Assembly (NCBI GenBank): GCA_010405405.1
Contig: MU004230.1
Coordinates: forward strand, 1,708,627-1,772,626
Source of the DNA: Microthyrium microscopicum
Taxonomy: Eukaryota
Direction of reading: 5' to 3'
Length of the DNA: 64,000 bases
Part shown: one piece after another, positions 1 through 64,000 of the stretch
Layout: each line of letters starts with the position of its first letter
How positions within the stretch are numbered: position 1 is the first letter of the stretch
Position numbers and translations under genes: made by a program
Notes under the pieces: generated by a model
Told to the model about the DNA's origin: nothing
What the model saw: the letters and a program-made list of their open reading frames with translations, nothing else
Databases searched by the model: none

Positions 1-516
1 ATGTAATGACGGTTCAACGAGGACAGGGACTAAATCATGCCATCACCGACGTTTCTCAGTTACTGGAAGCGATCACAAAAAGCAGAGGAGACGGAACAAC
101 GAATCAAGCCACAGCTATATCTGATTATGAAGCCAGGATGACTGAGAGATCTGGGGAGGAAGTAAGGCAATGCACTATCAACACTAAAATGCTTCACGAC
201 TGGGCATCATTCCAGAATAGTCCAGTGATGAAAAAGGGACTGAAAAAGGATTGACCCTAGAGGAGGTTACTTGATAAACGAGTTACGACTGTGCTCATTT
301 TATGTTGTTCTAGGATACCCAGATAACATTTGTAGATATCAGTGTATGAATGATGCAATCTTTTGGTCGATTCCATGGTCACTGTCAATAGCAACTCACC
401 GACCAAGCCATCATGCTTATTGAACACTACTGCTCAATAACTTCAAAATCTCTGGCATGGCTTATCGGCTGATGATTGTACCTTTGTAGGCTCACTTTTG
501 TGCTCTCACGCAGTGG

Positions 517-524
517 TATAAAAA
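517..524 (+). promoter_or_regulatory. TATA box of Cys-rich micro-protein gene 1
   Basis: TATAAAAA followed by a pyrimidine-rich tract, 91 nt upstream of the ATG at 608. Confidence 0.55.
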
Positions 525-607
525 TGCTGGGTTTCCCTCTCCTCTGTGGCTCTTCCTACTCTATTATATTCCTCCACCATCATCAAAGATATATACAAGC
601 CTTAAAG

Positions 608-784
608 ATGTGCGACTGGTACGAGATATATTATGATTCATGCAGGCACCAAGTCTTAGACCACGCTCCCTGCCACCTAGAAGCCACGAATGGCAAGCCT
701 TGTACACCAGATGCGATTCATTGGGACACAAATTATTATTTCTGTCCTCCTTGCAGGCTGACTTATCTCAATAATACGTTCTAG
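608..784 (+). CDS. 58-aa Cys/His-rich micro-protein (MCDWYEIYYDSCRHQVLDHAPC...NGKPCT...CPPC), putative Zn-binding
   Basis: ATG in good context (AAGATG), upstream TATA, motif shared with ORFs at 61550-61723 and 61922-62194; the ORF-track start at 476 is not an ATG. Confidence 0.6.
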   Translation: MCDWYEIYYDSCRHQVLDHAPCHLEATNGKPCTPDAIHWDTNYYFCPPCRLTYLNNTF

Positions 785-984
785 CTTGACAGCTTCCCCT
801 TGCAAATATAACGAAGAAAGACTTTGCGTCTTCAAGTTTATACGTGGGGTCTTTTTAAATCTACGGTATCAATATATGGAGACCAGGTTCAATTGCTATT
901 GACCGTAATTGCGTGATAAGCGCAACTCTGACGAACAATTTGAGTTGAAGCTTATCCTGCTATGGAAATTGTTCATTTCATCTT

Positions 985-2303
985 CTACAGTTGTGACATG
1001 GCCAGTTTTTTCACTGAAGGAATAGGAGATCAGCTTGATACTTTCTAATAACAGACTCAGTCTTCTCAACTTACATCTCAGCTCCCGTAAATCCAGGTCC
1101 CAGACACTGATATACTTCTCTAGCACCGCTGATCCTAATACTATTCCGTATGGCAACCTTGATTCCGTGAATAGGCTCTCGCATCGAGCTGCATTGTCAT
1201 CACCAGCCATGCTTTCAATTGTATACTCGTATGCGCTGAGTCGAAAAAACATAGGCAGTCCCAAACTTGTTCCCACATCCATAATGAACTCTGGCATGTC
1301 GCTCCGTCCTTCACAGTTCACAACATAAGGAGCAGTCTTTGAGCTTGGTAACTTGATCATATCGTTGATTTTTTGAGCATAGGGAATCGGGAGAATGATT
1401 CCTGGACGATCAAGTGAGAGTTCTACTTCATTGTAATCCGGTGGGATGATATGTGGGCCAAATGAAATGTTGTTCGCTTGCAAAACCCAAGCATTCCGCC
1501 GGAAGCTCCGATCAGATATTGGTAGAGCGATGATAGCAGTATCCAGTGGATCAAATCGTGAAATCCCAAAGGTAAGATTTCCTTCTGCTCTGTTTCCACT
1601 AGCAGGCTGGGGGCCATGTGGCAATTCGAGGGAGAAGATGTTTTGAGCCAGCGAATTGTTCCCGACCAGTCTTTTCAAAGGAGATGTTATCCCTTCTCCA
1701 GCTGAGCTTGGGATGAATGGAGCTAGACCAAATACTCCATCAAAGCCAGGAATATTAGTACTGAAGTTCCCGTCCGTCGTGAGATATGTTGCGTCTAGAA
1801 ATTCTAATCCAGGAATAGAATATCCGCCAAATTGTGCTATGTCTTTGACGAGATTCCCATCAAAAGCTGTGTTTGAATACTGAGAAACTGACTCAAATTT
1901 GCTATCCAAAAACGTTGTAGAGGCCTTTTCATTGAACTTGTGTCGGCCCTTCTCTTGGCACAGAGTATCTTTGCATTGCGATGATGGAAGCATAAGACCT
2001 AGACTTGTTAGGCTGTTGTCATGTCATATAATGATGATATGACTAACGATTCCAGCCCAAATCTAATCGAAGAACAAAGTTCTGCGAAGGAGTTCCTAGG
2101 CCAAAGTCTATTACGTATCCTCCCGCGGCAGTCTTGAGATCCTGGAATCCAGTCAGAACAGCATAAGTTGATCTATTATGCATAAATACTTTTACTGGAA
2201 CACCTAACCGGCTCTGATCGAACAGAGTCTCCGTTGCCTGTATGGCAAGACCCTCCGACAACCTCAACAGGCCCAAGGTCACGAGGAACGTCGCATATGT
2301 CAT
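985..2303 (-). CDS. Secreted pepsin-family (A1) aspartic protease homolog, probably catalytically impaired; introns 1999-2047 and 1014-1074
   Basis: Signal peptide; YVIDFGLGTPSQNF, FDGVFGLAP, IFSL, IVLGSAVLEKYISVWDL motifs; splicing gives a continuous frame ending RLKKLAMSQL*. Confidence 0.8.
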
Positions 2304-2993
2304 TGAGCAAGTGAGAAACGCAAAAGCATTGTTCTTTACTTGGAGTTGGTTAACAGATCAAATGACAACATTGCCAACCTTGAAAGTGAAGGAAGCGAGG
2401 TTCCTGACACTTCTAACAGGGCAAACGGTGTTCAGAGCGCTACCCATTTTAAGAGCTAAAGTAAATTAAAGTATTCCAGACTCTTAGCGAATCATCTCTA
2501 GACCATGAACTTCAAATGCTATTATTTTACGTTTCATTTCCATGTGAATGTGGATCAATGTTGCAGTGATATATCGCCAACTTATATATTGAAGGAAAGT
2601 CGTGTAATATCTAGCATAAGGTTTACTCTCTTGCAGTGAGTGAAAGTACATAATTCGGAAAGTAGTTCGTTCAAAATCTTCTACGTATTCGTTTCAATAT
2701 GCCCACTGCTTCTTCGTGTTCATTGGGAATTTTTATGAAATGAGCTCTTGTCGTTTTGAGTACAGTTTCAGCACACACAACCTGAACTTAGACTTCTTCA
2801 ATTAGATCTACTCTATCCTTCTTTGAAAACATTGAAGTTTCAAACTATCATGGCAATTTTAATATCAACCTGAAAACAGTATCAAATATCGAAATCTATC
2901 TCCCCACTTATCGAACCCCAAACAACTCCAATACACCACCAACACATCATACCCCCCCTCCACCCGACTCCCCACGATCAAATTATACTCAAC

Positions 2994-3923
2994 ATGACAA
3001 CACCAAACCTAGAACCATCCGCCCTCACCACAATCCTCCCAACCATCCTCCCCCTCCTGCACTCCCACCGCACAAACTCCCCAACCCCCTTCATCCTCGC
3101 CATCTCCGGCGCCCAAGGCTCCGGCAAATCCACCCTCGCTTCCGCCCTCGCGACCTCTCTACGCGCCCACAACTACTCCGTCCTGCCTCTCAGTTTAGAC
3201 GACTTATACCTCCCGCACTCTGGTCTAGTGCGTGCACGTGAATCAGGGAATGCATTGTTGCGCACACGGGGCGCACCGGGGACGCACGATGAGGTGTTGG
3301 GCGCGGAGGTATTTGGGAAATTGAGGAAGGGTGAGGACGTGAAGGTGCCGCAGTTTGATAAGAGCAGGTTTAGTGGGGAGGGCGATAGAGTGAGCGAGGA
3401 AGAGTGGGAGGTCGTGGGACGGGTGGATGTTGTGGTTTTTGAGGGGTGGTGTGTAGGTTTTCGGGCTTTGAGCGCTGAGGCCGTCGAAGAGAAATGGATG
3501 GCGGCAAAGGAGGAGGCGAAGCGGAAGGGATGTGTGGAAAGAACGAATGCGTTGGCGGGATATGAATTGGCGGATGTACAAGCGATCAATGTGAATCTAG
3601 CGCGGTATGAGGCTGCGTTCATGGGCCCGCAATGTGTGGATTATATGGTGCATTTGGATACGGAGAATTTGGAGACGGTGTTTGGGTGGCGGACGGAGCA
3701 GGAACATGTCCTGAAGAAGCTGAAGGGCGAGGGAATGGGTGATGAGCAAGTAGAGCGGTTTGTGATGGGTTATATGCCGAGTTATCAGCTGTATTTGGAT
3801 GAGCTGCGGACGAAGCCATTCTTTAAGGATGATCCAGAGTATAAGCAAGGGAGAAAGGGGCAATTACTCGTGGTGCTCGATAAGAACCGACAGGTAGTGC
3901 GGACTAAAGACTGGTCTCTATAG
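2994..3923 (+). CDS. P-loop kinase, TDA10 / D-glycerate 3-kinase-like
   Basis: ISGAQGSGKST Walker A, SLDDLYL, RGAPGTHD, FEGWCVGF motifs; single 309-aa ORF. Confidence 0.9.
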   Translation: MTTPNLEPSALTTILPTILPLLHSHRTNSPTPFILAISGAQGSGKSTLASALATSLRAHNYSVLPLSLDDLYLPHSGLVRARESGNALLRTRGAPGTHDEVLGAEVFGKLRKGEDVKVPQFDKSRFSGEGDRVSEEEWEVVGRVDVVVFEGWCVGFRALSAEAVEEKWMAAKEEAKRKGCVERTNALAGYELADVQAINVNLARYEAAFMGPQCVDYMVHLDTENLETVFGWRTEQEHVLKKLKGEGMGDEQVERFVMGYMPSYQLYLDELRTKPFFKDDPEYKQGRKGQLLVVLDKNRQVVRTKDWSL

Positions 3924-4147
3924 ATGGTGCAGACTTGACAATAGTGATATTATGTATTGATACCTTAGCTACACCGAAATCAATATCGCACGTTCAAGTC
4001 AGAATCGTGGGATTCAGGCTGTTATGGCTCATAATGTATATTCAGCCTGTCCATTCACTAAGCTCAAATCGAATGGATCTGGTAACCAGATATATAAGAT
4101 ACATTGATTGCAATCCATGTAAGAATGTACAACATGAGCAGAAAATA

Positions 4148-7000
4148 TCAGTTTCTCAAAACATGCACGAAAGCGGTGGATTTTTCCTAACTTTGTTAGC
4201 ATATTAACGTTGAGTTTTAGACAACATTACTTACCCATTGAACTTCTTCTTTGTTTGTCTTGGGATTGACCTTGACAGCAAGTATCTCTACCTCGATCTT
4301 GGAAACACCACCTCGCCCAAGGCTACACTCGAATATTGGGTTGGTCTTATCTCGTTCCTGATTTCCAAGCTTGGTATTTTCGCTATGTCGATGGCCATTG
4401 ACCATTACGAATATACGATAACCTCTATCGGTAGCTGCAACCGGGATATTGGGAGTGATCTGCAGCTGATACTGCGATGCAGGAACAGTGAATGTGACGG
4501 ATTGGTGGAGGCTGGTTTTGGATGCTGGAACACGGAATGACAACGGGTTCCGCAAACCCAGAGCAGGATGAGTTTGGATCAATACAGATGGTAAAAGGTA
4601 GTCGGATGGATCTGAAATAGTCAGTAGGCATGCAACACTTCTTCTACAAGCTCCTTACCTTGATCTTTAGCTCGAAACTTGCTTGGGACGAGACCTGGGG
4701 GCGGTCCATCAGAAGCCTGAGTAGTGTAATAAGATGAAGTCTGTTGTTGCGGATGTGGGCTGTTGCTTGTAGGCCGTAGAGGTCCACCGTACTGGACAGC
4801 CGCATGAGCAGGGTGAATAGGATTGAGAGAAGGGGATTGTGTAGCAGTCTCGTTCTTCACACCATTTCCTAGTACGGGAATCGAGGCAGCAGACGCACTA
4901 CGACTTGCACTCGTAGGAAGGGGCGGGATAGCACCTCCACTACCAGTAAATGGGTTTCTAGGACCACCGTTGACAGTTGAACGGGCTCCATTGACTCCTG
5001 CCGACACCATTTGCTGTTGGCGTTCCAGAGCATCATTATGCACCAGAAGCCCAGGCGTGCTACGCGCAGGCGTTGATGGACCGGGCGTAGAAGAGGGGCT
5101 ATCTCTCATAGCTCCGAATTTGATTTTGATACCAGATTGCTTTGGTTCTGCGACTTTGAGTTTCAGTGTTTGTGCTTGAGGCTTGTGCACTAGTGCTTTT
5201 GCTGCTTCAAGCTTTTCTCTAAATGTTTCCTACTGGTGGTTAACAGTGGCTATATTGCATTTCGAAATTACTTGTCATACCTCGAACTCGTTTGCCAGGT
5301 TGAACATCTCGCTTCCATCTTCGTTGTACGTCTGCGCGTTTTCCCAGACGTATGTGACTTCCTCTTCGAAAGCATCCCAGCTGTGGAAATCAGAAATTCC
5401 AGTAGCTGCATTTCGGCCGTGAATGCCACGCACGCGCTTCTGCAGGCTTTTTAGCGAGACTGGATGTCGTATTACTTGATAGTAATCGGTCAAAGTCCGC
5501 GATGGCAGATTGATGAAAGGTGTGAATATTTGCAGTCCTTCCCTGTATCACTTGTAAGAAACAATTCCACAGGATTGCAATCTTGAAGTTGAACTTACTC
5601 TTCGTGATCAATAAGCTCAGAAATGATCATGTCCTGAGCTTTTTCAAGGGTCCGGCCCTTGAATCTTTGGGGATCGGAAGGATCAATGTCCTCGTCGTCG
5701 TCCTGGATGCTTACAGATTTGCGAGCAGAAATTGCTGATGATCCGCGTCTAGCAGAACGTTCTGCACCTCCCATGGTCAATCTGCCGCTGTAAGATGGAG
5801 TGCCTTGCATGGACACATCAAGCATGTGAGTATCGTCTGGAATAGGTGTAGCCACCGCGACATAGTTGGGATTCCGATATGCCGGGTTATGTCTGGTCAT
5901 GAAATTTGACGCGGTCTTACGAACTCTCTCAGCATCTTCGTAGAGAGCAGAACCTTTTTCATTGAATGACTTGGCATTAGCGACCATGCGCTTGCAGTCA
6001 CTTTCCAAAGCTGATAGGTTATGGTATTCTCTGTTCAAGAGTTTTGTCTGTAGTGCATGAGAGGATGTTGTTCTAAGATGGCCAAGGTTAGTTACTCACC
6101 TCAATTGTATCAAGTGCAATGGGTAGTTTTGTGACTTCGTAGTAACCTGGGATGTGCTGAAACTATGTTAGCGGCCTTCTACCATTTGCGGGGCGATCGC
6201 AATTACTCTATCCGGTAATGTTAGGAAGTTTGTTGCAATAGGTCGTCCACTAATTACCAAGTTAGTACCCCAATCTTTTCAACGCAGTTGGTTCAAAGAT
6301 CTTGTATGAAGGAAGTGAACTTACGTTTTGTCTCTGGCATTGCGAATTGAGTCTAGAAATCTTATTCCAGTCTCTGTAGTAGTTTCTGCAGTTTCTTCAG
6401 ACTGGTCCATTGCTCCCTATAGTAGTAGATGCCATGATTAGCAATTGACCGCCAAGGATATTTGGCTATATAATTTGACGTTGATGGTATTATTCCAACG
6501 AGCAGAGCTGATTGAAGCAGAAGTTGAAGCAGTGAATATGCAACACCTGCTGCAGGCAGAGAATGGGATATCTGCTGCAGACCTTGGACCATCTGGGTCT
6601 TGGTGGAGGTGCAAGGGGAGTACTCTAGTAGTATCAATGGACAATTGCAAGGTTGGGGGTTACTCTAGAGTATTGGGTAGGCAGATTGAGGTGCTGGCGG
6701 GCTGCACGCTTCCAGAATAAACATGGATTATTGATGCGCTCAAATCTTCTTGTTCTGGCTGGCGCGTCGCCCTCTTTCTGCTTCAATTCAGGGTCCCGAT
6801 CTGACAGACAACCTGGACTGTCACCTCAACTCTGTCTTCTTGCCCCTTTGGTATCTTGTGCAGGTCGTCGCCTGGGTAGTGTGCTTGTCCATTCCATCTC
6901 TAAAACTTACCGGTAGTCTCTGGCGCTTTGTGCTTCGTGGGGTTTCCGTCTCAAAGGCAGCTTGCGCAGCGGCTTTCCGCTTCGCGTCGCGTTGATCCAT
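4148..7000 (-). CDS. Tandem-bromodomain chromatin-remodelling protein (RSC4/polybromo-like), multi-exon
   Basis: Two bromodomain segments (MVANAKSFNEKGSALYEDA; YYQVIRHPVSL...VWENAQTYNEDGSEMF); start MDQRDAKRK at 7000; last exon EKSTAFVHVLRN* ends at 4148. Confidence 0.8.
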
Positions 7001-7574
7001 TGCAGCGATGGTGTCTAGTCGCGTGGACGACTTGGAAGGTTTCGAGGTTGGGGCGGGGTATTTCGAGGTGGCAGATGGCTGTAAAATGTGTATAAAAGTA
7101 GTGAACAGGCTGTAAGAGAGGTAACCTGAGGTGCAGTGGGCAAAAATGAGATGATGGGGATGATCTCTAGTGGTTCTTTGGCGCGATTGCACCTCGTTCA
7201 ATGTTCAGTAGCTGGCTCTCAGGGCTTGGAGTTGCAGCCTTGGCATTCACCCTCGGCTAAATCTCGGCCATTAGTTGCTTCCATACATCATCTCTTATAG
7301 AGAACGCATATAGCGAGATCAATAGGCTATTTTCATTGTCTCCTATACTATCAAAAGTTCGCATATACACGATCATGCCGCTGCAGTCCTGGTCAAAGGT
7401 TACCTTTCAGACCCACTCGTGGGAATGCATCACAAGGCTTGCCCACCCCTCAGGCTAGTTGAAAAGGTATGCTGTATGCAAACCACACGGTACCCATCGA
7501 ATGGATCGCCAAAACTTTCATTATTCCTCGCTTTCGTCACATCTACAAGCACGAAGCTTGAAACGCATATACGC

Positions 7575-9055
<1,481 letters not shown>

Positions 9056-9305
9056 AATATCGATCTAGGTGAGTGTATGCCTGGAAGGCGAGGTTGTAGG
9101 GGTTTTGTATAGATTGTGAGAATCTGACCGGTCGTAAATCAGGTATCTGTATGCAGGAGAGTAGGGAAGGAAGGTGGGTGTGGTGGGGTAGATGAGGTTA
9201 AGCAACAGGCGTTTGCTGTAGGATTATCGTAACTTTGCCTGTGACAACAGTATAGGAACACTCTAGGAATAGATGGAGAATATCAGAGAAGAATCAGATC
9301 AGGAT

Positions 9306-9340
9306 GGGAAGGGAAGGGAAGGGAAGGGAAGGGAAGGGAA
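9306..9340. repeat. (GGGAA)7 microsatellite in the cmkA core promoter
   Basis: Seven perfect GGGAA units; minus-strand TATAAA at 9352-9357 directly upstream. Confidence 0.95.
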
Positions 9341-10439
9341 AAGAATGCTGGTTTATAGTCGCAATGGTGCCCGATGCGGCTGAGCATTGGAGGTTTCGCT
9401 TTGCGGCAACGAAAGACCAGAAGGCGCAAGGCACTGCCGTCAGCACTTACCCATTCAACTAGTAGCCATTGACCTGTTACAGCCAGCAGCTATGTTGTTT
9501 GTTTCACGATACCGTGAGTACATACTGGATAGTATGATCAATGATGTGGAAAGAATCACCAGGTATGACGGAGAGAGCCTGGCGTGGCAATGGCGACTAG
9601 AGTAACACAAGGCAGTATTTCAAGAGGCCACCAGACATCTCTTTCGGAGCATTTACCTTACAACGAGCGAACTCGCCATGGGCTCAAATGCTACAGGTAG
9701 ACAACTGGCCTGAACGACTAAAGCTTCAATGTAGAGGCCCGAGGGTTCAACATCTAACGTCCTGGCCTTTGTCGCAGCAAAAGCTCAGGAACTCTCTCAA
9801 ATTACAACTGTTCATCATCCCTTACGACGCTGAACATAACGTGAGCTTCCGAAGTGATCTTGTTGGATGAATACATATCTCTGTTCCTCTATCAAGCTTA
9901 CCAGAGCGAGAATTAGAAGAGACCTTCAAGACCTTGTAACTGGATGGTTCCAAGGTTGGGGTCGTTAAGTGCTGCCAATAAAGCTTGGATACCGACAAGG
10001 TTTCTGGGGGAAAGGCCCACTTTTATGGCTTGCACCGCCACAGAACGATGCATGCAGCATGGCCACGGATACTTCTCACGTCCCGTCCAGCTTGCTGCTT
10101 TGGAGCATGCTGCATGGATCAATCGCGTCGCGAACTGTTGTCTGTCTTGACTCTTGAGTGATCTGCTTTCTGTCAGCTTCGGAGGTTCGGCAAGGCTCGA
10201 GCTGTAATTGCGCCAGCGATTGTTCCAGCTATGGCTGCTGTTCGATTTGGTGTCTTTCACTTGCAGATAGAGCCGAAGAGCTGATATATGCGCCGCGCCG
10301 TCTAGATTCCTGATGGGAGGAATTCCTGATCCGGTTGATTGGGTATGTATTTTGCCTTTTACCAACCTGATGTGACCTAATGCCCTGATAGTCTAAAGAT
10401 CCGTATTGGACGCAAAGACGCTTTTCACCAGCTCAGATC

Positions 10440-12230
10440 TTGGTGTTTGACGTACGAATAGCAGTCAAGCCATGGCAAACCAACGACCCCAACGCTGGTG
10501 CTTGGATAGAGATGTTCGAGACCCTCTCATCAAGCTTGGTTGACGATCTTCAGGCAAGAGATCATCTCTCCGAGACTGTAGATGTAGAAAAGCTGCCTAC
10601 AGCAAACAGGACGGAGCAACGTAAGCTCAAGGAGATGATTCACGAGTATGGCTGGCTCAACTGTCTTCGTGGAGAGGGCATTCAAAAGACTGTCGATGAC
10701 CCCCAGAACTTTCGAAAGGTCCGATGGGTTCACATGTCGAGCAAATTTACCGAATACTTACAAGGGTGCTTCATTGCTCTATCAAACTGGAAGCAACCAC
10801 AGGCTGCAGAATCTATACTGGCTGGTTTCCGCCAGATAGAACAAAGCGTTCAACAGAATGAACGCTTTTCAAAACACGGGCGCTATTTTTCTCCATTCTT
10901 TGAGCCACTATCCGAATCCAAAGATGGGCCATTCCTCATTTGCGTACCATTTCTGGACTGGACTGTTGAAGGAGAACCTCCAGCGCTGCGTTTTCAGGTA
11001 GATCCAAGAGAAGGCTATCAATCGACTCGCGGTTCGGCTCACGTCTTACGCACGATTCTACAGCACTATTATCGTCTTGAGGACACTCGTGATAGAGAGT
11101 CGCAACAGTGCTTTACTAAACACAAGCCTTGGGCCACTGATCGATATCTCGATCTAAAAGTTCGCCGCTGGTATGGAGAGTACCCCAGTGCCTTGAACGT
11201 AGACGAACTCTGGATACTTGTCATAGATCCACAGCATATTGTGACCTTTTCAAGCAATCAAAGCTGGAAGTCCAGATGGCCGCCTCTTCAGTTTGCCTCC
11301 AGGGTTATGGAAATATCATTTCGGGCAATCAGGAATGACCTTTATCACCTTGGGGACGGATCATCTGACTATTCGGCCTACACACATTCTGCAGCATGCC
11401 TTACAGGAGCGCTAGGCCTCCTGCACCGCTATTTCTGGACGGATCTACCGCTATCTCTTGTCGATCGATATGCTAGCTACTTGAGCCATCTCCAATATCG
11501 ACTTTTGCGATCTCCTAGTACCAAGCTTGTTATGGATCTTCTCCAAGTGCAAGAAGAGCTAAACATCATCATCCAGCTGATGAACCAGCAAATGGAGTTG
11601 ATAGAAGATATTCAAACCGAGTTTAGCGCGGAAGGCATTGAACTGTTGAGTCCACCTAGATCAAGAGCATCTTCAACTATTCATCGAAAGCGCATGTCAC
11701 TCCCCCCGAAAATAGTCAATCAGACAACTCGGACCACCTATAAACGTTTTGGGTCATCGTTCCATACTGACCCCATGCAACAGCTTCACGATAATCTTCG
11801 CAGAGAACATGTCGATATATGCGAGCTACGAGACCACTGTAACACTTTGGTCCAAAGGACGATTCAATTGGTCAACATAAGATTGGAGGACCACGGAAAA
11901 GCAATCCTGGTATTTACAATTGTCACAATCATATTTCTACCCTTGTCATTTGCTTCTTCATATTTTGGCATGAATACAGTCGACATCAGAAACCTGCAAT
12001 CAACTCAAAGCCTGTTTTGGATCGTCGCGTGCTCGCTCACTGTTGGCGTGGTGGGATTTTCCCTCTTCTTGGCTTTTTATGGCGGAGACTTGATGGAAGC
12101 TTTCATTGAATGGAGAGCAAAGAGAAAACCCTTTCCTCGGAGGCTTAAAAATCTCAATCAAAATACTGGATCAGCGAATTTGAGACCTGGACAGCAGAGT
12201 TTCGAAGTTTTAGGCACCACAAGCTTCTGA
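10440..12230 (+). CDS. Fungal CorA-like Mg2+ transporter-domain protein; 5' exon(s) unresolved
   Basis: C-terminal FTIVTIIFLPLSFASSYFGMN with two TM helices; VDELW motif; probable intron starting at 10343. Confidence 0.8.
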   Translation: MVFDVRIAVKPWQTNDPNAGAWIEMFETLSSSLVDDLQARDHLSETVDVEKLPTANRTEQRKLKEMIHEYGWLNCLRGEGIQKTVDDPQNFRKVRWVHMSSKFTEYLQGCFIALSNWKQPQAAESILAGFRQIEQSVQQNERFSKHGRYFSPFFEPLSESKDGPFLICVPFLDWTVEGEPPALRFQVDPREGYQSTRGSAHVLRTILQHYYRLEDTRDRESQQCFTKHKPWATDRYLDLKVRRWYGEYPSALNVDELWILVIDPQHIVTFSSNQSWKSRWPPLQFASRVMEISFRAIRNDLYHLGDGSSDYSAYTHSAACLTGALGLLHRYFWTDLPLSLVDRYASYLSHLQYRLLRSPSTKLVMDLLQVQEELNIIIQLMNQQMELIEDIQTEFSAEGIELLSPPRSRASSTIHRKRMSLPPKIVNQTTRTTYKRFGSSFHTDPMQQLHDNLRREHVDICELRDHCNTLVQRTIQLVNIRLEDHGKAILVFTIVTIIFLPLSFASSYFGMNTVDIRNLQSTQSLFWIVACSLTVGVVGFSLFLAFYGGDLMEAFIEWRAKRKPFPRRLKNLNQNTGSANLRPGQQSFEVLGTTSF

Positions 12231-12710
12231 GTTACACAACTCTCTGCTGTAGTCCACCAGTTTACACGCTCCTCGAAATGTCGAATCAAATACCATATCA
12301 AATCTTCTCGCCGGAGGCTAGCAGCAGCTAGCAGTAAAAGATATACTCCGTTTGTCGACGGCTATGAGACAAAGCCTTACAAGCCATCGCCACAGCACAT
12401 ATGTGGTATGCCGCCCTGAAGTGTTTGCTAAATTTGTTCCACCCGCCGAGACTATGGCAGCTAAGCCAAATAATATCAACATCTAGAGCTGGCAGCGCGC
12501 ATCAAAACAAATTACACGCGGACGCTAATAGACGTTTGTTTCGTTGGTTATCCTACTTAAGACTGTCTTGAGCCCATTTGAGACAGTCGGATTATAGAGA
12601 CCTTGATATTCACAGACTGTACAGCTACAAGAGCCCGTCTTCTGCTAATCCAGAATTGATATTACTTCTATACTTGTTGATCTATATCTTGGTTGGGAAT
12701 TCCCGCAGCT

Positions 12711-14264
12711 ATGCCACCATCACCAACATCTTCCAAGCTATACTTTCTAGAGCTTCCAAATGGCTGGCGTATTCCTCTTACCACTATCTCGGTAGACTCG
12801 CGTTGCACAGTCTTTTCTGCCGATGAAACTTATGGCATGAAACTCAATGTTGATCATGGTAATCCACATGGCCCATCTGATCCACCTACTCCTCCAAAAA
12901 CCTTTCTCGCCCCTGATGCTCTTGTCAGAGCTCAGGCTAGCAGCGCAGACGCTCTTCAGTCAGTGTTCAGCGCTAGCCCACCTGGCGAAAAGAATCTGCT
13001 CAAGCAATTCGACTTATCTCCAAAGAGACCTACCTTCCACTGGCCAAGCAATCCAATACCGGAACCCACCAAACCTACTGCTAGTGCACCCTTCCAATTG
13101 CCACGAGCTCGTGAGGATTCTGACTGCCCAACGTTCGACGATGCCTCGCTTCCCAACTTCAGCTCAAGAGTTGCACGACCAAAAGGCACGGACGGTGACT
13201 CTATGCGTCAAGCCTTGGATGGGTTTGCCAGAGGAACAGATCGTCTTCCTGGCGCACGCAGCGTTGGCTTCTCATCCACGCTTCCACCTTCTGGAGTTCT
13301 TCCCAACCCAAAGTCCAAAGTCTGGTGCACTCACTATCTCCGTCATGGCGAATGTGATTATATCCAGCAAGGATGCATCTACAAACACGACATGCCTGAG
13401 CTCGCCGTCCTGAAAGACATCACTGGACTGAAAACCTACCCACAATGGTGGCAGGAAAAGCAAGCCAAGGAGAGACGAGTCCGCCCAATGGGACTTGATC
13501 GTGGCATGCCAACGAACTCTCTACATGACTCCGTTTCTGAGCGCCCCTTGGTGAGAAGAGGCAGCTCCGAAGGCCATCAAACCACTGATGGTAGTGCCAA
13601 AGCAGCAGAGGGACCACGGATCTCAAAGAGTCGTCCTCGCGTCCTGCCTCCTCGACCAATGACCCCAGTACAAATTGATCCCCCCTCACCAGTTCTTGCA
13701 ACATCAAAGACAGCATCTGCCACTCCAAACACGATCAAGATCGAAGGGCGTCAGGAAGCCAAGACCGAACTTCCACGCAACCCTATCGAAGACCGCCACG
13801 ATCCCAAACCAACCTCCAAGACCACCCCCTTCAACTTCTGGTCCAAACCCTTCGGCACCACTCCAGCTCCCCACGTCCACATCATGGCCAACTCACCCCA
13901 TGTCCTCTTCGACCAGGCAGAGTCCGCCTCCACCTTCGCCCTCGCAGAAATAGCCGCCGCCCGCCGCGACAACAACCTTCCCGCCCGCCCACCAAAACCC
14001 GACCCTATTCCATCCTCCCGCGGCCTCGGATCCTCCAAGTTCGCAGAACAGCCCTGTCTACTCAGCGATCAGATTGCCGCGACTCCCTGTCCATCGCCAG
14101 AGAACAGTGATCGTGGAGATCGCATGGGTCGCCAGAGTGACGCACGCAAGAAGAAGACTGTGCATCTAGTGCGCGCCTCAGGCATGGGCGGCAGCAGTGC
14201 GGGCGTACGTCGGTACAATGGCGGCGACAAGAGCCAGCCATTGATTGATACGCGCAGCAAATGA
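12711..14264 (+). CDS. CCCH zinc-finger, low-complexity protein
   Basis: WCTHYLRHGECDYIQQGCIYKH (C-x8-C-x6-C-x3-H); first ATG at 12711. Confidence 0.7.
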   Translation: MPPSPTSSKLYFLELPNGWRIPLTTISVDSRCTVFSADETYGMKLNVDHGNPHGPSDPPTPPKTFLAPDALVRAQASSADALQSVFSASPPGEKNLLKQFDLSPKRPTFHWPSNPIPEPTKPTASAPFQLPRAREDSDCPTFDDASLPNFSSRVARPKGTDGDSMRQALDGFARGTDRLPGARSVGFSSTLPPSGVLPNPKSKVWCTHYLRHGECDYIQQGCIYKHDMPELAVLKDITGLKTYPQWWQEKQAKERRVRPMGLDRGMPTNSLHDSVSERPLVRRGSSEGHQTTDGSAKAAEGPRISKSRPRVLPPRPMTPVQIDPPSPVLATSKTASATPNTIKIEGRQEAKTELPRNPIEDRHDPKPTSKTTPFNFWSKPFGTTPAPHVHIMANSPHVLFDQAESASTFALAEIAAARRDNNLPARPPKPDPIPSSRGLGSSKFAEQPCLLSDQIAATPCPSPENSDRGDRMGRQSDARKKKTVHLVRASGMGGSSAGVRRYNGGDKSQPLIDTRSK

Positions 14265-15757
14265 GATGGCGGGTGTGAAGGAGGGGGCTTGTGGGTACGA
14301 AAGGTGATGGTTGCGAAGGCTGGATGACGTTGGGGGCTGATGAATATGGACTGAATTGGGTGCAATATATACCATCAGGGCTTTGCTGCTAGCCTAGATT
14401 GGGGAACTGTTGTTGGTGCTTACTGAATGTAGGAAAGCACATGTTTTGGGGCATGTTTTTGCGTTAAAATGATGAGGCTAGCTGTCCTACGGTAGATCAA
14501 TACATTGTACTTTTTAAAACTTTTCATAAATGTTGTTGGTGTCTGCCACTGATATTTTGCTACTCCTTCTTCTTACTGGTGTGCTTGCCCTCAAGGAATG
14601 TATTCATTTGGTCTGTATGGAAGCGGAAAGCCCATTGTAATTCTAGAATACGAGGCACTTGTTACATTCATAGAGATGATACTAAGCAAGTGATGCCTGT
14701 CGCGGGTAGTCCACGCCTATCAACGACCCCCAAAATCCACTGACAGATGCCATTTGCTTTCTATTTAGAGAAGAGGGGAGCTTTAATGCACTGATAATCT
14801 GTGGAAATGAAGGTAGCGAATCGGGACAACCTATTCAATGCGGCGAAAATTGAGGCAATATAAAAAAGCTTAGTTCCTGCAAAGAACTTTGTACATAGCA
14901 ACGTGGGTTTTCACCAATCGTAAGTCCAGTTGGTCTCCCCAGAACGTTCGGCCAGGCACCCGGCGGTGGGCTTCTAAGTTCTTAATATAAGTACCAAAAC
15001 AATCCGTGCAAATACCCTTGTCTATGGGGAAGCTTGATCACTATATGACAACTACCCAGATCCGGAACATAAACTGAACTTCAGAGTAGTCAATGGAGAA
15101 CAAGAGCTTTTTCAATCACTCTTGTCAAGAAGAGATCTCGAATTTTGTTTTTGAGTCTAAGAGCAGATCATCCATAACATATCTTACTGATCAATACCAC
15201 TATCTCTACCGCTATCTATAAACATAAAACCCTTGACTATGACCAGCCAGTCCATATCAATAGCCAGTGACAGCTGACGCCCGATCCACAGCCCGACCGC
15301 TGGACGAGCTTCGGCATTCCCTGTCTTCGTAATGCTCAAGCTTTTTCGCTGCTGAGAGAAGATCATAACATATTGTGCTATACACGAGCTCTATGGGACT
15401 TTACCCCTGAATGGCCGCAGCTGACTTGTATCTCATATAGGGTTATCTGCAAAACCGGCCCGTTGTATCTGATCACAGAGTTCAAACCCTCGTAACGATC
15501 GACGCATTGGATCGCGGTACCTATCGAAATATAGGTCCAATCTCTGGGGTCAGCATACAGTGTTCACGATGACATGAACCAAGCCGTTGCGCTAGCACTA
15601 AATTAACTGCAGGATCAGTATGCTCGTTAAACAGACATAAAAGTATTATAGGTAGTCCTATCGTCCCCGTTCCTGGCCTTGGCTCTTCATCGCTGTTTGT
15701 TTGAAGTCTCCTGCTCACCTATCTCCCCACGCTCGTTTTTGCAACAATTTGCCCAAG

Positions 15758-16582
15758 ATGTGGACTACTACTCAAGTCCTCATAGCTTCCATCACCTTCA
15801 TTGGCCTCTCGGAACAACAAGGTCTACGACCACCGTGGGCTCAGTCACAAAAACCACCAGCTTGGGCTCAATCAAACGCACCGCCGGCCTGGGCTCAATC
15901 ACAAGCAAACCAACCACCATCTTGGGTATCAACACAAAGACCGCCCACATGGACGCAGACCCAAGCGCCAGCAGCCTGGCCAACCACGACACCACTCGCT
16001 GCAACATGGCAGCCGCGCACAACACCGGGCTTCGTATCAAGCTCATCTGCATGGCCACCGCGCTATCAATCCACTCAATCCGTCCTTCCGCCCCGCTCAA
16101 GTGCCCTCCCACCACCGCGACCTCTCGTTCCCAGCGCGCCGCGTCCAGCTTCAACATACTCACCCCGTCCAGCCGCTCCCGCTGCAACAGCAGCGCCTCG
16201 TCCAGCTGGTGAGACACCCGGCTGGGGAACGAACCTGCAAAACGGCCTCGGAAACCTGCTAGGAGCCCAAAGACCGCTCTCGATCCGCATGTGTCCCAAG
16301 GAAGTGCGCTGCACAGGCCTGTCGACGACTTGTGTGCCGCATCCATACCGAACTGATCGATTTATGTGCGTCAAGGTGGATGATGAGTGTGGAACGATTA
16401 TGAATCCGAAATGTCCAAGTGGGCAGACGTGTTTGGCGGATCCGAGAGATACTGATAGCTGGTAAGTTCATTTTCCACTCAAGTATTTAGGGCGATGCTA
16501 ATTGTTGTGCAGTAAGAATGGATGGTGTACTAGTTCGGCCGCGACTGGTGGTGGAATCTGCGTTACGCCGCCTAAGGATTGA
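15758..16582 (+). CDS. Secreted Pro/Trp-repeat protein with Cys-rich C-terminal domain; intron 16462-16512
   Basis: Hydrophobic N-terminus MWTTTQVLIASITFIGLS; PPxW repeats; spliced C-terminus CGTIMNPKCPSGQTCLADPRDTDSCKNGWC...GGGICV. Confidence 0.7.
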
Positions 16583-18048
16583 GTGGTGATGGCTGGAGGG
16601 TGTGGTAATTGAGATGATGGGACTGGCCACGATTTGTATATTCGATAGCGAATGTGTATGTGTATATGAGTAAGAAGAATGTATACTCAAAGTAAGCGGA
16701 AAATTGATGTGCTCTCATGGAATGGTGGTGATGACTCGAGTCAGAAAGCACGATGTTTCTACTCCCATCGTCCTCGACTATTTTGTGATATTGTTTGGTA
16801 TGTCGATTTTACCTACGTGTTAGATTGTCGGTTGTCTCACCCAGCGGTTGCCGATGTAAGTAAAATTGAACAAGTTGCCCCGTACGAGGGTCTTATCTGC
16901 GTCAAGGAGTATACCCGCCTGCGATATCTGACTCTCTTTGTATAGTCGATTGAGTGATCAGGTGTCAGCAAACGTACTCGCAAGCTCCCCTTACATAGAT
17001 ATATGCTAGGTTACACATTACGTGCAAGTCTCCTGGGTTGCTGTAGCTGGAGTTCACCATCACGTATAAGCTGACAGTCCGACTACCGTACCAAAGTCTG
17101 CTGTTACCTTGCAATGAATTTCGCAATGCAGGTAAAGAACAATCTTATCTTCTCTTCCTCACGAAGTCAAAAAAGCCGATTGTATACATTCATATTTCCT
17201 GGGTCAATAATCGATTTCTATTCGGTCTGGTGCTGATCAGCATGAAATGGGCGCATGCCGTGGAGTATTTTCAAATTCGCCAGAAATAGCTCAGTACGAG
17301 TAGGATAGTATCAGACTAGAAATTGTATATTCTACACGTAGGATGGCTGGGAAGAAAAAGGATTGATCCGTTGGAGCTGGAGTTGAGGCTCCCAAATAGC
17401 AGGAATGGGTGATCGACGCTAGGCGCCTTATTAAGCAGAAGATCACTAGGTCCAAGCTTCACTAGCGCAGGATTTCAGCCAATGAAATGATCGTAAGAAC
17501 AAGACACGCAGCTTCGGACTTGGTTGGTGGCACCAGACGAATGGAGAAGGCGCAACCATGGAACTACTCCTTCAAACTTTCCGCTACAGGCAGTTACGTT
17601 GGTGCAACACTACCAAGTAAACACTTGTCACTCAACCACAACTCACTCCTCTCCGCCTCTACGCTTTTACAACCACCAAGCCATTGCCATCTACTGCAAC
17701 ATCTATTCTTCAACTTATTTCTCCCTGTTCAGCCAGCTGCCTGGCTTTGTTCTCGACTTGCGCCAAGCAGAAACTCGTACTACCTTCCACCTCCTTTGAA
17801 CCTCCCTCATCCCCCTTTATACCCGCTGAGTTCCAACAAGTCCTGACAAAGACATCGGCATCAACCATCCGCCTGTTGAACCCCAAATACGGACACATGG
17901 ACTGTTGCCCATCATAAGCCCTCGCGCCGCTCATCTATTGCGGCCCGTTTCCGGGTGCTAGCTGGGCTTCCTCTAGCCTTGAGAACTCCACACACGCCCA
18001 TACCTACAGAAACACCTTTTGCTTGCTGAAAGGTCATATCATCTCGTC

Positions 18049-20658
18049 ATGCGAGTTCCTACAATACTGCTGGCCCTCTTTGGTCTAGCATCCGCGACAT
18101 CGCATATATCAGAACGCTCGAACCGCGATTACACCACTCACGACTACTATGCCCTTCACCTCGACCCTTCCTCCTCCCCTCACGAGGTCGCACTCCATCT
18201 CGGACTCGATTACGATGGACAGCTCGACTTTCTCGATGACCATCACATGTTCAAAGCTGCCAAACATCCCAATGATGTGGTCGAAGAATCAATACAAGCC
18301 CTAAAGCATCGAAGAAAAGTCAAGAGAGATCTCAGTCCTTCGCCCTTGGACAGTATTAAATTCAATCAGAAACAAGTTCAGCGGAAACGTCTATTCAAAC
18401 GAGGAATCATTCCTCGACCGCTGGCAGGCTTACATGATAGGGACGCTGTAGTACTGCCAGAAACAACCAATTCTCTTCTGGAGAGAGCAGACGTCATCAA
18501 GCAACTCGGCATAACTGACCCAATTTTCAGCGCTCAGTGGCATCTATTCAACACCAAAGAAGTGGGAAACGATATGAACGTAACCGGTGTTTGGCTCCAA
18601 GGAATTACAGGAAAGGGTGCCACCGTTTGCATAGTAGACGACGGCCTCGACATGGATAGCCTGGACTTGAAACCAAATTACTTCGCAAAAGGCTCCTACG
18701 ACTTCAATGATGGACAAGATGAACCGAAGCCAAAGCTTGATGATGATCAACATGGCACCCGATGCGCGGGAGAGGTGGCTGCCGCCAAAAACGATGTATG
18801 TGGCGTTGGAGTAGCCTACGATGCCCGTATATCAGGGGTGCGGATACTATCGGCTCCCATAAGTGACGTTGACGAAGCAGCTAGCATAGTATACGGCTTC
18901 CAAGAAAACGACATTTACTCCTGCTCTTGGGGTCCGCCCGATGATGGTCGCACTATGGATGCACCAGGATTACTGATAAAGAAAGCTATCCTGAAAGCCG
19001 TTCAAGAGGGTCGTGGAGGCAAGGGTACCATCTATGTTTTTGCTGCTGGAAACGGCGCCGCTGCTGGGGACAACTGCAACTTTGATGGGTATACGAATTC
19101 CATTTATAGCGTTACTATCGGCGCAATTGACAAGACGGATGCCCATCCATACTACTCGGAGAAGTGTTCCGCGCAGCTTGCTGTTACCTACAGCAGTGGC
19201 GCTGGAGAAGCCATTCACACAACGGACATCGGGACCAACAAGTGTACCAACATACACGGAGGTACATCTGCTGCAGGACCGCTTGTTTCCGGAGTGTTTG
19301 CCCTTGTCCTCTCGGTCCGACCAGATTTGTCGTGGAGAGACATACAGTGGCTCACTGCGCTAACTTCAGTCCCATTCTACAAACAAGAAAAAGAGTCAGA
19401 GTGGCAGACGACCGCAACTGGCAGAAAGTTCAGTCATCAATATGGCTACGGCAAAGTCGATGCATGGCAAATAGTAGAGCTGGCAAAGACCTGGAAGAAT
19501 GTCAAGAAACAGGCTTGGTACTTTTCACCATGGATTCACGTCCGAACGGCAATTCCTGAAGGCAGCAACGGATTGTCAAGTACATTCGAAATAACGCCAG
19601 ACATGCTGAGGGTTGCCAATTTGGAACGCGTCGAGCATGTTACCGTTACAATGAACGTTGCTCACACCCGTCGAGGAGACATCAGCGTTGAATTACATAG
19701 CCCGACAGGAATAATCAGTCACTTGTCCGAGACGCGGCGATTCGACGAGGCCCCTATAGGCTATATTGACTGGACCTTCATGACTGTTGCTCACTTTGGT
19801 GAAACAGGCATTGGCAAATGGACCATCATCGTCAAAGACTCGATCGAGAACAAGAACAAGGGAACCTTTACCGATTGGCGAATCAAACTTTGGGGAGAAT
19901 CGATCGATCCAGCAGTTCAGGGAATGCTTCCGATGCCCACAGAGAATGAGGACAAAGATCATGACGTGGACGTGACAACCGGGGTGATAGGTACCACATC
20001 TGTGCAGCCCAAACCCACCTCCAATATTATTGTTACAACAGGCCTCCCCACCCGCCCCTCTATTGTAAAGCCTACAGACTCACCTAACGCCTCTAGCACC
20101 GATTCGTCCACAGGTTCCCCTACTTCCGTGGCTCAAACCCCTCCCTCAGAATCCCAGGGAGAGTCCGCTGGAGAAACAAACGGCAAGCTGGACGAGGCTG
20201 TTCCCTCGCCAAGTCCCACTGGGTCCTCTTTTCTTCCCTCGGTTTTTCCCACCTTCGGTCTCAGCAAGCGAACTCAAATCTGGATCTATGGCGCCCTCGC
20301 GCTTATACTCATCTTCGTCGCCTCGCTTGGTGCCTACTTTTTCGTTCAGCGTCGCCGTCGTTTGCGCAACAATCCTCGTGACAATTACGAGTTTGCCATG
20401 CTAGACGACCAGGAGGAAACGGACGGCATGCTTGCTTCAACTACACGCCGTGGACGCCGTAGACGGGCTGGAGAGTTGTATGATGCTTTTGCGGGCGAGT
20501 CGGATGAGGACTTGTTCTCAGACGATGATGCTGAGTATCGAGATGAGAGCCGGGAGCATTTGCCCGGTACTGGGTTTGCGGGCAAGGGCCGGCCAGTCAA
20601 TGAGAAGGATGATGGGGCTCAGAGTGATGATGATGAAAAGGGTGGGTTGGTGAGGTAA
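18049..20658 (+). CDS. KEX2: Kexin (Kex2) subtilisin-like proprotein convertase
   Basis: Signal peptide, prodomain with KR sites, DDG / HGTRCAG / GGTSAA catalytic motifs, P-domain, S/T-rich linker, TM helix, acidic tail. Confidence 0.95.
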   Translation: MRVPTILLALFGLASATSHISERSNRDYTTHDYYALHLDPSSSPHEVALHLGLDYDGQLDFLDDHHMFKAAKHPNDVVEESIQALKHRRKVKRDLSPSPLDSIKFNQKQVQRKRLFKRGIIPRPLAGLHDRDAVVLPETTNSLLERADVIKQLGITDPIFSAQWHLFNTKEVGNDMNVTGVWLQGITGKGATVCIVDDGLDMDSLDLKPNYFAKGSYDFNDGQDEPKPKLDDDQHGTRCAGEVAAAKNDVCGVGVAYDARISGVRILSAPISDVDEAASIVYGFQENDIYSCSWGPPDDGRTMDAPGLLIKKAILKAVQEGRGGKGTIYVFAAGNGAAAGDNCNFDGYTNSIYSVTIGAIDKTDAHPYYSEKCSAQLAVTYSSGAGEAIHTTDIGTNKCTNIHGGTSAAGPLVSGVFALVLSVRPDLSWRDIQWLTALTSVPFYKQEKESEWQTTATGRKFSHQYGYGKVDAWQIVELAKTWKNVKKQAWYFSPWIHVRTAIPEGSNGLSSTFEITPDMLRVANLERVEHVTVTMNVAHTRRGDISVELHSPTGIISHLSETRRFDEAPIGYIDWTFMTVAHFGETGIGKWTIIVKDSIENKNKGTFTDWRIKLWGESIDPAVQGMLPMPTENEDKDHDVDVTTGVIGTTSVQPKPTSNIIVTTGLPTRPSIVKPTDSPNASSTDSSTGSPTSVAQTPPSESQGESAGETNGKLDEAVPSPSPTGSSFLPSVFPTFGLSKRTQIWIYGALALILIFVASLGAYFFVQRRRRLRNNPRDNYEFAMLDDQEETDGMLASTTRRGRRRRAGELYDAFAGESDEDLFSDDDAEYRDESREHLPGTGFAGKGRPVNEKDDGAQSDDDEKGGLVR

Positions 20659-20848
20659 TACCTATTACTCCTACGATTCCTATTTCGACATTGCCTGGGC
20701 ATGCATTTCAGCCTGGTCTTAGAATAGCATTTTGTTGGGCGTCGGGGCACTTTTGCATTGGGTTATTACTACTACCGCTCGAAACGAGCGAAATTTGACC
20801 TATTCTTGTTCCTACTTCGCTGCTAGTGCATTGTTCCGTGATTATGAT

Positions 20849-22438
20849 TTATCTCATTACTAGTGTCTGCCTTTCTGGCTCGCTAATGGCACAGTCTAAG
20901 GAAGTGAAGCGCTCCAGCAGGCCAACCTGCCAATCTTGATATGTCTGCGATGCGGTCGGCAGTACAGCTCTACTTGATAGTAGAGTGCCGAGTATCCGTG
21001 AGTATATATTCGCTGGGAGCAGTACGTGCTCAACATTGAGTTGATTCTCCTTGAGCACTTTCTCAGGCTCGTCGATAGACTTCCAGAATACCTTCATCGC
21101 TCGTGTTGGATCTTGTCTCTTTTCTTGATCAAATGAACTCGAATATGCGAGATCGTTTGTGAATACCCAGAGCTACACAGCGTTAGAAACAAATCCACAC
21201 CTATCAAATCCAGCTATGACTTACCAGCGCCGCCTTCCCCGTTCCATCTGCCTTGCGGATATCCTCCTGTATTAAGAACCTTCTCGTCCCTTCGGCATCA
21301 ATCGCAGACAGCAACTGGGCACTAAACCACTTGACAGTCGCATATCCCTTCGTCTTCGCACCCTTCGTTACTTTCAGACTCCACTTTGACAACTTCAGCG
21401 CATCCGTCGACCGATCTTCAACACCCACCACGTGCTCACATTTAGCACATTGCACGTTCATGGGCAGATTGTCAGAAACGCTTGTTGATTTCTATATAGA
21501 ATGTCTCGTCAGTATATATATCTGACGGATGAAAACAAACATGAATCCAAAAATGTGTTCTGTCCTATTCCGCCGACCCACTGCTCAAAAGCCCGCAGCC
21601 AGAGGACAGACGGTAACCACATCAGCAACCTTCCGCAAGCAACCACAACACTAGGTATCGGGTACATCTTGCGTGGGCAGGTGAGGGAGACCGTGTTGTT
21701 CTTGGGCAGGTGTATCGGACGTCCACGCCATGGATTGGGTGTGGTCTCCTTCTATACTGCCCGAATATTCCCCCTATATAACCCAAAGTCCCTCAGCTCA
21801 AACAGAGCATATATTCACGTTCATTTCATGCATAACAAGGAGTGCTAGCTTACCTGTATCGCACCACTACAATCACCCCCATTAACCAACACATATCCCA
21901 AACTCACAAAACCCACGCCTTCAGCCACAGTGAAACGCTGGCCAGCTGCATATGCACGCCGTTCAGCGGAGCCATCACCGTCGCCGTCGGGGGGTTTGTG
22001 GCAGTGCCAGAGGTCCATCATCTCTGCCCATTGCTCGCTTGGTAGATCACGCCATTGTAGTTCGTGCACCAGCAGATTTTCGCAGGCGCTGCAGTGGAGT
22101 GTTGTGCCGGTTAGCGCATTGCTGTCCCAGGGGACTGCGTTGCCCTCGTCGTTAGAGTCTAAACGCGTCTGGTCTTGTAGCTGGAGACGGTAAGATAGGC
22201 TTTTTTGAGGGGTAGTTGGGAGTGCAAGCTTGGTGGATGAGGAGCCGGGGAGACCGCTGGGCAGGCGGATGGAGCTAGTGTGATGGTCGTGTGTGATGGT
22301 TAGGGAGGAGGGGTTTGTGGAGAGAGTAGCGGTGGTGGAGCGGTTAGAGGGGGTGGAAAGGGTGATGAGGAGAGATAGGGCGCGGAGGTTTGTGAGTAGT
22401 TCGGCGTATATTTGGATGGGCGGTGGGGACGGCGACAT
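20849..22438 (-). CDS. Ubiquitin-conjugating enzyme E2-binding protein (HECT_2; UBE3D/Ipa1-like); long intron 21492-21853
   Basis: IYAELLTNLR start, CSAC, WRDLPSEQWAEMMDLWHCHKP, CAKC, LPTASQTYQDWQVGLL motifs. Confidence 0.85.
21551..21766 (-). ncRNA. Intronic box H/ACA snoRNA/scaRNA candidate, snR81-like (predicted guide for U2 Psi42)
   Basis: 5' hairpin GGGCAG/CUGCCC with pocket strands AGAA and GAUAC complementary to U2 GUAUC-(U)G-UUCU; H box AGAACA (21697-21702) 14 nt after the pocket; 3' hairpin UCUGUCCU/AGGACAGA followed by ACA-UUU. Confidence 0.7.
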
Positions 22439-22759
22439 TTATGGGAGATCGGATCATGAGATGATGTTGAAGGTTTTGAGAAGTTGATGGAGAGAGGTTG
22501 ACATCGATGTACCGGGAGAAGCGCGTCGACACGTGATATGGCGTCTGGCAACAATTTTCTGGATGAACAGAATATCTCGCAAATAAAAGGCATGACCGTG
22601 ACGAATATAGGTTGGCTGTACGCGAAATGTTGAGATGCTCACTGGTCTAGAATGGACAATTAGAACATGAAACTGTTTCTATACCGCTAATTGTTTTACA
22701 AGACAGGCCATGGGACGACACGCTTGACAATGAAATCGAACTTCTGCAGATCTCAAAGA

Positions 22760-23824
22760 TTATGCAGTATCCATCTTGTCATCGTCATCCTTCTTCTTAT
22801 CTGCTGTCTTGGATCCACCTGCTTCCTCTGAATCCTTTTCCTCCGACAGTAACGGTGTCTTTTCATCGCCCTCTGGAATAGCTCCAAGTTTCTCCTTGTC
22901 TTCCTTCTCTTGTGCCTTCTTCTCCTTCTCTTGCCGCGCCTTTTCTTCTTCGTAACTCATACGCAGGGCCAATGCAAGTTCTGGATCAACCTCAGGATTG
23001 ACACCAAACTCGAAACCATTGCCCCCATCGCCCATGGATGTATCTCCACCGGAACCACCAGCTCCGGTATTACCGCCAATACCTTCATTCGCCAACAGGG
23101 GTGTGGAAAGAAGTTGGTCGCTGAGGAGGTTTGGGCTAGGAGGGATTATTCCGAGATATGAGCCTTCGGCATTCTTGACCGCCTCGTTGAATGCCGTGAG
23201 CTTTTGCTGGTCTTCTTCATCAGGTTGACCAAATGAGATGATGTCTATGGAGATATTGTTCTTCTTCATGCGCTTGGCGAGCTTGACTAGAGACTTTTCG
23301 TCTTCGGAGATGGGGGAACACGAGAAGACGATGATTCGCTGACGTTGAGATTTGTTTCCGCGATGTTTTAGAGCAAGCTAGAAACCAAAATGAGTATATT
23401 GAAGCAATGAAGTCGACTCAGGGAGCCTTACCGCAGCAATGTTAATGCCGGTGCTGAAATGCGCTTTGCCCTTTATCTTGGTTCGGTGCATGCCGTCTAA
23501 GATCTTGCCCATGTCTGTTGTGAGAGTTGTAAGAACCTCTGGGCCGTGGCCTCCCATGCTCATGAGGCCGACCGATGATTCGGGATTGGCGTTGGTCTTT
23601 GCGTTGTAGATGAGGTTTACGGCATCAGCTTGAGCGCCAAATCGAGTGGGTCTGTTCCGGTTAGGATTATTCGAAGTATTGAGAGACAGCTCAACATACG
23701 CATAGTCGCCATTTCTGCTGCTCTCACTATTGTCGACCCTGATCGATTGTTAGTGTTTGAAGTGACTTGAATGGCAAATAGCAAGGCGGGCGGCTTACAC
23801 TATCATAGTGGCCTCTAGAACCAT
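22760..23824 (-). CDS. RPN10: 26S proteasome regulatory subunit Rpn10, multi-exon
   Basis: MVLEATMIV, DNSESSRNGDY, vWA domain, UIM DPELALALRMSYEEE. Confidence 0.95.
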
Positions 23825-24253
23825 TATGGCGGTTGTGCTGGGATGTCAGAGTGTGGTTGTAGTGAGATTGTGAGACGGAGAATTGTAAGGAGGGTCTTAT
23901 TAATGGGTGAGGAAGTGAATTTGTGGATATGGTGATGGTGTTGAGAAGTAATCGCAGTACTGAGTAGACGAAGCAGCGGGCGCCTGAACCACAAAACCAG
24001 AGTTGAGGAAGGAGCTTGGACCCACCGCTAGCCTTATTGGTTCCTGCCCGCCAAGCCTCCCAGCTTAACCTTAGTTGACCTGTTGACCTTTAACCTCCAA
24101 TGTTTTGTTGTTAACGCTTTCCATCTCAACCATCTTCACCACGCTTGTCATCACCCAGCAATTCCCACTCAGCGTCAATTCAAGCTTGCATACCATCAAA
24201 ATCACTCCAGTATACTCCATCAGCCATACAAAACTCAAATTCTCTAAATCACA

Positions 24254-25199
24254 ATGTCTACGCGCGCCGAAACGCCAACGCGCGACAACAACGCGACAGC
24301 TGCGCCCACCATGACAGCAGCTCAGAAACAAAAACTGATCGACAATCTTCAAGTCGAGGCAACGCATAGAGCAAGAGCCCTTCGCGCGCAGTACGCTGAA
24401 ATGGCCGACCATCTATGCACCAAGATCGAAGGTCGCATCATTCGAATCCCAGCCAAGCTACGATCAGCAAACATTGGAGAGCTCGTCGACAAGTTCTCAG
24501 AAAGCCTACAGGAAGCGCCCAAAACCAGACCTCTACCCACAATCCCCTCTACTCTATCACGCGCAAATATCACAGCGACAACAACATCATCGCGAACTGT
24601 CCAACCAGCACAATCTCGAGGTGTAAAGCGATCAAGGTATGTAATCTCATGGACTATTTCATGACCGTCACTAACTCTTTTCCAGCGACGAAATGATTGG
24701 CTCCGACAAAGAAAACCAAGCCGAAGATATTGCCATGCCCAAAAAACGCGGTAGACCAGCCGCCGCCGTTCCCAAATCAGCAGCTGCTCAAAAAGCCGCT
24801 CCCCGAAAAGTCGACCCATCTCAAGTACTCTCACCTAAATCGAACAATTCACGCACCCTTCCAGCACCACCCAACTCAAAATCGCCTGCCAAATCTGGTC
24901 TTATGGGCCCACCAGAGAAGCCAGCACGCGTCACAAAAGCGGCTGGCAGCGTGCGCGGTCGCCCAGCACGGCAGGCAGCCCCCGCCAAAACTACTCGAGT
25001 CGCCAGTAATGCCTCATCATCCAGCGCAGGCACGGTGGTCACGAAGAAGGCGCCGGCGGCCAAACCGGCTGCCAAAAAGGGCGGCATCATGTCCAAGGTG
25101 ACGGGCATGGCAACCGCAGCCGGCCGGCGCGCCGCTGCGGCCAAGAAGGAAGCTGCTGCTCCGGCAGCAACGGGGCGCGTTTTGCGCACCCGCAAGTAA
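24254..25199 (+). CDS. Borealin/Nbl1 N-terminal-domain protein; intron 24637-24685
   Basis: QKQKLIDNLQVEATHRARALRAQY...IEGRIIRIPAKLRSANIGEL; SDKEN and VLSPKSNNSRT motifs; basic tail. Confidence 0.75.
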
Positions 25200-26245
25200 A
25201 GAGGTGGTCGGCTGTCTCCCATCGAACGCGTTGGCTAATAGCGTCTACTGAGCGTGTCGATGATCCTACCGCGTGGATGAAGATTCTTCTTCGGAATTGA
25301 TCTCCTGCGCGGTGGTTGTATCTCCTGCAAAGTAGTCGCTTGCCGCCATCGCATCGCATGGGAGCAGTCATGGTAATGAAGCATTGGATTGGGCACTGTT
25401 TTTGGGCATAGCGAAGGCGTTTTTGGCTTGGGTATCTCGCGAAAGGCGAGTTTTCTTGTATAAACTTTCTTTTTGTAACGAATTAATGACCAAATATTCA
25501 TCAAAACCGTCTATTTCTCTAGTCCTCGATCAGTGAATCCAACAACTGACCAACTCCCATCGAGTTCTACGGCCACCACCGCACTATATAAGAACAGCAT
25601 GCGATAGTTACCAGCACTTTCAATGGGAATTCAGCGGATCAAGGATTCAATTGCGATAGAGATTAAGATTGTCCCTAGATGACGGATACTTAAACTCCCA
25701 GCGCATTTGATGGCAGATCGGGCCATTAAGTGGTCTGTTGTGGATGTTGGTGACATCTCATTTGAATACAGTAGACCATCTAATAGCTGGCTTGTGCACT
25801 AGTTGAACATCTCACTAACTGCCTCTGTCCTATCTAGCACCGTCTCCTTACTTCCATATTGACTCTAAAAGTGGTTAGCACGGCATCATCGTAGCATGTG
25901 CAAAACCTTAAACACATCCACCGACTACAATGGCTGGCATCATTCCTGATCAGAACAAGACAAGCACTGCTTCAAGGTGTTTGGAGGAATGAACACTGTT
26001 CACACTGTCGCTGTGGAGGCAGCTTGAGATGTAAAGCACGGCAAAGGGCAGTCATCGCGGTAGTAAAGCACAGCAACATGCAATGTGTAGTATGGCAGGT
26101 TGTACAGTATATAACAGTGACTGAAGTACATAACAACCAGCAAGCATGTAGCAGTGACCAGAGATACGCTAGTAGCCTTGATAACAGACGAATCAATTCA
26201 CCAGTTCCATTCTCCCCTCTACCATCGAAACACAATAAGGGGTGT

Positions 26246-27523
26246 TTAACTTACATCAATACATTCCCATCTCACCGTCGCCCTCCGCACAATCGTCGGC
26301 CTGACCCTCTTCACACTATCCTCCCGTTTCGGCACAAACAGTCCCACGAATCCATCAAGCACCGTCTGTCCAAAACTGCGTGTTCGTACGGAAACTTCGG
26401 AGGCGGCGATGCTGGCTCGTCGCTTTACGAGCTGGAAGGACGGTTTACGCGTGGGGAAGGACGGTTTGCGAGTGGCGGGTGGAAGAAATGGTGAGGGGAG
26501 GGATGATGTTGGTGACGGGATCAGGTTTCGGCGGCGGTATGGGGTCGGGTCGGATGTGGTGCGTTGTAGGAGACGTTGGCGTTGTATTAGCGGTGGTTGT
26601 TGGGGCTTGGAGATTTGGGGAAGAGGTATGGTGGATGGAGAGACGGCGGAGTCTGTTGTGTTCACGTAGGCTGTGCTGGTATCTTGAGTCGATTCGTGAT
26701 TGTTGGCAATGGCGCTGTTGTCGATGGCTGGTTGTTCCTTGACGTTGGAAAGGTTATCAACGACGAGATCGGGATTCCTGGTTTGAAAAGGACTGGCGAG
26801 ATCTAGATTGTCGTGGCAGCTGGATCTGCGCAACTGATTGACTGTAACGGTAGGGTGTTTGATCTCAACGTCGTCTGGTTCATGATCGGTTTCTTGACGC
26901 AGTATGTCCTCATCTTCCCTCGCCTCACAATCCTCGCTTTCCCGTAGCTCTCTACCTTCGCCGTGAAGTACCACTTGCCTACTATGAGGCACCGGACACA
27001 GTCCACACTGAAACGCAACATCCTCCATCTCCTCCTCTCGTATCCTTTCCTCACCCTCATAGTCCTCATCACCATCTTCCTCCTCCCACCGCTTCAGTGC
27101 CTGCCATCTAGCCATCGTCAACGTCTCCGCCCTCGGAGTACTCGCTGAACTCAACAACATCCTCATCTTATCCTCCGGTACGATTTCCCCAGGCGCCGGC
27201 TCCCTAATCTCCTCGATCACCGGCTCTCTAGGTCTGAACGGCATATATCCAAGCGAGTAGCTGCGGCCATGCCAATAGCTCTTGTTCGACGGTCTTCGAG
27301 ACTTGACTTTCTCCTTCTCCACGTAGAGACCTGTAAACATGCCCGGCGGCTCATGAATCCTTCTCGTTCCGAAATCCCGGGTCGTAGTAGTGGTATTAGT
27401 TCTCGACATGCCCAGCAGCCCCACAAGGCCAGTGTCCAGCTTATTCAAGCCATCAGCGTCATACCGGTGAGTAACCACAGTAGCCATCATGACTTCAATC
27501 CAGGCAAGGCAAGAAAATCCCAC
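26246..27523 (-). CDS. Hypothetical low-complexity protein (start uncertain, possibly ~27490)
   Basis: 425-aa open frame with acidic and Ser/Arg/Pro-rich segments; no recognised domain. Confidence 0.5.
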   Translation of the reverse strand: MGFSCLAWIEVMMATVVTHRYDADGLNKLDTGLVGLLGMSRTNTTTTTRDFGTRRIHEPPGMFTGLYVEKEKVKSRRPSNKSYWHGRSYSLGYMPFRPREPVIEEIREPAPGEIVPEDKMRMLLSSASTPRAETLTMARWQALKRWEEEDGDEDYEGEERIREEEMEDVAFQCGLCPVPHSRQVVLHGEGRELRESEDCEAREDEDILRQETDHEPDDVEIKHPTVTVNQLRRSSCHDNLDLASPFQTRNPDLVVDNLSNVKEQPAIDNSAIANNHESTQDTSTAYVNTTDSAVSPSTIPLPQISKPQQPPLIQRQRLLQRTTSDPTPYRRRNLIPSPTSSLPSPFLPPATRKPSFPTRKPSFQLVKRRASIAASEVSVRTRSFGQTVLDGFVGLFVPKREDSVKRVRPTIVRRATVRWECIDVS

Positions 27524-28777
27524 GAGACATCCAACTGTGAATCATTGGGCAGGTATGTAGGGCTATGTACCCCTTCAAAAGTTTGTTTGATCAAACGGGT
27601 ATAAGAAGTGAAGTTCATCGCATGACAGCCTGTACCAAAGCAGCCATCAAACCAAGCCCCACCACGGCTGAAAACCGGGGACATTTTCGTTATGAAATTG
27701 CCAGCGGTGACTTTTGAGTGGTCGCTTGGCCCGATGCTCGGACTGGCGGATGGACTGGGCATCATTCGGCGTTGGAGGCGTGGTTTGCGAGGGTTGTTTA
27801 GGTACCAACAGTAAGGTGTTTGGCGGATTGAGGACGCCGAACGGCAGGGAGATGATAAGATAGTGAGAGCGCCTTCCGGTGCATTCTAAGCTTGTGAGCT
27901 GGTGTGTTGATGTTGACAATTGAACGGTGGCATCCTCTTGAGTTCTGCAGCATCTTTGGCTTGAATAGGCATGAAATTCTTCAATCCCTTTCGAAAAAAG
28001 CAAACGATGAAAGTGGTTGATGGAAGGTCTGATTTGATGTTGGTAGAGAAGGAGGGAGCGAGTGGTGGGACCGGGCCCAGCGATAAAGAGCAAGTGGGTA
28101 TCAAGGTGGATGAAGAGGAAGATTTATGACGATAACGAGAGATTTCTTTTTATGACAAGAGCCTTGGAAGCTACACATGCAAGTTAAGAAGAATAGAGCG
28201 GAAGTAAGGACGAATTGCTTATGATAATGATACGATACTTTGTAGATCCCTGGTTAACGGAACAATACTAAAACGATTTGAAGGAGAGATGATCTCAATT
28301 TTGAGGTAGATGAAAATCTACACTAAGTCTAACTACCCAAGGGTGCCAACAAAAGCAGTCTTCAATTCGTCTCCATTAGGGGTTGGGTGTCCTGTTGATG
28401 CTCAAGGAAAAGGGCAGTTAAACAGAAGCAACTCAACGGTTAACCCACGAAAGCAATCGAGAACAGACAACTCGAAAGACTCCTCGTCAAAGCCAGGACA
28501 AACGAACAAAAAGTTGCAATAAGCCTTTTTTTGTTGTTTCTCTGAAACATTCTCCTTCATTCATCATCATAATATAACACAGTTTTCCTGTCTGCATAGA
28601 GACCGCATCTAATCTCTTCGCTACAAGATTGACCAAAACTAAGGGTCCATAATCGCTAACAAAACATGCTAAAGAAACGATCTCAACCTAGCCCATTTCT
28701 GGTGCGAGGGAGACTCATATTTAACTCGAAAAGAAATGCTCAGCATCCACGCTCATAGCAGTCGTAAAGTTCATCGT

Positions 28778-31258
28778 TTACTGATTGAACATTGATCCGC
28801 TGTCATATTGCAATGGATCAAATTGGTCGTTGGCGCCATTGATGTCCGGAAACCAATTTGATGTCGCAGAGCCCATCATGGCACCGGATGTGGATGCAGC
28901 AGGGAACAGCAGAAAGTCGTCATTCAAGTTGAAATTATCACCAAAACCTTCATCTTGGATAGCCTCTTCTGGCGAGTACAAGGTCATGTCACCCGCACCA
29001 CTTGGAGAAATTTGTTGTGGTTGCTGGGGATACGAGTTCTGCGCACCTTCGATAGCCTGGAACGAGTTGAGGTTGAAACCAAAATCGTTCACGCTAAGAG
29101 CTGGTGTAGGCTGCTGGTATGTGATACTATCGAGAGTACCGTAATCCATGTCCATACCGGCGTTTGTGAAGAGATCGGGTGATAGACCCATGTTTTCAGA
29201 GGGAGGAGCAGTGTTCATGCTGGCTTGGAATTGCTCTGGGGAGAAACCAGATGATAGTGTGAAATTGGTTGCAGCTGTAGTAATCGAGTCACGACGGTTG
29301 GTGGATCCGTAGGTTTCAAAGCCTTGCATGGCTTGATCAGGATAGCCAGCTCCGTTGTCAGTTGGCCACCATGGGGATTGAGCGAAGTTGCTACCAGGCG
29401 TATAGCCAGATGTTGGAGTTGCATCAAGAGGCGTCATTGGGGTTGACGGTGTAGCAACAGAGACGCTGCCGTCTCCCTTTTTGCGACCATTGCTCTTGGA
29501 TCGAACATAAGTCCAGTTGTGTGCCTTTTCCATGTGTTGCTTGCAGTTTGACTCGCGCTTGCTGGAATACGAGCAAGGTGGAAACTTGCAGCTGTACATC
29601 TTTGGTGCTGAAGAGTGCTTGTCGTTGACGTGACGATCACGTTCCTTTTCGGTTGGCCAGCCAAGATCGTGGTAGCGGCAGGATGGTTCGGAGCACTTGA
29701 ATGGACGAGAGTGTGTCTTCTCATGCTTGGTCAAGTCGCAAGGACGCTTAAACTCCTTCTTGCAGCAGGAGCAGACGTGCATCACATCGCCAGCCTTGTC
29801 AGACTTGCGACGGCGAGCCATGGAACGGAGAACATCGTCATCATCGGAATCATCGTCATCGTGATAGCGTTTCAACGACATGGTGTCATCAAGACCGTCA
29901 CGGTGTTCATCAGAGATAAGAGGGATAGACTTGCCATCCTTTTGTCGAACCAGTTCGGCCGGACGGCCGTTGCTGCTCAAGCCTCCTCGGATGGTTACTT
30001 GTTCATCACTGAGAGTATGTAAGCATGTTGTACCACGAGCCATGCGGTTGCATGGTGATTGAGGAAAGAGAGTGTGATATAGAGCCAATAAGTCCCGGTG
30101 ACTCGATTGAGAGACATGAGTCATCTGATTGAGGCTGTGTGGAGAGGTGACAGGGGTGGATGATACATACGGTGAAAAGTCCATTTCGTCCAGTTCTTCT
30201 CCATTTTCCTGTTTTTCGCGAGTTCGTCGCATGATTTCGGCGTATCTGCGGATCTGATCCACGAGATCAAGGAAGTAGTTGTTAGTGTATGGTCGGTCTG
30301 ATGGTCGTCGTTGATCGGCGTCCTTGAGAAAGTCGACAGTCGTATGTAGGCAATCGATCGAGAACTCCCAGAATTTGATGAAAGAAGATGCGGAAGAGGA
30401 AAATCTCTTTACGTCGCGACCAGAGTAATAAGCGACTGCACAAGCAGAAAGATATGTACGTAAACTTACAGGTGTTTCGTATAATAGTGTCTTTTCAAGA
30501 TCCCGCAGACTTGCAATGAACTTGGCACTGACTTGACTGGGGATGCTGTTGATAAGAGGATGAAAATCTTGTAGAGATTCGTCTTCGAGAATAGGCTGTA
30601 GAATCCGCTCACGGATCTGCTTCTCAGCTTCGGTACTTAACTTAGCCTTGTTTTGCGGGTTGTGTGATTCGCTTGAGTAAGAACTGGTGATAGCAGACCG
30701 TGAGGTTCGGCTGGAGCTCAATGTTGATGACAGCGAGCGCGTGTCTTTGGGATGGTTAGCCAGTGTTGGAGGTTGTGTGATGGAATTAGTAGAGGTTGTA
30801 GTACCTTGTTGTGGAGTGTCAATGCTGGATCCAAGACCACTATCGGAGTCGTGATGATGGTCAGGTTCAGGCAACGAGGCTTTCTTTTCGTCAATGGCCA
30901 TGGGCCCTGGGACAATAGCGCTAGTTACTATTGTTGATGCGGCATAGACCTGTTGGTTATTCAACATGCTTAATCCGGCATCAGGTGAATTTCCCTGAAT
31001 TGTCTCGTCTACGTCCTTCAGATACTTTGCAACTCGTTCTTGTCGAGTCGCCTGTAAGTCCGCACGATCTTGGAGGAAGAAGTCGTCCAGTGATGTAGAT
31101 GATCGCTTGTTAGAGAAGGAAGAGTTCTCTAGAGGGTCGTAGAGATCTGAGCGGAGGCCAGTGCGAGCACTGAAGGTGTCACTCTTTTGAAGAAATGACA
31201 TGGCGGGGGGTGATCTTCGAGGACCGCTGCGTCGGTTGTGGGACAGAGGGGTAGACAT
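28778..31258 (-). CDS. sltA: C2H2 zinc-finger transcription factor SltA/StzA/Ace1; predicted introns 30745-30804, 30407-30469, 30009-30170
   Basis: Three zinc fingers (CKKEFKRPCDLTKHEKTH; GWPTEKERDRHVNDKH; YSSKRESNCKQHMEKAH); DRPYTNNYFLDLV and LRDLEKTL motifs; first ATG at 31258. Confidence 0.9.
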   Translation of the reverse strand: MSTPLSHNRRSGPRRSPPAMSFLQKSDTFSARTGLRSDLYDPLENSSFSNKRSSTSLDDFFLQDRADLQATRQERVAKYLKDVDETIQGNSPDAGLSMLNNQQVYAASTIVTSAIVPGPMAIDEKKASLPEPDHHHDSDSGLGSSIDTPQQGTTTSTNSITQPPTLANHPKDTRSLSSTLSSSRTSRSAITSSYSSESHNPQNKAKLSTEAEKQIRERILQPILEDESLQDFHPLINSIPSQVSAKFIASLRDLEKTLLYETPVSLRTYLSACAVAYYSGRDVKRFSSSASSFIKFWEFSIDCLHTTVDFLKDADQRRPSDRPYTNNYFLDLVDQIRRYAEIMRRTREKQENGEELDEMDFSPYVSSTPVTSPHSLNQMTHVSQSSHRDLLALYHTLFPQSPCNRMARGTTCLHTLSDEQVTIRGGLSSNGRPAELVRQKDGKSIPLISDEHRDGLDDTMSLKRYHDDDDSDDDDVLRSMARRRKSDKAGDVMHVCSCCKKEFKRPCDLTKHEKTHSRPFKCSEPSCRYHDLGWPTEKERDRHVNDKHSSAPKMYSCKFPPCSYSSKRESNCKQHMEKAHNWTYVRSKSNGRKKGDGSVSVATPSTPMTPLDATPTSGYTPGSNFAQSPWWPTDNGAGYPDQAMQGFETYGSTNRRDSITTAATNFTLSSGFSPEQFQASMNTAPPSENMGLSPDLFTNAGMDMDYGTLDSITYQQPTPALSVNDFGFNLNSFQAIEGAQNSYPQQPQQISPSGAGDMTLYSPEEAIQDEGFGDNFNLNDDFLLFPAASTSGAMMGSATSNWFPDINGANDQFDPLQYDSGSMFNQ

Positions 31259-33071
31259 GTTGGATTGAGTTTGGGTTTTGTTGGATAGATTGAGGGAAGA
31301 GAAGTCAATGCACCTTGCCAATTGCGGCGAGGTGTATCAGTGACTCATATACACGCGATCTGAGGCTTGTGCAGTGAAGAACAGACGAACTGTTTCAGGA
31401 CAAGTCTATTGGATCACAAGCAAGATGGGATCGAGGTCCAATAGCAATGGAATGGAACAAATGCGATTGAGAACCGTGGATGAAAACTGAAGAATGGGTC
31501 CCATGAAACGTGGCGTGGTGCCTCGAGGTTGGACCAGAATGGGACGGAGTGAATGGTAAGGCTTCCTTGGAGGTGAAGGAAGAGTGTTGGCGTGACTTGT
31601 TCCAAATCAAGGCAGGCAAAGCAGATATATACTTCCAGGCAGCAGTTGAAGCTAGTGAACTAGTGGAGGCCTCGAGTTGCTGGATGTGGTGGCTTGGCAG
31701 AATGGGTGGTATTTTACAAGAGGCGAGAGACACCAACGAGCGGAAAAGACAGCTGAGTATTTGGTATTGGAGTCTGGCGGTTAGGAGTTGAGGATGGTAA
31801 TAGGTGATTTGAGAGGATGGATTTGATGAAAAGGTGAGAGAGATTGTTGGTTGTGTAGAGTTGTGTAAGTGGGAGGTGGTTGAGAGAGTATTGCGCTGTT
31901 GCCTGGAGTTGACGCGTGACACGGGCCTTGGCACGTCGAGGGAAAGTGCTCCCCGTCGCTCCTTCCCAGCATTAGACACCGAGGTGCCCTAAGAAAACAC
32001 TGCCCACTTCGCCAAAGCCTCCACCAGTCATGTTGTGATTGGTCGGTTTTAGCTTACTAAGTCCGGTGCTGGGGTACCCCTGCCTAAAAACATGGCCGCC
32101 AACTTCCGCAGACTTTCACTCCTTCCTTCCTCCACCTTCCATATTGCTAAGCCTCGCACCTCGCTGTTCACCTCAATATCTTCACCAATCCTTCAACATA
32201 AAATAGATTCCCTCGAGATTATTCAATGGTGTCCTCATGAGAACAATTCATAGATACAAAAATCTTTCTTCTTCAATGGCTGTCATGAAGGGAAGACTAA
32301 ATATCTACCATACCGCTCTTAGAATTCTGTAGCCTAAACCATCCAATAATAGCAAATCTCCGACCTCAATTAATATCCTCAAGGCTACCGAATTCCACAA
32401 AGCACCAAAGCACAACAAACTCTAAAACTGCAAGGTACGCCGATCTAACTCGTCTGCCCGCCCTTCCACCGCACTTCAAAAGTGAAAGCGTTGCAAGTCC
32501 AGCGGTCTGACTCCTGCGGTCGCATGCATCCTACCCCGAACCATGCCTGTTTCGGTCTCCGGTCAAGAACTCTAATGAACATATTCTGGCCCCCACGACT
32601 CCACGAAACGTCATTCTCCTCCAATCTGATGTCCCTGTTGCTTGCTTGCATTCTCCCCAGTCCAAAGTGACTCCCATCCTCCCATTTTGTCTGTGCGTAC
32701 CTGCATTGAGCCCAGAATTGGGTGTGTGAGCAATATCATTGCTTGGTAGGAATATGCAACGTATACAGAGCTCAGAGTTGATCACTTTGATTTGTTGCTT
32801 GTTGTTCTTTTCAAGGATCTTGTCATTCATTGACTGCATAAAGGGACAACTCGTATCATTCGTGGATGGTAGCTGCTCAGCCTCGTTGTGTCAATTTATA
32901 TTGACAACCACCCGTTCTATCGAAACGTTGACCATTATGCCACTCTCTGTTTCAATTCCACGGTTGAATCGAGGTCAAAATGCTTAGCCATTTCAACATC
33001 CCAATCTCGAACGTCTTCATCTCTAGTTCAGCTAAGCGAAAGACAGCACTGAATATTGGCATTGACCCCAA

Positions 33072-33598
33072 TCAAGCTTTCTGAGCATCATGTCCCCAAT
33101 TCTACCAATTCATCAGTATCATTCAGACTACAAAAAAACACAAACTTACCTTCAATGATTTATACGACTTGCTATTCGTGTCCTGCTTCGCCTTTTCCTC
33201 CTGAGCAAGATGGCGTTTACAATAAGCCACAACTCGTCGCATATGCTCAATGTCCTCTTCATCATACTCCTCAGGATCTTTCTTTGGATTCTTCTCTAAG
33301 ATCTTGATAATCTTGCGACCTCTGGTTAACAATTAGGCACGCAACATTTAGACAGGAAAATTGTGCAAATTGTTTGTAGCATACGATTCATGTCCAATGG
33401 TCTCGCCGCTTCCATCGTCTTTACTCCAGCCTGCGCCAATGGACTCTTCAGAGCCGAGCCAGTCTTGAAGCTCTTTGGCTGTCATGTTTACGAGTTCATT
33501 GAATTCTCTGCGTTATATTAGTTGATATTTTTTAGAGTGAAGCTTTATTGGTGGGGTTTCCGGACATACTCTATCACGGTTTCGGTTGGCTTGACCAT
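33072..33598 (-). CDS. DUF3140-family small protein, 4 exons
   Basis: EFNELVNMTAKELQDWL, GHESGRKIIKIL, HMRRVVAYCKRHLAQE, SLKNWGHD motifs after splicing. Confidence 0.8.
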
Positions 33599-33746
33599 TT
33601 TGACAGGTTGATATATTCTCTAAATCGGCACTTTCTACTAACGAATCGTTCTAAAAAGTAAGATAACGAAGCGAGATGAATGATAAAGTAAAGATATACA
33701 AATCTTTCTCATCAACGGTTTCTCGGTTCGTGACATCATAGAAATA

Positions 33747-34373
33747 CCGTAGCGCGCGAGGGGGGGTAGAGGAAATCTACCAGTGATCGTCCTGTTAAGG
33801 TTCTAGACTAGAAAATGTATATTCTGCAGAGAGGTACAATCGATGCCGCTTTCTAAGAGAAGATACCTATTTTAGAAAACCTATATTTTCTGTTCAAAAA
33901 AGCATTTTCTGAAAAAACTATGTTTTAGCCATGTCATAGCTATAAAGAGGGGCAAAAAAAATCACCATGACATTCAATGAAGGATTAAGAGAGCAAGATA
34001 ATTAGTAATAAGTACTTTTTTTTTTAAATTACAATTCGAACTACAAAGGAGGCTAGATCAATACGCTATAGCTTAGTCAGGCGAGGCATAATTACGGCTT
34101 AGATTTACTAGGATAATTACAATTGCTAAATCAAAATTGCGGGGCAAATATATATACCTAAGTAACTTTTTAGCCTCTCCTTTTATAGCCTTCGTTCCTT
34201 CTAACATGCTATCGTACCTTCTTCATCTTTAGTCGTAAGTGCTTTTATTCATAGAACATAAGATCTACTCAAGACATCATATTCTAGAGAAGAATAGGCT
34301 TCTATAAAAAGTTCAAAAGGTAATGTAGTTTCATTAAAAGATCAAGTCCTTTACTCCCCCCTCCACGCTACGG
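33747..34373. mobile_element. 627-bp non-autonomous Tc1/mariner-type MITE with TA target-site duplication
   Basis: Left end CCGTAGCGCGCGAGGGGGGGTAGAGGA and right end TCCTTTACTCCCCCCTCCACGCTACGG form imperfect ~27-bp TIRs; TA at 33745-46 and 34374-75; AT- and TpA-rich interior with no ORF. Confidence 0.8.
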
Positions 34374-34752
34374 TATCCAATAGGGAAACGTTGCACAGAA
34401 TCAATGACGCCGGCAGAGCGATTATCTTCTTCGACATAAGAACCCGTTGATATGTTCAAAATTCGATATATCCAAGCTTACTCTACATTTACTTCAAAAA
34501 TAAGTGATGTTACAATATGCATATATGACTTGCTGTGCGTCGCATGGCGTGTTTCCATCAGCTTCGCGTGTCATGTCAATCAACTTTCCTGGCAGTTTAC
34601 TTGAACACACTGTCTACCTTGACGATTTTAGACTATACATGGTAATCAACTCTTCTATTTTTCCAGGAATGTGCCAGCCCGTCGTGTATCAGAAACGAAA
34701 GCTTTTTCATCATATCGAGTAGAGTTTCGCTCTTGATAAGTGGAATTACACT

Positions 34753-35281
34753 CTACAGGTATACATTGCTTGGGCAGCAATCGAAGCCTGGCACAACGCC
34801 TGCTTCACAAGCGCCACGCAGTATTCTGACCAGAATAGCTTCATGGTAGTTTTTAATGAATTCTGTTAAAATGGTGATAGCAGAACAGGAGACGAGAGCA
34901 GCTGCCAGGCCTTTGTTGGGCCCAAACCTATTGACTGCCATGACCCATGGTGTTTCGAAGATAAGGTAGAAGATGAAGAAAAATGTGTTGATGTTGCCAG
35001 AGATCAATATCTTTGCTGAAGTAGAAGATAACAGGGTTGCTAAGCTGATGGGATCAGTAAGTAATGTTTGGGTGGAGGTATGTTCATACATTTGATCAAT
35101 CCAGATAGTTCAAAACGAGAAAGGCGAATGCTTGTGGTAGAAAGAACTTATCAAACTCTCCCAGACATGCCTTTTTTTTCTCAGGCTCAATATAAATTTC
35201 AGAAGGGTTTCCAATAATCTCTTCTGACGAGGCATCGGTACGCTTCTCGTCGAGAGTGACTGGGACTTTGGAATCTTTCAT
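34753..35281 (-). pseudogene. Degenerate MFS transporter (allantoate/anion:cation symporter family) fragment
   Basis: LNYLD* where DRSN is expected (in-frame TGA), then FYLIFETP...RFGP...RILRGACEAG; truncated after about 4 TMs. Confidence 0.7.
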
Positions 35282-36387
35282 AATGAAGTATCGAGTGTAA
35301 TATGAGATTATCTGATTGAATTCTGGGTGTTCACTGCAGTTCGTTCATCCTGTCAATACGTGGTTGTCTTTGAACCTCTCATGCTGCGATATCCTTGTCT
35401 TTCGCCAAACTCTTCATTCCCGTCACATTTGGCTAGATCCTCCATCCGTTGATATGGCCATAGAGGACCTCGAGTGTGGAAAAATGTGTTTTTCTCTCAA
35501 GAAATAATGCAACCAAGCAACATCAAGATATGCTAAGCTCAAAGACGCAGTCGATATCCAAGATATCATTGGAGGATCGCCTCTGCCACAGCCTTGTGCG
35601 GTTAGTACTTTTTGCTGATTGGCTGCTGCTGATTTTACGGCTGCCAGTACTTGTTGCTGATTGGTTGAATGCTCTCTCACTCCACCATCAAAATGGCATC
35701 ACATGCAGGTAGTGAAAAATCCTGCACTACTAACCGTTTCTCTGAAAAGAGTCTGGATGAAAGGATAAAGTGCATGAGCTGGATCAAGATTGAAGCGTGA
35801 AAACTAATATTGCCCCAATAACGTCCAAACAGCGATCTTCGTGTATCCAGCATTCCGGTTCCGGCTGAGACTCGTGCCCAAGGCTGACATGCTTTCAAGT
35901 TCAAATACATCGGAATTTTCATATTTTGGTTGCTGATGTCTCAAATTTGTCAGTTTTATGGCTCTGATGTCTTAAAAATGGAAGAATTCTCAGAGGGCAA
36001 TGCGAGAGTACCTGCTGGCGTACAAACAACGCCATTACAACAGTTTTGCTGAACGTTCTTTACCACAGATACCTTCAAGCTACACAAGTCAATATACACA
36101 GTATAATTTGCATTCGATGAGATTTTAACTAACATCTTGAAATCACACAAAACAAGGAAACTGATCAGAAGCTCCTCGATATGGACCAATGAAAAGCTTA
36201 AACATGATGACAGGCACTCTTGAAAATCCGATCCTGCATTATACCATGTAACATCTCTCGCACATTTCACGACGTCCTTGTTCAGATATCCATGTCACAA
36301 GCAATTCCGATTAACTGGCTGCAAGTTTCGGGTGCTTGAGATATATACAGGTCGGAAGTGTGTGCTGCTAGACGTTGGTCAATGACC

Positions 36388-39300
36388 TCACCATTCGTCT
36401 TTTTTGAACTCGAATTTGAACTGGCCATCCCAAGGCACCTCATGCATTTCAAGGAGGATGTTTTTCAGCCGCTGAATGTGTTGTACACTTCCCCATGAAA
36501 GCTGACCAGGCAGACCAGCCAAAGCACCAGTAGTGATATTCTCGAGCGGGGGGTAATGCTGTCTGGCATACCAGTACTCTCGTCTTGTGTTGTGTCCGAT
36601 ACCTTGTGCTGTTGCTGGATCCAACTCTTCGTCAATATGCTTCTCTTCGTATCGCTGACGATGCGTTGTATCCGTGGGCAATTGGTCGTATTCATCATCA
36701 CTATCTCCGAGCCCACAATCAGCGGCAAAATCTTTGGGTGGAAAGTTTTCTTGCCAAAAGTATTGATTCAGACATCTAGATTGTCAGTATAAGTTCATCA
36801 TGGGGGGCTAGTGTTAGCCAAAGCAGTATTTGAGCAGTCAATGCTCTGCTGAAAGGCCGTTCCATGGCGGTTTGCCAGGTAAACCTTTCAACAGAGCATC
36901 AAGCAGTGAAATACACAGGTTGGCCTTACACAGGGCAATACATACCGGTCTCTGTATCTATGCGGGTTTGGCGGAGATCCTAGTGGGGTGTTTGATGGCG
37001 AACCTGAATCATCCGGGTCAAAGCCAGCATAGCGCCTACGTTTCTTTGTCGCGGGGCTTGCATGGCAGGATCCTTCGTCTGATACTTCACTTGATTCCTC
37101 GCTCAATGACCGGGTAAAGCAGTCAGTTCCAAAGCAAACAGCACGCATCTGATGATATCTTGAGTCGTATGGAGCATACGTCGTGTCGAAATGGTTCACT
37201 AGAGGATGAACAATCTCCAAGCGACCCAGCGATCTGCCAGGCTGCACAAGCAGAACCCACAATAGATAAACCCATTCAGCTAGGGAGGTCGTCATGCAAT
37301 GTTTGAGCGTCAAACGTCTCAGAGTCATGGGGAGCCAGGAGACCAGTGGTGGACCCATAAACGGCAGCACTGCCCCTGGTAGGGGTATTGAAGCACGAAT
37401 TTGGGGTAGAGTCCACTGTGAGCCATTAAGCATACTCCCGAAAGAAATATTCTCTAGATGTATGGTATGCAGGTGCTGGAACTGTTGCCAATGTAGCATA
37501 TGGTTGAGGCCATGACCAGTTACTCCAGTACCGCACCACGAAGGCTTGATTAGGCTGAAATTTGGTAAACATAGTTCCAAGTGTCGCAAATTTCTTAGTG
37601 AATTGAATCGTTCCGCAAAGTCTGTAGGACCTGTATCGCACACGGTATCTTCGTCAACATGTGCTCCTCTATCTTGTATACAGATGCTAAACTTTTCCAC
37701 GGTATTCCAGAATGAGACATTATTGTTCACAACTTCGGATTGGATAGTGTTTCCATGTGAGTCTACTCCTGCAGGACTGAGCGACGTATAATTGACATAT
37801 GGCAAAACCAGTCGAAACTCTGACATTGAGAATGGTCGTGGAACATAAGCAAAAACGTGATTTGGGTCTTGTGACAAGTCTTGGCCCATGAAGAGGGATG
37901 ATTCGACTAAGACTTTCCGAACCCAGACTTTCTTGAAGTCTGGATATATGGAGCCTGGAAGGCGATCGTCCTGCCGAAAAGGAGGCTTTCGTAAGAATGC
38001 ATTTATGGTTCTATGCAGCGTTGAATTATCGGAGTGGACTCTCAAATAGAAAGGCTGTTTTTTGGGCGATAAAAGGTCTTGATTTAGGGGTTCAAACTTG
38101 CCTTTCTTCAGTGCTGCGATCCCTCTTAGCCGAGTAGATTGAGACTGGGCTAGTCGTGTTTCTGTGCCAATGTTTACAAAGTCGTCTTCACTTTCCGAGT
38201 CAGATTCATGTTCCGCTTTGTCAGTTGCAAACTCCCGCGCCCCAATGGTATTTAATATAGGATAGAATCCCATCGTGCGACCCTACGGCACAGTTAGTCT
38301 AGAGTCCTCATATCCCATCGATTCCGATGTATTCATTGAGACATGATAAGGATCTCACTTGACAAAGGAGGGTCTTTAACCAACTACGAAGCATCGACTA
38401 AAGCCGTGATGCTGTTTGAGATGAAAGAAGGCAATATCGCAAGAAATGCACTTACCCATCGTCTATGCAGCCTTCTGGCTCTTTTGGATGGCTTTGTTGA
38501 CTCAATTTCTTCGTTGATGTATTCGCGTCCTGTCCTGTCATAATGTGTGATTATGATAGTGTCTAGTTTGAACCCATTTTTCCGTCTCCGCGCAATTCTC
38601 CTCGCACTTTTTATCGCAATTTTTAGCGCCTTGTCTTCTGACTCATTGTCTTTTGGCTTATCGTCTTTTGGCTTGTTTTCATCTGATTCATCCTCATCTG
38701 ATCCATCCCCGTCTGAACCACGCCAGTTTGAGTCCGCTATTGTTAAGGCTTCGTGCAGGCCGTCAGTAATTATCTGTGATTCATTAGTCTCACTTCACTC
38801 TGTGTTTTGATTGATGGATATCTCATCGGTGAATGAATTGTGCTGAGACGCCATTTCAGAGCACCTCAGCATAAGCATTGACACGTTTTTGGTGAACAAA
38901 TAGACCCGGAATTCACTTCATCATGTAAAAACTTACACCGTCCTCACGAAGCTCAGATTGATTCGCCAGAGAGAGTCGTTGATATCTTTGGAGAACCGCT
39001 CGAAGTCTAGGGTTTCGAACGTGGATAATATCGCGATTGGGTTCCACGCTGTTAAGATTTTGCCAGTAAAAGCCATTGAGATAGTCTGTCGAAATATCAA
39101 GCTCTCTTACCAACCTTCGGGCTGGCCTTTCGCATCTAACCTCCGACCCTTCTGAATGAAGCAATTTGCCCAGTGCATGGATATTATTTCTCTCTGCGTG
39201 GCGTCAGAGTTAGACACGCTCAATTTTAGGGAAGTGTTACATACCTAGCATTATCTTGACGCGCTTGAGAATTTCTCTCCTGGTGATTTTCTGCGCTTGT

Positions 39301-39569
39301 TTGCCTATACCTAGTATATCCGAGTTATGTCGTAGTGTCTTGAGCACACCATGTGTAGCAGGATCATCCTTACCAAATGGTCGTTTTCTGCTTAATCCTT
39401 TTGACTCATCTGATCTTCGTACATATGGTGTGTTCCAGTCATGCCTGGGATGCTCAACGATTTCCTCTCGTGCATAGCCATGTATTTTTTCCCAGATCTC
39501 TGCGGGTGCATAAAGAACTTTACCAGGACCAGGTGCGGTATTGCCCGCACCGTCGTTGTTGTCAGCCAT
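36388..39569 (-). CDS. Lineage-specific multi-exon protein with F-box-like N-terminus and LRR-like segments (exon joining partly uncertain)
   Basis: APAEIWEKIHGY; LRNLRHLEL / LHTIHLENI / LRRLTLKHC; several same-strand ORFs bounded by GT-AG sites; intron ~36777-36944 restores the frame into the last exon. Confidence 0.5.
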
Positions 39570-40396
39570 TGGCAGTTGATTGATCGGACGTCAGAAAGTA
39601 GCCGATAATTAGTATGATAGTTGGATTACAAGCAAAATTTTGTGAGCATGTGCATAAAAGCCATACCTTGGAGGTAACGACCAGATGCAGCCTGAATAAA
39701 GCATAGAAATAATTCTTTCATGAAAATGAAAAGTGAGACAAAGACAGAAGCTTTCTGATGTCCTATCATTGGGGATGTTCAGTATACCTACATAGTCGAG
39801 AAGACCATGGAACAAAGGGTATACGTGTTTATGATAGGTTCTGGCGTTCATTGTTCATGCTTCACACGAATCATCCCAAGTCTTGGGAGAGAGACAGACA
39901 TCGGACTAAGATCTAGTCCATAGATAACCCACGGTATAACGTTGTAGATGTGCATTTTCCGAACGAATCAAATATATCAATACTTTGACGAAGGAGTTAG
40001 CAACAAGGGACCAAGAACTCAAGGAGGGATGAAGTTGGACATAAGGCGCTAATAGCGGCATGGCCTTAGCGTGGTCTCAGCGTGGCTGGAGCTTGGCGCC
40101 AGAAAACGATCCAAGCGTCGTTGCATCCTCGTCGAGATCAACTTTCCTTGAGAGACGTCATGCTGCAGCCAACCTCCATCCATGTGAAATCGAGATTGTT
40201 TATTCTGCCTGCTCACCCTGTCTCAACCCCTCACAAGCATCATCTTTGCTCGCTGTCAGAAATAGCAGCATCTTGACCCTCCATATCAATTCGAGCCGTC
40301 GTTGAGTAGACCTCGGCTTCTGGCATTTGTTTACTTTGCTCTGGTGCAGCAAACAGTACCTCCATCGACCAGGCAGCCATCCTCGAATCTCTCAAA

Positions 40397-42285
40397 ATGG
40401 CTCTTATCCAAACGAGTTTGATATGGGTGACATACGCCGTAGCAATTGCTATTCTCCTAATAATTGCCACCACCTTCGTCTTCATCTACCAAGATCCCCG
40501 CGAACGAGCTGCCTCTGTAACAACTGTCTGTATATTCACAACGAGCGCCCTTCTAGCAACCGTGCTGTTGATGCCCGTTGATATCGCACTCGTATCAGCA
40601 ACAACTTCCTCAAGAGATGGTAGAAAGAAAGACTGGGCTACACCCGATGCCGTAGAAAGCATAAGGTATACCCTCGAAATCGTATACTACACTCTATACT
40701 CTCTGGACGCGGTGCTGTGCCTCCTTGTCATTCCCTTCACATACTTCTACTTCGAGGAAGGTGGTCCAGATAGCGATGAAGATTCGCCAAGCCTAGGTTC
40801 CAGACTCTGGGGTGCTTTCAAGTATACCATTGGGTTCATTCTATTCGTCGTCATCCTGTTCCTGGTTGGCTTTTTCGTACCAGCTGCCAAAGGAGCCAAG
40901 GATGGAAAGCATCTGGACTTGGACTACTTCAAAAATCTCCTATCAGAAAATCGTACGTTCAAGCTTATCCCTTGCATTGTCAAGACTAACGAATATTAGA
41001 TGGCGAACGCGCTCTCACTTTCGCTCTTGGCTTACTCATCACTCTTGGAACTTTGATATATGTCCTATACACCGCCGCTGGTCTAGCTCTTCTACCCGTT
41101 GCTATGATCAAATCTGCTCCTTCCATCTCAGCCCCATCTCTTGCAGAGAATACCGCTTCACAACTCGAACAAAACCGAGAGCGACAGCATCAACTCGAAT
41201 CAAGAAATGAAGGCCGCGAAGATGGATTGAACTCCAGAGATCAGCGAGAATTGGAGGCTCTCATTCGTGAAGAACGAACTCTTGTTCGACGAGAACGCCT
41301 TGCTGCAGAAGCAACAGGCGAAGGCCGCAGCTGGGTCGTCCGAACCTGGCACAAGGCTGAAGCCGTTTTCAGGCCTATCAAGCTTCTTGGAGGTTTACTC
41401 CTCATGGTCATTGCACTCTTGATCTGGACATCGATGCTCATTACTGGCATTGATAAGGCCAAGAACTCAGTCTGCAAAGCTGGCTGTGGCTATATCCTAG
41501 GACACATCAACATTTTTCAACCCGTCAACTGGATTTTCGTTGTTTCATCAAAGGTCTTCCCAATCGACTATATAGTCTTCCTCTTCCTTGTACTATTTCT
41601 CTTCGCGTCATCGGTTGTTGGCATCGGCGTCGTTGGCATCCGTTTCCTCTGGATCGTCATCTTCCGCATCCGCAAGGGCCATACAAGCCCACAGGCACTT
41701 CTCATGGCAACTGTGATGCTCACCTTGATCACACTGGCTATCAACTATTCTGTCGCCATGATGATCGCCCCTCAGTATGCCTCGTTCGGAACCCAAACCT
41801 ACTGTGATCTGCCAGCCCGCCATCCAGGCGAGCAACCTGATTGCTCTAACCACCGCAGCTCCATCAAAGCATGCACCGAGCTTGCAGACAACCCAGTCGC
41901 AGGCCTCGTCTGCACGCCAAGTGTTGTGTCTACCTTCATTAACCGAGCAATGCTCAACTTCTCGTTCTTCGGTGTCGTTGACTTTTGGGCTCAATTTGCG
42001 TTCCTTGGTATGTCTCCTTACTCTCTTGAACTCTTGACATTCTAACGAATCGCTTCAGGTGTCTACTTGATTGTCTTCTTGACGACTCTGTTCCGCACTC
42101 CAAAGCTAGATGTGGAAGGTCTGGATGCCGATCTCGAAGAAGAGGAAGAGGAAGGCTTGCTGAGCAGCACTGGTCGACGATTCAATGCCACATGGCAAGA
42201 CATTACCGGACGCTCGAAACAGCGCATGGCCCAGTATGGTGCCACTGATAGCCGAGAGCAGACTAATGGATCTGAGTCTCACTAA
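40397..42285 (+). CDS. LMBR1/LMBD1-like membrane protein (putative lysosomal cobalamin transporter family); introns 40953-40999, 42008-42058
   Basis: [41 protein letters not shown] motifs; multiple TM helices. Confidence 0.85.
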
Positions 42286-42566
42286 GGGCGTGAAGATGGG
42301 GGTGCAAAGAAACAAGCAATACCACTCACTGTATGAATTATGGAATTTGATATGCGTTGTTAGGCGTTATCGTGGGAGTGGCTGGGATTAGTTTAGGGGA
42401 GTTTGCTTCTCGTTTCGTTAGGATACCATAAATTGTTTGAAGTATGATTTTAACATTCAAGCGAGCTTAACTTTGACAAGCCACGCGATTCACATAAATC
42501 CTTTCCGCATAATATGGCGAATTCGGTGCATATGGGAGCATACAACCAGTAGACCAAGCAATATAC

Positions 42567-43449
42567 ATGCCAATTCCATTTGAAGATTTCACGGATCATA
42601 TTGACACCATTCGCCTGCCATTGCATTGGGATGGTTTTGCAGTAATCCATGAACCTATTGCAGCTCAACACAATCTGGTGTCATCTCTGCCAAATTCACA
42701 TGAGACTCGGGTGCCACACGATCCACTGACAGCTATTCTACCAATACCTAGGAATGACGAAGGTGAGTGACTCAAGCTAACAGGTAGCCGCGATCAGCAA
42801 TAAAGTTGATGTCATCCCTCCAGGTCGCCAGACACGCGTGTCAACTTCGAGTGCAGCAATCGAAATCGGCGAGGCCCAATATCATAACTTGGCTGAGCTA
42901 CTATATCACTCTCAAGAAGCAACAGCAAATTTTGAGATCCCATCAAGGCAGTCTTTGGCTCGTTATTTGACCGCCTATACCTTGGATTTCGATCCGCATT
43001 TACCATTCATTCATTTACAGGCCCACATTCGACATATCAAAATCTAGCTTAGAGCTTTTGCTGGCTATCGCATGTGCTGGAGCCCAGTATCGGTTCGAAC
43101 ACAAACAAGCCGTAAGCCTCTTTCTCGCGGCCAAAGCTTATTCTTTTCGAACGCATCAAAGAGCGCGAACGAAATGCGGATTTTGCTGATAAGTGCAAGC
43201 CCCACGAATTCCGGCTACCTGACCACTCCCTTGCGGGAGTCTATCAGCTCATCGATCAGAGTTCAGTCGCGAATGGAAACAGATATCGATTTGATGCAAG
43301 ATGCGCGCTGTTTAATGTGCCCGATTGTCTTCTATTCGAACCGGCAAGTATTTCGAGCCTCAGTGTCCATGCAAGCCATGTTAGTGCAATGCGTTCGCGA
43401 ATATACCCAACCATCACACTGCCAGGCATTACTCAAAGATATGAATTAG
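42567..43449 (+). pseudogene. Relic of a fungal-specific transcription factor (Fungal_trans-like domain)
   Basis: IPSRQSLARYLTAY..DFDPHLPFIHL and AIACAGAQYRFE segments broken by stops and frameshifts. Confidence 0.55.
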
Positions 43450-43893
43450 CTGCTCCCGGAAAGTATGATACAGTTTAAGTCGGCTTACAGCTTTGAGATT
43501 GTAGACTGGGAATTTTCGTAGTATCTTCCAGCTCTTTCTCAGGAGGCAAATTGTTCAGTTTTCAATATCGATAAGGCTGAGCTAGTCTCAAAATGAAAGA
43601 AATAGCAAGGATCATGGCATCTGTAGCCCCTGGAGACCAGTAGCTGTTGCGTCACTGCCATTTTTTGTCTTGTGGTCTCGGCGCTGGAGGGGTACTAACA
43701 TGGAAGGCACAAAGAAGGAAACAGCAAACAGCTATAGAAATCTAAACAGGAAGGTTTGATGGAAAGTATGATTTTGAGCCAATGAGATAATTGATATTTT
43801 AAAGGGCGATTTAATGCGCTTCAAGTCTTTGCTGTTTGCAAGGCAGCAATAGGTAGGCGCAGTGCAGTGGCAGGAAAATGGCGGGGCAACCAT

Positions 43894-43928
43894 AGAAGTT
43901 TTTGGAAAGAAATAGAATGTGGCAGAAG
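43894..43928 (+). promoter_or_regulatory. Step-type heat-shock element upstream of HSP70
   Basis: GAA at 43895, 43905, 43915 and 43925 (exact 10-bp phasing), about 220-250 bp upstream of the ATG. Confidence 0.65.
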
Positions 43929-44144
43929 GTTGGAGGCCCAACAAGAATCTACCAAAGCTTGAATCCAAACCACTACAAAATCCTCTGCTCGCTCAACTTC
44001 GCACACTTCTTTCTTCTTCATCTCAGAAACTCTTCATCCTTCTCCATCTACAAGACTACTTGCTCGGGTCACTCCTAATCCCTTGCTATACTAAAGCCCA
44101 ATACCCAATACCATCACATTCCACTTCCTACACATCCGCACATC

Positions 44145-46591
44145 ATGGCACCAGCTGTCGGTATCGATCTAGGTACCACGTACTCTTGCGTGGGTATCTT
44201 CCGCGATGATCGCATCGAAATCATTGCCAATGACCAAGGAAACCGAACAACACCTTCCTTCGTCGCTTTCACAGACACTGAGCGTCTCATTGGTGATGCC
44301 GCCAAAAATCAAGTCGCCATGAACCCTCACAACACAGTCTTCGACGCCAAGCGATTAATCGGTCGCAAGTTCGCCGATTCTGAAGTTCAGGCCGATATGA
44401 AGCATTTTCCCTTCAAGGTCATTGACCAAGCCGGAAAGCCAGCCGTCCAGGTTGACTTCAAGGGCGAACTCAAGACTTTCACACCAGAAGAGATCTCATC
44501 CATGATCTTGACCAAGATGCGGGAAACTGCTGAAGCATACCTCGGAGGCACTGTCAACAACGCCGTCGTCACCGTCCCAGCCTACTTCAACGACTCTCAA
44601 CGTCAGGCTACCAAGGATGCCGGTCTCATTGCTGGTCTCAACGTTCTCCGAATCATCAACGAGCCCACCGCTGCCGCCATTGCCTACGGTCTCGACAAGA
44701 AGGCCACTGGTGAGCGCAACGTGCTCATCTTCGATCTTGGTGGTGGAACCTTCGATGTCTCCCTCTTGACCATTGAGGAGGGTATTTTCGAAGTCAAGTC
44801 CACTGCTGGAGACACACATTTGGGTGGTGAGGACTTTGACAACCGTCTAGTCAACCACTTCGTCAACGAATTCAAGCGTAAGGTACGTTCAAATCCCCTC
44901 CAAGTTTTCCCTCAAGTTTTCCTTGCAAGTTTTTGGAACCAATAAGTGGCCTCCCATCGACTCCGCTGGGTACCATCGCCTTCTTTCACGAGAGGGTGGT
45001 TTCTTTCCCATCGTATTCGCGGAGAAATGACACTTGTTTTTCCAACCCAGTGGCTGGACGCGAGAAGTGGCATTCTTCCATCGACTCCGCTGGGCACCAT
45101 CGACTCCGCTGGGCCCCATCGCCTTTTTTCACGAGAAGGTGCTTTCGTTCCCATCGTAATCGAGGATAATTTTACTTGTTTTTTCCGCCCCAGTGGCTGG
45201 ACGCAACAAGTGACATATTCCCATCGACTTCGCTGGCTGCCATCGCCTCCTTTGCTGAGAAGGTGCTTTGGTTCCCATCGTAGTCGCTGGGAAAACGCCA
45301 CTTTTTTTGTCGATTGGTTTTTGCATTTTTTTCGCAATTTTTTTTGAAGAATATACACTAAATCTCTCTGAAGCATAAAAAAGACTTAACCAGCAACGCC
45401 CGCGCTCTTCGTCGTCTTCGAACCGCTTGCGAACGTGCCAAGCGCACCCTTTCCTCGTCCGCCCAAACCTCCATCGAGATCGATTCATTGTATGAGGGTA
45501 TTGACTTCTACACATCAATCACTCGTGCCCGCTTCGAGGAGCTCTGCCAGGATCTCTTCCGCTCTACCATGGAGCCAGTCGAGCGTGTTCTCCGTGACGC
45601 CAAGATCGACAAATCCTCTGTTCACGAAATCGTCCTTGTTGGTGGTTCCACCCGTATTCCCAAGATTCAGAAGCTAGTTAGCGACTTCTTCAACGGAAAA
45701 GAGCCCAACCGCTCAATCAACCCCGACGAGGCCGTTGCCTACGGTGCCGCCGTCCAGGCCGCCATTCTTTCTGGCGACACATCATCCAAGTCCACCAACG
45801 AGATCCTTCTTCTCGATGTCGCTCCTCTATCTCTCGGTATTGAGACCGCTGGTGGTGTCATGACTGCTCTCATCAAGCGTAACACCACTATCCCAACCAA
45901 GAAGTCCGAGACATTCTCGACCTTCTCCGATAACCAACCTGGTGTGCTTATCCAGGTCTACGAGGGAGAGCGTGCTCGCACCAAGGACAACAACCTTCTC
46001 GGAAAGTTCGAACTCACTGGTATTCCACCAGCTCCCCGTGGTGTTCCTCAAATTGAGGTCACCTTCGATCTTGATGCCAATGGTATCATGAACGTCTCTG
46101 CCGTTGAGAAGGGTACTGGAAAGTCCAACAAGATTGTCATCACCAACGATAAGGGCCGTCTGTCCAAGGAAGAGATTGAGCGCATGTTGTCAGAAGCCGA
46201 GAAGTACAAGGCTGAGGATGAAGCCGAAGCTTCCCGTATCGGTGCCAAGAACGCTCTCGAATCCTACGCTTACTCTCTCCGCAACACCATGAGCGATCCC
46301 AAGGTTGAGGAGAAGCTTGACGCTGGTGACAAGGAGAAGCTCAAGGCCGAGATCGACAAGACCGTGACCTGGCTCGACGACAGCCAACAGGCCACCAAGG
46401 AGGAGTATGAGAGCCAGCAAAAGGAGCTCGAGAGTGTCGCCAACCCCATCATGATGAAGTTCTATGGTGCTGGCGGCGAAGGAGGTATGCCCGGTGGCAT
46501 GCCAGGTGGTGGCTTCCCAGGCGGTGCTCCAGGTGGTGCTCCTCCTCATGCTGGTGGTGACGATGGTCCTACCGTCGAGGAGGTTGACTAA
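44145..46591 (+). CDS. hsp70: Cytosolic Hsp70 (SSA type); single intron 44883-45373
   Basis: [22 protein letters not shown]-terminal GPTVEEVD; splicing AAG|GT...AAG|CAT restores [29 protein letters not shown]. Confidence 0.98.
44944..45303 (+). repeat. Three tandem structured units (starts 44944, 45065, 45208) within the HSP70 intron
   Basis: Each unit reads AAGTG..CCATCGACTyCGCTGG..CCATCGCCT-hairpin-GGTG..TTCCCATCGTA.TCG..yACTT; units 1 and 2 are followed by CCCAGTGGCTGGACGC. Confidence 0.9.
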
Positions 46592-47469
46592 ATGCCTCGC
46601 TGCACTCTCGCTGGGTCGTCATGATACCACGAGTTCTTTCTTTTTGCTTTCTTGACTCCCCTGTTCTTCTTGGGTCTAGAAACTTTCCCACCGGTATGGC
46701 GTTCAGGCGCGTCATTTGAATTCTTAGATGAACCGAATAGGTTTACGGCCTTGCATGCATTATGATTTTCTTGTATGAAAACATGACCAAAAAACGGGTG
46801 ATGCGCAGTTGATAGATAGTCTGGTTTAGACCGGAATAATTAACTTTATGTTCAAAAAACTCATTGTGCCTTTCCATTCATCGTGACAATGTGCCTTGTG
46901 ACTTGCAATCTATGACATTGAAGACACATCTCTGCAATTGTCCTTTGATCAAATCCATTGGTGTAGATTCTCCCACCAGCATCCGTGCTGCTCGCCGCCG
47001 TCGCTGTTATCAGGCATTGGTCAATTTAGTTGCTCAATTGTTATGGACCTCAAAATTATGTTATGCGGAGGGCTGATATGGTGTTCAGATGAGCCAAGTT
47101 TATTAAAGACTTCATATTCTGCGGGACCTTGCTCAAGCCGCTCATCGGATGACCGCTCATAAATGAAATTAACAGCAAGTCAACCAGAGACAAATATCGC
47201 CTGGAATCTCCTCATCAGACTATTTTCTGCGATTTTACTCTACCACTGATGCTTTGTGTCTTTCTGTACTTCCTAAGTAATCTACCGCGGAAGGAGATTT
47301 GCCAATCCCGTCTTTTCGTTCCATATCTTTTACTCCAACATGAACTCCATATCAGTATCAAATCTCCAAAATCTACGGAAATCCCATTATGAACATTGAT
47401 GTTGTTGAGGATTGCAAATCCATCTTCATTATGATTGGTTGGAAGCTCTGGACCATCTGACCAATCAAT

Positions 47470-47488
47470 ACGCGGTCAAACAACGCGT
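47470..47488. promoter_or_regulatory. MCB (MluI cell-cycle box) elements upstream of CDC45
   Basis: ACGCGT at 47483-47488 and ACGCGG at 47470-47475, next to CCAAT boxes, about 300 bp before a replication gene. Confidence 0.55.
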
Positions 47489-47784
47489 CAAGTCAAACTG
47501 TCAAGGATCAGGTGGCAGGTGCGCTCAAGCTGGATTGCTCTTGCCCATCGCTACCAAACTACCAGCAACTCTCCCACACCCAACATCTCTAACCTACAAC
47601 TCTCAATCCTTCAAATACAGAGTTCCCAGTCTTATCCACACCAAGCCAGATCTTCTGGTCCTGTGTGATCTGCTTATTCTTGACTCTTCTTATTCCAATT
47701 ACTATTCATGATTCTCCCACCTCCGTCGCGTCCCAACCAATCTCGAAATAACCACACCACCTAGCGCGCTGATCACCCTTCACC

Positions 47785-50418
47785 ATGTATCTCCCGCGCT
47801 CCCTAATATCGCACCTGTACAATGATCTCGTCCGGTCTCGTACATCTCTCTCGCCTTCGGTGCTGGTTCTCGTTTCACTCGAGCCTGACGCGTTATGTGC
47901 ATGCCGAATCCTCACGTCGCTTTTCAAGAATGACTATGTTCAACACAACATAAAACCTATTGCAGGTTATGCTGACCTCGCTCGGGTTGGGGAGGAGGTG
48001 ATCCGCCCAATGCGAACCACGGAAGGTGGCAGTGGTGGTGTTGTCGTCTGTCTCGGCGTGGGCGGTCTCGTAGATCTCGAGACTATCCTTGGCCTTGAAG
48101 TTGATGATGATGGCAATGGTGGTATGGGTGGTTTAGATGTCTGGGTGTTCGATGCACGACGTCCATGGAATTTAGCCAACGTGTTTGGCATGCAAAGTCG
48201 CGTCGAGCAGGTCAACGGCGAAGCAGTCTCGAGGATTGCAGGCGTAGAACACGGCAAGATTCTACAAACATTTAAACCTGGCGAAGGCGGCATTATAGTC
48301 TTTGACGATGGCGATATTGAGGAGGAGCTCAGAGCTGAAAAGGAAGCCTACTGTGCACTAGCTGAAATGCCAGATGTTGACGAAGAAGATGATGGAGACG
48401 ATTCAGACGACTCTGATGCAGGATCAGACCACGACGCAGACGACATGATACCTGAGTCAGGTCAGCCACAGATTGCGGATAGCGATGAAAGCGACAAGAG
48501 CTCGATAGGGGAGAAAAGAAAGCGAAGATCATCTCCCCAATTTAGTGACGACGACCACGAAGACAGTGATCCCGAAGAAGGAACGCCGAATAAAAGAAGA
48601 CGAAGCAACTCCTCATCACCGTTACCCTCATCTTCCCGACCGGCTGCCAGATCGCTAATGATACTATCCAAGCCAAATGACCAGCAAGTTGGTCAGCACG
48701 CCGAAGCATCAACGCATGGACAGCCTTCAGCCAAGAAATTGCGCAAACAGCTACTTAAGTTAAAGAGAAAACATGACTCTGTACTTCGAAAATACTACAA
48801 CCTAGGCGCTTCGTATTCAGAACCTATCTCATCACTCATGTGGAATCTAGCCTCTGAACTTGGTCGAGATAGCAATGACTTGCTATGGCTAGCCATTGTT
48901 GGGGTGAGCAGCGGGCAAATATCTGGCAGAACCGCCAGCGGCATTGGACTTTCACCAATTTCTACGTCTGGAACCTTATCGAGTTGGACCAAGGATCGTG
49001 GGGAGCGCATTCGCGCAATCTTTCGAGATGAAGTTCGTCGTCTCAACCCTACAGATCTTCGTGATCTAGCTCGCGAAGTAGGTGGTGATACTGGCATCAT
49101 ACCAACAAGAGCATACAGTCCCACCGATAATTCCATCAGATTGACACCCGAGCCCAGATTCCTTCTTGTCAGGCATTGGTCATTATATGACAGCATGCTC
49201 CACTCGCCATACCTTTCTGCCAAACTACACATCTGGAGTGACGCTGGCAAACGCAAAATGCACAAACTACTTGCAAAAATGGGGGTTAGCATTCAACAAA
49301 GTAAACAGAACTACCAACACATGGACATGGAAATTAAGCGGGGTCTTGGTGAGAAGCTTGTTCGATTCGCTCCTCAGTATGGCCTTGAAGGTCTCGTACC
49401 GCCTGAGACTCGGCTCAACAGCAAAGAAGGCTGGGGTTTCGTTCGATGTTGGGGCTGGAAAGCTTGCCTCAGCGCAATAGACTCTGGAATCATACTCGGA
49501 GCCATTCTCGAAGTTGGTGACATGGATGTTAAAACTGCAGCAGAGCAAGCTCGCAATGCTGCTCTACAATCTGCTGCTCACTCTGGCACCAGCACGCCTT
49601 CCAACAACCAAGATGCTCCTTTGCAAGGGGCCAAAGCTCCTACCCCTGCACAAGCACAGCTTTCTCGCGAAGAGTCTTTGCTCCGGCGCTTCTGGTCGGC
49701 CTACGATGCACTCGGGGACGTTATGCAGCTCACCTCAGCTATACCCACAGCACAACATTTGCATCGTGCTATCCTTCGGACCGGCACATCACTCATTGAG
49801 AAGCGACAAATTCGCCATCTTCGCGCTTTCCGCATGGCAGTCGTGAAGGAAGGACCAGATGTCGCATTGTTCACACATCCAGGTGCACTAGTCAAGTTGG
49901 CCTTATGGCTAGCCGAAGCAATCAGCGAAATGGACAGCCTCAAAGGCGCACGAACTGGCGAGCTCGTCATGGCCGGTCTCGACGAAGCGCGTGGCGTCTA
50001 TGTTGTCGTTGGTCTCGGCGGTGGCAGCGCAGTAGCCAAAATGAAGGAGCGCGAAGCTAGAGTCGCCGAGCGTAAGAAAGAACGGGAGCGGACAAAGGCA
50101 GAGCGCAAGGCCGCCAAGGACAAGAAGCGTCAACAGCGTAAAGATCGGCTGGCGGCATTGGGCGAGAGCGATGCTGAGGACGAAGAAGATGACGAGACGG
50201 AAAGCGAAGCGAGTGAGAGCGAGGAGGAGAGTGAAGATGAAGAGGAAGCTCCTCGAGGCAAGGGTCTCAATCGATTTGGAAATGCGTTCCAGGAGGTTAT
50301 TGAGGAGACTGGCGTGCGTGTCAAGGTAGATAGCTTTGAGCACTGTGTGGTGGAGATTCGCAAGGAGGATCTTTCTGGGTTTTTAGAAAGTCTGTGCATG
50401 AAGGCGGTTGTGGGATAG
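47785..50418 (+). CDS. CDC45: DNA replication initiation factor Cdc45
   Basis: EPDALCACRIL, DARRPWNLANVF, FLLVRHWSLYDSM, LLAKMGVS, NRFGNAF motifs; single exon. Confidence 0.95.
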   Translation: MYLPRSLISHLYNDLVRSRTSLSPSVLVLVSLEPDALCACRILTSLFKNDYVQHNIKPIAGYADLARVGEEVIRPMRTTEGGSGGVVVCLGVGGLVDLETILGLEVDDDGNGGMGGLDVWVFDARRPWNLANVFGMQSRVEQVNGEAVSRIAGVEHGKILQTFKPGEGGIIVFDDGDIEEELRAEKEAYCALAEMPDVDEEDDGDDSDDSDAGSDHDADDMIPESGQPQIADSDESDKSSIGEKRKRRSSPQFSDDDHEDSDPEEGTPNKRRRSNSSSPLPSSSRPAARSLMILSKPNDQQVGQHAEASTHGQPSAKKLRKQLLKLKRKHDSVLRKYYNLGASYSEPISSLMWNLASELGRDSNDLLWLAIVGVSSGQISGRTASGIGLSPISTSGTLSSWTKDRGERIRAIFRDEVRRLNPTDLRDLAREVGGDTGIIPTRAYSPTDNSIRLTPEPRFLLVRHWSLYDSMLHSPYLSAKLHIWSDAGKRKMHKLLAKMGVSIQQSKQNYQHMDMEIKRGLGEKLVRFAPQYGLEGLVPPETRLNSKEGWGFVRCWGWKACLSAIDSGIILGAILEVGDMDVKTAAEQARNAALQSAAHSGTSTPSNNQDAPLQGAKAPTPAQAQLSREESLLRRFWSAYDALGDVMQLTSAIPTAQHLHRAILRTGTSLIEKRQIRHLRAFRMAVVKEGPDVALFTHPGALVKLALWLAEAISEMDSLKGARTGELVMAGLDEARGVYVVVGLGGGSAVAKMKEREARVAERKKERERTKAERKAAKDKKRQQRKDRLAALGESDAEDEEDDETESEASESEEESEDEEEAPRGKGLNRFGNAFQEVIEETGVRVKVDSFEHCVVEIRKEDLSGFLESLCMKAVVG

Positions 50419-50977
50419 AATGTTGAAGGTCCACAGTAATGAGTTTGGTATGGACATTGGGTAGTTTGGGCATATACAATTTATGACACGTTTTTATTGC
50501 ATAATGGAACGCCATCTTTTCAGTCTACTTTAACGAGATCATCGCAATCGTAGTTGACCGAACTGACGATGTGTGTGAAGGTAGTAAAATGGAAATGAAG
50601 CACAATTTTCAGCCTTGCTGAAGGACCAATAAGGCTGAAGATGAGGAGAAACCCTAGCCCTGGCGTCGATTGTTCTTGCCTTGCTTGCCAAGATCTCTGG
50701 GCCGCGCTTGCGTCGTCAACTTTGCCAGGATGTATGCAGCTTGAGCGCAGAGCTGTGCTGTCGGCCTCAATCCTTCCACGATCCACCACTCCATCACTCT
50801 CTAGGCTTCCGGCTTGTCATCTTGCTGCTACTAATAAAAGCTCAGGTGTACACGTCGTCTGCCACACCTCCCTACCAACCTTTCTCTTCCCCGCAAACTA
50901 CTACTCCATTCTTATACCTAAACCATTGTCGCAATCCTACTGCCCAACCTCTCCGCTTGCTTTGCTGGCTAGCCATC

Positions 50978-53900
50978 ATGTACGGGCCAACTCGCAATGT
51001 CGATATGACAAAGTATGTCAACCTATCGCTTCGAGCGCCGGCTTGTGTGTATTGTACAATGCTAATGAATAGCTAGACAAGAAGGCGAATTGGCCATCAA
51101 CATCAAGAAGGCGACCAATACAGGTTTGTGCCTTCAGCCTAGTAAACTTTCTATCAAGCTAACTCGAGAATCACAGATGAGACAGCGCCAAAACGTATAT
51201 CCTATCACTCTTCCATTATAATCATCAAGCTCACCTGAAGCTAGGCAAGCATGTACGAGCTTGTATCGTCTATACTTGGGATCACAAATCCTCGCTGTCT
51301 TTCTGGGCAGGAATGAAAGTGTACGCTCAACATCACAACTCTTATTGTGAAACACATGCTAAGACATCCCCAATAGACAGCCAATCCTCGCCGACGAAGT
51401 CCAAACCTTTAAAGCCCTCATTACCGTACACAAAGTCCTACAAGAAGGTCACCCAGTGGCCTTGAAAGAAGCCCAAGCCAATGTTGGATGGCTTGAAAGC
51501 TTGCGACGAGGAGCTGGACACGGCGAAGGTGTGCGCGGATATGGAAAGCTTATTGAAGAATACGTTTTCTTCTTGCGCGCAAAGCTAGCATTTCATCGAC
51601 AGCATCAAGAGTTCAATGGTACAACTCTTCGAACCACTCTCACAATTACAGCTAACTCCTTCTAGGAACGTTTGAATACGAAGAGTATATCAGCTTGAAG
51701 AGCATCAATGACCCAAATGAGGGGTATGTAAATTCCTAGTCTTCTGGATTGATTAGCTGACCAATGATAGATATGAAACTATTACCGACCTCATGACCCT
51801 TCAAGATCAAATCGACAATTTCCAGAAGCTTATCTTCGCGCACATTCCTCATACTGCTCACAGTGAATGCCGTATATCGGCGTTGGTTCCATTGGTCCAG
51901 GAAAGCTATGGAATCTACAAATTCATTACCAGCATGCTACGAGCTATGCACACAACTCTAGGTGACGATGATGCATTGGCACCACTTCGGGAACGATATA
52001 ACATGCAACATTACCGATTGGTCAAATTTTACTACGAGTGTGGTCAGTTGCGATATCTCACTAGTTTAATCACGGTTCCAAGGCTGCCGCAGGATCCTCC
52101 AGGTCTGCTAGCTGAGGATGACGAGAGACCCGGTCTGCCCAATCGGCCTGCCAAAGAAATTGAAAAGCCACCAACTCCCGACAAGGTCATAGACCGCGCA
52201 CCACCGATTGATCCAGAACCAATAAACGAGTTCTGGAAGAACCAAGATGCATTTGCAGATGAGCAGCGAAGACTTCAAGAACAGTTCGAAGCTGAGCGTC
52301 GAGCTCAAGAAGAACGTGAGAGACAAGCGCAATTGGACTTTGAGAATCAACAACGAGCTCAAGCAGAACAACAGAGGCTTGAGCAAGAACGTCTTCAGCA
52401 ACAGCTTCAGAATCAACAAACGTACGGTCGCATGGCAGATCTGGAGCGCGAGAATCTTGCCGCCAGAGCCCGGTATGAGCAAGATCAATTGATGCTTCAA
52501 CAGTATGACCGAAAACTCCAAGCTCTAGAAGCAGAGCTCGCCCAATTGCAAGCGAATTATCAACAGCAGAACAATTCCAAGGATGAGCAGATTCGAGCCC
52601 TTCAAGAATCGGTCAACACATGGCGCAACAAGTATGAATCTTTGGCAAAATTATATTCTCAACTACGGACTGAGCATCTCGAACTGCTTCAAAAGTTCAA
52701 GGGTGTTCAAGCCAAGGCTGCTTCGGCCCAGGAAGCGATTGACCAACGCGAGAAATTGCAGCGCGAGCTGAAGCAAAAGAATTTGGATCTTGCTAACATG
52801 CTCCGAGAACGCGATCGTGCAATGCTGGACAAGGACCGAGTAACTGGCGGTCACAAGGACGAGCTCGACAAACTCAACCGAGAACTTAGATTCGCTAGAG
52901 ACAAGGCCGAGGATGCCGAGCGTGCGAAAGGAGCTGAATTGGGAGTCGTCATCAACAGATACCAGAGAGAGATCTCAGATCTTGAGGAGCTTCTTCGTCA
53001 ACGCGAAAAGGCGCTGGACGGTATGCGCGATAGCGGTGAGCTTGATGAGCTTCGCCGTCAATTGCGCGAGAAGGATGATCAAATTGAGATCGTCCAAGCT
53101 GGCATGGATCAAACCATTCTCGAGCTTAATGCGCTTCGACAACTTCACGAGGCCAACGATCAAGTCATCGATGGCCAGCTCGACTCTGTTGTCTTGGACA
53201 GCATTCGCAAGATCAACGATATCATTGATTCAGTCCTTCAAAGCGGTGTTCAACGAGTGGACGACTCCATTTACGAGCTTGATTCTTCAATGCAGGCTGG
53301 TAACCAGAATGCTTCTGGTGCCTATGTTCTCTCTCAGATCGAGAAGGCAGCACAAAATGCCATGGAGTTCTCTACTGCATTCCGGGAGTTCATCGCGGAT
53401 GGACATAATCACAATCACGCCGAAATCATTCGTACAGTCAACCTATTTTCTGGCTCCATCTCTGACGTCTTGAGCAACACCAAGGGATTGCAGCGCTTTG
53501 CTTCTGATGACCGAAAGGGTGATCAGCTTATCAACGCCGCACGAAAGTCTGCTCAATCAACTATCAAGTTCTTCCGTGACTTGCAATCTTTCCGTCTAAC
53601 AGGCCTCGACGACCATCAAAAGCAAGATGTTATCATTCATAATAATGGGGACGTCCAATTAAACCTCCAGAACCTCTCAAAGCTGGCGGACGCTTTCGCT
53701 CCAAAGAGCAAGATTACTAACCAATCTGGTGACCTTGGAGACTTGGTTGATCAGGAAATGACCAATGCCGCGAAGGCTATCGACGCGGCTGCTGCTCGCC
53801 TCCAAGCTCTCATGAACAAGCCAAGAGACGCATATTCCACCTATGAGCTCAAGATTCACGAGTAAGTACTTTTTGATCATACCTCTGTAGCCTGACTAAC

Positions 53901-54488
53901 AATGACAGCTCCATCATCAACGCAGCAATTGCCATTACCAACGCCATTGCTCAACTCATCAAGGCGGCCACCGACTCCCAGCAAGAAATCGTTCGCGAAG
54001 GCAAAGGTTCTTCCAGCCGTGCTGCCTTCTACAAGAAACACAACCGCTGGACCGAGGGTCTCATCAGTGCCGCCAAAGCTGTCGCTAATTCGACTAACTT
54101 ACTCATCGAGACAGCTGACGGTGTCATCTCCGGCCACAAGACACCCGAGCAACTTATTGTCGCCTCTAACGATGTTGCCGCATCCACTGCTCAACTGGTC
54201 GCTGCCAGTCGTGTCAAGGCTAGCTTGATGAGCAAGACTCAAGAACGTCTTGAGACTGCGAGCCGTGCTGTCACACAAGCTTGCCGCAGCTTGGTTCGCC
54301 AAGTGCAAGACATTATTGCTCAGCGCGATCAAGATGCGGATAATGTGGATTATAGCAAGCTCAGTCGACATGAGTTGACGACAACGGAAATGGAGCAGCA
54401 GGTGGAGATTTTGACGCTGGAGAATAAGTTGGGCCAGGCCCGGACACGGTTGGGTGAGATGCGTAAGCTGGCGTACCAGGATGAGTGA
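50978..54488 (+). CDS. SLA2: Endocytic adaptor Sla2/End4 (ANTH, coiled-coil, THATCH), multi-exon including an 18-nt micro-exon ~51177-51194
   Basis: ETAPKRKHVRACIVYTWDH, FKALITVHKVLQEGHP, RWTEGLISAAKAVA, VAASTAQLVAASRVKA, EMEQQVEILTLE. Confidence 0.95.
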
Positions 54489-54849
54489 TGAGATGAGGCG
54501 TAAGTGTACGTGGTGGGTCAACTCATTCATTTTGGCTTGACGCGTCTTGGCTGTCAGAGAGATACATACCTCCATTCCGCCTGATCGTTGCTGGCTATAT
54601 GCCAGCATATGGAGCGCGGAGTTTCAGGTTGTGGATATTCGGATCTTTGCTCCAAGACTTGAAATGGCACTTGATTTTACTCCCTTTGTGTGCAAGTTGG
54701 ATTTGGCGTGAGTATGATGTACAAGACTGTATATATCCTGGACACACATGTTCATGTTTGCGTTGTGTAAAATGACTAACTGGGGGTATCATTTGAGCTT
54801 TAATCTGCCCATTTCGCTATATAAAAAGTTTTACTTCCTCCAAGTTCTA

Positions 54850-56253
54850 TCAATCCATCAACTGTTCTGAACTCATCATTTTGGCCATGGGATCTGCGGC
54901 ATTGGTGCGTTTCCGCCGGTAATTTTCCATCTCTTCCTCTGTTATACCGTCTGTCATCTCGGTGATGGTGCGTTTCCGCTTTGCTGTCTCGGCTTCTGTG
55001 TCGCGCGGTTTGGTAGGCTTTTCTTTTGAAGATGGTGCTTCGATCGCGAGCTGCTCGACTTCCTCTTCAGCAGCATCGCCGTCTACTATGCCAGCCTTTA
55101 GTCGTTTCTCGGCCTCGAATGCTTCTTTGCCGGCGTCGCCAGTGCAGTAGCTGTTTTTGACTGTGGAGTGACAGCATGAATAGCCCCAGCTGAAAGCGGA
55201 CCACCAGCTTCCCCATACGCTCGTGTGATTGTTGGGATATACATCTTCGGCATACTTGCTCATCGGCTTGACCTTGGGCGCTCCTTTGACACCGCCTGAT
55301 TCATCGTACTCGACAAACGTCTCTGACTCGGTAACCATGAGATCTTTACCGGGAGCAACACCGAGATGTTCATCGCCGCCGTATTTGTCGAGCAGCGCTT
55401 TGCGATGAGCCGCTTTCTTGGCTTCTGCCTCACCGGCTTCTTTCTTGAGCGCGAGTTCGCCAGCGGTTGGATTTGCCTGGAGATGTATTTTCGCACCCGC
55501 CTCTTGTCGTTCCCATGCATATCTCTGTGCTTTCTCAAACTCCGCCGCATCACCACCTTTGCGAACGAAGCCCTCCTCCGCAACCAGCTTCGCATCATCT
55601 CCTGTTCCCTTGCCAGTCCCCTCCTCCGCCGCCGCCAGCGATCTTGTCTTGGGATCATACTGTGCGCCATCCAAATCGAGATTGAGGAGATACTTCGCCG
55701 TGTCCTCCCTTAATCTCAAATTCCTCGTACTAGTACTCTGCTGTCTCCCCATATCCGTCTCCTCCTCATACCGATCCCCCTCGCCCTCACCCTCCACCTC
55801 CCCACCCCTCCTCAACGCATCCAACTCATTATACTCATCCACCACTTTCTGATACTCGTCCTTACTAAACCCATTCCACCGATCCCGCTTCGCATCCCAC
55901 CCCAACTTGACATCCATAACCACCTCATCCGCCTGAATATCCGCGCCCGTCCATTTCGCACCTTGCTTGCGCGGCCGACTAAGACAGTCTTTTTTCTTAT
56001 GTGTCATTGCGCCGCAGTTTTCGCACGCGCCCTTGCGGTATTTGGTCGCGGCAGGTCCGCGCTTGGCACCGCGGTCGTACCATTTGGAGGTGGGGTCTGT
56101 TTCGTGGGCTTTTTGGAGACGTTGATGGGTTAGGTAGTCGTCGGTGGAGTCGGCGGGGACGTAGAAGGGGGCGTTGGCGATGAAGGAGGGGATGTATTGA
56201 TTCTTTTCGGTGTTTTGCTGGGCTTCTGTTGGGGGTTTGCTTGGTGGCGCCAT
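54850..56253 (-). CDS. SLU7: Pre-mRNA splicing factor Slu7
   Basis: NQYIPSFI, zinc knuckle [47 protein letters not shown]. Confidence 0.95.
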
Positions 56254-56615
56254 TTTGGCTAGTGATACTTGCTATTTTGGGCGTGAGCGAAAGTTGTTGT
56301 TGGGATGTGAGAGAGTTGAAGGTTGATCAAATGTTCAAGTTTTGGGGAGAGGCGAAAGGTCATGAAATCTTTCGGGCTAGGGCTTGTGTTGGTTCCATGG
56401 TTGCACCTTCCCAAGCCGCGTCGCTCTGTAAGCCTGGTAGCTTCTACACACCATTCACTGTTACAACCACTCTATCAACTTTCAACATTCGACAACCATT
56501 CACCTATCTTTTCCTTCGCTACTCGCTCATACACTCGATTCAGCTACTGATACCTCTCTTTATCTTACGGACCCCACATACCCTCTAGCGCCCCGTCAAA
56601 AGGGAAGCTGTCAAC

Positions 56616-58084
56616 ATGCCCTCAGCTACCGGACAAGATTGGGAGAAGTTCCAGAAGAAGTTTGCCGACGACGAAGTAGAAGAAAAGAAGATCACACCTC
56701 TCTCCGATGAGTGCGTAACTCCACCGTATAGGTAGATGGATGAAGTGCTGACGGTAATAGGGATATTCAAGTACTCAAAACATATGGCGCCGCCCCCTAC
56801 GCTGCGGAACTGCGGAAGCTCGAGAAGGATATCAAAGAAAAGCAGAACAGTGTGAACGAAAAGATTGGTATGTACTATAGTTTCTGCATTGTAATGATGA
56901 AAACTGACTGGATGAAGGCGTAAAGGAATCAGACACTGGCCTAGCGCCTCCACATCTCTGGGATATCGCCGCCGACCGGCAACGAATGCAAGAAGAACAA
57001 CCACTACAGGTTGCAAGATGTACAAAGATTATCCAGGACGAAAAGGACCCCGAGAAGAGCAAATATGTCATCAATGTCAAGCAGATTGCCAAGTTTGTTG
57101 TGAACTTGGGCGAGCGAGTCAGTCCTACAGATATCGAAGAGGGCATGCGGGTTGGGTACGATATACATTCTTGAACTTGAAGGCGCACGACTAACTATAT
57201 CTAGTGTTGATCGAAACAAGTACCAAATCCTGATGCCTCTTCCTCCCAAGATCGACCCCTCAGTTACGATGATGACGGTCGAAGACAAGCCCGATGTCAC
57301 TTATGGAGATGTTGGTGGATGCAAAGAACAAATAGAAAAGCTACGTGAAGTAGTAGAGATGCCACTTCTATCACCCGAGCGATTTGTTAGTCTCGGTATC
57401 GATCCACCAAAAGGTGCCCTTCTCTACGGACCACCCGGCACAGGAAAGACGCTATGTGCGCGAGCTGTAGCCAACCGAACCGACGCTACCTTTATTCGAG
57501 TCATTGGCAGTGAGTTGGTGCAAAAGTACGTTGGAGAGGGTGCTCGTATGGTTCGCGAACTATTCGAGATGGCGCGAACGAAAAAGGCATGCATCATCTT
57601 CTTTGACGAGATTGACGCCATTGGTGGCGCCCGTTTCGATGATGGTGCTGGCGGTGACAACGAAGTCCAACGAACTATGTTGGAGTTGATTACACAACTG
57701 GACGGTTTCGACTCGCGAGGCAACATCAAGGTCATGTTTGCGACCAATCGACCGTCTACCCTTGATCCAGCCCTTATGCGACCTGGCCGTATTGATCGTA
57801 AGATCGAATTCTCCCTGCCCGACATGGAGGGCCGCGCAAACATCTTGCGTATTCACGCAAAGAGTATGTCAGTGGAGCGGGATATTCGCTGGGAGCTCAT
57901 TTCACGTATGTGTCCCAACTCGACAGGTGCAGAGCTGCGTAGTGTTGCGACTGAAGCGGGCATGTTTGCGATTCGGGGTCGGCGCAAGGTGGCCACTGAG
58001 AAGGACTTTTTGGCAGCGGTGGACAAGGTCATCCAGAAGAACCGCAAGTTTAACTCGACGGCGGAATACATGCAGTATAATTAA
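56616..58084 (+). CDS. RPT1: 26S proteasome AAA-ATPase Rpt1 (Cim5), 4 exons
   Basis: [49 protein letters not shown]-terminal YMQYN. Confidence 0.95.
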
Positions 58085-58609
58085 AGGGTGGATAGTGCAG
58101 GTATAATGAGAAGAAGCGATGTGTGAGTCGAGTGACAGTGTAATAGTACTACCAATAGACATGGCATGAATCCTTCTTTGATTATGAACTTCAATGTGCC
58201 TTGCTTTAAATCATTACTACAGCGACCTAGCTTTGCTCCAATTCAGAACGTTGCTAGAGAAGAGCAGCGACTTCTACTGTCATGAACGACTTTGGTGATG
58301 TCGCGGCAATCTCGGGCTGTGATTGGATGACTAGAGCGTACAGGCATTGTCAAGGGGGAAGAAGGAACGACCAACTTGTCATCTGGCATCTTCAACAACA
58401 TTTGAACTGAGAACTTTCTCACCCACCATTCAATTCTAAACCATCCTTTCCTTCAACCATTGCCTTTGCAAGTCTGCTCATAGCATCGAGCAAGCCCATT
58501 GTCGTACTCGTTGACTCAGAGTGCGCGTGGCCTTTTCGCGACTTCCTCGCGGAACCCCCATCTCTTGGCCTCCACACTTTTTTTCCTGGTTTAACCTTTC
58601 ATTCACAAA

Positions 58610-61025
58610 ATGTCAACTCCGCCGCCCGAGTTACGGCAGAGAAAAGCTGCAAGCAGTAAAAAGAAACAGAATACAGAGCATCATGTTGTTGATTCAGAGA
58701 ATGCTGTACTGGCCAAAGTCCAACAGCAGCTTCAAGCTGGGAAACAGTCGGAATGGGACTATAAGCTCGCTCTCGTTATCATAACCATTGGTGCTTTCAT
58801 CACTCGATTCTGGGGCATATCACATCCGAATCAAGTGGTGTTTGATGAAGTCCATTTTGGAAAGGTATGAGAAACTCATCCTGTTGGATGTCCTTTGCTA
58901 ATAGCTTCTAGTTCGCATCGTATTATCTCCAACGAACCTACTTTTTCGATGTACATCCTCCCTTTGGCAAGCTCCTCTACGCATTTACCGGGTGGCTAGT
59001 CGGCTACAAAGGCGACTTTCTTTTCGAAAATATCGGCGATTCTTACATCACGAACAAGGTCCCATATGTCGCATACCGTTCTCTACCTGCCCTTCAAGGT
59101 GCCTTGACAGTCTCTTCTGTCTTCTGGATCATGTGGGAATCAGGATACTCTCTTCCTGCGACTCTGGCTGCCACTGGAATCATGCTCTTTGATAACGCAC
59201 ATATTGGTCAGACTCGTTTGATCTTGCTGGATGCCACTCTCATCCTTTTCATGGCTCTCAGTCTCTTGTGCTACGTTCGATTCTACAAGCTTAGACACAT
59301 TCCATTTACTAGGAAATGGTGGAAATGGCTGCTGCTTACTGGAACATGTCTCAGCTGTGTCATTTCTACCAAGTACGTCGGTGTCTTTTCCTTTGTCAGC
59401 ATTGGTGTACCGGTCTGCTTTGATTTGTGGGAGTTGCTTGATGTCAACCGCCGACGTGGAACACTTTCCCTACCAGAATTTGGACGTCACTTTGCGGCTC
59501 GTGTCGTTGGTTTGATTCTCATCCCATTCCTTCTCTATCTCTTCTGGTTCCAGGTTCATTTCACTATTCTCAACCGATCTGGTCCAGGTGACGATTTCAT
59601 GACACCTGAGTTTCAGCAAACCCTTTCCGATAATGTCATGAACTCTGCATCGGTCGGAATCCAATATGGCGATAGTATTACTATGAAGCACAAGGAGACC
59701 AAAGTTTTCTTGCACAGTCATGATGAGAAATATCCTCTTCGATATGAAGATGGACGTATCTCCAGTCAAGGTCAACAAGTTACTGGATACCCCCACAATG
59801 ACACCAACAATTTCTGGGAAATCCAACCAGCCTCTGAATATGACACAAAGCGCGGCTCCTCGGTTCGCAATGGCGATGTTGTCCGACTTTTGCATATCGG
59901 CACTCAGCACGTGCTTCTCACCCACGATGTTGCTTCGCCATACTACCCAACCAACCAAGAGTTCACGGCAGTCCCTCTAGAAGTGGCTAACACGGAACGA
60001 TTCAACGACACGCTCTTCGAGCTCAAGATTGAAAACGGCAAACCTGGTCAGGAGTTCCGAACTATGGCGTCCCATTTCAAACTCGTCCATGTTCCGACTA
60101 AAGTCGCCATGTGGACCCATACCACTCCTCTGCCAGAGTGGGCCTTCAAACAAGCTGAGATCAATGGTAACAAGAACATCTTGCAATCGAGCAACGCCTG
60201 GTTTGTCGAAGCCATCACAAACCTCCCAGCCGACAACGATCGTATTAGTAAGGAGCCACGCAAGGTCAAGACAATGCCATTTCTCAAGAAATACCTTGAG
60301 CTACAGCGTGCCATGTTCTTCCACAATAATGCTCTTACCAGCAGCCATCCCTACGCCAGTGTACCCATCCAGTGGCCCTTCCTACTCCGTGGTGTCTCTT
60401 TCTGGACCGAGAACGACACCCGCCAACAAATCTACTTCCTCGGCAACCCAATCGGATGGTGGATCGCTAGCAGTCTCCTCGCCGTCTTCGCCGGCATCGT
60501 TGGTGCAGACCAACTCGCCCTCCGCCGTGGTCTAGACGTTTTAGACGAGCGTAAGCTTTCACCCTTTCATTTGACGTAACTCCTTACTAACATAACCCAG
60601 GTACCCGTCGCCGTCTCTACAACTCCACCGGCTTCTTCTTCCTTACCTGGGCAGCCCACTACTTTCCCTTCTTCATCATGGGCCGCCAACTCTTTCTCCA
60701 TCACTACCTACCTGCCCACCTCGCGTCTGCGCTCGTTACTGGCGCTCTCGTGGAATTCATTTTCAATGTCGAGCCTCTTAGCCCAGAGGATATCAACGCC
60801 AACAAGAAGAAGGGCTCAACTGCCGCGTCCACCCACACACCTATTCGCCAGCGTCTGTCAAATGGCAGTTTGTTGCCAGCGTGGGCGGCCACGGGTGTCA
60901 TTTGGGCGGCGGTTGTGTGGTGCTTTTGGTTCTTTGCGCCGCTTACGTATGGTAAACCTGGTTTGAGCGTGGACCAGGTCTTGTCGCGCAAGTGGCTAGG
61001 GTATGACTTGCATTTCGCGAAATAG
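58610..61025 (+). CDS. PMT4: Dolichyl-phosphate-mannose protein O-mannosyltransferase, PMT4 subfamily; introns ~58865-58910, 60551-60600
   Basis: VVFDEVHFGKFASYY, FDVHPP, LRYEDGRISSQGQQVTGY, RQLFLHHYLPA. Confidence 0.9.
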
Positions 61026-61549
61026 ATGCGATTAGATTAGTGATAGCGTGATTAAGGGAGAGGAGGTGTGATTATAGTGTAAGTGGAGTGTGGGCAAAAG
61101 GGTGTTCTCATCTTTGGGTGGCGCTGATGTATATTAGATGTGGTGTTTGGGTGCGTTCTCTACTGTGTCTTAATATTGTAGGTAGCAATCTTGTTCTCCT
61201 TTCACTTGACCGAGATCTATTTCCATTCGCTAGGTATGAATGTTGAGCGTATTTTGACTCCAGAGTCACAATTCATGAATACTGAAGCGGTTCCTCAAGT
61301 CTTGTGGTTAGAGTCATTGATTTATCAGAAAGTTCGACAGCTTGAAACGACATCAACTACAAAATGAACAGAAAAACCATAATATACCTCATTATACTAG
61401 TAACCATTATGTTCGCGGTTACTTAGTTGCCTCCGCTGTTTCATACATGGCATGATAAGGACTTTATCGTTCCGTTAGACGCTATAATCCACAGCCACAG
61501 CAGAAATTCACGCTCAAATACTTTCGCTAGGTCACAAGCTATGTCGCCA

Positions 61550-61723
61550 CTAATGGGCATTGCACTCTGAAATTGTGGTCTCATAGATCCGTAGCACTCT
61601 TCGTGAAGTAGTGCTTTGCCTAAACTCCGTACATGCCTTCCCATTCAGTCCAAGTTTGTAGCAAGGAGCTAGGCGCGCTTCTACATGTGTACATGCAAAC
61701 GTAATGGTAACAAGATCACACAT
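61550..61723 (-). CDS. 57-aa Cys/His-rich micro-protein (MCDLVTITFACTHVEARLAPCYKLGLNGKACT...ECNAH)
   Basis: Motif identity with the 608-784 ORF; minus-strand TATAAA at 61822-61827. Confidence 0.6.
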   Translation of the reverse strand: MCDLVTITFACTHVEARLAPCYKLGLNGKACTEFRQSTTSRRVLRIYETTISECNAH

Positions 61724-61921
61724 TGAGATTGTCTTATGCTGTTGTATATGGAGGCGTTGATGGGGATTGAGCTTATCGGGACGAACAGAGAAGAGAGGAA
61801 ACATGTTTAAGGAGAGCATACTTTATAGAAATGGATTATAGGTGAGTCGAGTACTTCACATCTTAATAGACCATCACCCTTGACATCAACGATTCAGTCC
61901 TCCATGGCATCCAATCATTCG

Positions 61922-62194
61922 CTATATCGTTTTCCAAGGGTCCACCCAATCGTACGTTACATCACGATCACCTCGTCCATCATCTCCATAGTGCCACTGT
62001 AGCCAGTCTTGGTTATTGCTATAACCTCCTTCAGAACCGTTACCTTGGTTATGAGAACAAGGAGCAGGAGACTGTATCTGGCCCAGAAAATTCGGAGGCT
62101 CACATAATGACCCTCTCCAATGGAGCTGACCGCAAGGAGTCACTCGAGGTTCCTCGCGCCCACAACGACATACTATGCGGTAAACTTGGCACAT
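61922..62194 (-). CDS. 90-aa Cys-rich micro-protein (MCQVYRIVCRCGREEPRVTPC...GSLC...PCSH)
   Basis: Same MC..C..PC..C spacing as its neighbour; minus-strand TATAAA at 62294-62299; AAGATG context. Confidence 0.55.
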   Translation of the reverse strand: MCQVYRIVCRCGREEPRVTPCGQLHWRGSLCEPPNFLGQIQSPAPCSHNQGNGSEGGYSNNQDWLQWHYGDDGRGDRDVTYDWVDPWKTI

Positions 62195-62649
62195 CTTACG
62201 CAGTCTATTTCTATGATGGACTTATGTTAAATAGAAGGTTTGCTTCATAGGAGTGGACAGGCAGAAGAGGGTTGAGCTTATAGGAGCGGCGTATTTATAG
62301 GCAGAGTTGCTAAGTGAAAGTATTATATTCAACAGACGTAAAGACACATAGTTGGGGTAAAAGTTGTTCAACAGAATGAAGTTCACGTTTATGACAGGCA
62401 GGTACCTGTCGAGTTAAAAGCCCATAAAAGGTCTTTGATGAAATGTAAATAGAAGCACTGAATTTCGGATCATTGTGAAAATCAAACTATGACATGTTTA
62501 TTAGTGATAAATAGCATCATAGCTGGGCGAGAGCACATATCTGGCAGCCCGTGACAAGTGTTTAGATCCATAGAATACATGTCTATACTCCAGTGTTGGT
62601 AGAAGCAGACGTCCACTGAGGGTTGGTAGCATAGTACTCTTGATATGCA

Positions 62650-63417
62650 CTATGTTTGGAGCCGCTGGTTCGAGCCAGAGTCTGGGATAAACAGTCGGTC
62701 CATCCTCGTGTTCAGAATATACTTGATAACCCGTCGCTCGGCCTTCTTCTTGCAGTCAACTGTGCGTCTCAAAGAGCACACTGGCATCGCAATCCCGATA
62801 ACTTTCGGTTGTCCTAGAAGATTTGCTCCTGGCCCAATGTAATGCATGATCGTCTTATGGTATATAGCTGTAGCCTTGGAACCACAGACGACACAAGAAG
62901 CTCCTCGTTTACTGGCGAGGATATAACGATCGTGTTTGTAGACGACTTGAGTAACAAAGTCCCTGATTTTGCCTTCCTGTGATTCAACTCTGGCTCTGTC
63001 CGGGTCCAGCGCTTCCTCCTCTTCACCGATGAGATTTCTGCAACGGTCGAGGGCAGGCTCAAGATAATCGGCGGCTTCTTGCATCTCGTCGCCAATACGG
63101 ATAAGCGAAGGAAAGCTATAAAAATTGAATTTGTCAATTGGGCCTCGCTTTTCGACTTGGAGTTCCTTGAGGGTCGTTTCATATTCTTCAACTCGATGTT
63201 CGCTCTCGGCGATTCTACGATAGGTTTCGCATTTGCCGGTCTCATCGATGGAGTCACCAGATGGGTCTAGAAACAGCTCGAGAGCAGCCTGTTCGATGTA
63301 TAGAAAGACATCGAACACTTCGGTGTTGTTCTTCTCGTCAGGATTAGGCGTACCAATGGCGATGTTGACTTCGACGCGTATAGCATCAACTAACGTGGCT
63401 GAGGAACGGCGACTCAT
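62650..63417 (-). CDS. Hypothetical 255-aa protein with C-terminal CxxC...PVC...C putative zinc ribbon
   Basis: Uninterrupted ORF with protein-like composition; CVVCGSKAT and MPVC..C motifs. Confidence 0.6.
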   Translation of the reverse strand: MSRRSSATLVDAIRVEVNIAIGTPNPDEKNNTEVFDVFLYIEQAALELFLDPSGDSIDETGKCETYRRIAESEHRVEEYETTLKELQVEKRGPIDKFNFYSFPSLIRIGDEMQEAADYLEPALDRCRNLIGEEEEALDPDRARVESQEGKIRDFVTQVVYKHDRYILASKRGASCVVCGSKATAIYHKTIMHYIGPGANLLGQPKVIGIAMPVCSLRRTVDCKKKAERRVIKYILNTRMDRLFIPDSGSNQRLQT

Positions 63418-64000
63418 TTTGACTTATGGGAAATGTTGGGCTTGGGTGGTTTGATCCGTGGTTTGGGCTCTTGGATAGTCAGTGGCCATCATGGAGGTTT
63501 ATGTAGACTAAGCTGGGAGAGCCACTGTATATCACAATCACTTCACTTGTTATAGAAGAGTCTCTAGAGATATGAATCACGGGCCAGACTGACTGATCAT
63601 GGGCTGTGTGAATGGATAGCATGGAGCATCTAAGGAGTGAATCGCTGCAAATCAGCTGCCCTGCAGTCAGCGTACGAAAGACTTTCATCAGTTAGCTTTA
63701 TTCATAAGTCCAACTTACAGTCGACTTAATCTGCGCAAACCTAACTTTCAAGTAATTGTAGACCCCTCTGACATCTTTGAAGTGACTTGAGAAGCATCGT
63801 TTTGGCATATCAATAACCTTGAGCACTGGATCATGCAACACAGAATGGAGTATCAGTACAGGCATTAAGTACCTTATTCTACGCTTCAGACTTATTTCAA
63901 AGAGACGGATTTACAGTATAACCTTCTCGCTGGAGCGTTTATGGTTGGTTATGGTCGTCTCATCTGCTCCAGCTCATGGCTGAACCCCAAGTTCCGAAGA

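Follow-up and report, generated by a model that had tools for sequence, protein, structure and literature searches.

An intron of a UBE3D/Ipa1-like gene of Microthyrium microscopicum and its relatives carries a predicted box H/ACA guide RNA for U2 snRNA

Introduction

Does the long first intron of a UBE3D/Ipa1-like gene of Microthyrium microscopicum hide a guide RNA for the U2 snRNA of the spliceosome? This was the proposal of an earlier note on a 64,000-nt stretch of contig MU004230.1 (the window), in which a hairpin with a pocket complementary to U2, an H box and an ACA box had been read from the letters. Box H/ACA guide RNAs accumulate stably and are bound by Cbf5, Nhp2, Nop10 and Gar1. Their plan is a hairpin, an H box (ANANNA) in a hinge, a second hairpin and an ACA box 3 nt before the 3' end; the target uridine lies 14-16 nt upstream of the H or ACA box, and a bipartite complementarity of 9-13 bp surrounds an unpaired U-N in a stable RNA (PMC2780460, in extract). 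Yeast U2 has pseudouridines at positions 35, 42 and 44, and Psi42 of Saccharomyces cerevisiae is the work of the 5' pocket of snR81, as the earlier note had stated (PMC4931107, in extract). Psi42 adjoins the branch-site recognition sequence of U2. In the literature on fungi, we found RNA guides for this stretch of U2 in S. cerevisiae (snR81) and Schizosaccharomyces pombe only, and we found no Psi map of U2 for any filamentous ascomycete.

Results

Host gene and intron

The host gene lies on the minus strand and encodes a UBE3D/Ipa1-like protein of the HECT_2 family (PF09814), with Pfam matches on all three exons. Exon 1 (21854-22438, 195 codons; HECT_2 E = 1.6e-43) is followed by intron 1 (21492-21853, 362 nt), which runs from GTAAGC through TACTGAC (21514-21508) to TATAG and contains the candidate RNA, and by exon 2 (21225-21491, 89 codons; HECT_2 E = 1.2e-13). 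Joined by coordinates, the three exons gave exactly the 391 aa of database protein P0001, a hypothetical protein of M. microscopicum at NCBI (100% identity), and the 362-nt minus-strand intron of an Ipa1/UBE3D-like gene was thereby confirmed. Intron 2 measures only 52 nt, against 362 nt for intron 1.

Anatomy of the candidate RNA

The predicted mature RNA of about 212 nt (21551-21762, minus strand) comprises a 5' hairpin, an H box, an inserted hairpin, a 3' hairpin, ACA and 3 nt, its ends being set by the rule that 3 nt follow the ACA box (PMC2780460, in extract). The unconstrained minimum free energy (MFE) fold consisted of three hairpins at the places given in the earlier note, and all the elements listed there were found on the minus strand where it had put them, except for the length of the 3' stem.

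The 5' hairpin (21704-21762), both read from the letters and returned by the MFE fold, has a lower stem GGGCAG (21762-21757)/CUGCCC (21709-21704), a pocket of 7+7 nt and an upper stem-loop at 21749-21717 (GGA...UCC). The pocket strands are UAUAGAA (21750-21756) on the 5' side and GAUACAC (21710-21716) on the 3' side. The H box AGAACA (21697-21702), of the form ANANNA, begins 14 nt downstream of the nucleotide that opens the 3' pocket strand; in the 216-nt stretch, the G of GAUAC is at position 51 and the H box starts at position 65, exactly the spacing claimed. Between the H box and the 3' hairpin, the MFE fold placed the inserted hairpin (21610-21694) with the expected helices ACGGU/ACCGU and CGCAAG/CUUGCG, and with an apical helix ACCC/GGU. 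The 3' hairpin (21560-21609) folded with a lower stem CUGUCCU/AGGACAG, a vestigial pocket CUGG/AAU, an upper stem and the loop UUGAGCAGU, and AAC-ACA-UUU follows directly (ACA box 21554-21556, UUU 21553-21551). The hairpin and its ACA-UUU ending were thus as described, with a lower stem of 7 bp in the unconstrained fold rather than 8 bp. The window RNA shares with box H/ACA RNAs two hairpins with a hinge, an H box, the 14-nt spacing and a bipartite pocket, and departs from the canonical plan by the extra hairpin within the hinge.

Conservation of the element in orthologous introns

Orthologues were taken from the best 80 of 228 confirmed relatives, which are metagenomic loci whose proteins are 29-42% identical to that of the window; the orthologue counts below refer to these best 80 of 228. 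The best named-protein matches of the metagenomic contigs showed about 30-62% identity. At the exon junction, all 48 loci with HSPs on both sides had 252-432 extra nt. In a relaxed scan, every one of the 69 loci (best 80 of 228) that extend at least 200 nt beyond exon 1 had the U2-pocket hairpin; the 21,180 nt scanned contained 74 sites, where a background of 88 sites in 662,448 nt predicts 2.8. A strict scan for the U2-pocket hairpin plus H box matched the intron zone in 35 of the best 80 of 228 loci, against 2 matches in 728,638 nt of unrelated flanking DNA, about 3 per Mb.

The stems of the 5' hairpin covary. In alignment A2, 85.3% of cells were paired, against 37-48% in slid controls, and the covariation score was 0.454, against at most 0.167 when slid; none of 500 shuffles reached it, a control that overstates significance because the orthologues are mutually related, with near-duplicates among them (50 of the 53 rows are distinct). 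Alignment A7 gave 89.1% of cells paired, against 37-49% slid. While these stems vary, the pocket strands AAGAA and GAUAC are constant across the orthologues. A covariance model (R2), built from 43 orthologues with the window left out, found positions 21692-21767 of the window (minus strand) with 38.8 bits and E = 6.4e-9; the next match scored 16.5 bits (E = 0.018). This second-best match, at 48504-48549 (plus strand), is lysine/acidic-rich and apparently coding, and is probably due to chance. With the window intron as query against the orthologous loci, blastn-short returned chance 12-17-mers only, and nhmmer gave 14 weak matches, the strongest at E = 1e-7, each of which fell on the correct strand of the correct intron. 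The alignment of orthologous introns, which the earlier note had set as a check, therefore came out in its favor, with the 5' hairpin in every locus scanned, its stems covarying and its pocket fixed. As judged from the aligned sequences, every orthologue that could be evaluated has kept the element in this intron.

Pairing with U2

GAUAC pairs with G37-C41 of U2 and AGAA with U44-U47, leaving U42-G43 unpaired. The proposed pairs GAUAC:GUAUC and AGAA:UUCU around an unpaired UG fit yeast U2 in the canonical register, the guide strands pairing with G37-C41 and U44-U48. U2 was numbered from the yeast 31-78 sequence printed in PMC4712673, and the target motif is that of yeast U2 and of a U2 mimic from cryo-EM work on the SF3B complex (PMC12342898). 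Among the orthologues from the best 80 of 228 relatives, at least 5+5 contiguous pairs around U42/G43 were present in 48 of 50 distinct rows. The 5' pocket strand was AAGAA or longer, giving at least 5 pairs, in all 49 distinct orthologue rows, against 4 in the window, and the 3' strand was GAUAC or GAUAU in 48 of 49, the exception being L058 with GUAUAC (best 80 of 228 in both cases). The guide of the window, with UAGAA where its relatives have AAGAA, is weaker than any other in the family, at 4+5 bp. An ANANNA box occurred at +13 to +16 in 35 of 50 distinct rows (best 80 of 228), at +14 or +15 in nearly all of these; in the other 15 the H box departs from ANANNA, and most of those shown are AGA-initial variants such as AGAUUG and AGAUCG.

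A genuine H/ACA RNA might have another RNA, at an rRNA or other snRNA site, as the real target of its 5' pocket, the match to U2 being secondary. Only 9-10 bp of complementarity are fixed, the rRNA compared with the pocket consisted of partial 18S fragments, and H/ACA pockets can have several substrates, as does the 3' pocket of snR81, which acts on both 25S-1051 and U2-93 (PMC4931107, in extract). We nevertheless regard this alternative as very unlikely. The register is canonical, exactly two nucleotides are unpaired, and the U among them is a known pseudouridine in yeast (PMC4931107, in extract). Some clades, with GAUACUA or GAUAUUG, pair further into U2, with 8 contiguous pairs (G-U allowed) over GUAGUAUC, and the motif GTATC..TTCT did not occur once in the 955,410 nt searched, partial 18S fragments included. 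U2 remains the preferred target of the 5' pocket.

The 3' half of the family

The ACA box was found at the aligned column, in register with that of the window, in 50 of 52 orthologues (best 80 of 228), with AUA in the other two (L038 and L062). The 3' hairpin of the orthologues also covaries, with 87.5% of cells paired, against 30-54% slid. In about half of the orthologues (best 80 of 228), a conserved bipartite 3' pocket fits a site in 18S rRNA, its strands UUUCA and GAU(U/A)A matching 281 nt from the 18S 3' end. If the 18S rRNA is, as we assume, about 1800 nt long, this site would lie near position 1519. Yeast 18S Psi1415 (snR83), also considered as the target of this pocket, was rejected. 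The 25S site CUAUC-UA-GCGAAAC was considered and dropped, since most guides have UUUCA and not UUUCG. The yeast modification table lists no Psi at the matched 18S site (PMC5699541).

The terminal loop of the window's 3' hairpin contains UGAG (21584-21587), a CAB-box-like motif read from the MFE fold by the CAB box definition of PMC2172171. Of 52 orthologues (best 80 of 228), 48 had AG in the aligned 3' loop, 22 of them as NGAG; AG would occur in 10 nt by chance in about 4 of 10 cases; the 5' hairpin loop of the family has no constant AG. An insert of similar size to the middle hairpin was found in all orthologues, and exactly three domains were folded in 33 of 53 full-length sequences (best 80 of 228). 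When all orthologues were aligned (MAFFT), the middle hairpin aligned poorly and RNAalifold predicted 0 pairs in it; a single clade of 15 sequences gave 22 predicted pairs, of which 11 show compensatory changes. A model of that clade's middle hairpin (R1) gave 20 matches among 59 sources, every one inside the clade, and did not reach the middle hairpin of the window. The broad conservation of this hairpin is thus one of size, position, single-sequence folds and two short motifs only.

The constant position of the element, always in the same intron of the same gene, and its complementarity to U2 beside the branch-site recognition sequence would also suit a cis-acting pre-mRNA structure that regulates splicing or expression of the host, possibly by touching U2, with no trans-acting RNP. 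Such a structure would leave unexplained the H-type box at +14, the nearly invariant ACA and the second hairpin, which in about half of the orthologues has its own conserved pocket fitting 18S rRNA. Boxes, hairpins and pockets together are the exact specification of an H/ACA RNP, and we give the cis-acting reading a slightly lower probability than that of another target.

Divergence of the window RNA

The 3' domain of the window gave no match to the 3'-domain model of the family (R3) at E <= 10; with filters off, it scored 2.9 bits (E = 1.2), fourth of ten weak matches. Its 3' pocket has collapsed to 4+3 nt. The suggestion that the second pocket may be an orphan or novel guide was accordingly abandoned, and the 3' hairpin and ACA box of the window probably serve only the assembly and stability of the RNP. 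Together with the weakness of the U2 guide in the window, these features would also be expected of a decaying relic, functional elsewhere in the family and forming no stable or active RNP in M. microscopicum. The 5' domain is readily recognised by model R2 and its stems, pocket and H box are intact; the 3' hairpin still has a 7-bp lower stem and a rightly placed ACA-NNN, and the intron is still 362 nt long, against 52 nt for its neighbour. As decay would be expected to erase the 5' domain, the 3' hairpin with its ACA and the intron length together, we rank a relic level with the cis-acting structure, as a similarly slight prospect, and retain a functional guide RNA as the preferred reading.

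Taken alone, the window sequence is weak evidence for a guide RNA. The z-score of its fold was only -1.66, and 12 of 200 shuffles folded equally well. In 128 kb of window sequence, the strict scan had a single match, the candidate itself, and at its chance rate many such matches are to be expected per whole genome. It is conservation that decides: a chance structure in a long intron, which this fold and this match rate would allow, is refuted by the presence of the element in all 69 evaluable orthologous introns, the covarying stems and the hit by the window-free model, and its likelihood is negligible.

Discussion

On the evidence of sequence and comparison, the intron is likely to hold the gene of a box H/ACA RNA of about 212 nt that guides modification of U42 of U2 and is snR81-like in function. 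Conservation, covariation and fixed guide strands uphold the core of the earlier proposal, an H/ACA guide for U2 hidden in the intron of an Ipa1/UBE3D-like gene. We regard the orthologous elements as an unannotated, putative family of box H/ACA guides, whose function would be like that of yeast snR81.

We propose a plausible model for the action of this RNA. The RNA would be released from the spliced and debranched UBE3D/Ipa1-like intron, trimmed to both boxes, and assembled with the Cbf5 pseudouridine synthase complex. The internal loop of the 5' hairpin would then pair with U2 on either side of U42-G43 (yeast numbering). U42, which follows closely on the branch-site recognition sequence, would thereby enter the active site at 14 nt from the H box, where it would presumably be converted. 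The window RNA would be the local member of a family whose members appear to share this intron and this host gene across many related filamentous ascomycetes, and the role of this family would be that of the snR81 5' pocket in S. cerevisiae.

The family fills a gap in the U2 guides of filamentous ascomycetes and suggests that guided modification of U2 U42 may have an earlier origin and a broader distribution than the snR81 lineage would imply. It offers a directly testable guide-target pair, and its conserved linkage of host gene and snoRNA could be used as an annotation marker. It also provides a natural series in which the U2 pocket is constant and the 18S pocket is retained in some members, changed in others and lost from others again. 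A bolder reading, which we think rather unlikely, is that these RNAs are the first example of a scaRNA-like class of guides in filamentous ascomycetes, a three-hairpin RNA for U2 U42 and for an 18S site unmodified in yeast, locked in an intron of a gene whose product regulates mRNA 3'-end processing. The CAB-like NNAG or the extra hairpin (ACCC/GGGU helix) could then serve in localisation or assembly, as a signal that budding yeast lacks. If this were true, the U2 guide would be produced in step with the expression of the 3'-end-processing factor.

Comparison with known guide RNAs

The closest functional counterpart is S. cerevisiae snR81 (HACA_26 of Canzler et al.), likewise a box H/ACA RNA whose 5' hairpin, ahead of the H box, holds the U2 pocket and leaves U42-G43 unpaired. 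The intronic family has no detectable sequence or structure match to it. Rfam searches found no family at the gathering threshold in the window or in 20 orthologous loci, and no family of any kind at E <= 10 in 21400-21950 of the window; we presume that Rfam includes an snR81 model. The RNA that the earlier note called an snR81 counterpart is thus one in the functional sense, by its 5' pocket and U2 U42 register, and not by demonstrable homology. We also take snR81 to be an independent gene, in contrast to the intronic location of the new family. snR81 has two hairpins (PMC4931107, in extract), whereas the intronic family has three; the 3' pocket of snR81 directs 25S Psi1051/1052, whereas that of the window is collapsed and that of about half of the orthologues fits 18S. 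In the extract of the survey of Canzler et al. (2018), the snR81 family is traced within Saccharomyces only (PMC5824354).

The S. pombe RNA pugU2-43/44 (Deryusheva and Gall, 2017) is also an H/ACA guide from a fungus and is directed at this same short part of U2; it, too, was found through pocket complementarity, with ACAGATAC as the 3' side (PMC5473140, in extract). It differs in using a 3'-terminal pocket, in targeting positions 43/44 and in lying downstream of RPC10 rather than in an intron. The register of the window RNA cannot place U2 43/44, as the base before GAUAC is C where A is required.

Two RNAs of Neurospora crassa, compared here by their published descriptions, are similar in size class and phylum. 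Nc ACA8 (192 nt, 'IR') is predicted to direct 18S-Psi1509 through its ACA pocket, within about 10 nt of the 18S site fitted by the 3' pocket of our orthologues, and Nc ACA9 (201 nt) is intronic and orphan. In the extract of the N. crassa H/ACA screen (Liu et al.), no snRNA pseudouridine sites are predicted (PMC2780460), and in that of Canzler et al. two N. crassa orphans are Neurospora-only and are not named (PMC5824354). The experimental screen of Aspergillus fumigatus yielded no H/ACA RNAs.

Vertebrate and Drosophila H/ACA scaRNAs for U2 (e.g., SCARNA8/U92) differ in their target positions and sequences, and the motif of the new family is conserved in the 3' loop only. scaRNAs are specific to Cajal bodies. 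With a UGAG/NNAG motif in a terminal loop, the new RNAs have a likeness to the CAB boxes of scaRNAs, and they share with these guides an intronic origin and a predicted target in the branch-site region of U2.

Host Gene and Intron Boundaries

The evidence assembled here points to a real, conserved and unannotated intronic RNA, predicted to be an H/ACA guide for U2 snRNA. Its host is a three-exon gene that spans 22438-20849 on the minus strand of the window, and each exon matched HECT_2 (PF09814), the UBE3D/Ipa1-type family: exon 1 at 22438-21854 (E = 1.6e-43), exon 2 at 21491-21225 (E = 1.2e-13) and exon 3 at 21172-20849 (E = 1.4e-15). Between them lie intron 1 (21853-21492, 362 nt), which contains the candidate RNA, and intron 2 (21224-21173, 52 nt). 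Exon 1 was 100% identical to a 391-aa database protein, named hypothetical protein of Microthyrium microscopicum at NCBI, and the three exons joined at these coordinates gave that protein exactly. Therefore, intron 1 is real and correctly delimited, and the boundaries drawn by the earlier note for a 362-nt intron of an Ipa1/UBE3D-like gene were right. Directly downstream of the gene, an 891-aa open frame at 17983-20658 (plus strand) resembles, by eye only, a kexin-type subtilisin proprotein convertase with a C-terminal membrane anchor, and the upstream neighbor at 22760-23749 (minus strand) resembles, again by eye only, an Rpn10-type proteasome ubiquitin receptor with at least one intron.

The Candidate RNA in the Window

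The unconstrained minimum free energy (MFE) fold of the 216 nt at 21766-21551 (minus strand) consisted of exactly three hairpins, in agreement with the layout and all coordinates proposed earlier. Hairpin 1 has a 6-bp lower stem (GGGCAG/CUGCCC), a 7+7-nt internal loop (UAUAGAA/GAUACAC) and an upper stem-loop. The H box AGAACA comes 1 nt after this stem, and counting confirmed that it starts 14 nt past the first 3'-side loop nucleotide, as had been claimed. Hairpin 2 (21610-21694, 85 nt) fills the hinge. Hairpin 3, with a 7-bp lower stem, a tiny internal loop (CUGG/AAU), an upper stem and the loop UUGAGCAGU, is followed by AAC-ACA-UUU; the expected 3' hairpin before ACA-UUU is thus present, its lower stem being 7 bp in the MFE fold rather than 8 bp.

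The candidate sequence alone is not statistically compelling. The fold z-score of the 216-nt stretch was -1.66, a value equalled by 12 of 200 shuffles, and the Rfam search suggested in the earlier note matched no family, either at the gathering threshold or at E <= 10. To pass a strict scanner, a hairpin needed both pocket strands (AGAA, and GAUAC or GAUAU), an upper stem that closes, a 5/5 lower stem and an ANANNA box located at +13..16. Two hairpins passed in 728,638 nt of unrelated sequence and one in the 128 kb of the window, which was the candidate itself.

Conservation of the 5' Hairpin in Orthologous Introns

Because the nearest named homologues of the host protein were only 43-44% identical, relatives were sought in metagenomes. 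JGI metagenome contigs were scanned with an alignment of 14 HECT_2 proteins, giving 363 pattern matches and 228 confirmed relatives, the best 80 of which (29-42% identity to the query) were taken as orthologous loci. When the host protein was aligned to the loci by tblastn, HSPs flanked the junction in 48 of them, and every one of the 48 carried 252-432 nt of extra DNA exactly there, which indicates that the long intron is conserved. In nhmmer, the window intron gave 14 weak matches (best E = 1.1e-7), all on the gene's strand and inside the junction gap.

The strict scan was positive in 35 of the 80 loci. By a relaxed scan, the 5' hairpin was present in all 69 loci that had an HSP to exon 1 followed by 200 nt or more of sequence, so hairpin and pocket are kept in the comparison of orthologous introns that the note had called for. 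Seven more loci were positive (six overlooked by the HSP filter, and L025), and no 5' hairpin was found in four loci whose contigs end 26-78 nt past the exon. Intron zones totalling 21,180 nt contained 74 passing sites, where the background rate (88 sites in 662,448 nt) would give 2.8. The main group shares a design of lower stem GGGnnn, a 5' pocket strand ending in AAGAA and followed by GG, a variable upper hairpin, then C, the 3' pocket strand GAUACAA, the matching lower strand nnnCCC and an A-rich H-type box. A subgroup (e.g., L035, L040 and L049) has CCGGC after AAGAA and an upper hairpin that is built differently.

A MAFFT alignment of 53 5' domains contained 50 distinct rows, and 11 named pairs were scored. 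Over the 53 sequences, the pairs were standard in 85.3% of cells compared with 37-48% when the partner was slid by 1-3 columns, the covariation score was 0.454 compared with at most 0.167, and double changes occurred at 10 of the 11 pairs. None of 500 shuffles reached the observed score, but relatedness among the sequences, a few of them near-identical, means that this figure is not a probability, and the slid controls are the better yardstick. For the 43 main-group sequences without the window, 89.1% of cells were paired, versus 37-49% slid. The stems vary (GGGCGC/GCGCCC, GGAUGG/CCAUCC, GGGCAA/UUGCCC, and GGGCAG/CUGCCC in the window), and the loop strands are constant.

A covariance model of the 5' domain, built from 43 orthologues with the window left out and run on both strands, ranked 21692-21767 (minus strand) first in the whole window with 38.8 bits (E = 6.4e-9), followed by matches of 16.5 bits (E = 0.018) and 10.5 bits (E = 0.94). 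The second of these three, at 48504-48549 (plus strand), is a short GGGGAGA...TCTCCCC hairpin in apparent lysine/acidic-rich coding sequence and is probably a chance match.

Predicted Pairing of the 5' Pocket With U2 snRNA

The 5' pocket is a predicted guide for U42 of U2 snRNA. PMC4712673 gives nucleotides 31-78 of yeast U2, and on this sequence G37-C41 are complementary to GAUAC and U44-U48 to AAGAA, with U42 and G43 free between the two paired stretches. The proposed U2 target with UG unpaired in canonical geometry was borne out against this sequence. The stretch GUGUAGUAUCUGUUCUU is common to yeast U2 (PMC4712673) and the U2 mimic printed in PMC12342898. Contiguous pairing of 5+5 was found in 41 of the 50 distinct rows, five being a ceiling on the U48 side because the target motif ended there. 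Other pairings were 5+8 in six rows, 5+6 in one, 4+5 in the window and 5+1 in L058, where the count is low because the strand is GUAUAC. In L076, the script chose a GAUAC within the upper stem, and the true strand is also GAUACAA. ANANNA stood at +13..16 in 35 of the 50 rows; where it was absent, the rows shown mostly had AGAUUG, AGAUCG or a similar sequence.

The 3' Hairpin and a Candidate 18S Site

In the orthologues, the 3' hairpin is as well supported as the 5' hairpin. RNAalifold gave lower, upper and apical stems with compensatory changes at all 11-12 pairs; 87.5% of cells were paired versus 30-54% when slid, with a covariation score of 0.649 versus at most 0.225. ACA occupies the aligned position in 50 of 52 orthologues, and L038 and L062 have AUA. 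Both strands of the internal loop are conserved, the 5' one as (G/A)UUUCA and the 3' one as GAU(U/A)A, and in L040 (hairpin at 3370-3447 of that locus) the first G is 14 nt from ACA by hand count. The reverse complements of these strands predict the target UAAUC-UU-(G)UGAAAC.

A published 18S primer retrieved one SSU rRNA in viral contigs (L081; Rfam SSU_rRNA_eukarya, 577.6 bits), and a 17-mer from it retrieved 63 loci in prokaryote assemblies. About 26 of these are evidently eukaryotic 18S rDNA, mostly fungus-like (L082, L083, L087, L091, L093, L095, L096, L106, L110, L112-L114, L116, L117, L119, L121, L123, L124, L126-L130, L134, L138 and L139); most are on short contigs whose assemblies are labelled bacterial or archaeal, a sign that those assemblies are contaminated. 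The rest are chance 17-mers in ordinary bacterial DNA. The L081 contig (IMGVR_UViG_3300029287_000002, 3554-4543) comes from a viral collection; a eukaryotic small-subunit rRNA gene lies at its end, and the contig is either non-viral or chimeric.

Several retrieved 18S loci contain GGUAAUCUUGUGAAACUC, and many others have GUUAAAC instead. Nine loci extend to the 18S 3' end, and in each of them the first U after AAUC is 281 nt upstream of that end. With the GUGAAAC variant, 25 of 52 distinct 3' domains form at least three plus at least five contiguous pairs; with the GUUAAAC variant, none of the 52 does. The fit requires three unpaired nucleotides or an opened closing pair, and because of this imperfection we regard it as evenly balanced whether the 3' pocket of about half of the orthologues would target this 18S site. 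The yeast modification table of PMC5699541 lists 18S Psi1415 and Psi1290 (snR83) and no Psi around the candidate site, the next 18S entries past Psi1415 being Gm1428 and Gm1572. Psi1415 was rejected as the target, as the matching site is 281 nt from the 18S 3' end, where no yeast Psi is listed. The Neurospora crassa screen assigned 18S-Psi1509 to the ACA pocket of Nc ACA8 as a predicted target (PMC2780460, Table 2), and this may be the same site.

A model of the 52 orthologous 3' domains had no match in the window at E <= 10; with filters off in 21450-21900, 21551-21628 (minus strand) scored 2.9 bits (E = 1.2) and ranked fourth among ten weak matches. In its 3' half, the RNA of the window keeps the hairpin and the ACA box, with the pocket shrunk to 4+3 nt and the UUUCA strand lost. 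Pocket strands are also altered in L015, L019, L033 and a few others, which suggests that the putative 18S function is dispensable within the family; the predicted U2 pocket is never lost.

The Hinge Hairpin and a Loop Motif

In every orthologue, the H box and the 3' hairpin are kept apart by an insert of about 60-100 nt, and in 33 of 53 full-length sequences the plain MFE fold had exactly three domains at matching positions. For one clade of 15 sequences, RNAalifold gave 22 pairs in the insert, 11 with compensatory changes; a model of this insert had 20 matches among 59 sources, in that clade only, and did not find the window. The family-wide insert alignment was too poor to fold. Two short motifs able to pair with each other, (U)ACCC(UC) and GA(U)GGGU(U), are broadly shared, and in the window the apical helix of the insert contains ACCC...GGU.

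The terminal loop of the 3' hairpin has AG in 48 of 52 orthologues and NGAG in 22 (alignments A3 and A8 of the 3' domain), and UGAG at 21587-21584 (minus strand) in the window. It is similar to the CAB box of metazoan H/ACA scaRNAs, with consensus UGAG in terminal loops and a crucial AG (PMC2172171); no report of CAB boxes in fungi was met in the literature. Chance alone would put an AG somewhere in 10 nt in about 4 of 10 cases, and the orthologues are related to one another, so the CAB-like motif is a lead, not a finding.

Comparison With Known Guide RNAs

Judged by its sequence under the rules set out in PMC2780460, the element is a box H/ACA guide. Searches of article full texts on snR81 and intronic snoRNAs of fungi, U2 pseudouridylation in filamentous fungi and snoRNAs in UBE3D introns gave no description of this RNA. 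Canzler et al. (2018) trace snR81 and snR83 only within Saccharomyces, Donovan et al. (2016) searched the Candida parapsilosis group for an orthologue of snR81 without success, and cloning from Aspergillus fumigatus yielded no H/ACA RNAs (Jöchl et al., 2008). Liu et al. (2009; PMC2780460) report that no snRNA pseudouridine sites were predicted for 20 N. crassa H/ACA RNAs. The RNA itself may already be among the cloned ones, with Nc ACA8 (192 nt) and the intronic orphan Nc ACA9 (201 nt; PMC2780460) as examples, its U2 target having gone unnoticed.

The U2 guide of Schizosaccharomyces pombe differs from the intronic RNA in register and location. In Saccharomyces cerevisiae, U2 U42 is constitutively converted to Psi under the guidance of the snR81 5' pocket, and the 3' pocket of that RNA serves 25S-1051 (PMC4931107). 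The intronic family has a third hairpin, another predicted 3' target and no match to any model, and for these reasons we do not file it in the snR81 family. The earlier proposal of a snR81 counterpart was upheld in its functional sense only: in both RNAs, the 5' pocket fits U2 U42, and the intronic RNA is predicted to work as snR81 does.

Follow-up and report, generated by a model that had tools for sequence, protein, structure and literature searches.

It was concluded from the combined analyses that the only intron of an Hsp70 gene holds an array of tandem repeats, which is removed by ordinary splicing and which is best explained, with a probability of roughly 0.6, as a lineage-specific palindromic minisatellite of hierarchical build. 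No finding of this study shows the repeats to be a dedicated regulatory RNA. The gene was analyzed within a continuous 64-kb stretch of DNA, called the window below.

The Hsp70 gene and the splicing of its intron

The two exons were aligned with the related protein P0003, in which K248 corresponded to the end of exon 1 and H249 to the start of exon 2; therefore, the gene was assigned a single intron (Table 1). Together with the joints found in RNA contigs, this alignment confirmed the earlier note, which had proposed one intron of 491 nt at 44883..45373. The AAG that closes exon 1 recurs as the final AAG of the intron. CTRAY is the fungal branch-point consensus, and the likely branch point was assigned by it. 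A crude motif scan of the window returned only two clean intron-like candidates, of 49 and 47 nt, and proved too ambiguous for an intron census.

Table 1. Features of the Hsp70 gene and of the repeat array in its intron, in positions of the window.
Feature	Positions	Strand	Description and basis
Heat-shock-element-like word GAAnnTTTnnGAA	43895..43907	+	~240 nt 5' of the start codon; regex scan; putative HSF site
Hsp70 gene	44145-46591	+	One intron only
Exon 1	44145..44882	+	246 aa, C-terminal FKRK; 94% identity with P0003 residues 5-248; RNA contigs stop at 44882
Intron	44883..45373	+	491 nt, GTACGT...AAG; X5 and X7 carry the spliced joint, and one X5 contig (44853-45393) is unspliced
13-nt tandem repeat	44896..44933	+	3 copies, the final one similar to the 3' end of the large unit; TRF and repeat search
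5' arm of predicted long-range helix	44938..44975	+	Pairs with 45269-45318
Unit 1	44941..45064	+	124 nt; repeat search, unit alignment, profile and covariance model
Hairpin B copies	44975..45000; 45118-45143; 45242-45267	+	
Unit 2	45065..45207	+	143 nt, hairpin A being doubled by a 19-nt duplication (45078-45121); TRF, unit alignment, covariance model
Unit 3	45208..45312	+	Near-perfect hairpin of ~97 nt (45208-45304), without linker; folding, inverted repeats
3' arm of predicted long-range helix	45269..45318	+	Pairs with 44938-44975
T-rich 11-nt tandem repeat	45318..45343	+	2.4 copies; TRF
Likely branch-point word CACTAAAT	45356..45363	+	~12 nt 5' of the 3' splice site; likeness to CTRAY
Exon 2	45374..46591	+	405 aa and stop, HKKDL start, EEVD end; 92% identity with P0003 residues 249-655

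The splicing was followed in RNA-derived contigs. Two contigs of the X5 set reached 44882 and continued 9 letters into exon 2, two further ones had their end at 45371 with the last 17 letters of exon 1 in front, and record 24 of X7 joined 44879 directly to 45371 with 0 other letters. The unspliced X5 contig had 0 letters other than those of the window. The intron-bearing contig had a word depth of 356, and the contigs of the exons on either side had 18,510 and 23,793; these values are rough, contig depth being a poor measure. The RNA evidence on the intron itself came from one data set, as contigs and with the condition not recorded, and these contigs leave room for regulated retention or a stable intronic RNA. 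Zero cover was found inside the intron in X6 and X7, and the X6 contigs span the intron position joined, with ~20 letters differing; these are spliced or intron-less forms from other organisms and are uninformative on the introns of those organisms. Translation through a retained intron met a premature stop at 44943-44945 and gave a product of 266 aa, as the earlier note had predicted.

Architecture of the repeat array

Within the intron lie some three copies of a unit of 124-143 nt, together with a fresh 19-nt duplication and two further tandem repeats of smaller size. Four distinct tandem repeats occupying 44896-45343 were identified by TRF, among them one with a period of 143 (2.1 copies, 82% matches, 44954-45250) and the 19-nt repeat (2.3 copies, 96%, 45078-45121). 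A repeat search located a 76-nt core three times, at 44952, 45095 and 45219, copies 2 and 3 being 84% and 82% identical to the first. The three homologous units, the 19-nt duplication in unit 2 and hairpins A and B had all been described in the earlier note and were present as stated, and so was the linker CCCAGTGGCTGGACGC, identical between units, of which the window has exactly two occurrences, neither outside the intron. The likeness between units was 79-88%, with transitions and transversions mixed; a divergence of 12-21% between units means that the array is not of very recent origin, and it may have been retained for a while.

The longest inverted pairs, of 35 and 37 nt, were internal (45065-45099 with 45269-45303 and 45200-45236 with 45275-45311). 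The hairpin A word was present in 4 copies at 0-1 mismatch, and the 7 matches observed were reached by none of 100 shuffles. The 16-mer CCATCG-N4-CGNTGG was recorded 5 times in the intron and, at 0-1 mismatch, at 5 places elsewhere in the window (25219, 25698, 25918, 38315 and 41621); ~0.9 matches were expected per window, and the observed total was reached by 0/100 shuffles. All 12 YCCCATCG words lay on the + strand.

Searches for further copies, families and genes

Nothing in Rfam matched the region better than E 9.9 and no match in the window attained the gathering score, which agrees with the failure of the earlier note to recognize a described family. A tRNA or SINE origin of the repeats was rejected, as ARAGORN found 0 tRNAs. 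Of the snoRNA boxes C (RUGAUGA), D (CUGA), H (ANANNA) and ACA, none was kept in every unit: TGATGA was absent from the intron, CTGA was present in unit 3 alone and ACA near the end of one unit.

At a likeness of at least 80%, the 44.3 Mb of source contigs yielded no second copy of the array; in them, the 2.65-kb stretch matched 5 of 136,357 contigs, namely the locus, three exon paralogues and one piece of ~32 nt, to which the match of the intron with foreign contigs was limited. Within the window, the unit profile and the covariance model retrieved the array itself only. The dispersed copies by which the earlier note would have recognized a mobile repeat were thus not encountered at that likeness in the source contigs, nor by model in the window. 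The profile also matched 25528-25639 weakly, with E 0.007 and 0.09 on the two strands, but its sequence proved on inspection to be no unit copy. A 25-letter unit word gave 0 matches in the genome contig collection and 0 in the viral one, and a degenerate junction word (the end of exon 1 followed by GTNNGT) gave 88 loci in metagenomes, none of which encoded Hsp70 by tblastn. An antisense ORF of 154 aa (44912-45376) was rejected as a gene, having no Pfam family and 0 homologues among 4 candidates; an open frame of that length was also obtained in 119 of 2000 dinucleotide shuffles. Among the literature matches listed there was no account of a comparable array, which is no proof of absence.

The intron site in related fungi

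The introns of relatives were deduced from protein gene models and ORF fragments, not from DNA. Among the best 120 homologues, 19 gene models had 14-25 extra residues (42-75 nt) near the intron site, and in 17 of these 19 relatives the residues followed HKK or HK, 6-9 nt downstream of the FKRK site. In most relatives, therefore, the room for an intron is 42-75 nt, and the site is shifted 9 nt downstream from the one described here. Ahead of exon 2, P0054 and P0004 were open over 137 and 125 codons, respectively, so that long introns near the Hsp70 site appear to occur elsewhere too; the upstream parts of these two and of P0090 gave no alignment with the intron above shuffles.

When back-translated degenerately, the parts upstream of exon 2 in P0040 and P0041, which belong to one clade, aligned to the hairpin B region with scores of 25.8 and 24.0, against shuffle maxima of 23.4 and 22.0 (25 shuffles each). 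The alignments of P0038, the third member of the clade, and of three other sequences to this region were unremarkable, and a protein search with residues 1-40 of P0040 returned the self-match only. At the level of sequence, the likeness of P0040 and P0041 gives a weak hint of conservation of the hairpin B region. The tripeptide YHQ (TAYCAYCAR-like) occurred in the upstream parts of 5 of 31 relatives, 4 of the 5 being of one clade with exon 2 98-100% alike. It is a weak lead to a conserved word, and some tripeptide common to at least 5 sequences arose in 60 of 500 shuffles. The best named Hsp70 matches include Dothideomycetes.

Folding, covariation and temperature

The whole intron showed more folding potential than shuffles (z -3.85, 100 shuffles), and its antisense strand folded as well as the sense (z -3.67). 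Units 1 and 2 alone were unremarkable (z -1.8 and -0.2). The sole significantly structured unit was unit 3, more so in antisense (-44.6 kcal/mol, z -6.4) than in sense (-38.8 kcal/mol, z -4.8). Hairpin B reached -12.6, -8.4 and -7.3 kcal/mol in sense versus -3.3, -3.2 and -6.8 kcal/mol in antisense. Hairpin A was invariant across the units; in hairpin B, 6 of the 10 base pairs were invariant, 2 changed on one side via G-U and 2 were broken in one or two units. Compensatory changes on both sides were found in 0 of the 17 proposed pairs.

The earlier note had held that the units diverged so as to preserve structure, which would speak against a neutral minisatellite. This view failed on the absence of compensatory pairs, the equal folding of both strands and the ordinary folding of units 1 and 2; a covariation check detected none in the three units, the observed scores being equalled by 500 of 500 shuffles.

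It was also predicted that, when larger internal loops were allowed, the first arm of unit 1 could pair with the last arm of unit 3 in a composite helix of 33 bp with a cofold energy of -42.3 kcal/mol, equalled by 0 of 200 shuffles; any qualifying stem was present in only 15 of the 200. The mean pair probability over 29 helix pairs was 0.65, and the linkers of 49 and 37 nt amounted to 86 nt. The strict definition used for yeast, which admits no more than 5 bulged nt, left a stem of just 6 bp and -4.5 kcal/mol, and 27/200 shuffles had a stem that qualified as well. The graph distance with the helix showed no improvement over shuffles.

The predicted unpaired probability of the 5' splice site stayed flat at 0.42-0.46 from 15 to 45 °C, and the branch point was predicted to open gradually from 0.39 to 0.77 over the same range. 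Both were equal to the shuffle values at 37 °C (0.39 +/- 0.08 for the 5' splice site and 0.68 +/- 0.18 for the branch point), and the predicted distance and long-range helix were stable from 20 to 50 °C. No splice-signal structure opening at physiological temperature, as in an RNA thermosensor, was predicted, and the temperature-sensing control of splicing that had been suggested found no support in silico.

Discussion

We proposed that a partly palindromic unit of ~124-143 nt, itself built of three CCATCG-led sub-repeats, was copied head to tail about three times, perhaps by replication slippage or unequal exchange, with smaller duplications still appearing. An ordinary short Hsp70 intron would thereby have been enlarged about eight-fold, and the array would be co-transcribed with a very highly expressed gene and spliced out normally. 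Its folding potential would be a by-product of the inverted symmetry of a presumably neutral DNA repeat rather than the property of a selected multi-module RNA. Incidentally to this, unit 1 would pair through its first arm with the last arm of unit 3, and the resulting helix may aid splicing. The predicted helix folding probably accounts for the tolerance of a long intron in a short-intron fungus, the minisatellite being tolerated because the array folds away.

The head-to-tail units of the intron fall within the ~10-150 nt of tandem repeats, and the array was confined to one locus at a likeness of at least 80% in the source contigs and by model in the window; both agree with a minisatellite. 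The sense-biased stability of hairpin B counts against it, being unpredicted by pure DNA palindromy, and so do the hairpin B likeness of P0040/P0041 and the long open stretches of P0054/P0004. The MSB1 minisatellite reportedly resides in an intron of an ATPase gene of Botrytis. The array resembles fungal intronic minisatellites in its head-to-tail units of tens to ~150 nt within one intron, its diverged copies, its new small duplications and its non-coding nature, but differs from them in a unit that is partly palindromic and composite, with its three CCATCG-led sub-repeats. Copy-number variation among isolates is the usual hallmark of a minisatellite.

The foremost alternative, itself unlikely, is that a foldback or introner-like mobile element entered or re-seeded the intron and was tandemly duplicated, its sisters having decayed beyond recognition. 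The palindrome of unit 3, of ~97-112 nt and with inverted arms of 35-37 nt, the AAG at both intron borders and the position after FKRK, 6-9 nt short of where 17 of the 19 relatives have their extra residues (behind HKK or HK), are consistent with such an entry. Introner-like elements have been found in Dothideomycetes, a class represented among the best Hsp70 matches and to which that of the host may be related, and they share with the present intron a length beyond that of regular introns, a low predicted folding energy (491 nt and z -3.85 here) and canonical splice signals; yet they number tens to hundreds, nearly identical and spread over unrelated genes (PMC3609843), while the array had no second copy at a likeness of at least 80% in the 44.3 Mb of source contigs and none by profile or covariance model in the window. 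Internally symmetrical (stw)introns of Hypoxylaceae are likewise built of long inverted repeats and may form nearly double-stranded RNA, but there the repeats are terminal and of 45-55 nt, and the introns themselves have many sisters (PMC8469720), whereas those of the Hsp70 intron are internal to the array and away from the intron ends, and no sisters were seen. The possible likeness to the P0040 clade would moreover favor an inherited intron with slid borders. Selection of the long-range helix as a 'zipper' is improbable, more so than the entry of an element. In Saccharomyces cerevisiae, zipper stems are common among long introns and in some cases required (PMC12350175), and the helix of 33 bp, unmatched by shuffles and with a predicted distance unchanged from 20 to 50 °C, invites the comparison; however, its 86-nt linker total lies just beyond the published 42-85 nt, over 5 unpaired nt break its pairing and it shrinks to 6 bp at 5 or fewer bulged nt. 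Zipper variants that lower retention are also described, so promotion of splicing is not universal (PMC12350175). The predicted helix is, besides, an automatic outcome of tandem palindromic units, and brings a graph distance no better than shuffles; a short intron like those of the relatives would have no need of a zipper.

A function of the units as sense-strand RNA modules, either precursors of small RNAs (with unit 3 as a microRNA-like one) or protein sites tuning Hsp70 splicing under stress, goes back to the earlier note; it was considered very doubtful and placed below the zipper. Vertebrate hsc70 introns carry U14 box C/D snoRNAs, and the likeness extends to an Hsp70-family gene with repeated RNA-sized units in an intron; unlike U14, these units lack C or D boxes, and none of the snoRNA families of Rfam matched, with E values of up to 10 admitted. 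The stable hairpin of unit 3 (-38.8 kcal/mol, z -4.8) has the form of a microRNA-like precursor, hairpin B is sense-biased in 3 of 3 units, the host gene is very highly expressed, a hairpin-B-like stretch is perhaps common to one related clade, and a temperature of 42 °C partly blocks the removal of an hsp70 intron in the fungus Blastocladiella emersonii (PMC2773782). Against this stand the lack of covariation, of an Rfam family and of C/D or H/ACA boxes common to the units, the flat 5' splice site accessibility and gradual branch-point opening, both shuffle-like at 37 °C, and the room for just 42-75 nt in most relatives. Ranked lower again, and scarcely to be expected, is that hairpin B (the CCAUCGCC...GGUGG stem) is an old Hsp70-intron element common to at least one related Pezizomycotina clade and was multiplied here into a three-module platform that binds a factor or feeds small RNAs, coupling Hsp70 output to splicing capacity under stress. 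The least probable proposal treats the array as a DNA-level intronic enhancer, with each quasi-palindromic 16-mer CCATCG-N4-CGNTGG as a site of a dimeric DNA-binding protein, multiplied by duplication. The excess of the 16-mer over shuffles and the uniform strand of the YCCCATCG words point that way, but duplication alone accounts for the intronic copies, and the excess outside the intron is small, its 5 places being scattered and all but one mismatched. We know of no factor for this 16-mer.

If the hairpin B platform were real, a heat-shock gene would be under intronic control of a new type. If the minisatellite reading is true, the Hsp70 intron would be a clean natural case of a palindromic tandem repeat enlarging an intron about eight-fold in an essential gene of very high expression, in which spliced transcripts, judged roughly from contig depth, still predominate, and it would serve as a handy length marker for isolates. 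The intron is also a test case of whether zipper-like helices, so far a subject of budding-yeast work, make long introns tolerable in short-intron fungi. The offset of 9 nt from the usual site of the relatives, together with the AAG at both borders, may inform on intron sliding or intron gain.

Hsp70 gene and splicing of its intron

A cytosolic SSA-type Hsp70 gene was located on the forward strand of the window. Its matches to P0003, an Hsp70 protein of a relative, left neither gap nor overlap, thus a single intron was assigned to the gene. The top named matches were 91-95% identical and came from Dothideomycetes and Eurotiomycetes, with none closer among the matches listed; the adjoining CDC45 grouped with Ascomycota, and the host is an ascomycete. 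A heat-shock-element-like word, GAAGTTTTTGGAA, with one departure from GAAnnTTCnnGAA, was present at 43895-43907, ~240 nt 5' of the Hsp70 start codon.

Features of the Hsp70 locus and tandem repeats of the window
Feature	Position	Strand	Basis or details
Hsp70 exon 1	44145-44882	+	94% identity to P0003 residues 5-248
Hsp70 intron	44883-45373	+	GTACGT...AAG; RNA-derived contigs
Hsp70 exon 2	45374-46591	+	92% identity to P0003 residues 249-655
Unit 1	44941-45064		alignment of units
Unit 2	45065-45207		alignment of units
Unit 3	45208-45312		alignment of units
Tandem array, period 13 nt	44896-44933		3 copies, 88% matches; Tandem Repeats Finder
Tandem array, period 143 nt	44954-45250		2.1 copies, 82% matches; Tandem Repeats Finder
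Tandem array, period 19 nt	45078-45121		2.3 copies, 96% matches; Tandem Repeats Finder
Tandem array, period 11 nt	45318-45343		2.4 copies, 86% matches; Tandem Repeats Finder
(GGAAG) x7.8	9302-9340		unlike intron unit
27-nt unit x2.8	15829-15904		unlike intron unit
21-nt unit x2.4	26424-26475		unlike intron unit
CDC45 gene	47773-50418	+	single open frame, 881 codons; downstream of Hsp70
ANTH-domain protein gene	51757-53865	+	downstream of Hsp70

The RNA-derived contigs of run X5 showed no differences from the window. Two records ended at 44882 and continued with the opening letters of exon 2; in two more the match broke off at 45371, with the last letters of exon 1 in front of it. One record of X7, a separate study, linked 44879 to 45371 with no other letters. 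The unspliced form was represented by one X5 contig (44853-45393) with a word depth of 356, versus 18,510 and 23,793 for the adjoining exon contigs. Contig depth is a poor measure and supports only the coexistence of both forms and the dominance of the spliced one. Run X7 is labelled as another organism, whose own Hsp70 occurred at a depth in the tens of thousands; its records 21 and 24 were identical to the window Hsp70, spliced joint included, at a depth of 4-5, which suggests sample mixing or carry-over.

Architecture of the repeat

A nested tandem repeat fills nearly the entire intron (44896-45343), and the array described in the earlier note was borne out by both the tandem repeat and the unit analysis. 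A repeat search recovered three copies of a 76-nt core, and the three units were 79-88% alike over 72 shared columns. Each unit comprised three sub-repeats opening with CCATCG, a word found ten times on the forward strand of the intron and never on the reverse strand. Elements A and C were near-copies of one another and quasi-palindromic, which gave the unit its inverted symmetry; its arms of 35 and 37 nt were 76-80% complementary. The 19-nt duplication was nearly identical, showing that the repeat is still growing. An antisense ORF of 154 aa (44912-45376, reverse strand) spanning nearly the whole intron was rejected as a gene candidate: no Pfam family or homologue was found for it, and an open frame as long arose in 119 of 2000 dinucleotide shuffles.

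Predicted structure of the intron RNA

Divergence preserving RNA structure had been proposed for the units. No such pattern was recovered, as none of the 17 pairs of the proposed hairpins had changed on both sides. Hairpin A was invariant; of the pairs of hairpin B, taken as a 10-bp stem, six were unchanged, two were altered on one side with pairing kept via G-U, and two were lost in one or two units. A transition in a stem leaves the pair intact by wobble in about half of cases, so two pairs kept and two lost is the chance expectation; all 500 column shuffles equalled the observed pairing scores.

The intron folded at -151.1 kcal/mol in sense (z -3.85 against shuffles) and at -158.7 kcal/mol in antisense (z -3.67). 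Folded singly, units 1 and 2 were not unusual (z -1.8 and -0.2), and unit 3 formed a near-perfect 97-nt hairpin, more stable in antisense (z -6.4) than in sense (z -4.8), which is a signature of DNA palindromy and not of a sense-strand RNA. The sole sense-specific signal was hairpin B, with -12.6, -8.4 and -7.3 kcal/mol in the three units versus -3.3, -3.2 and -6.8 in antisense.

In the minimum-energy fold with splice signals kept open, 44938-44975 paired with 45269-45318 (mean pair probability 0.65 over 29 of the pairs). A stem in such a position appeared in 15 of 200 shuffles, and in none was it as stable. As a prediction this long-range helix is real and unusually strong. Zipper stems of yeast, as defined in PMC12350175, have linkers of 42-85 nt and no more than 5 bulged nt; with 86 nt in total, the linkers here lie narrowly outside that range. 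Under this definition only the outer 6 bp remained (-4.5 kcal/mol), equalled by 27 of 200 shuffles. The graph distance was 35 in the native fold versus a shuffle mean of 25.4, with 55 of 60 shuffles as short or shorter.

Thermosensing by the intron had also been suggested. When the intron was folded with 40 nt of exon per side, predicted splice-site accessibility showed nothing resembling a thermosensor: between 15 and 45 °C the unpaired probability was 0.42-0.46 at the 5' splice site and rose gradually from 0.39 to 0.77 at the branch point. Shuffles at 37 °C gave 0.39 ± 0.08 and 0.68 ± 0.18, respectively.

Distribution of the repeat

No Rfam match below an E-value of 9.9 was obtained in the region and none reached the gathering score in the window; ARAGORN predicted no tRNA, and no C/D or H/ACA box words conserved across units were read from the sequence and alignment. 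A covariance model built as the earlier note proposed matched nothing in the window beyond the three units and their image in antisense, and an nhmmer profile only the array itself.

The 16-mer CCATCG-N4-CGNTGG with 0-1 mismatch was noted outside the intron at 25219-25234, 25698-25713 (-), 25918-25933 (-), 38315-38330 and 41621-41636; ~0.9 matches are expected in the entire window, and a single intergenic stretch holds three of these sites. The word YCCCATCG had 12 exact occurrences in the 64 kb, every one on the forward strand and half of them, 6, outside the intron (~3.1 expected on both strands together).

Comparison with relatives

A metagenome scan for orthologous introns returned 88 chance loci, none in Hsp70. 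Among the best 120 Hsp70 proteins, FKRK-HKK-DL was uninterrupted in 69 and held extra residues in 21, which in 19 numbered 14-25 (42-75 nt), often opened with V-R or V-x and closed with words reading as a branch point plus CAG. These are probably unspliced short introns. They followed HKK or NKK in 13, HK in 4 and FKRK in 2 of the 19; the window intron follows FKRK, 9 nt upstream of the usual position. ORF fragments P0054 and P0004 of other fungi carried open frames of 137 and 125 codons 5' of exon 2, unlike exon 1; long introns near this site therefore occur in other lineages as well.

Upstream of exon 2, P0040 and P0041, from one clade, could be aligned in degenerate back-translation to 44968-45012, the region of hairpin B, each scoring above 25 of 25 shuffles; the corresponding stretches of P0038 (same clade), P0054, P0004 and P0090 did not stand out from shuffles. 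The likeness is a weak hint of conservation. A tripeptide common to upstream parts proved mostly confined to one clade.

Origin and possible role

We propose, with a probability of about 0.58, that an ordinary Hsp70 intron was swollen by a minisatellite that is partly palindromic and specific to this lineage; the intron would be spliced out normally and is probably tolerated through self-folding. A decayed introner-like or foldback element is an unlikely source. The intron ends in AAG, not the usual YAG, and AAG also closes exon 1 (44880-44882 and 45371-45373); together with the 9-nt offset this could reflect intron sliding, or an insertion that duplicated a short target. Only 5 of 136,357 DNA contigs (44.3 Mb) of run X1, the apparent source of this DNA, matched 44000-46650 at 80% identity and above, namely the locus, exon parts of three Hsp70 paralogues and one record whose overlap with the intron was ~32 nt. 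At that level of identity the unit is therefore not a recent dispersed repeat.

A zipper under selection seems improbable: tandem copies of a palindromic unit produce such a helix automatically, so a splicing benefit can only be inferred. Functional sense-strand modules, as the earlier note had it, could draw on hairpin B, and the chance-level pairing changes leave them with little probability. According to PMC2773782, splicing of the B. emersonii hsp70-1 intron is incomplete at 42 °C, and dependence of Hsp70 output on splicing via an intron in severe stress is known in other fungi; such dependence, however, requires no repeat modules. An enhancer made from the quasi-palindromic 16-mer would act as DNA, a reading that we consider very doubtful; the 16-mers outside the intron may reflect a short dispersed motif or be due to chance.

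The phenomenon is of a known kind: repetitive elements inserted into regular introns are described for three species in PMC3609843. Repeats within fungal introns are familiar, and the present instance is new. Its long-range helix turns this intron into a usable test case.

Follow-up and report, generated by a model that had tools for sequence, protein, structure and literature searches.

A self-folding tandem array in the intron of a fungal HSP70 gene, with an outer clamp and alternative pairing registers, probably a tolerated minisatellite expansion

The window analysed here, that is, the whole stretch of 64,000 nucleotides (64 kb), carries on its plus strand the gene of a cytosolic HSP70, a very highly expressed chaperone gene, divided into two exons by a single long intron (Table 1). 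The initial annotation had assigned the region to an HSP70 intron, and contigs from public runs bear this out, since they join position 44879 to 45371 (equivalent to a joint between 44882 and 45374) and leave out 491 nt whose ends are GT..AG. This intron-skipping joint was found in one contig of run X6, which presented no differences from the locus, in two contigs of X7 and in one of X8; the X8 contig differs at about 60 positions and is therefore mRNA of another organism. All X6-X8 contigs across the junction were spliced, none from these runs lay on the intron, and a single splice junction was observed among the near-identical contigs. In run X5, contig ends at 44882 continue directly with the beginning of exon 2 (CATAAAAAA). 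The sole intron-spanning contig of that run (44853-45393, 0 differences) reached a depth of 356, and the flanking exon contigs reached 18,510 and 23,793. If X5 is RNA, a guess that the 50-fold depth step fits, the unspliced signal would be roughly 1.5-2%, contig depths being a crude measure.

The HSP70 intron is about ten times as long as the two introns predicted in neighbouring genes (40953-40999 and 53862-53908), which measure 47 nt each, are frame-consistent and present canonical signals. In Fusarium core genes, introns have a median length of 57 nt and range from 42 to 529 nt, according to the available text of PMC5677156. The 5′ splice site of the HSP70 intron reads GTACGT (44883-88) and the 3′ splice site AAG (45371-73). 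A motif scan found neither CTRAY nor TTRAY anywhere in the intron, and the only plausible branch motif is CTAAA, whose location agrees with the branch point of about 45356 given in the initial annotation. This motif is among the CTHAH motifs, used by 4-5% of Fusarium introns in the same available text (PMC5677156). Heat-shock elements, sought at up to one mismatch, were absent from the intron.

Table 1. Positions of the features of the HSP70 gene and of its intronic array, numbered from the first letter of the window
Feature	Position	Strand	Description and basis
HSP70 exon 1	44145..44882	+	ATG at 44145, 246 codons, C-terminal ...NEFKRK; ORF table; end verified by spliced contigs and by loose ends at 44882
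HSP70 intron, phase 0, spliceosomal	44883..45373	+	491 nt, GTACGT...AAG; joints in X6-X8 contigs, spliced loose ends in X5
13-nt tandem repeat CCCTCCAAGTTTT, 3 copies	44896..44933	+	Intron 5′ flank; TRF and repeat search
Self-complementary tandem array	44937..45319	+	383 nt, three hairpin-like units; TRF score 403, unit alignment, motif count
L1, left arm of unit 1	44937..44990	+	Outer-clamp 5′ strand; RNAduplex L1xR3 -55.0 kcal/mol, z -8.2; MFE
R1, right arm of unit 1	44991..45042	+	Degenerate partner; duplexes of -30.4 to -33.5 kcal/mol with any left arm
L2, left arm of unit 2	45058..45133	+	Extra 19-nt duplication at 45078-45121; TRF 19-nt period, 2.3 copies, 96% matches; alignment
R2, right arm of unit 2	45134..45185	+	Degenerate partner; duplexes of -26.7 to -29.4 kcal/mol
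L3, left arm of unit 3	45201..45257	+	Start makes local R2-L3 hairpin 45173-80/45205-12
R3, right arm of unit 3	45258..45319	+	Outer-clamp 3′ strand; best partner of L1, L2 and L3 (-55.0, -48.8, -42.2 kcal/mol); inverted repeats
T-rich 11-nt tandem repeat	45318..45343	+	Intron 3′ flank; TRF
Probable branch motif CTAAA	45358..45362	+	Probable branch A 45361, 12 nt from 3′ end; motif scan
HSP70 exon 2	45374..46591	+	HKKDLTSN... to ...TVEEVD and stop; ORF table, spliced contigs

Most of the intron is occupied by a hierarchical tandem array with a 143-nt unit, present in 2.1 (TRF) to about 2.7 copies with 82% matches. With its TRF score of 403 it is by far the strongest tandem repeat of the 64 kb, the next independent one scoring 82. 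The three units (44937-45042, 45058-45185 and 45201-45319; 106, 128 and 119 nt) align well, and three 76-nt copies show identities of 100, 84 and 82%. All ten CCATCG motifs of the intron are on the plus strand, with none on the minus strand, a density of 20.4 per kb as against 0.27 per kb over the remainder of the window. Every unit is an imperfect hairpin whose left arm has the form AAGTGGC…CCATCGACTCCGCTGGG… and whose right arm has the form …CCCATCGTAGTCGCTGGGAAAACGCCACTT, and the arm motifs are alike both directly and as reverse complements. The unit itself being an imperfect hairpin, pairing is possible for every combination of a left with a right arm. Removal of the array (44937-45319) would leave 54 nt before it and 54 nt after it, an intron of 108 nt in all.

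Intronic minisatellites are tandem repeats, tens to hundreds of bases in size, that lie within introns. The HSP70 array has the properties of such a repeat, with head-to-tail copies of about 80% identity, a 143-nt period, a nested 19-nt period, a non-coding intron site and no known RNA family; the Rfam 15 search of 43500-47000 on both strands returned no match at E<=1. It differs from the usual intronic minisatellite in that its unit is an imperfect palindrome, its transcript is unusually self-complementary and its host is a very highly expressed chaperone gene. The array is low in A (18.3%), which accounts for the open reading frames that cross it (0-4 stops per frame of 127 codons). Neither of its two ORFs had a Pfam match. 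For the minus-strand ORF (44915-45376, 154 aa), the protein collections gave four candidates, none at E<=0.001. The plus-strand ORF (44946-45344, 133 aa) had one match among 1.84 billion representatives, at E 4.8e-4 and 29% identity over 55 residues of a 2112-aa protein, which was treated as spurious.

As to relatives, no second copy of the array was found in the 64-kb window, and none among 120 metagenome loci having the 16-mer CCATCGACTYCGCTGG, with one match per locus. A blastn comparison of the whole gene (44145-46591) with these 120 loci (351,414 nt) gave two 20-nt matches only, at E 0.005, attributable to chance. The array may be conserved in close relatives, these searches being blind to most fungal genomes.

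In the context of pairing, all of the helices listed in the initial annotation were recovered where it had placed them. The outer clamp that encloses the whole array consists of helix A (AACCAAT 44937-43 with ATTGGTT 45313-19; 7 of 7 pairs), helix B (AAGTGGC 44944-50 with GCCACTT 45297-303; 7 of 7) and helix C (TCCCATCGACT from 44952 with AGTCGCTGGGA from 45282; 10 of 11), with a bulge of 9 nt between A and B. The two helices given as examples of alternative registers join R1 to L2 (45021-35 with 45065-79; 13 of 15 pairs, including one GU) and R2 to L3 (8 of 8 pairs, including one GU). The clamp was predicted to form, its three helices being present when the 491-nt intron is folded to its MFE (-151.1 kcal/mol) and likewise in the centroid fold. 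Compared with 100 dinucleotide shuffles of the intron (mean -127.05, sd 6.24), the MFE had a z of -3.85, and one shuffle folded at least as well. The predicted clamp is also context-sensitive, since at 25 C exon flanks of 100 or 200 nt at both ends lowered the probabilities of its helices to 0.07, 0.40 and 0.36.

The nine left-by-right arm duplexes ranged from -26.7 to -55.0 kcal/mol, and seven of the nine combinations were equalled or bettered by at most one of 200 shuffles. The outermost pair, L1xR3, was the strongest, with -55.0 kcal/mol versus -24.3 +/- 3.7 for 200 right-arm shuffles (z -8.2; 0 of 200 as good), compared with z values of -1.3 to -4.5 for the remaining pairs. This prominence of L1xR3 is not trivial, yet it is also a 1-in-9 outcome by position alone. 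The inner right arms discriminate little between their partners, as R1 gave -33.5 with L1 and -30.7 with L2, and R2 gave -26.7 with L2 and -27.6 with L3. Among the three paralogous units, none of the 27 predicted pairs presented a compensatory double change. The pairing of the intron thus exceeds chance for random sequence, but it is no greater than its repeat architecture would predict; the outer clamp and the alternative registers exist because the tandem array is built of a palindromic unit.

The behaviour of the registers with temperature was followed in the intron alone at eight temperatures between 10 and 60 C, by partition functions and by 500 Boltzmann samples per temperature. Across this range, the predicted probabilities were 0.39-0.65 for clamp helix A, 0.64-0.86 for helix B and 0.55-0.81 for helix C. 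The L1-R3 pairing was present in 68-91% of the samples and the competing L2-R3 pairing in 8-32%. The claim that the array can adopt mutually exclusive registers therefore stands insofar as these coexist in the predicted ensemble; of the two examples put forward for it, the R2-L3 helix was probable (0.99 falling to 0.54) but the R1-L2 helix was not (0.01-0.18). On thermodynamic prediction only, neither a melting transition nor a register flip of the clamp appeared between 10 and 60 C, and the ensemble is predicted to be a mixture of mutually exclusive registers without transition. The switch-like, thermal reading of the initial annotation consequently finds no support in these folds.

The intron's 5′ splice site, its branch motif and its 3′ splice site each lie at least 38 nt outside the array, and therefore no register hides or exposes a splice signal and the registers should be functionally near-equivalent. 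The array could also act on splicing by shortening the intron, as had been suggested for the clamp. [quoted passage not shown] However, in 40 controls with intact flanks and a dinucleotide-shuffled array, the median of medians was 31 steps (range 19-51). Shuffled arrays being as short, the shortening itself is upheld by prediction but is generic and not specific to the clamp. The unconstrained distance was 11 in real and shuffled introns alike, a value without information, since it stems from a weak helix between the 5′ splice site itself and the stretch immediately preceding the branch motif. The ends of long RNAs lie close in predicted folds as a general principle, and the generic shortening fits this principle.

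Taken as a whole, the most likely reading, to which a probability of about 0.68 was assigned, is that of a tolerated, self-folding minisatellite expansion in an ordinary HSP70 intron. Within an intron that is ordinary in other respects and measured about 108 nt, in a fungus resembling filamentous ascomycetes, a central minisatellite would have grown from a quasi-palindromic building block of about 19 nt (CCATCG...CGCTGGG), and in the pre-mRNA the resulting array would most likely fold on itself and loop out. We infer that this expansion is tolerated and essentially neutral rather than a selected device. Several observations count against this reading. L1xR3 stands far above the other arm pairs, as selection for the outermost pairing would yield; the intron has about ten times the length of its neighbours and carries the strongest repeat of the window; and an intron without CTRAY and with an AAG 3′ site is of the weak type in which a yeast zipper stem is needed, as in the available account of RPL7B (PMC12311795).

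The best-placed alternative is that the L1-R3 clamp is a selected splicing enhancer, equivalent to the zipper stems of Saccharomyces, which would loop out 383 nt at any temperature and without any switch, and would thereby allow efficient splicing of an intron that is oversized ten-fold, has a nonconsensus branch motif and ends in an AAG 3′ site. Zipper stems are known from the long S. cerevisiae introns of RPS17B, RPL7A and RPL7B (PMC2536676, PMC12350175, PMC12311795), and the HSP70 clamp resembles them in its way of working (PMC2536676, PMC12350175). In RPL7B, according to the available text, a weak branch sequence makes the zipper stem necessary, and the stem is regulated by a structure that excludes it (PMC12311795); in the HSP70 intron, the AAG 3′ site and a branch motif off the consensus recall that case and favour a selected clamp, as do its presence in the MFE and centroid folds, the energy of L1xR3 at the top of the nine arm pairs and the low unspliced signal suggested by the X5 contig depths.

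The rules published for S. cerevisiae zipper stems, as far as given in the available part of PMC12350175, comprise minimum linkers of 10 nt and 20 nt with a total of 42-85 nt, a helix confidence of at least 70% in DMS-guided modelling in vivo, and at most 5 bulged nt. In the HSP70 intron the helices are complete or nearly so in both predicted folds, and the linkers, 54 nt on the 5′ side (44883-44936) and 41 nt on the 3′ side (45320-45360, given the probable branch point), exceed the minima. The total linker from intron base 1 to the branch A, however, is 95 nt versus a maximum of 85 nt (PMC12350175), which is borderline, and becomes 84 nt if the count leaves out the GUACGU hexamer as well as the five bases that precede CTAAA. 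The predicted 9-nt bulge between helices A and B compares with at most 5 bulged nt in the published rule (PMC12350175), and the in silico probabilities of 0.39-0.86 for the intron alone, or 0.07-0.40 with exon flanks, compare with at least 70% in vivo for the yeast stems.

Moreover, unlike in the yeast zipper stems, the strands of the HSP70 stem are the terminal arms of a tandem repeat, and the host is a fungus of the short-intron filamentous type instead of a budding yeast; within the literature compared here, in its available parts, zipper stems have been shown only in Saccharomycotina. Together with shuffled arrays that cut the structural distance equally, the loss of helix probability upon addition of exon sequence and the lack of compensatory changes among the units, these differences make selection of the clamp unlikely, if still the alternative most worth considering.

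A related proposal is that the terminal arms of the expansion would have been co-opted as an enhancer of the zipper-stem type, with which the fungus would splice the oversized intron in spite of its weak branch and 3′ signals, while the degenerate inner arms would compete and so tune the clamp-closed fraction, and with it the HSP70 output, co-transcriptionally, for example through elongation rate or through helicase or chaperone availability under stress. It is a speculative and rather improbable proposal.

In terms of origin, it was also considered that the array derives from a foldback or MITE-like transposable element that was inserted in the intron and then partly duplicated, the clamp representing its terminal inverted repeats. 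The ends resemble such repeats (AAGTGGC...GCCACTT, extended by AACCAAT...ATTGGTT), the unit is a long imperfect hairpin, and excision of 44937-45319 would restore an intron of normal size. On the other hand, no direct repeat that could represent a target-site duplication was found at either candidate array boundary, the window holds no second copy, nothing related appeared among the metagenome loci sharing the 16-mer, and the array is flanked by short tandem repeats, which points to local slippage or duplication. An insertion of this kind is accordingly held to be highly doubtful.

The proposal that register competition forms a conformational or thermal switch altering HSP70 splicing with temperature draws on the near-equal energies of the registers of R1 and R2, on the mixed ensemble, on the heat-shock host gene and on the existence of intronic RNA thermosensors such as APE2, but it is very improbable, given folds that neither melt nor flip from 10 to 60 C, an array devoid of splice signals whose registers are near-equivalent in function, a unimodal and temperature-independent structural distance, and one splice junction only among near-identical contigs. 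In the APE2 intron of S. cerevisiae (Meyer et al. 2011, per the available text of PMC11585973), a stem-loop keeps an alternative 3′ splice site covered and comes apart upon heat shock. The HSP70 intron is alike in that an intronic structure of a fungal pre-mRNA is invoked together with heat, but its structure holds no splice signal and no melting is predicted for it up to 60 C. Similarly, Trichophyton rubrum (PMC6830096) and Blastocladiella emersonii (PMC2773782) harbour HSP70-family genes that contain introns and have been examined for splicing under stress, which makes them comparable with the HSP70 intron; the available parts of these reports give retention levels and describe no repeat arrays or long-range stems, the term "secondary structure" having 0 occurrences in that of PMC6830096.

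With the tolerated minisatellite expansion as the preferred reading, the main value of this locus as the evidence stands is one of caution. Tandem arrays of a palindromic unit always offer an outer clamp and alternative registers, and predicted folding brings together the ends of any 400-nt insert, so that neither clamp and registers nor close ends alone signal a riboswitch-like device. If the clamp were functional, the zipper-stem concept would extend to short-intron filamentous fungi, and the self-complementarity of a repeat would be seen to make an intronic expansion harmless or useful in a gene that has to be spliced under stress. Co-option of the terminal arms of the array, if true, would give the first account of a zipper stem beyond the budding yeasts and an instance of a minisatellite that has become a splicing device.

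No CTRAY or TTRAY branch motif was found anywhere in the HSP70 intron (44883-45373), and the sole branch candidate near its 3′ end was CTAAA (45358-62), placed 12 nt from a 3′ splice site that is itself non-YAG (AAG). Despite the missing motifs and the AAG end, spliced contigs demonstrated that this intron is removed. Among the neighboring genes, those coding for the LMBR1-like and the ANTH + I/LWEQ proteins presented candidate introns of 47 nt (40953-40999 and 53862-53908, respectively), both carrying GTACGT or GTAAGT together with a CTRAY motif and YAG. The public sequencing runs X7 and X8 yielded contigs of other organisms that were unbroken over the identical HSP70 exon-exon joint (44879/45371), with up to ~60 differences over 329 nt; since such contigs could be either spliced or intronless, they are uninformative on the presence of an intron at this joint in those organisms.

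Features in and around the HSP70 gene
Feature	Coordinates	Strand	Remarks
LMBR1-like membrane protein	40310-42045		split ORFs; Pfam
Heat-shock-element-like triplet GTTCGCGAATATACC	43393-43407		1 mismatch; upstream of HSP70 ATG (44145)
Heat-shock-element-like triplet AGAAGTTTTTGGAAA	43894-43908		1 mismatch; upstream of HSP70 ATG (44145)
13-nt tandem repeat, unit CAAGTTTTCC	44896-44933		3 copies; intron flank outside main array
Open frame, 157 aa	44912-45385	-	through repeat array
Open frame, 133 aa	44946-45347	+	through repeat array
11-nt tandem repeat	45318-45343		2.4 copies; intron flank outside main array
CDC45	47773-50418		one 881-aa ORF; Pfam
ANTH + I/LWEQ protein, Sla2/End4-like	51757-54488		Pfam

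The heat-shock-element-like pair upstream of HSP70 is weak evidence, since 15 triplets of this kind occur in the whole 64 kb. The two open frames crossing the self-complementary repeat array of the intron on opposite strands presented no Pfam matches and no convincing homologues were found for either; the low A content of the array (18.3%) explains them, as stop codons are consequently scarce in either orientation.

The sole further tandem repeat in the window with a TRF score of at least 80 was a 27-nt repeat at 15829-15904 (2.8 copies, 75% matches, score 82). Within the intron, shorter tandem repeats flank the main array on both sides, and the 13-nt flank unit CAAGTTTTCC is similar to the junction sequence CTTGTTTTTCC found after each right arm. 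The flank repeats and this likeness suggest that the main array was formerly longer or grew via local slippage.
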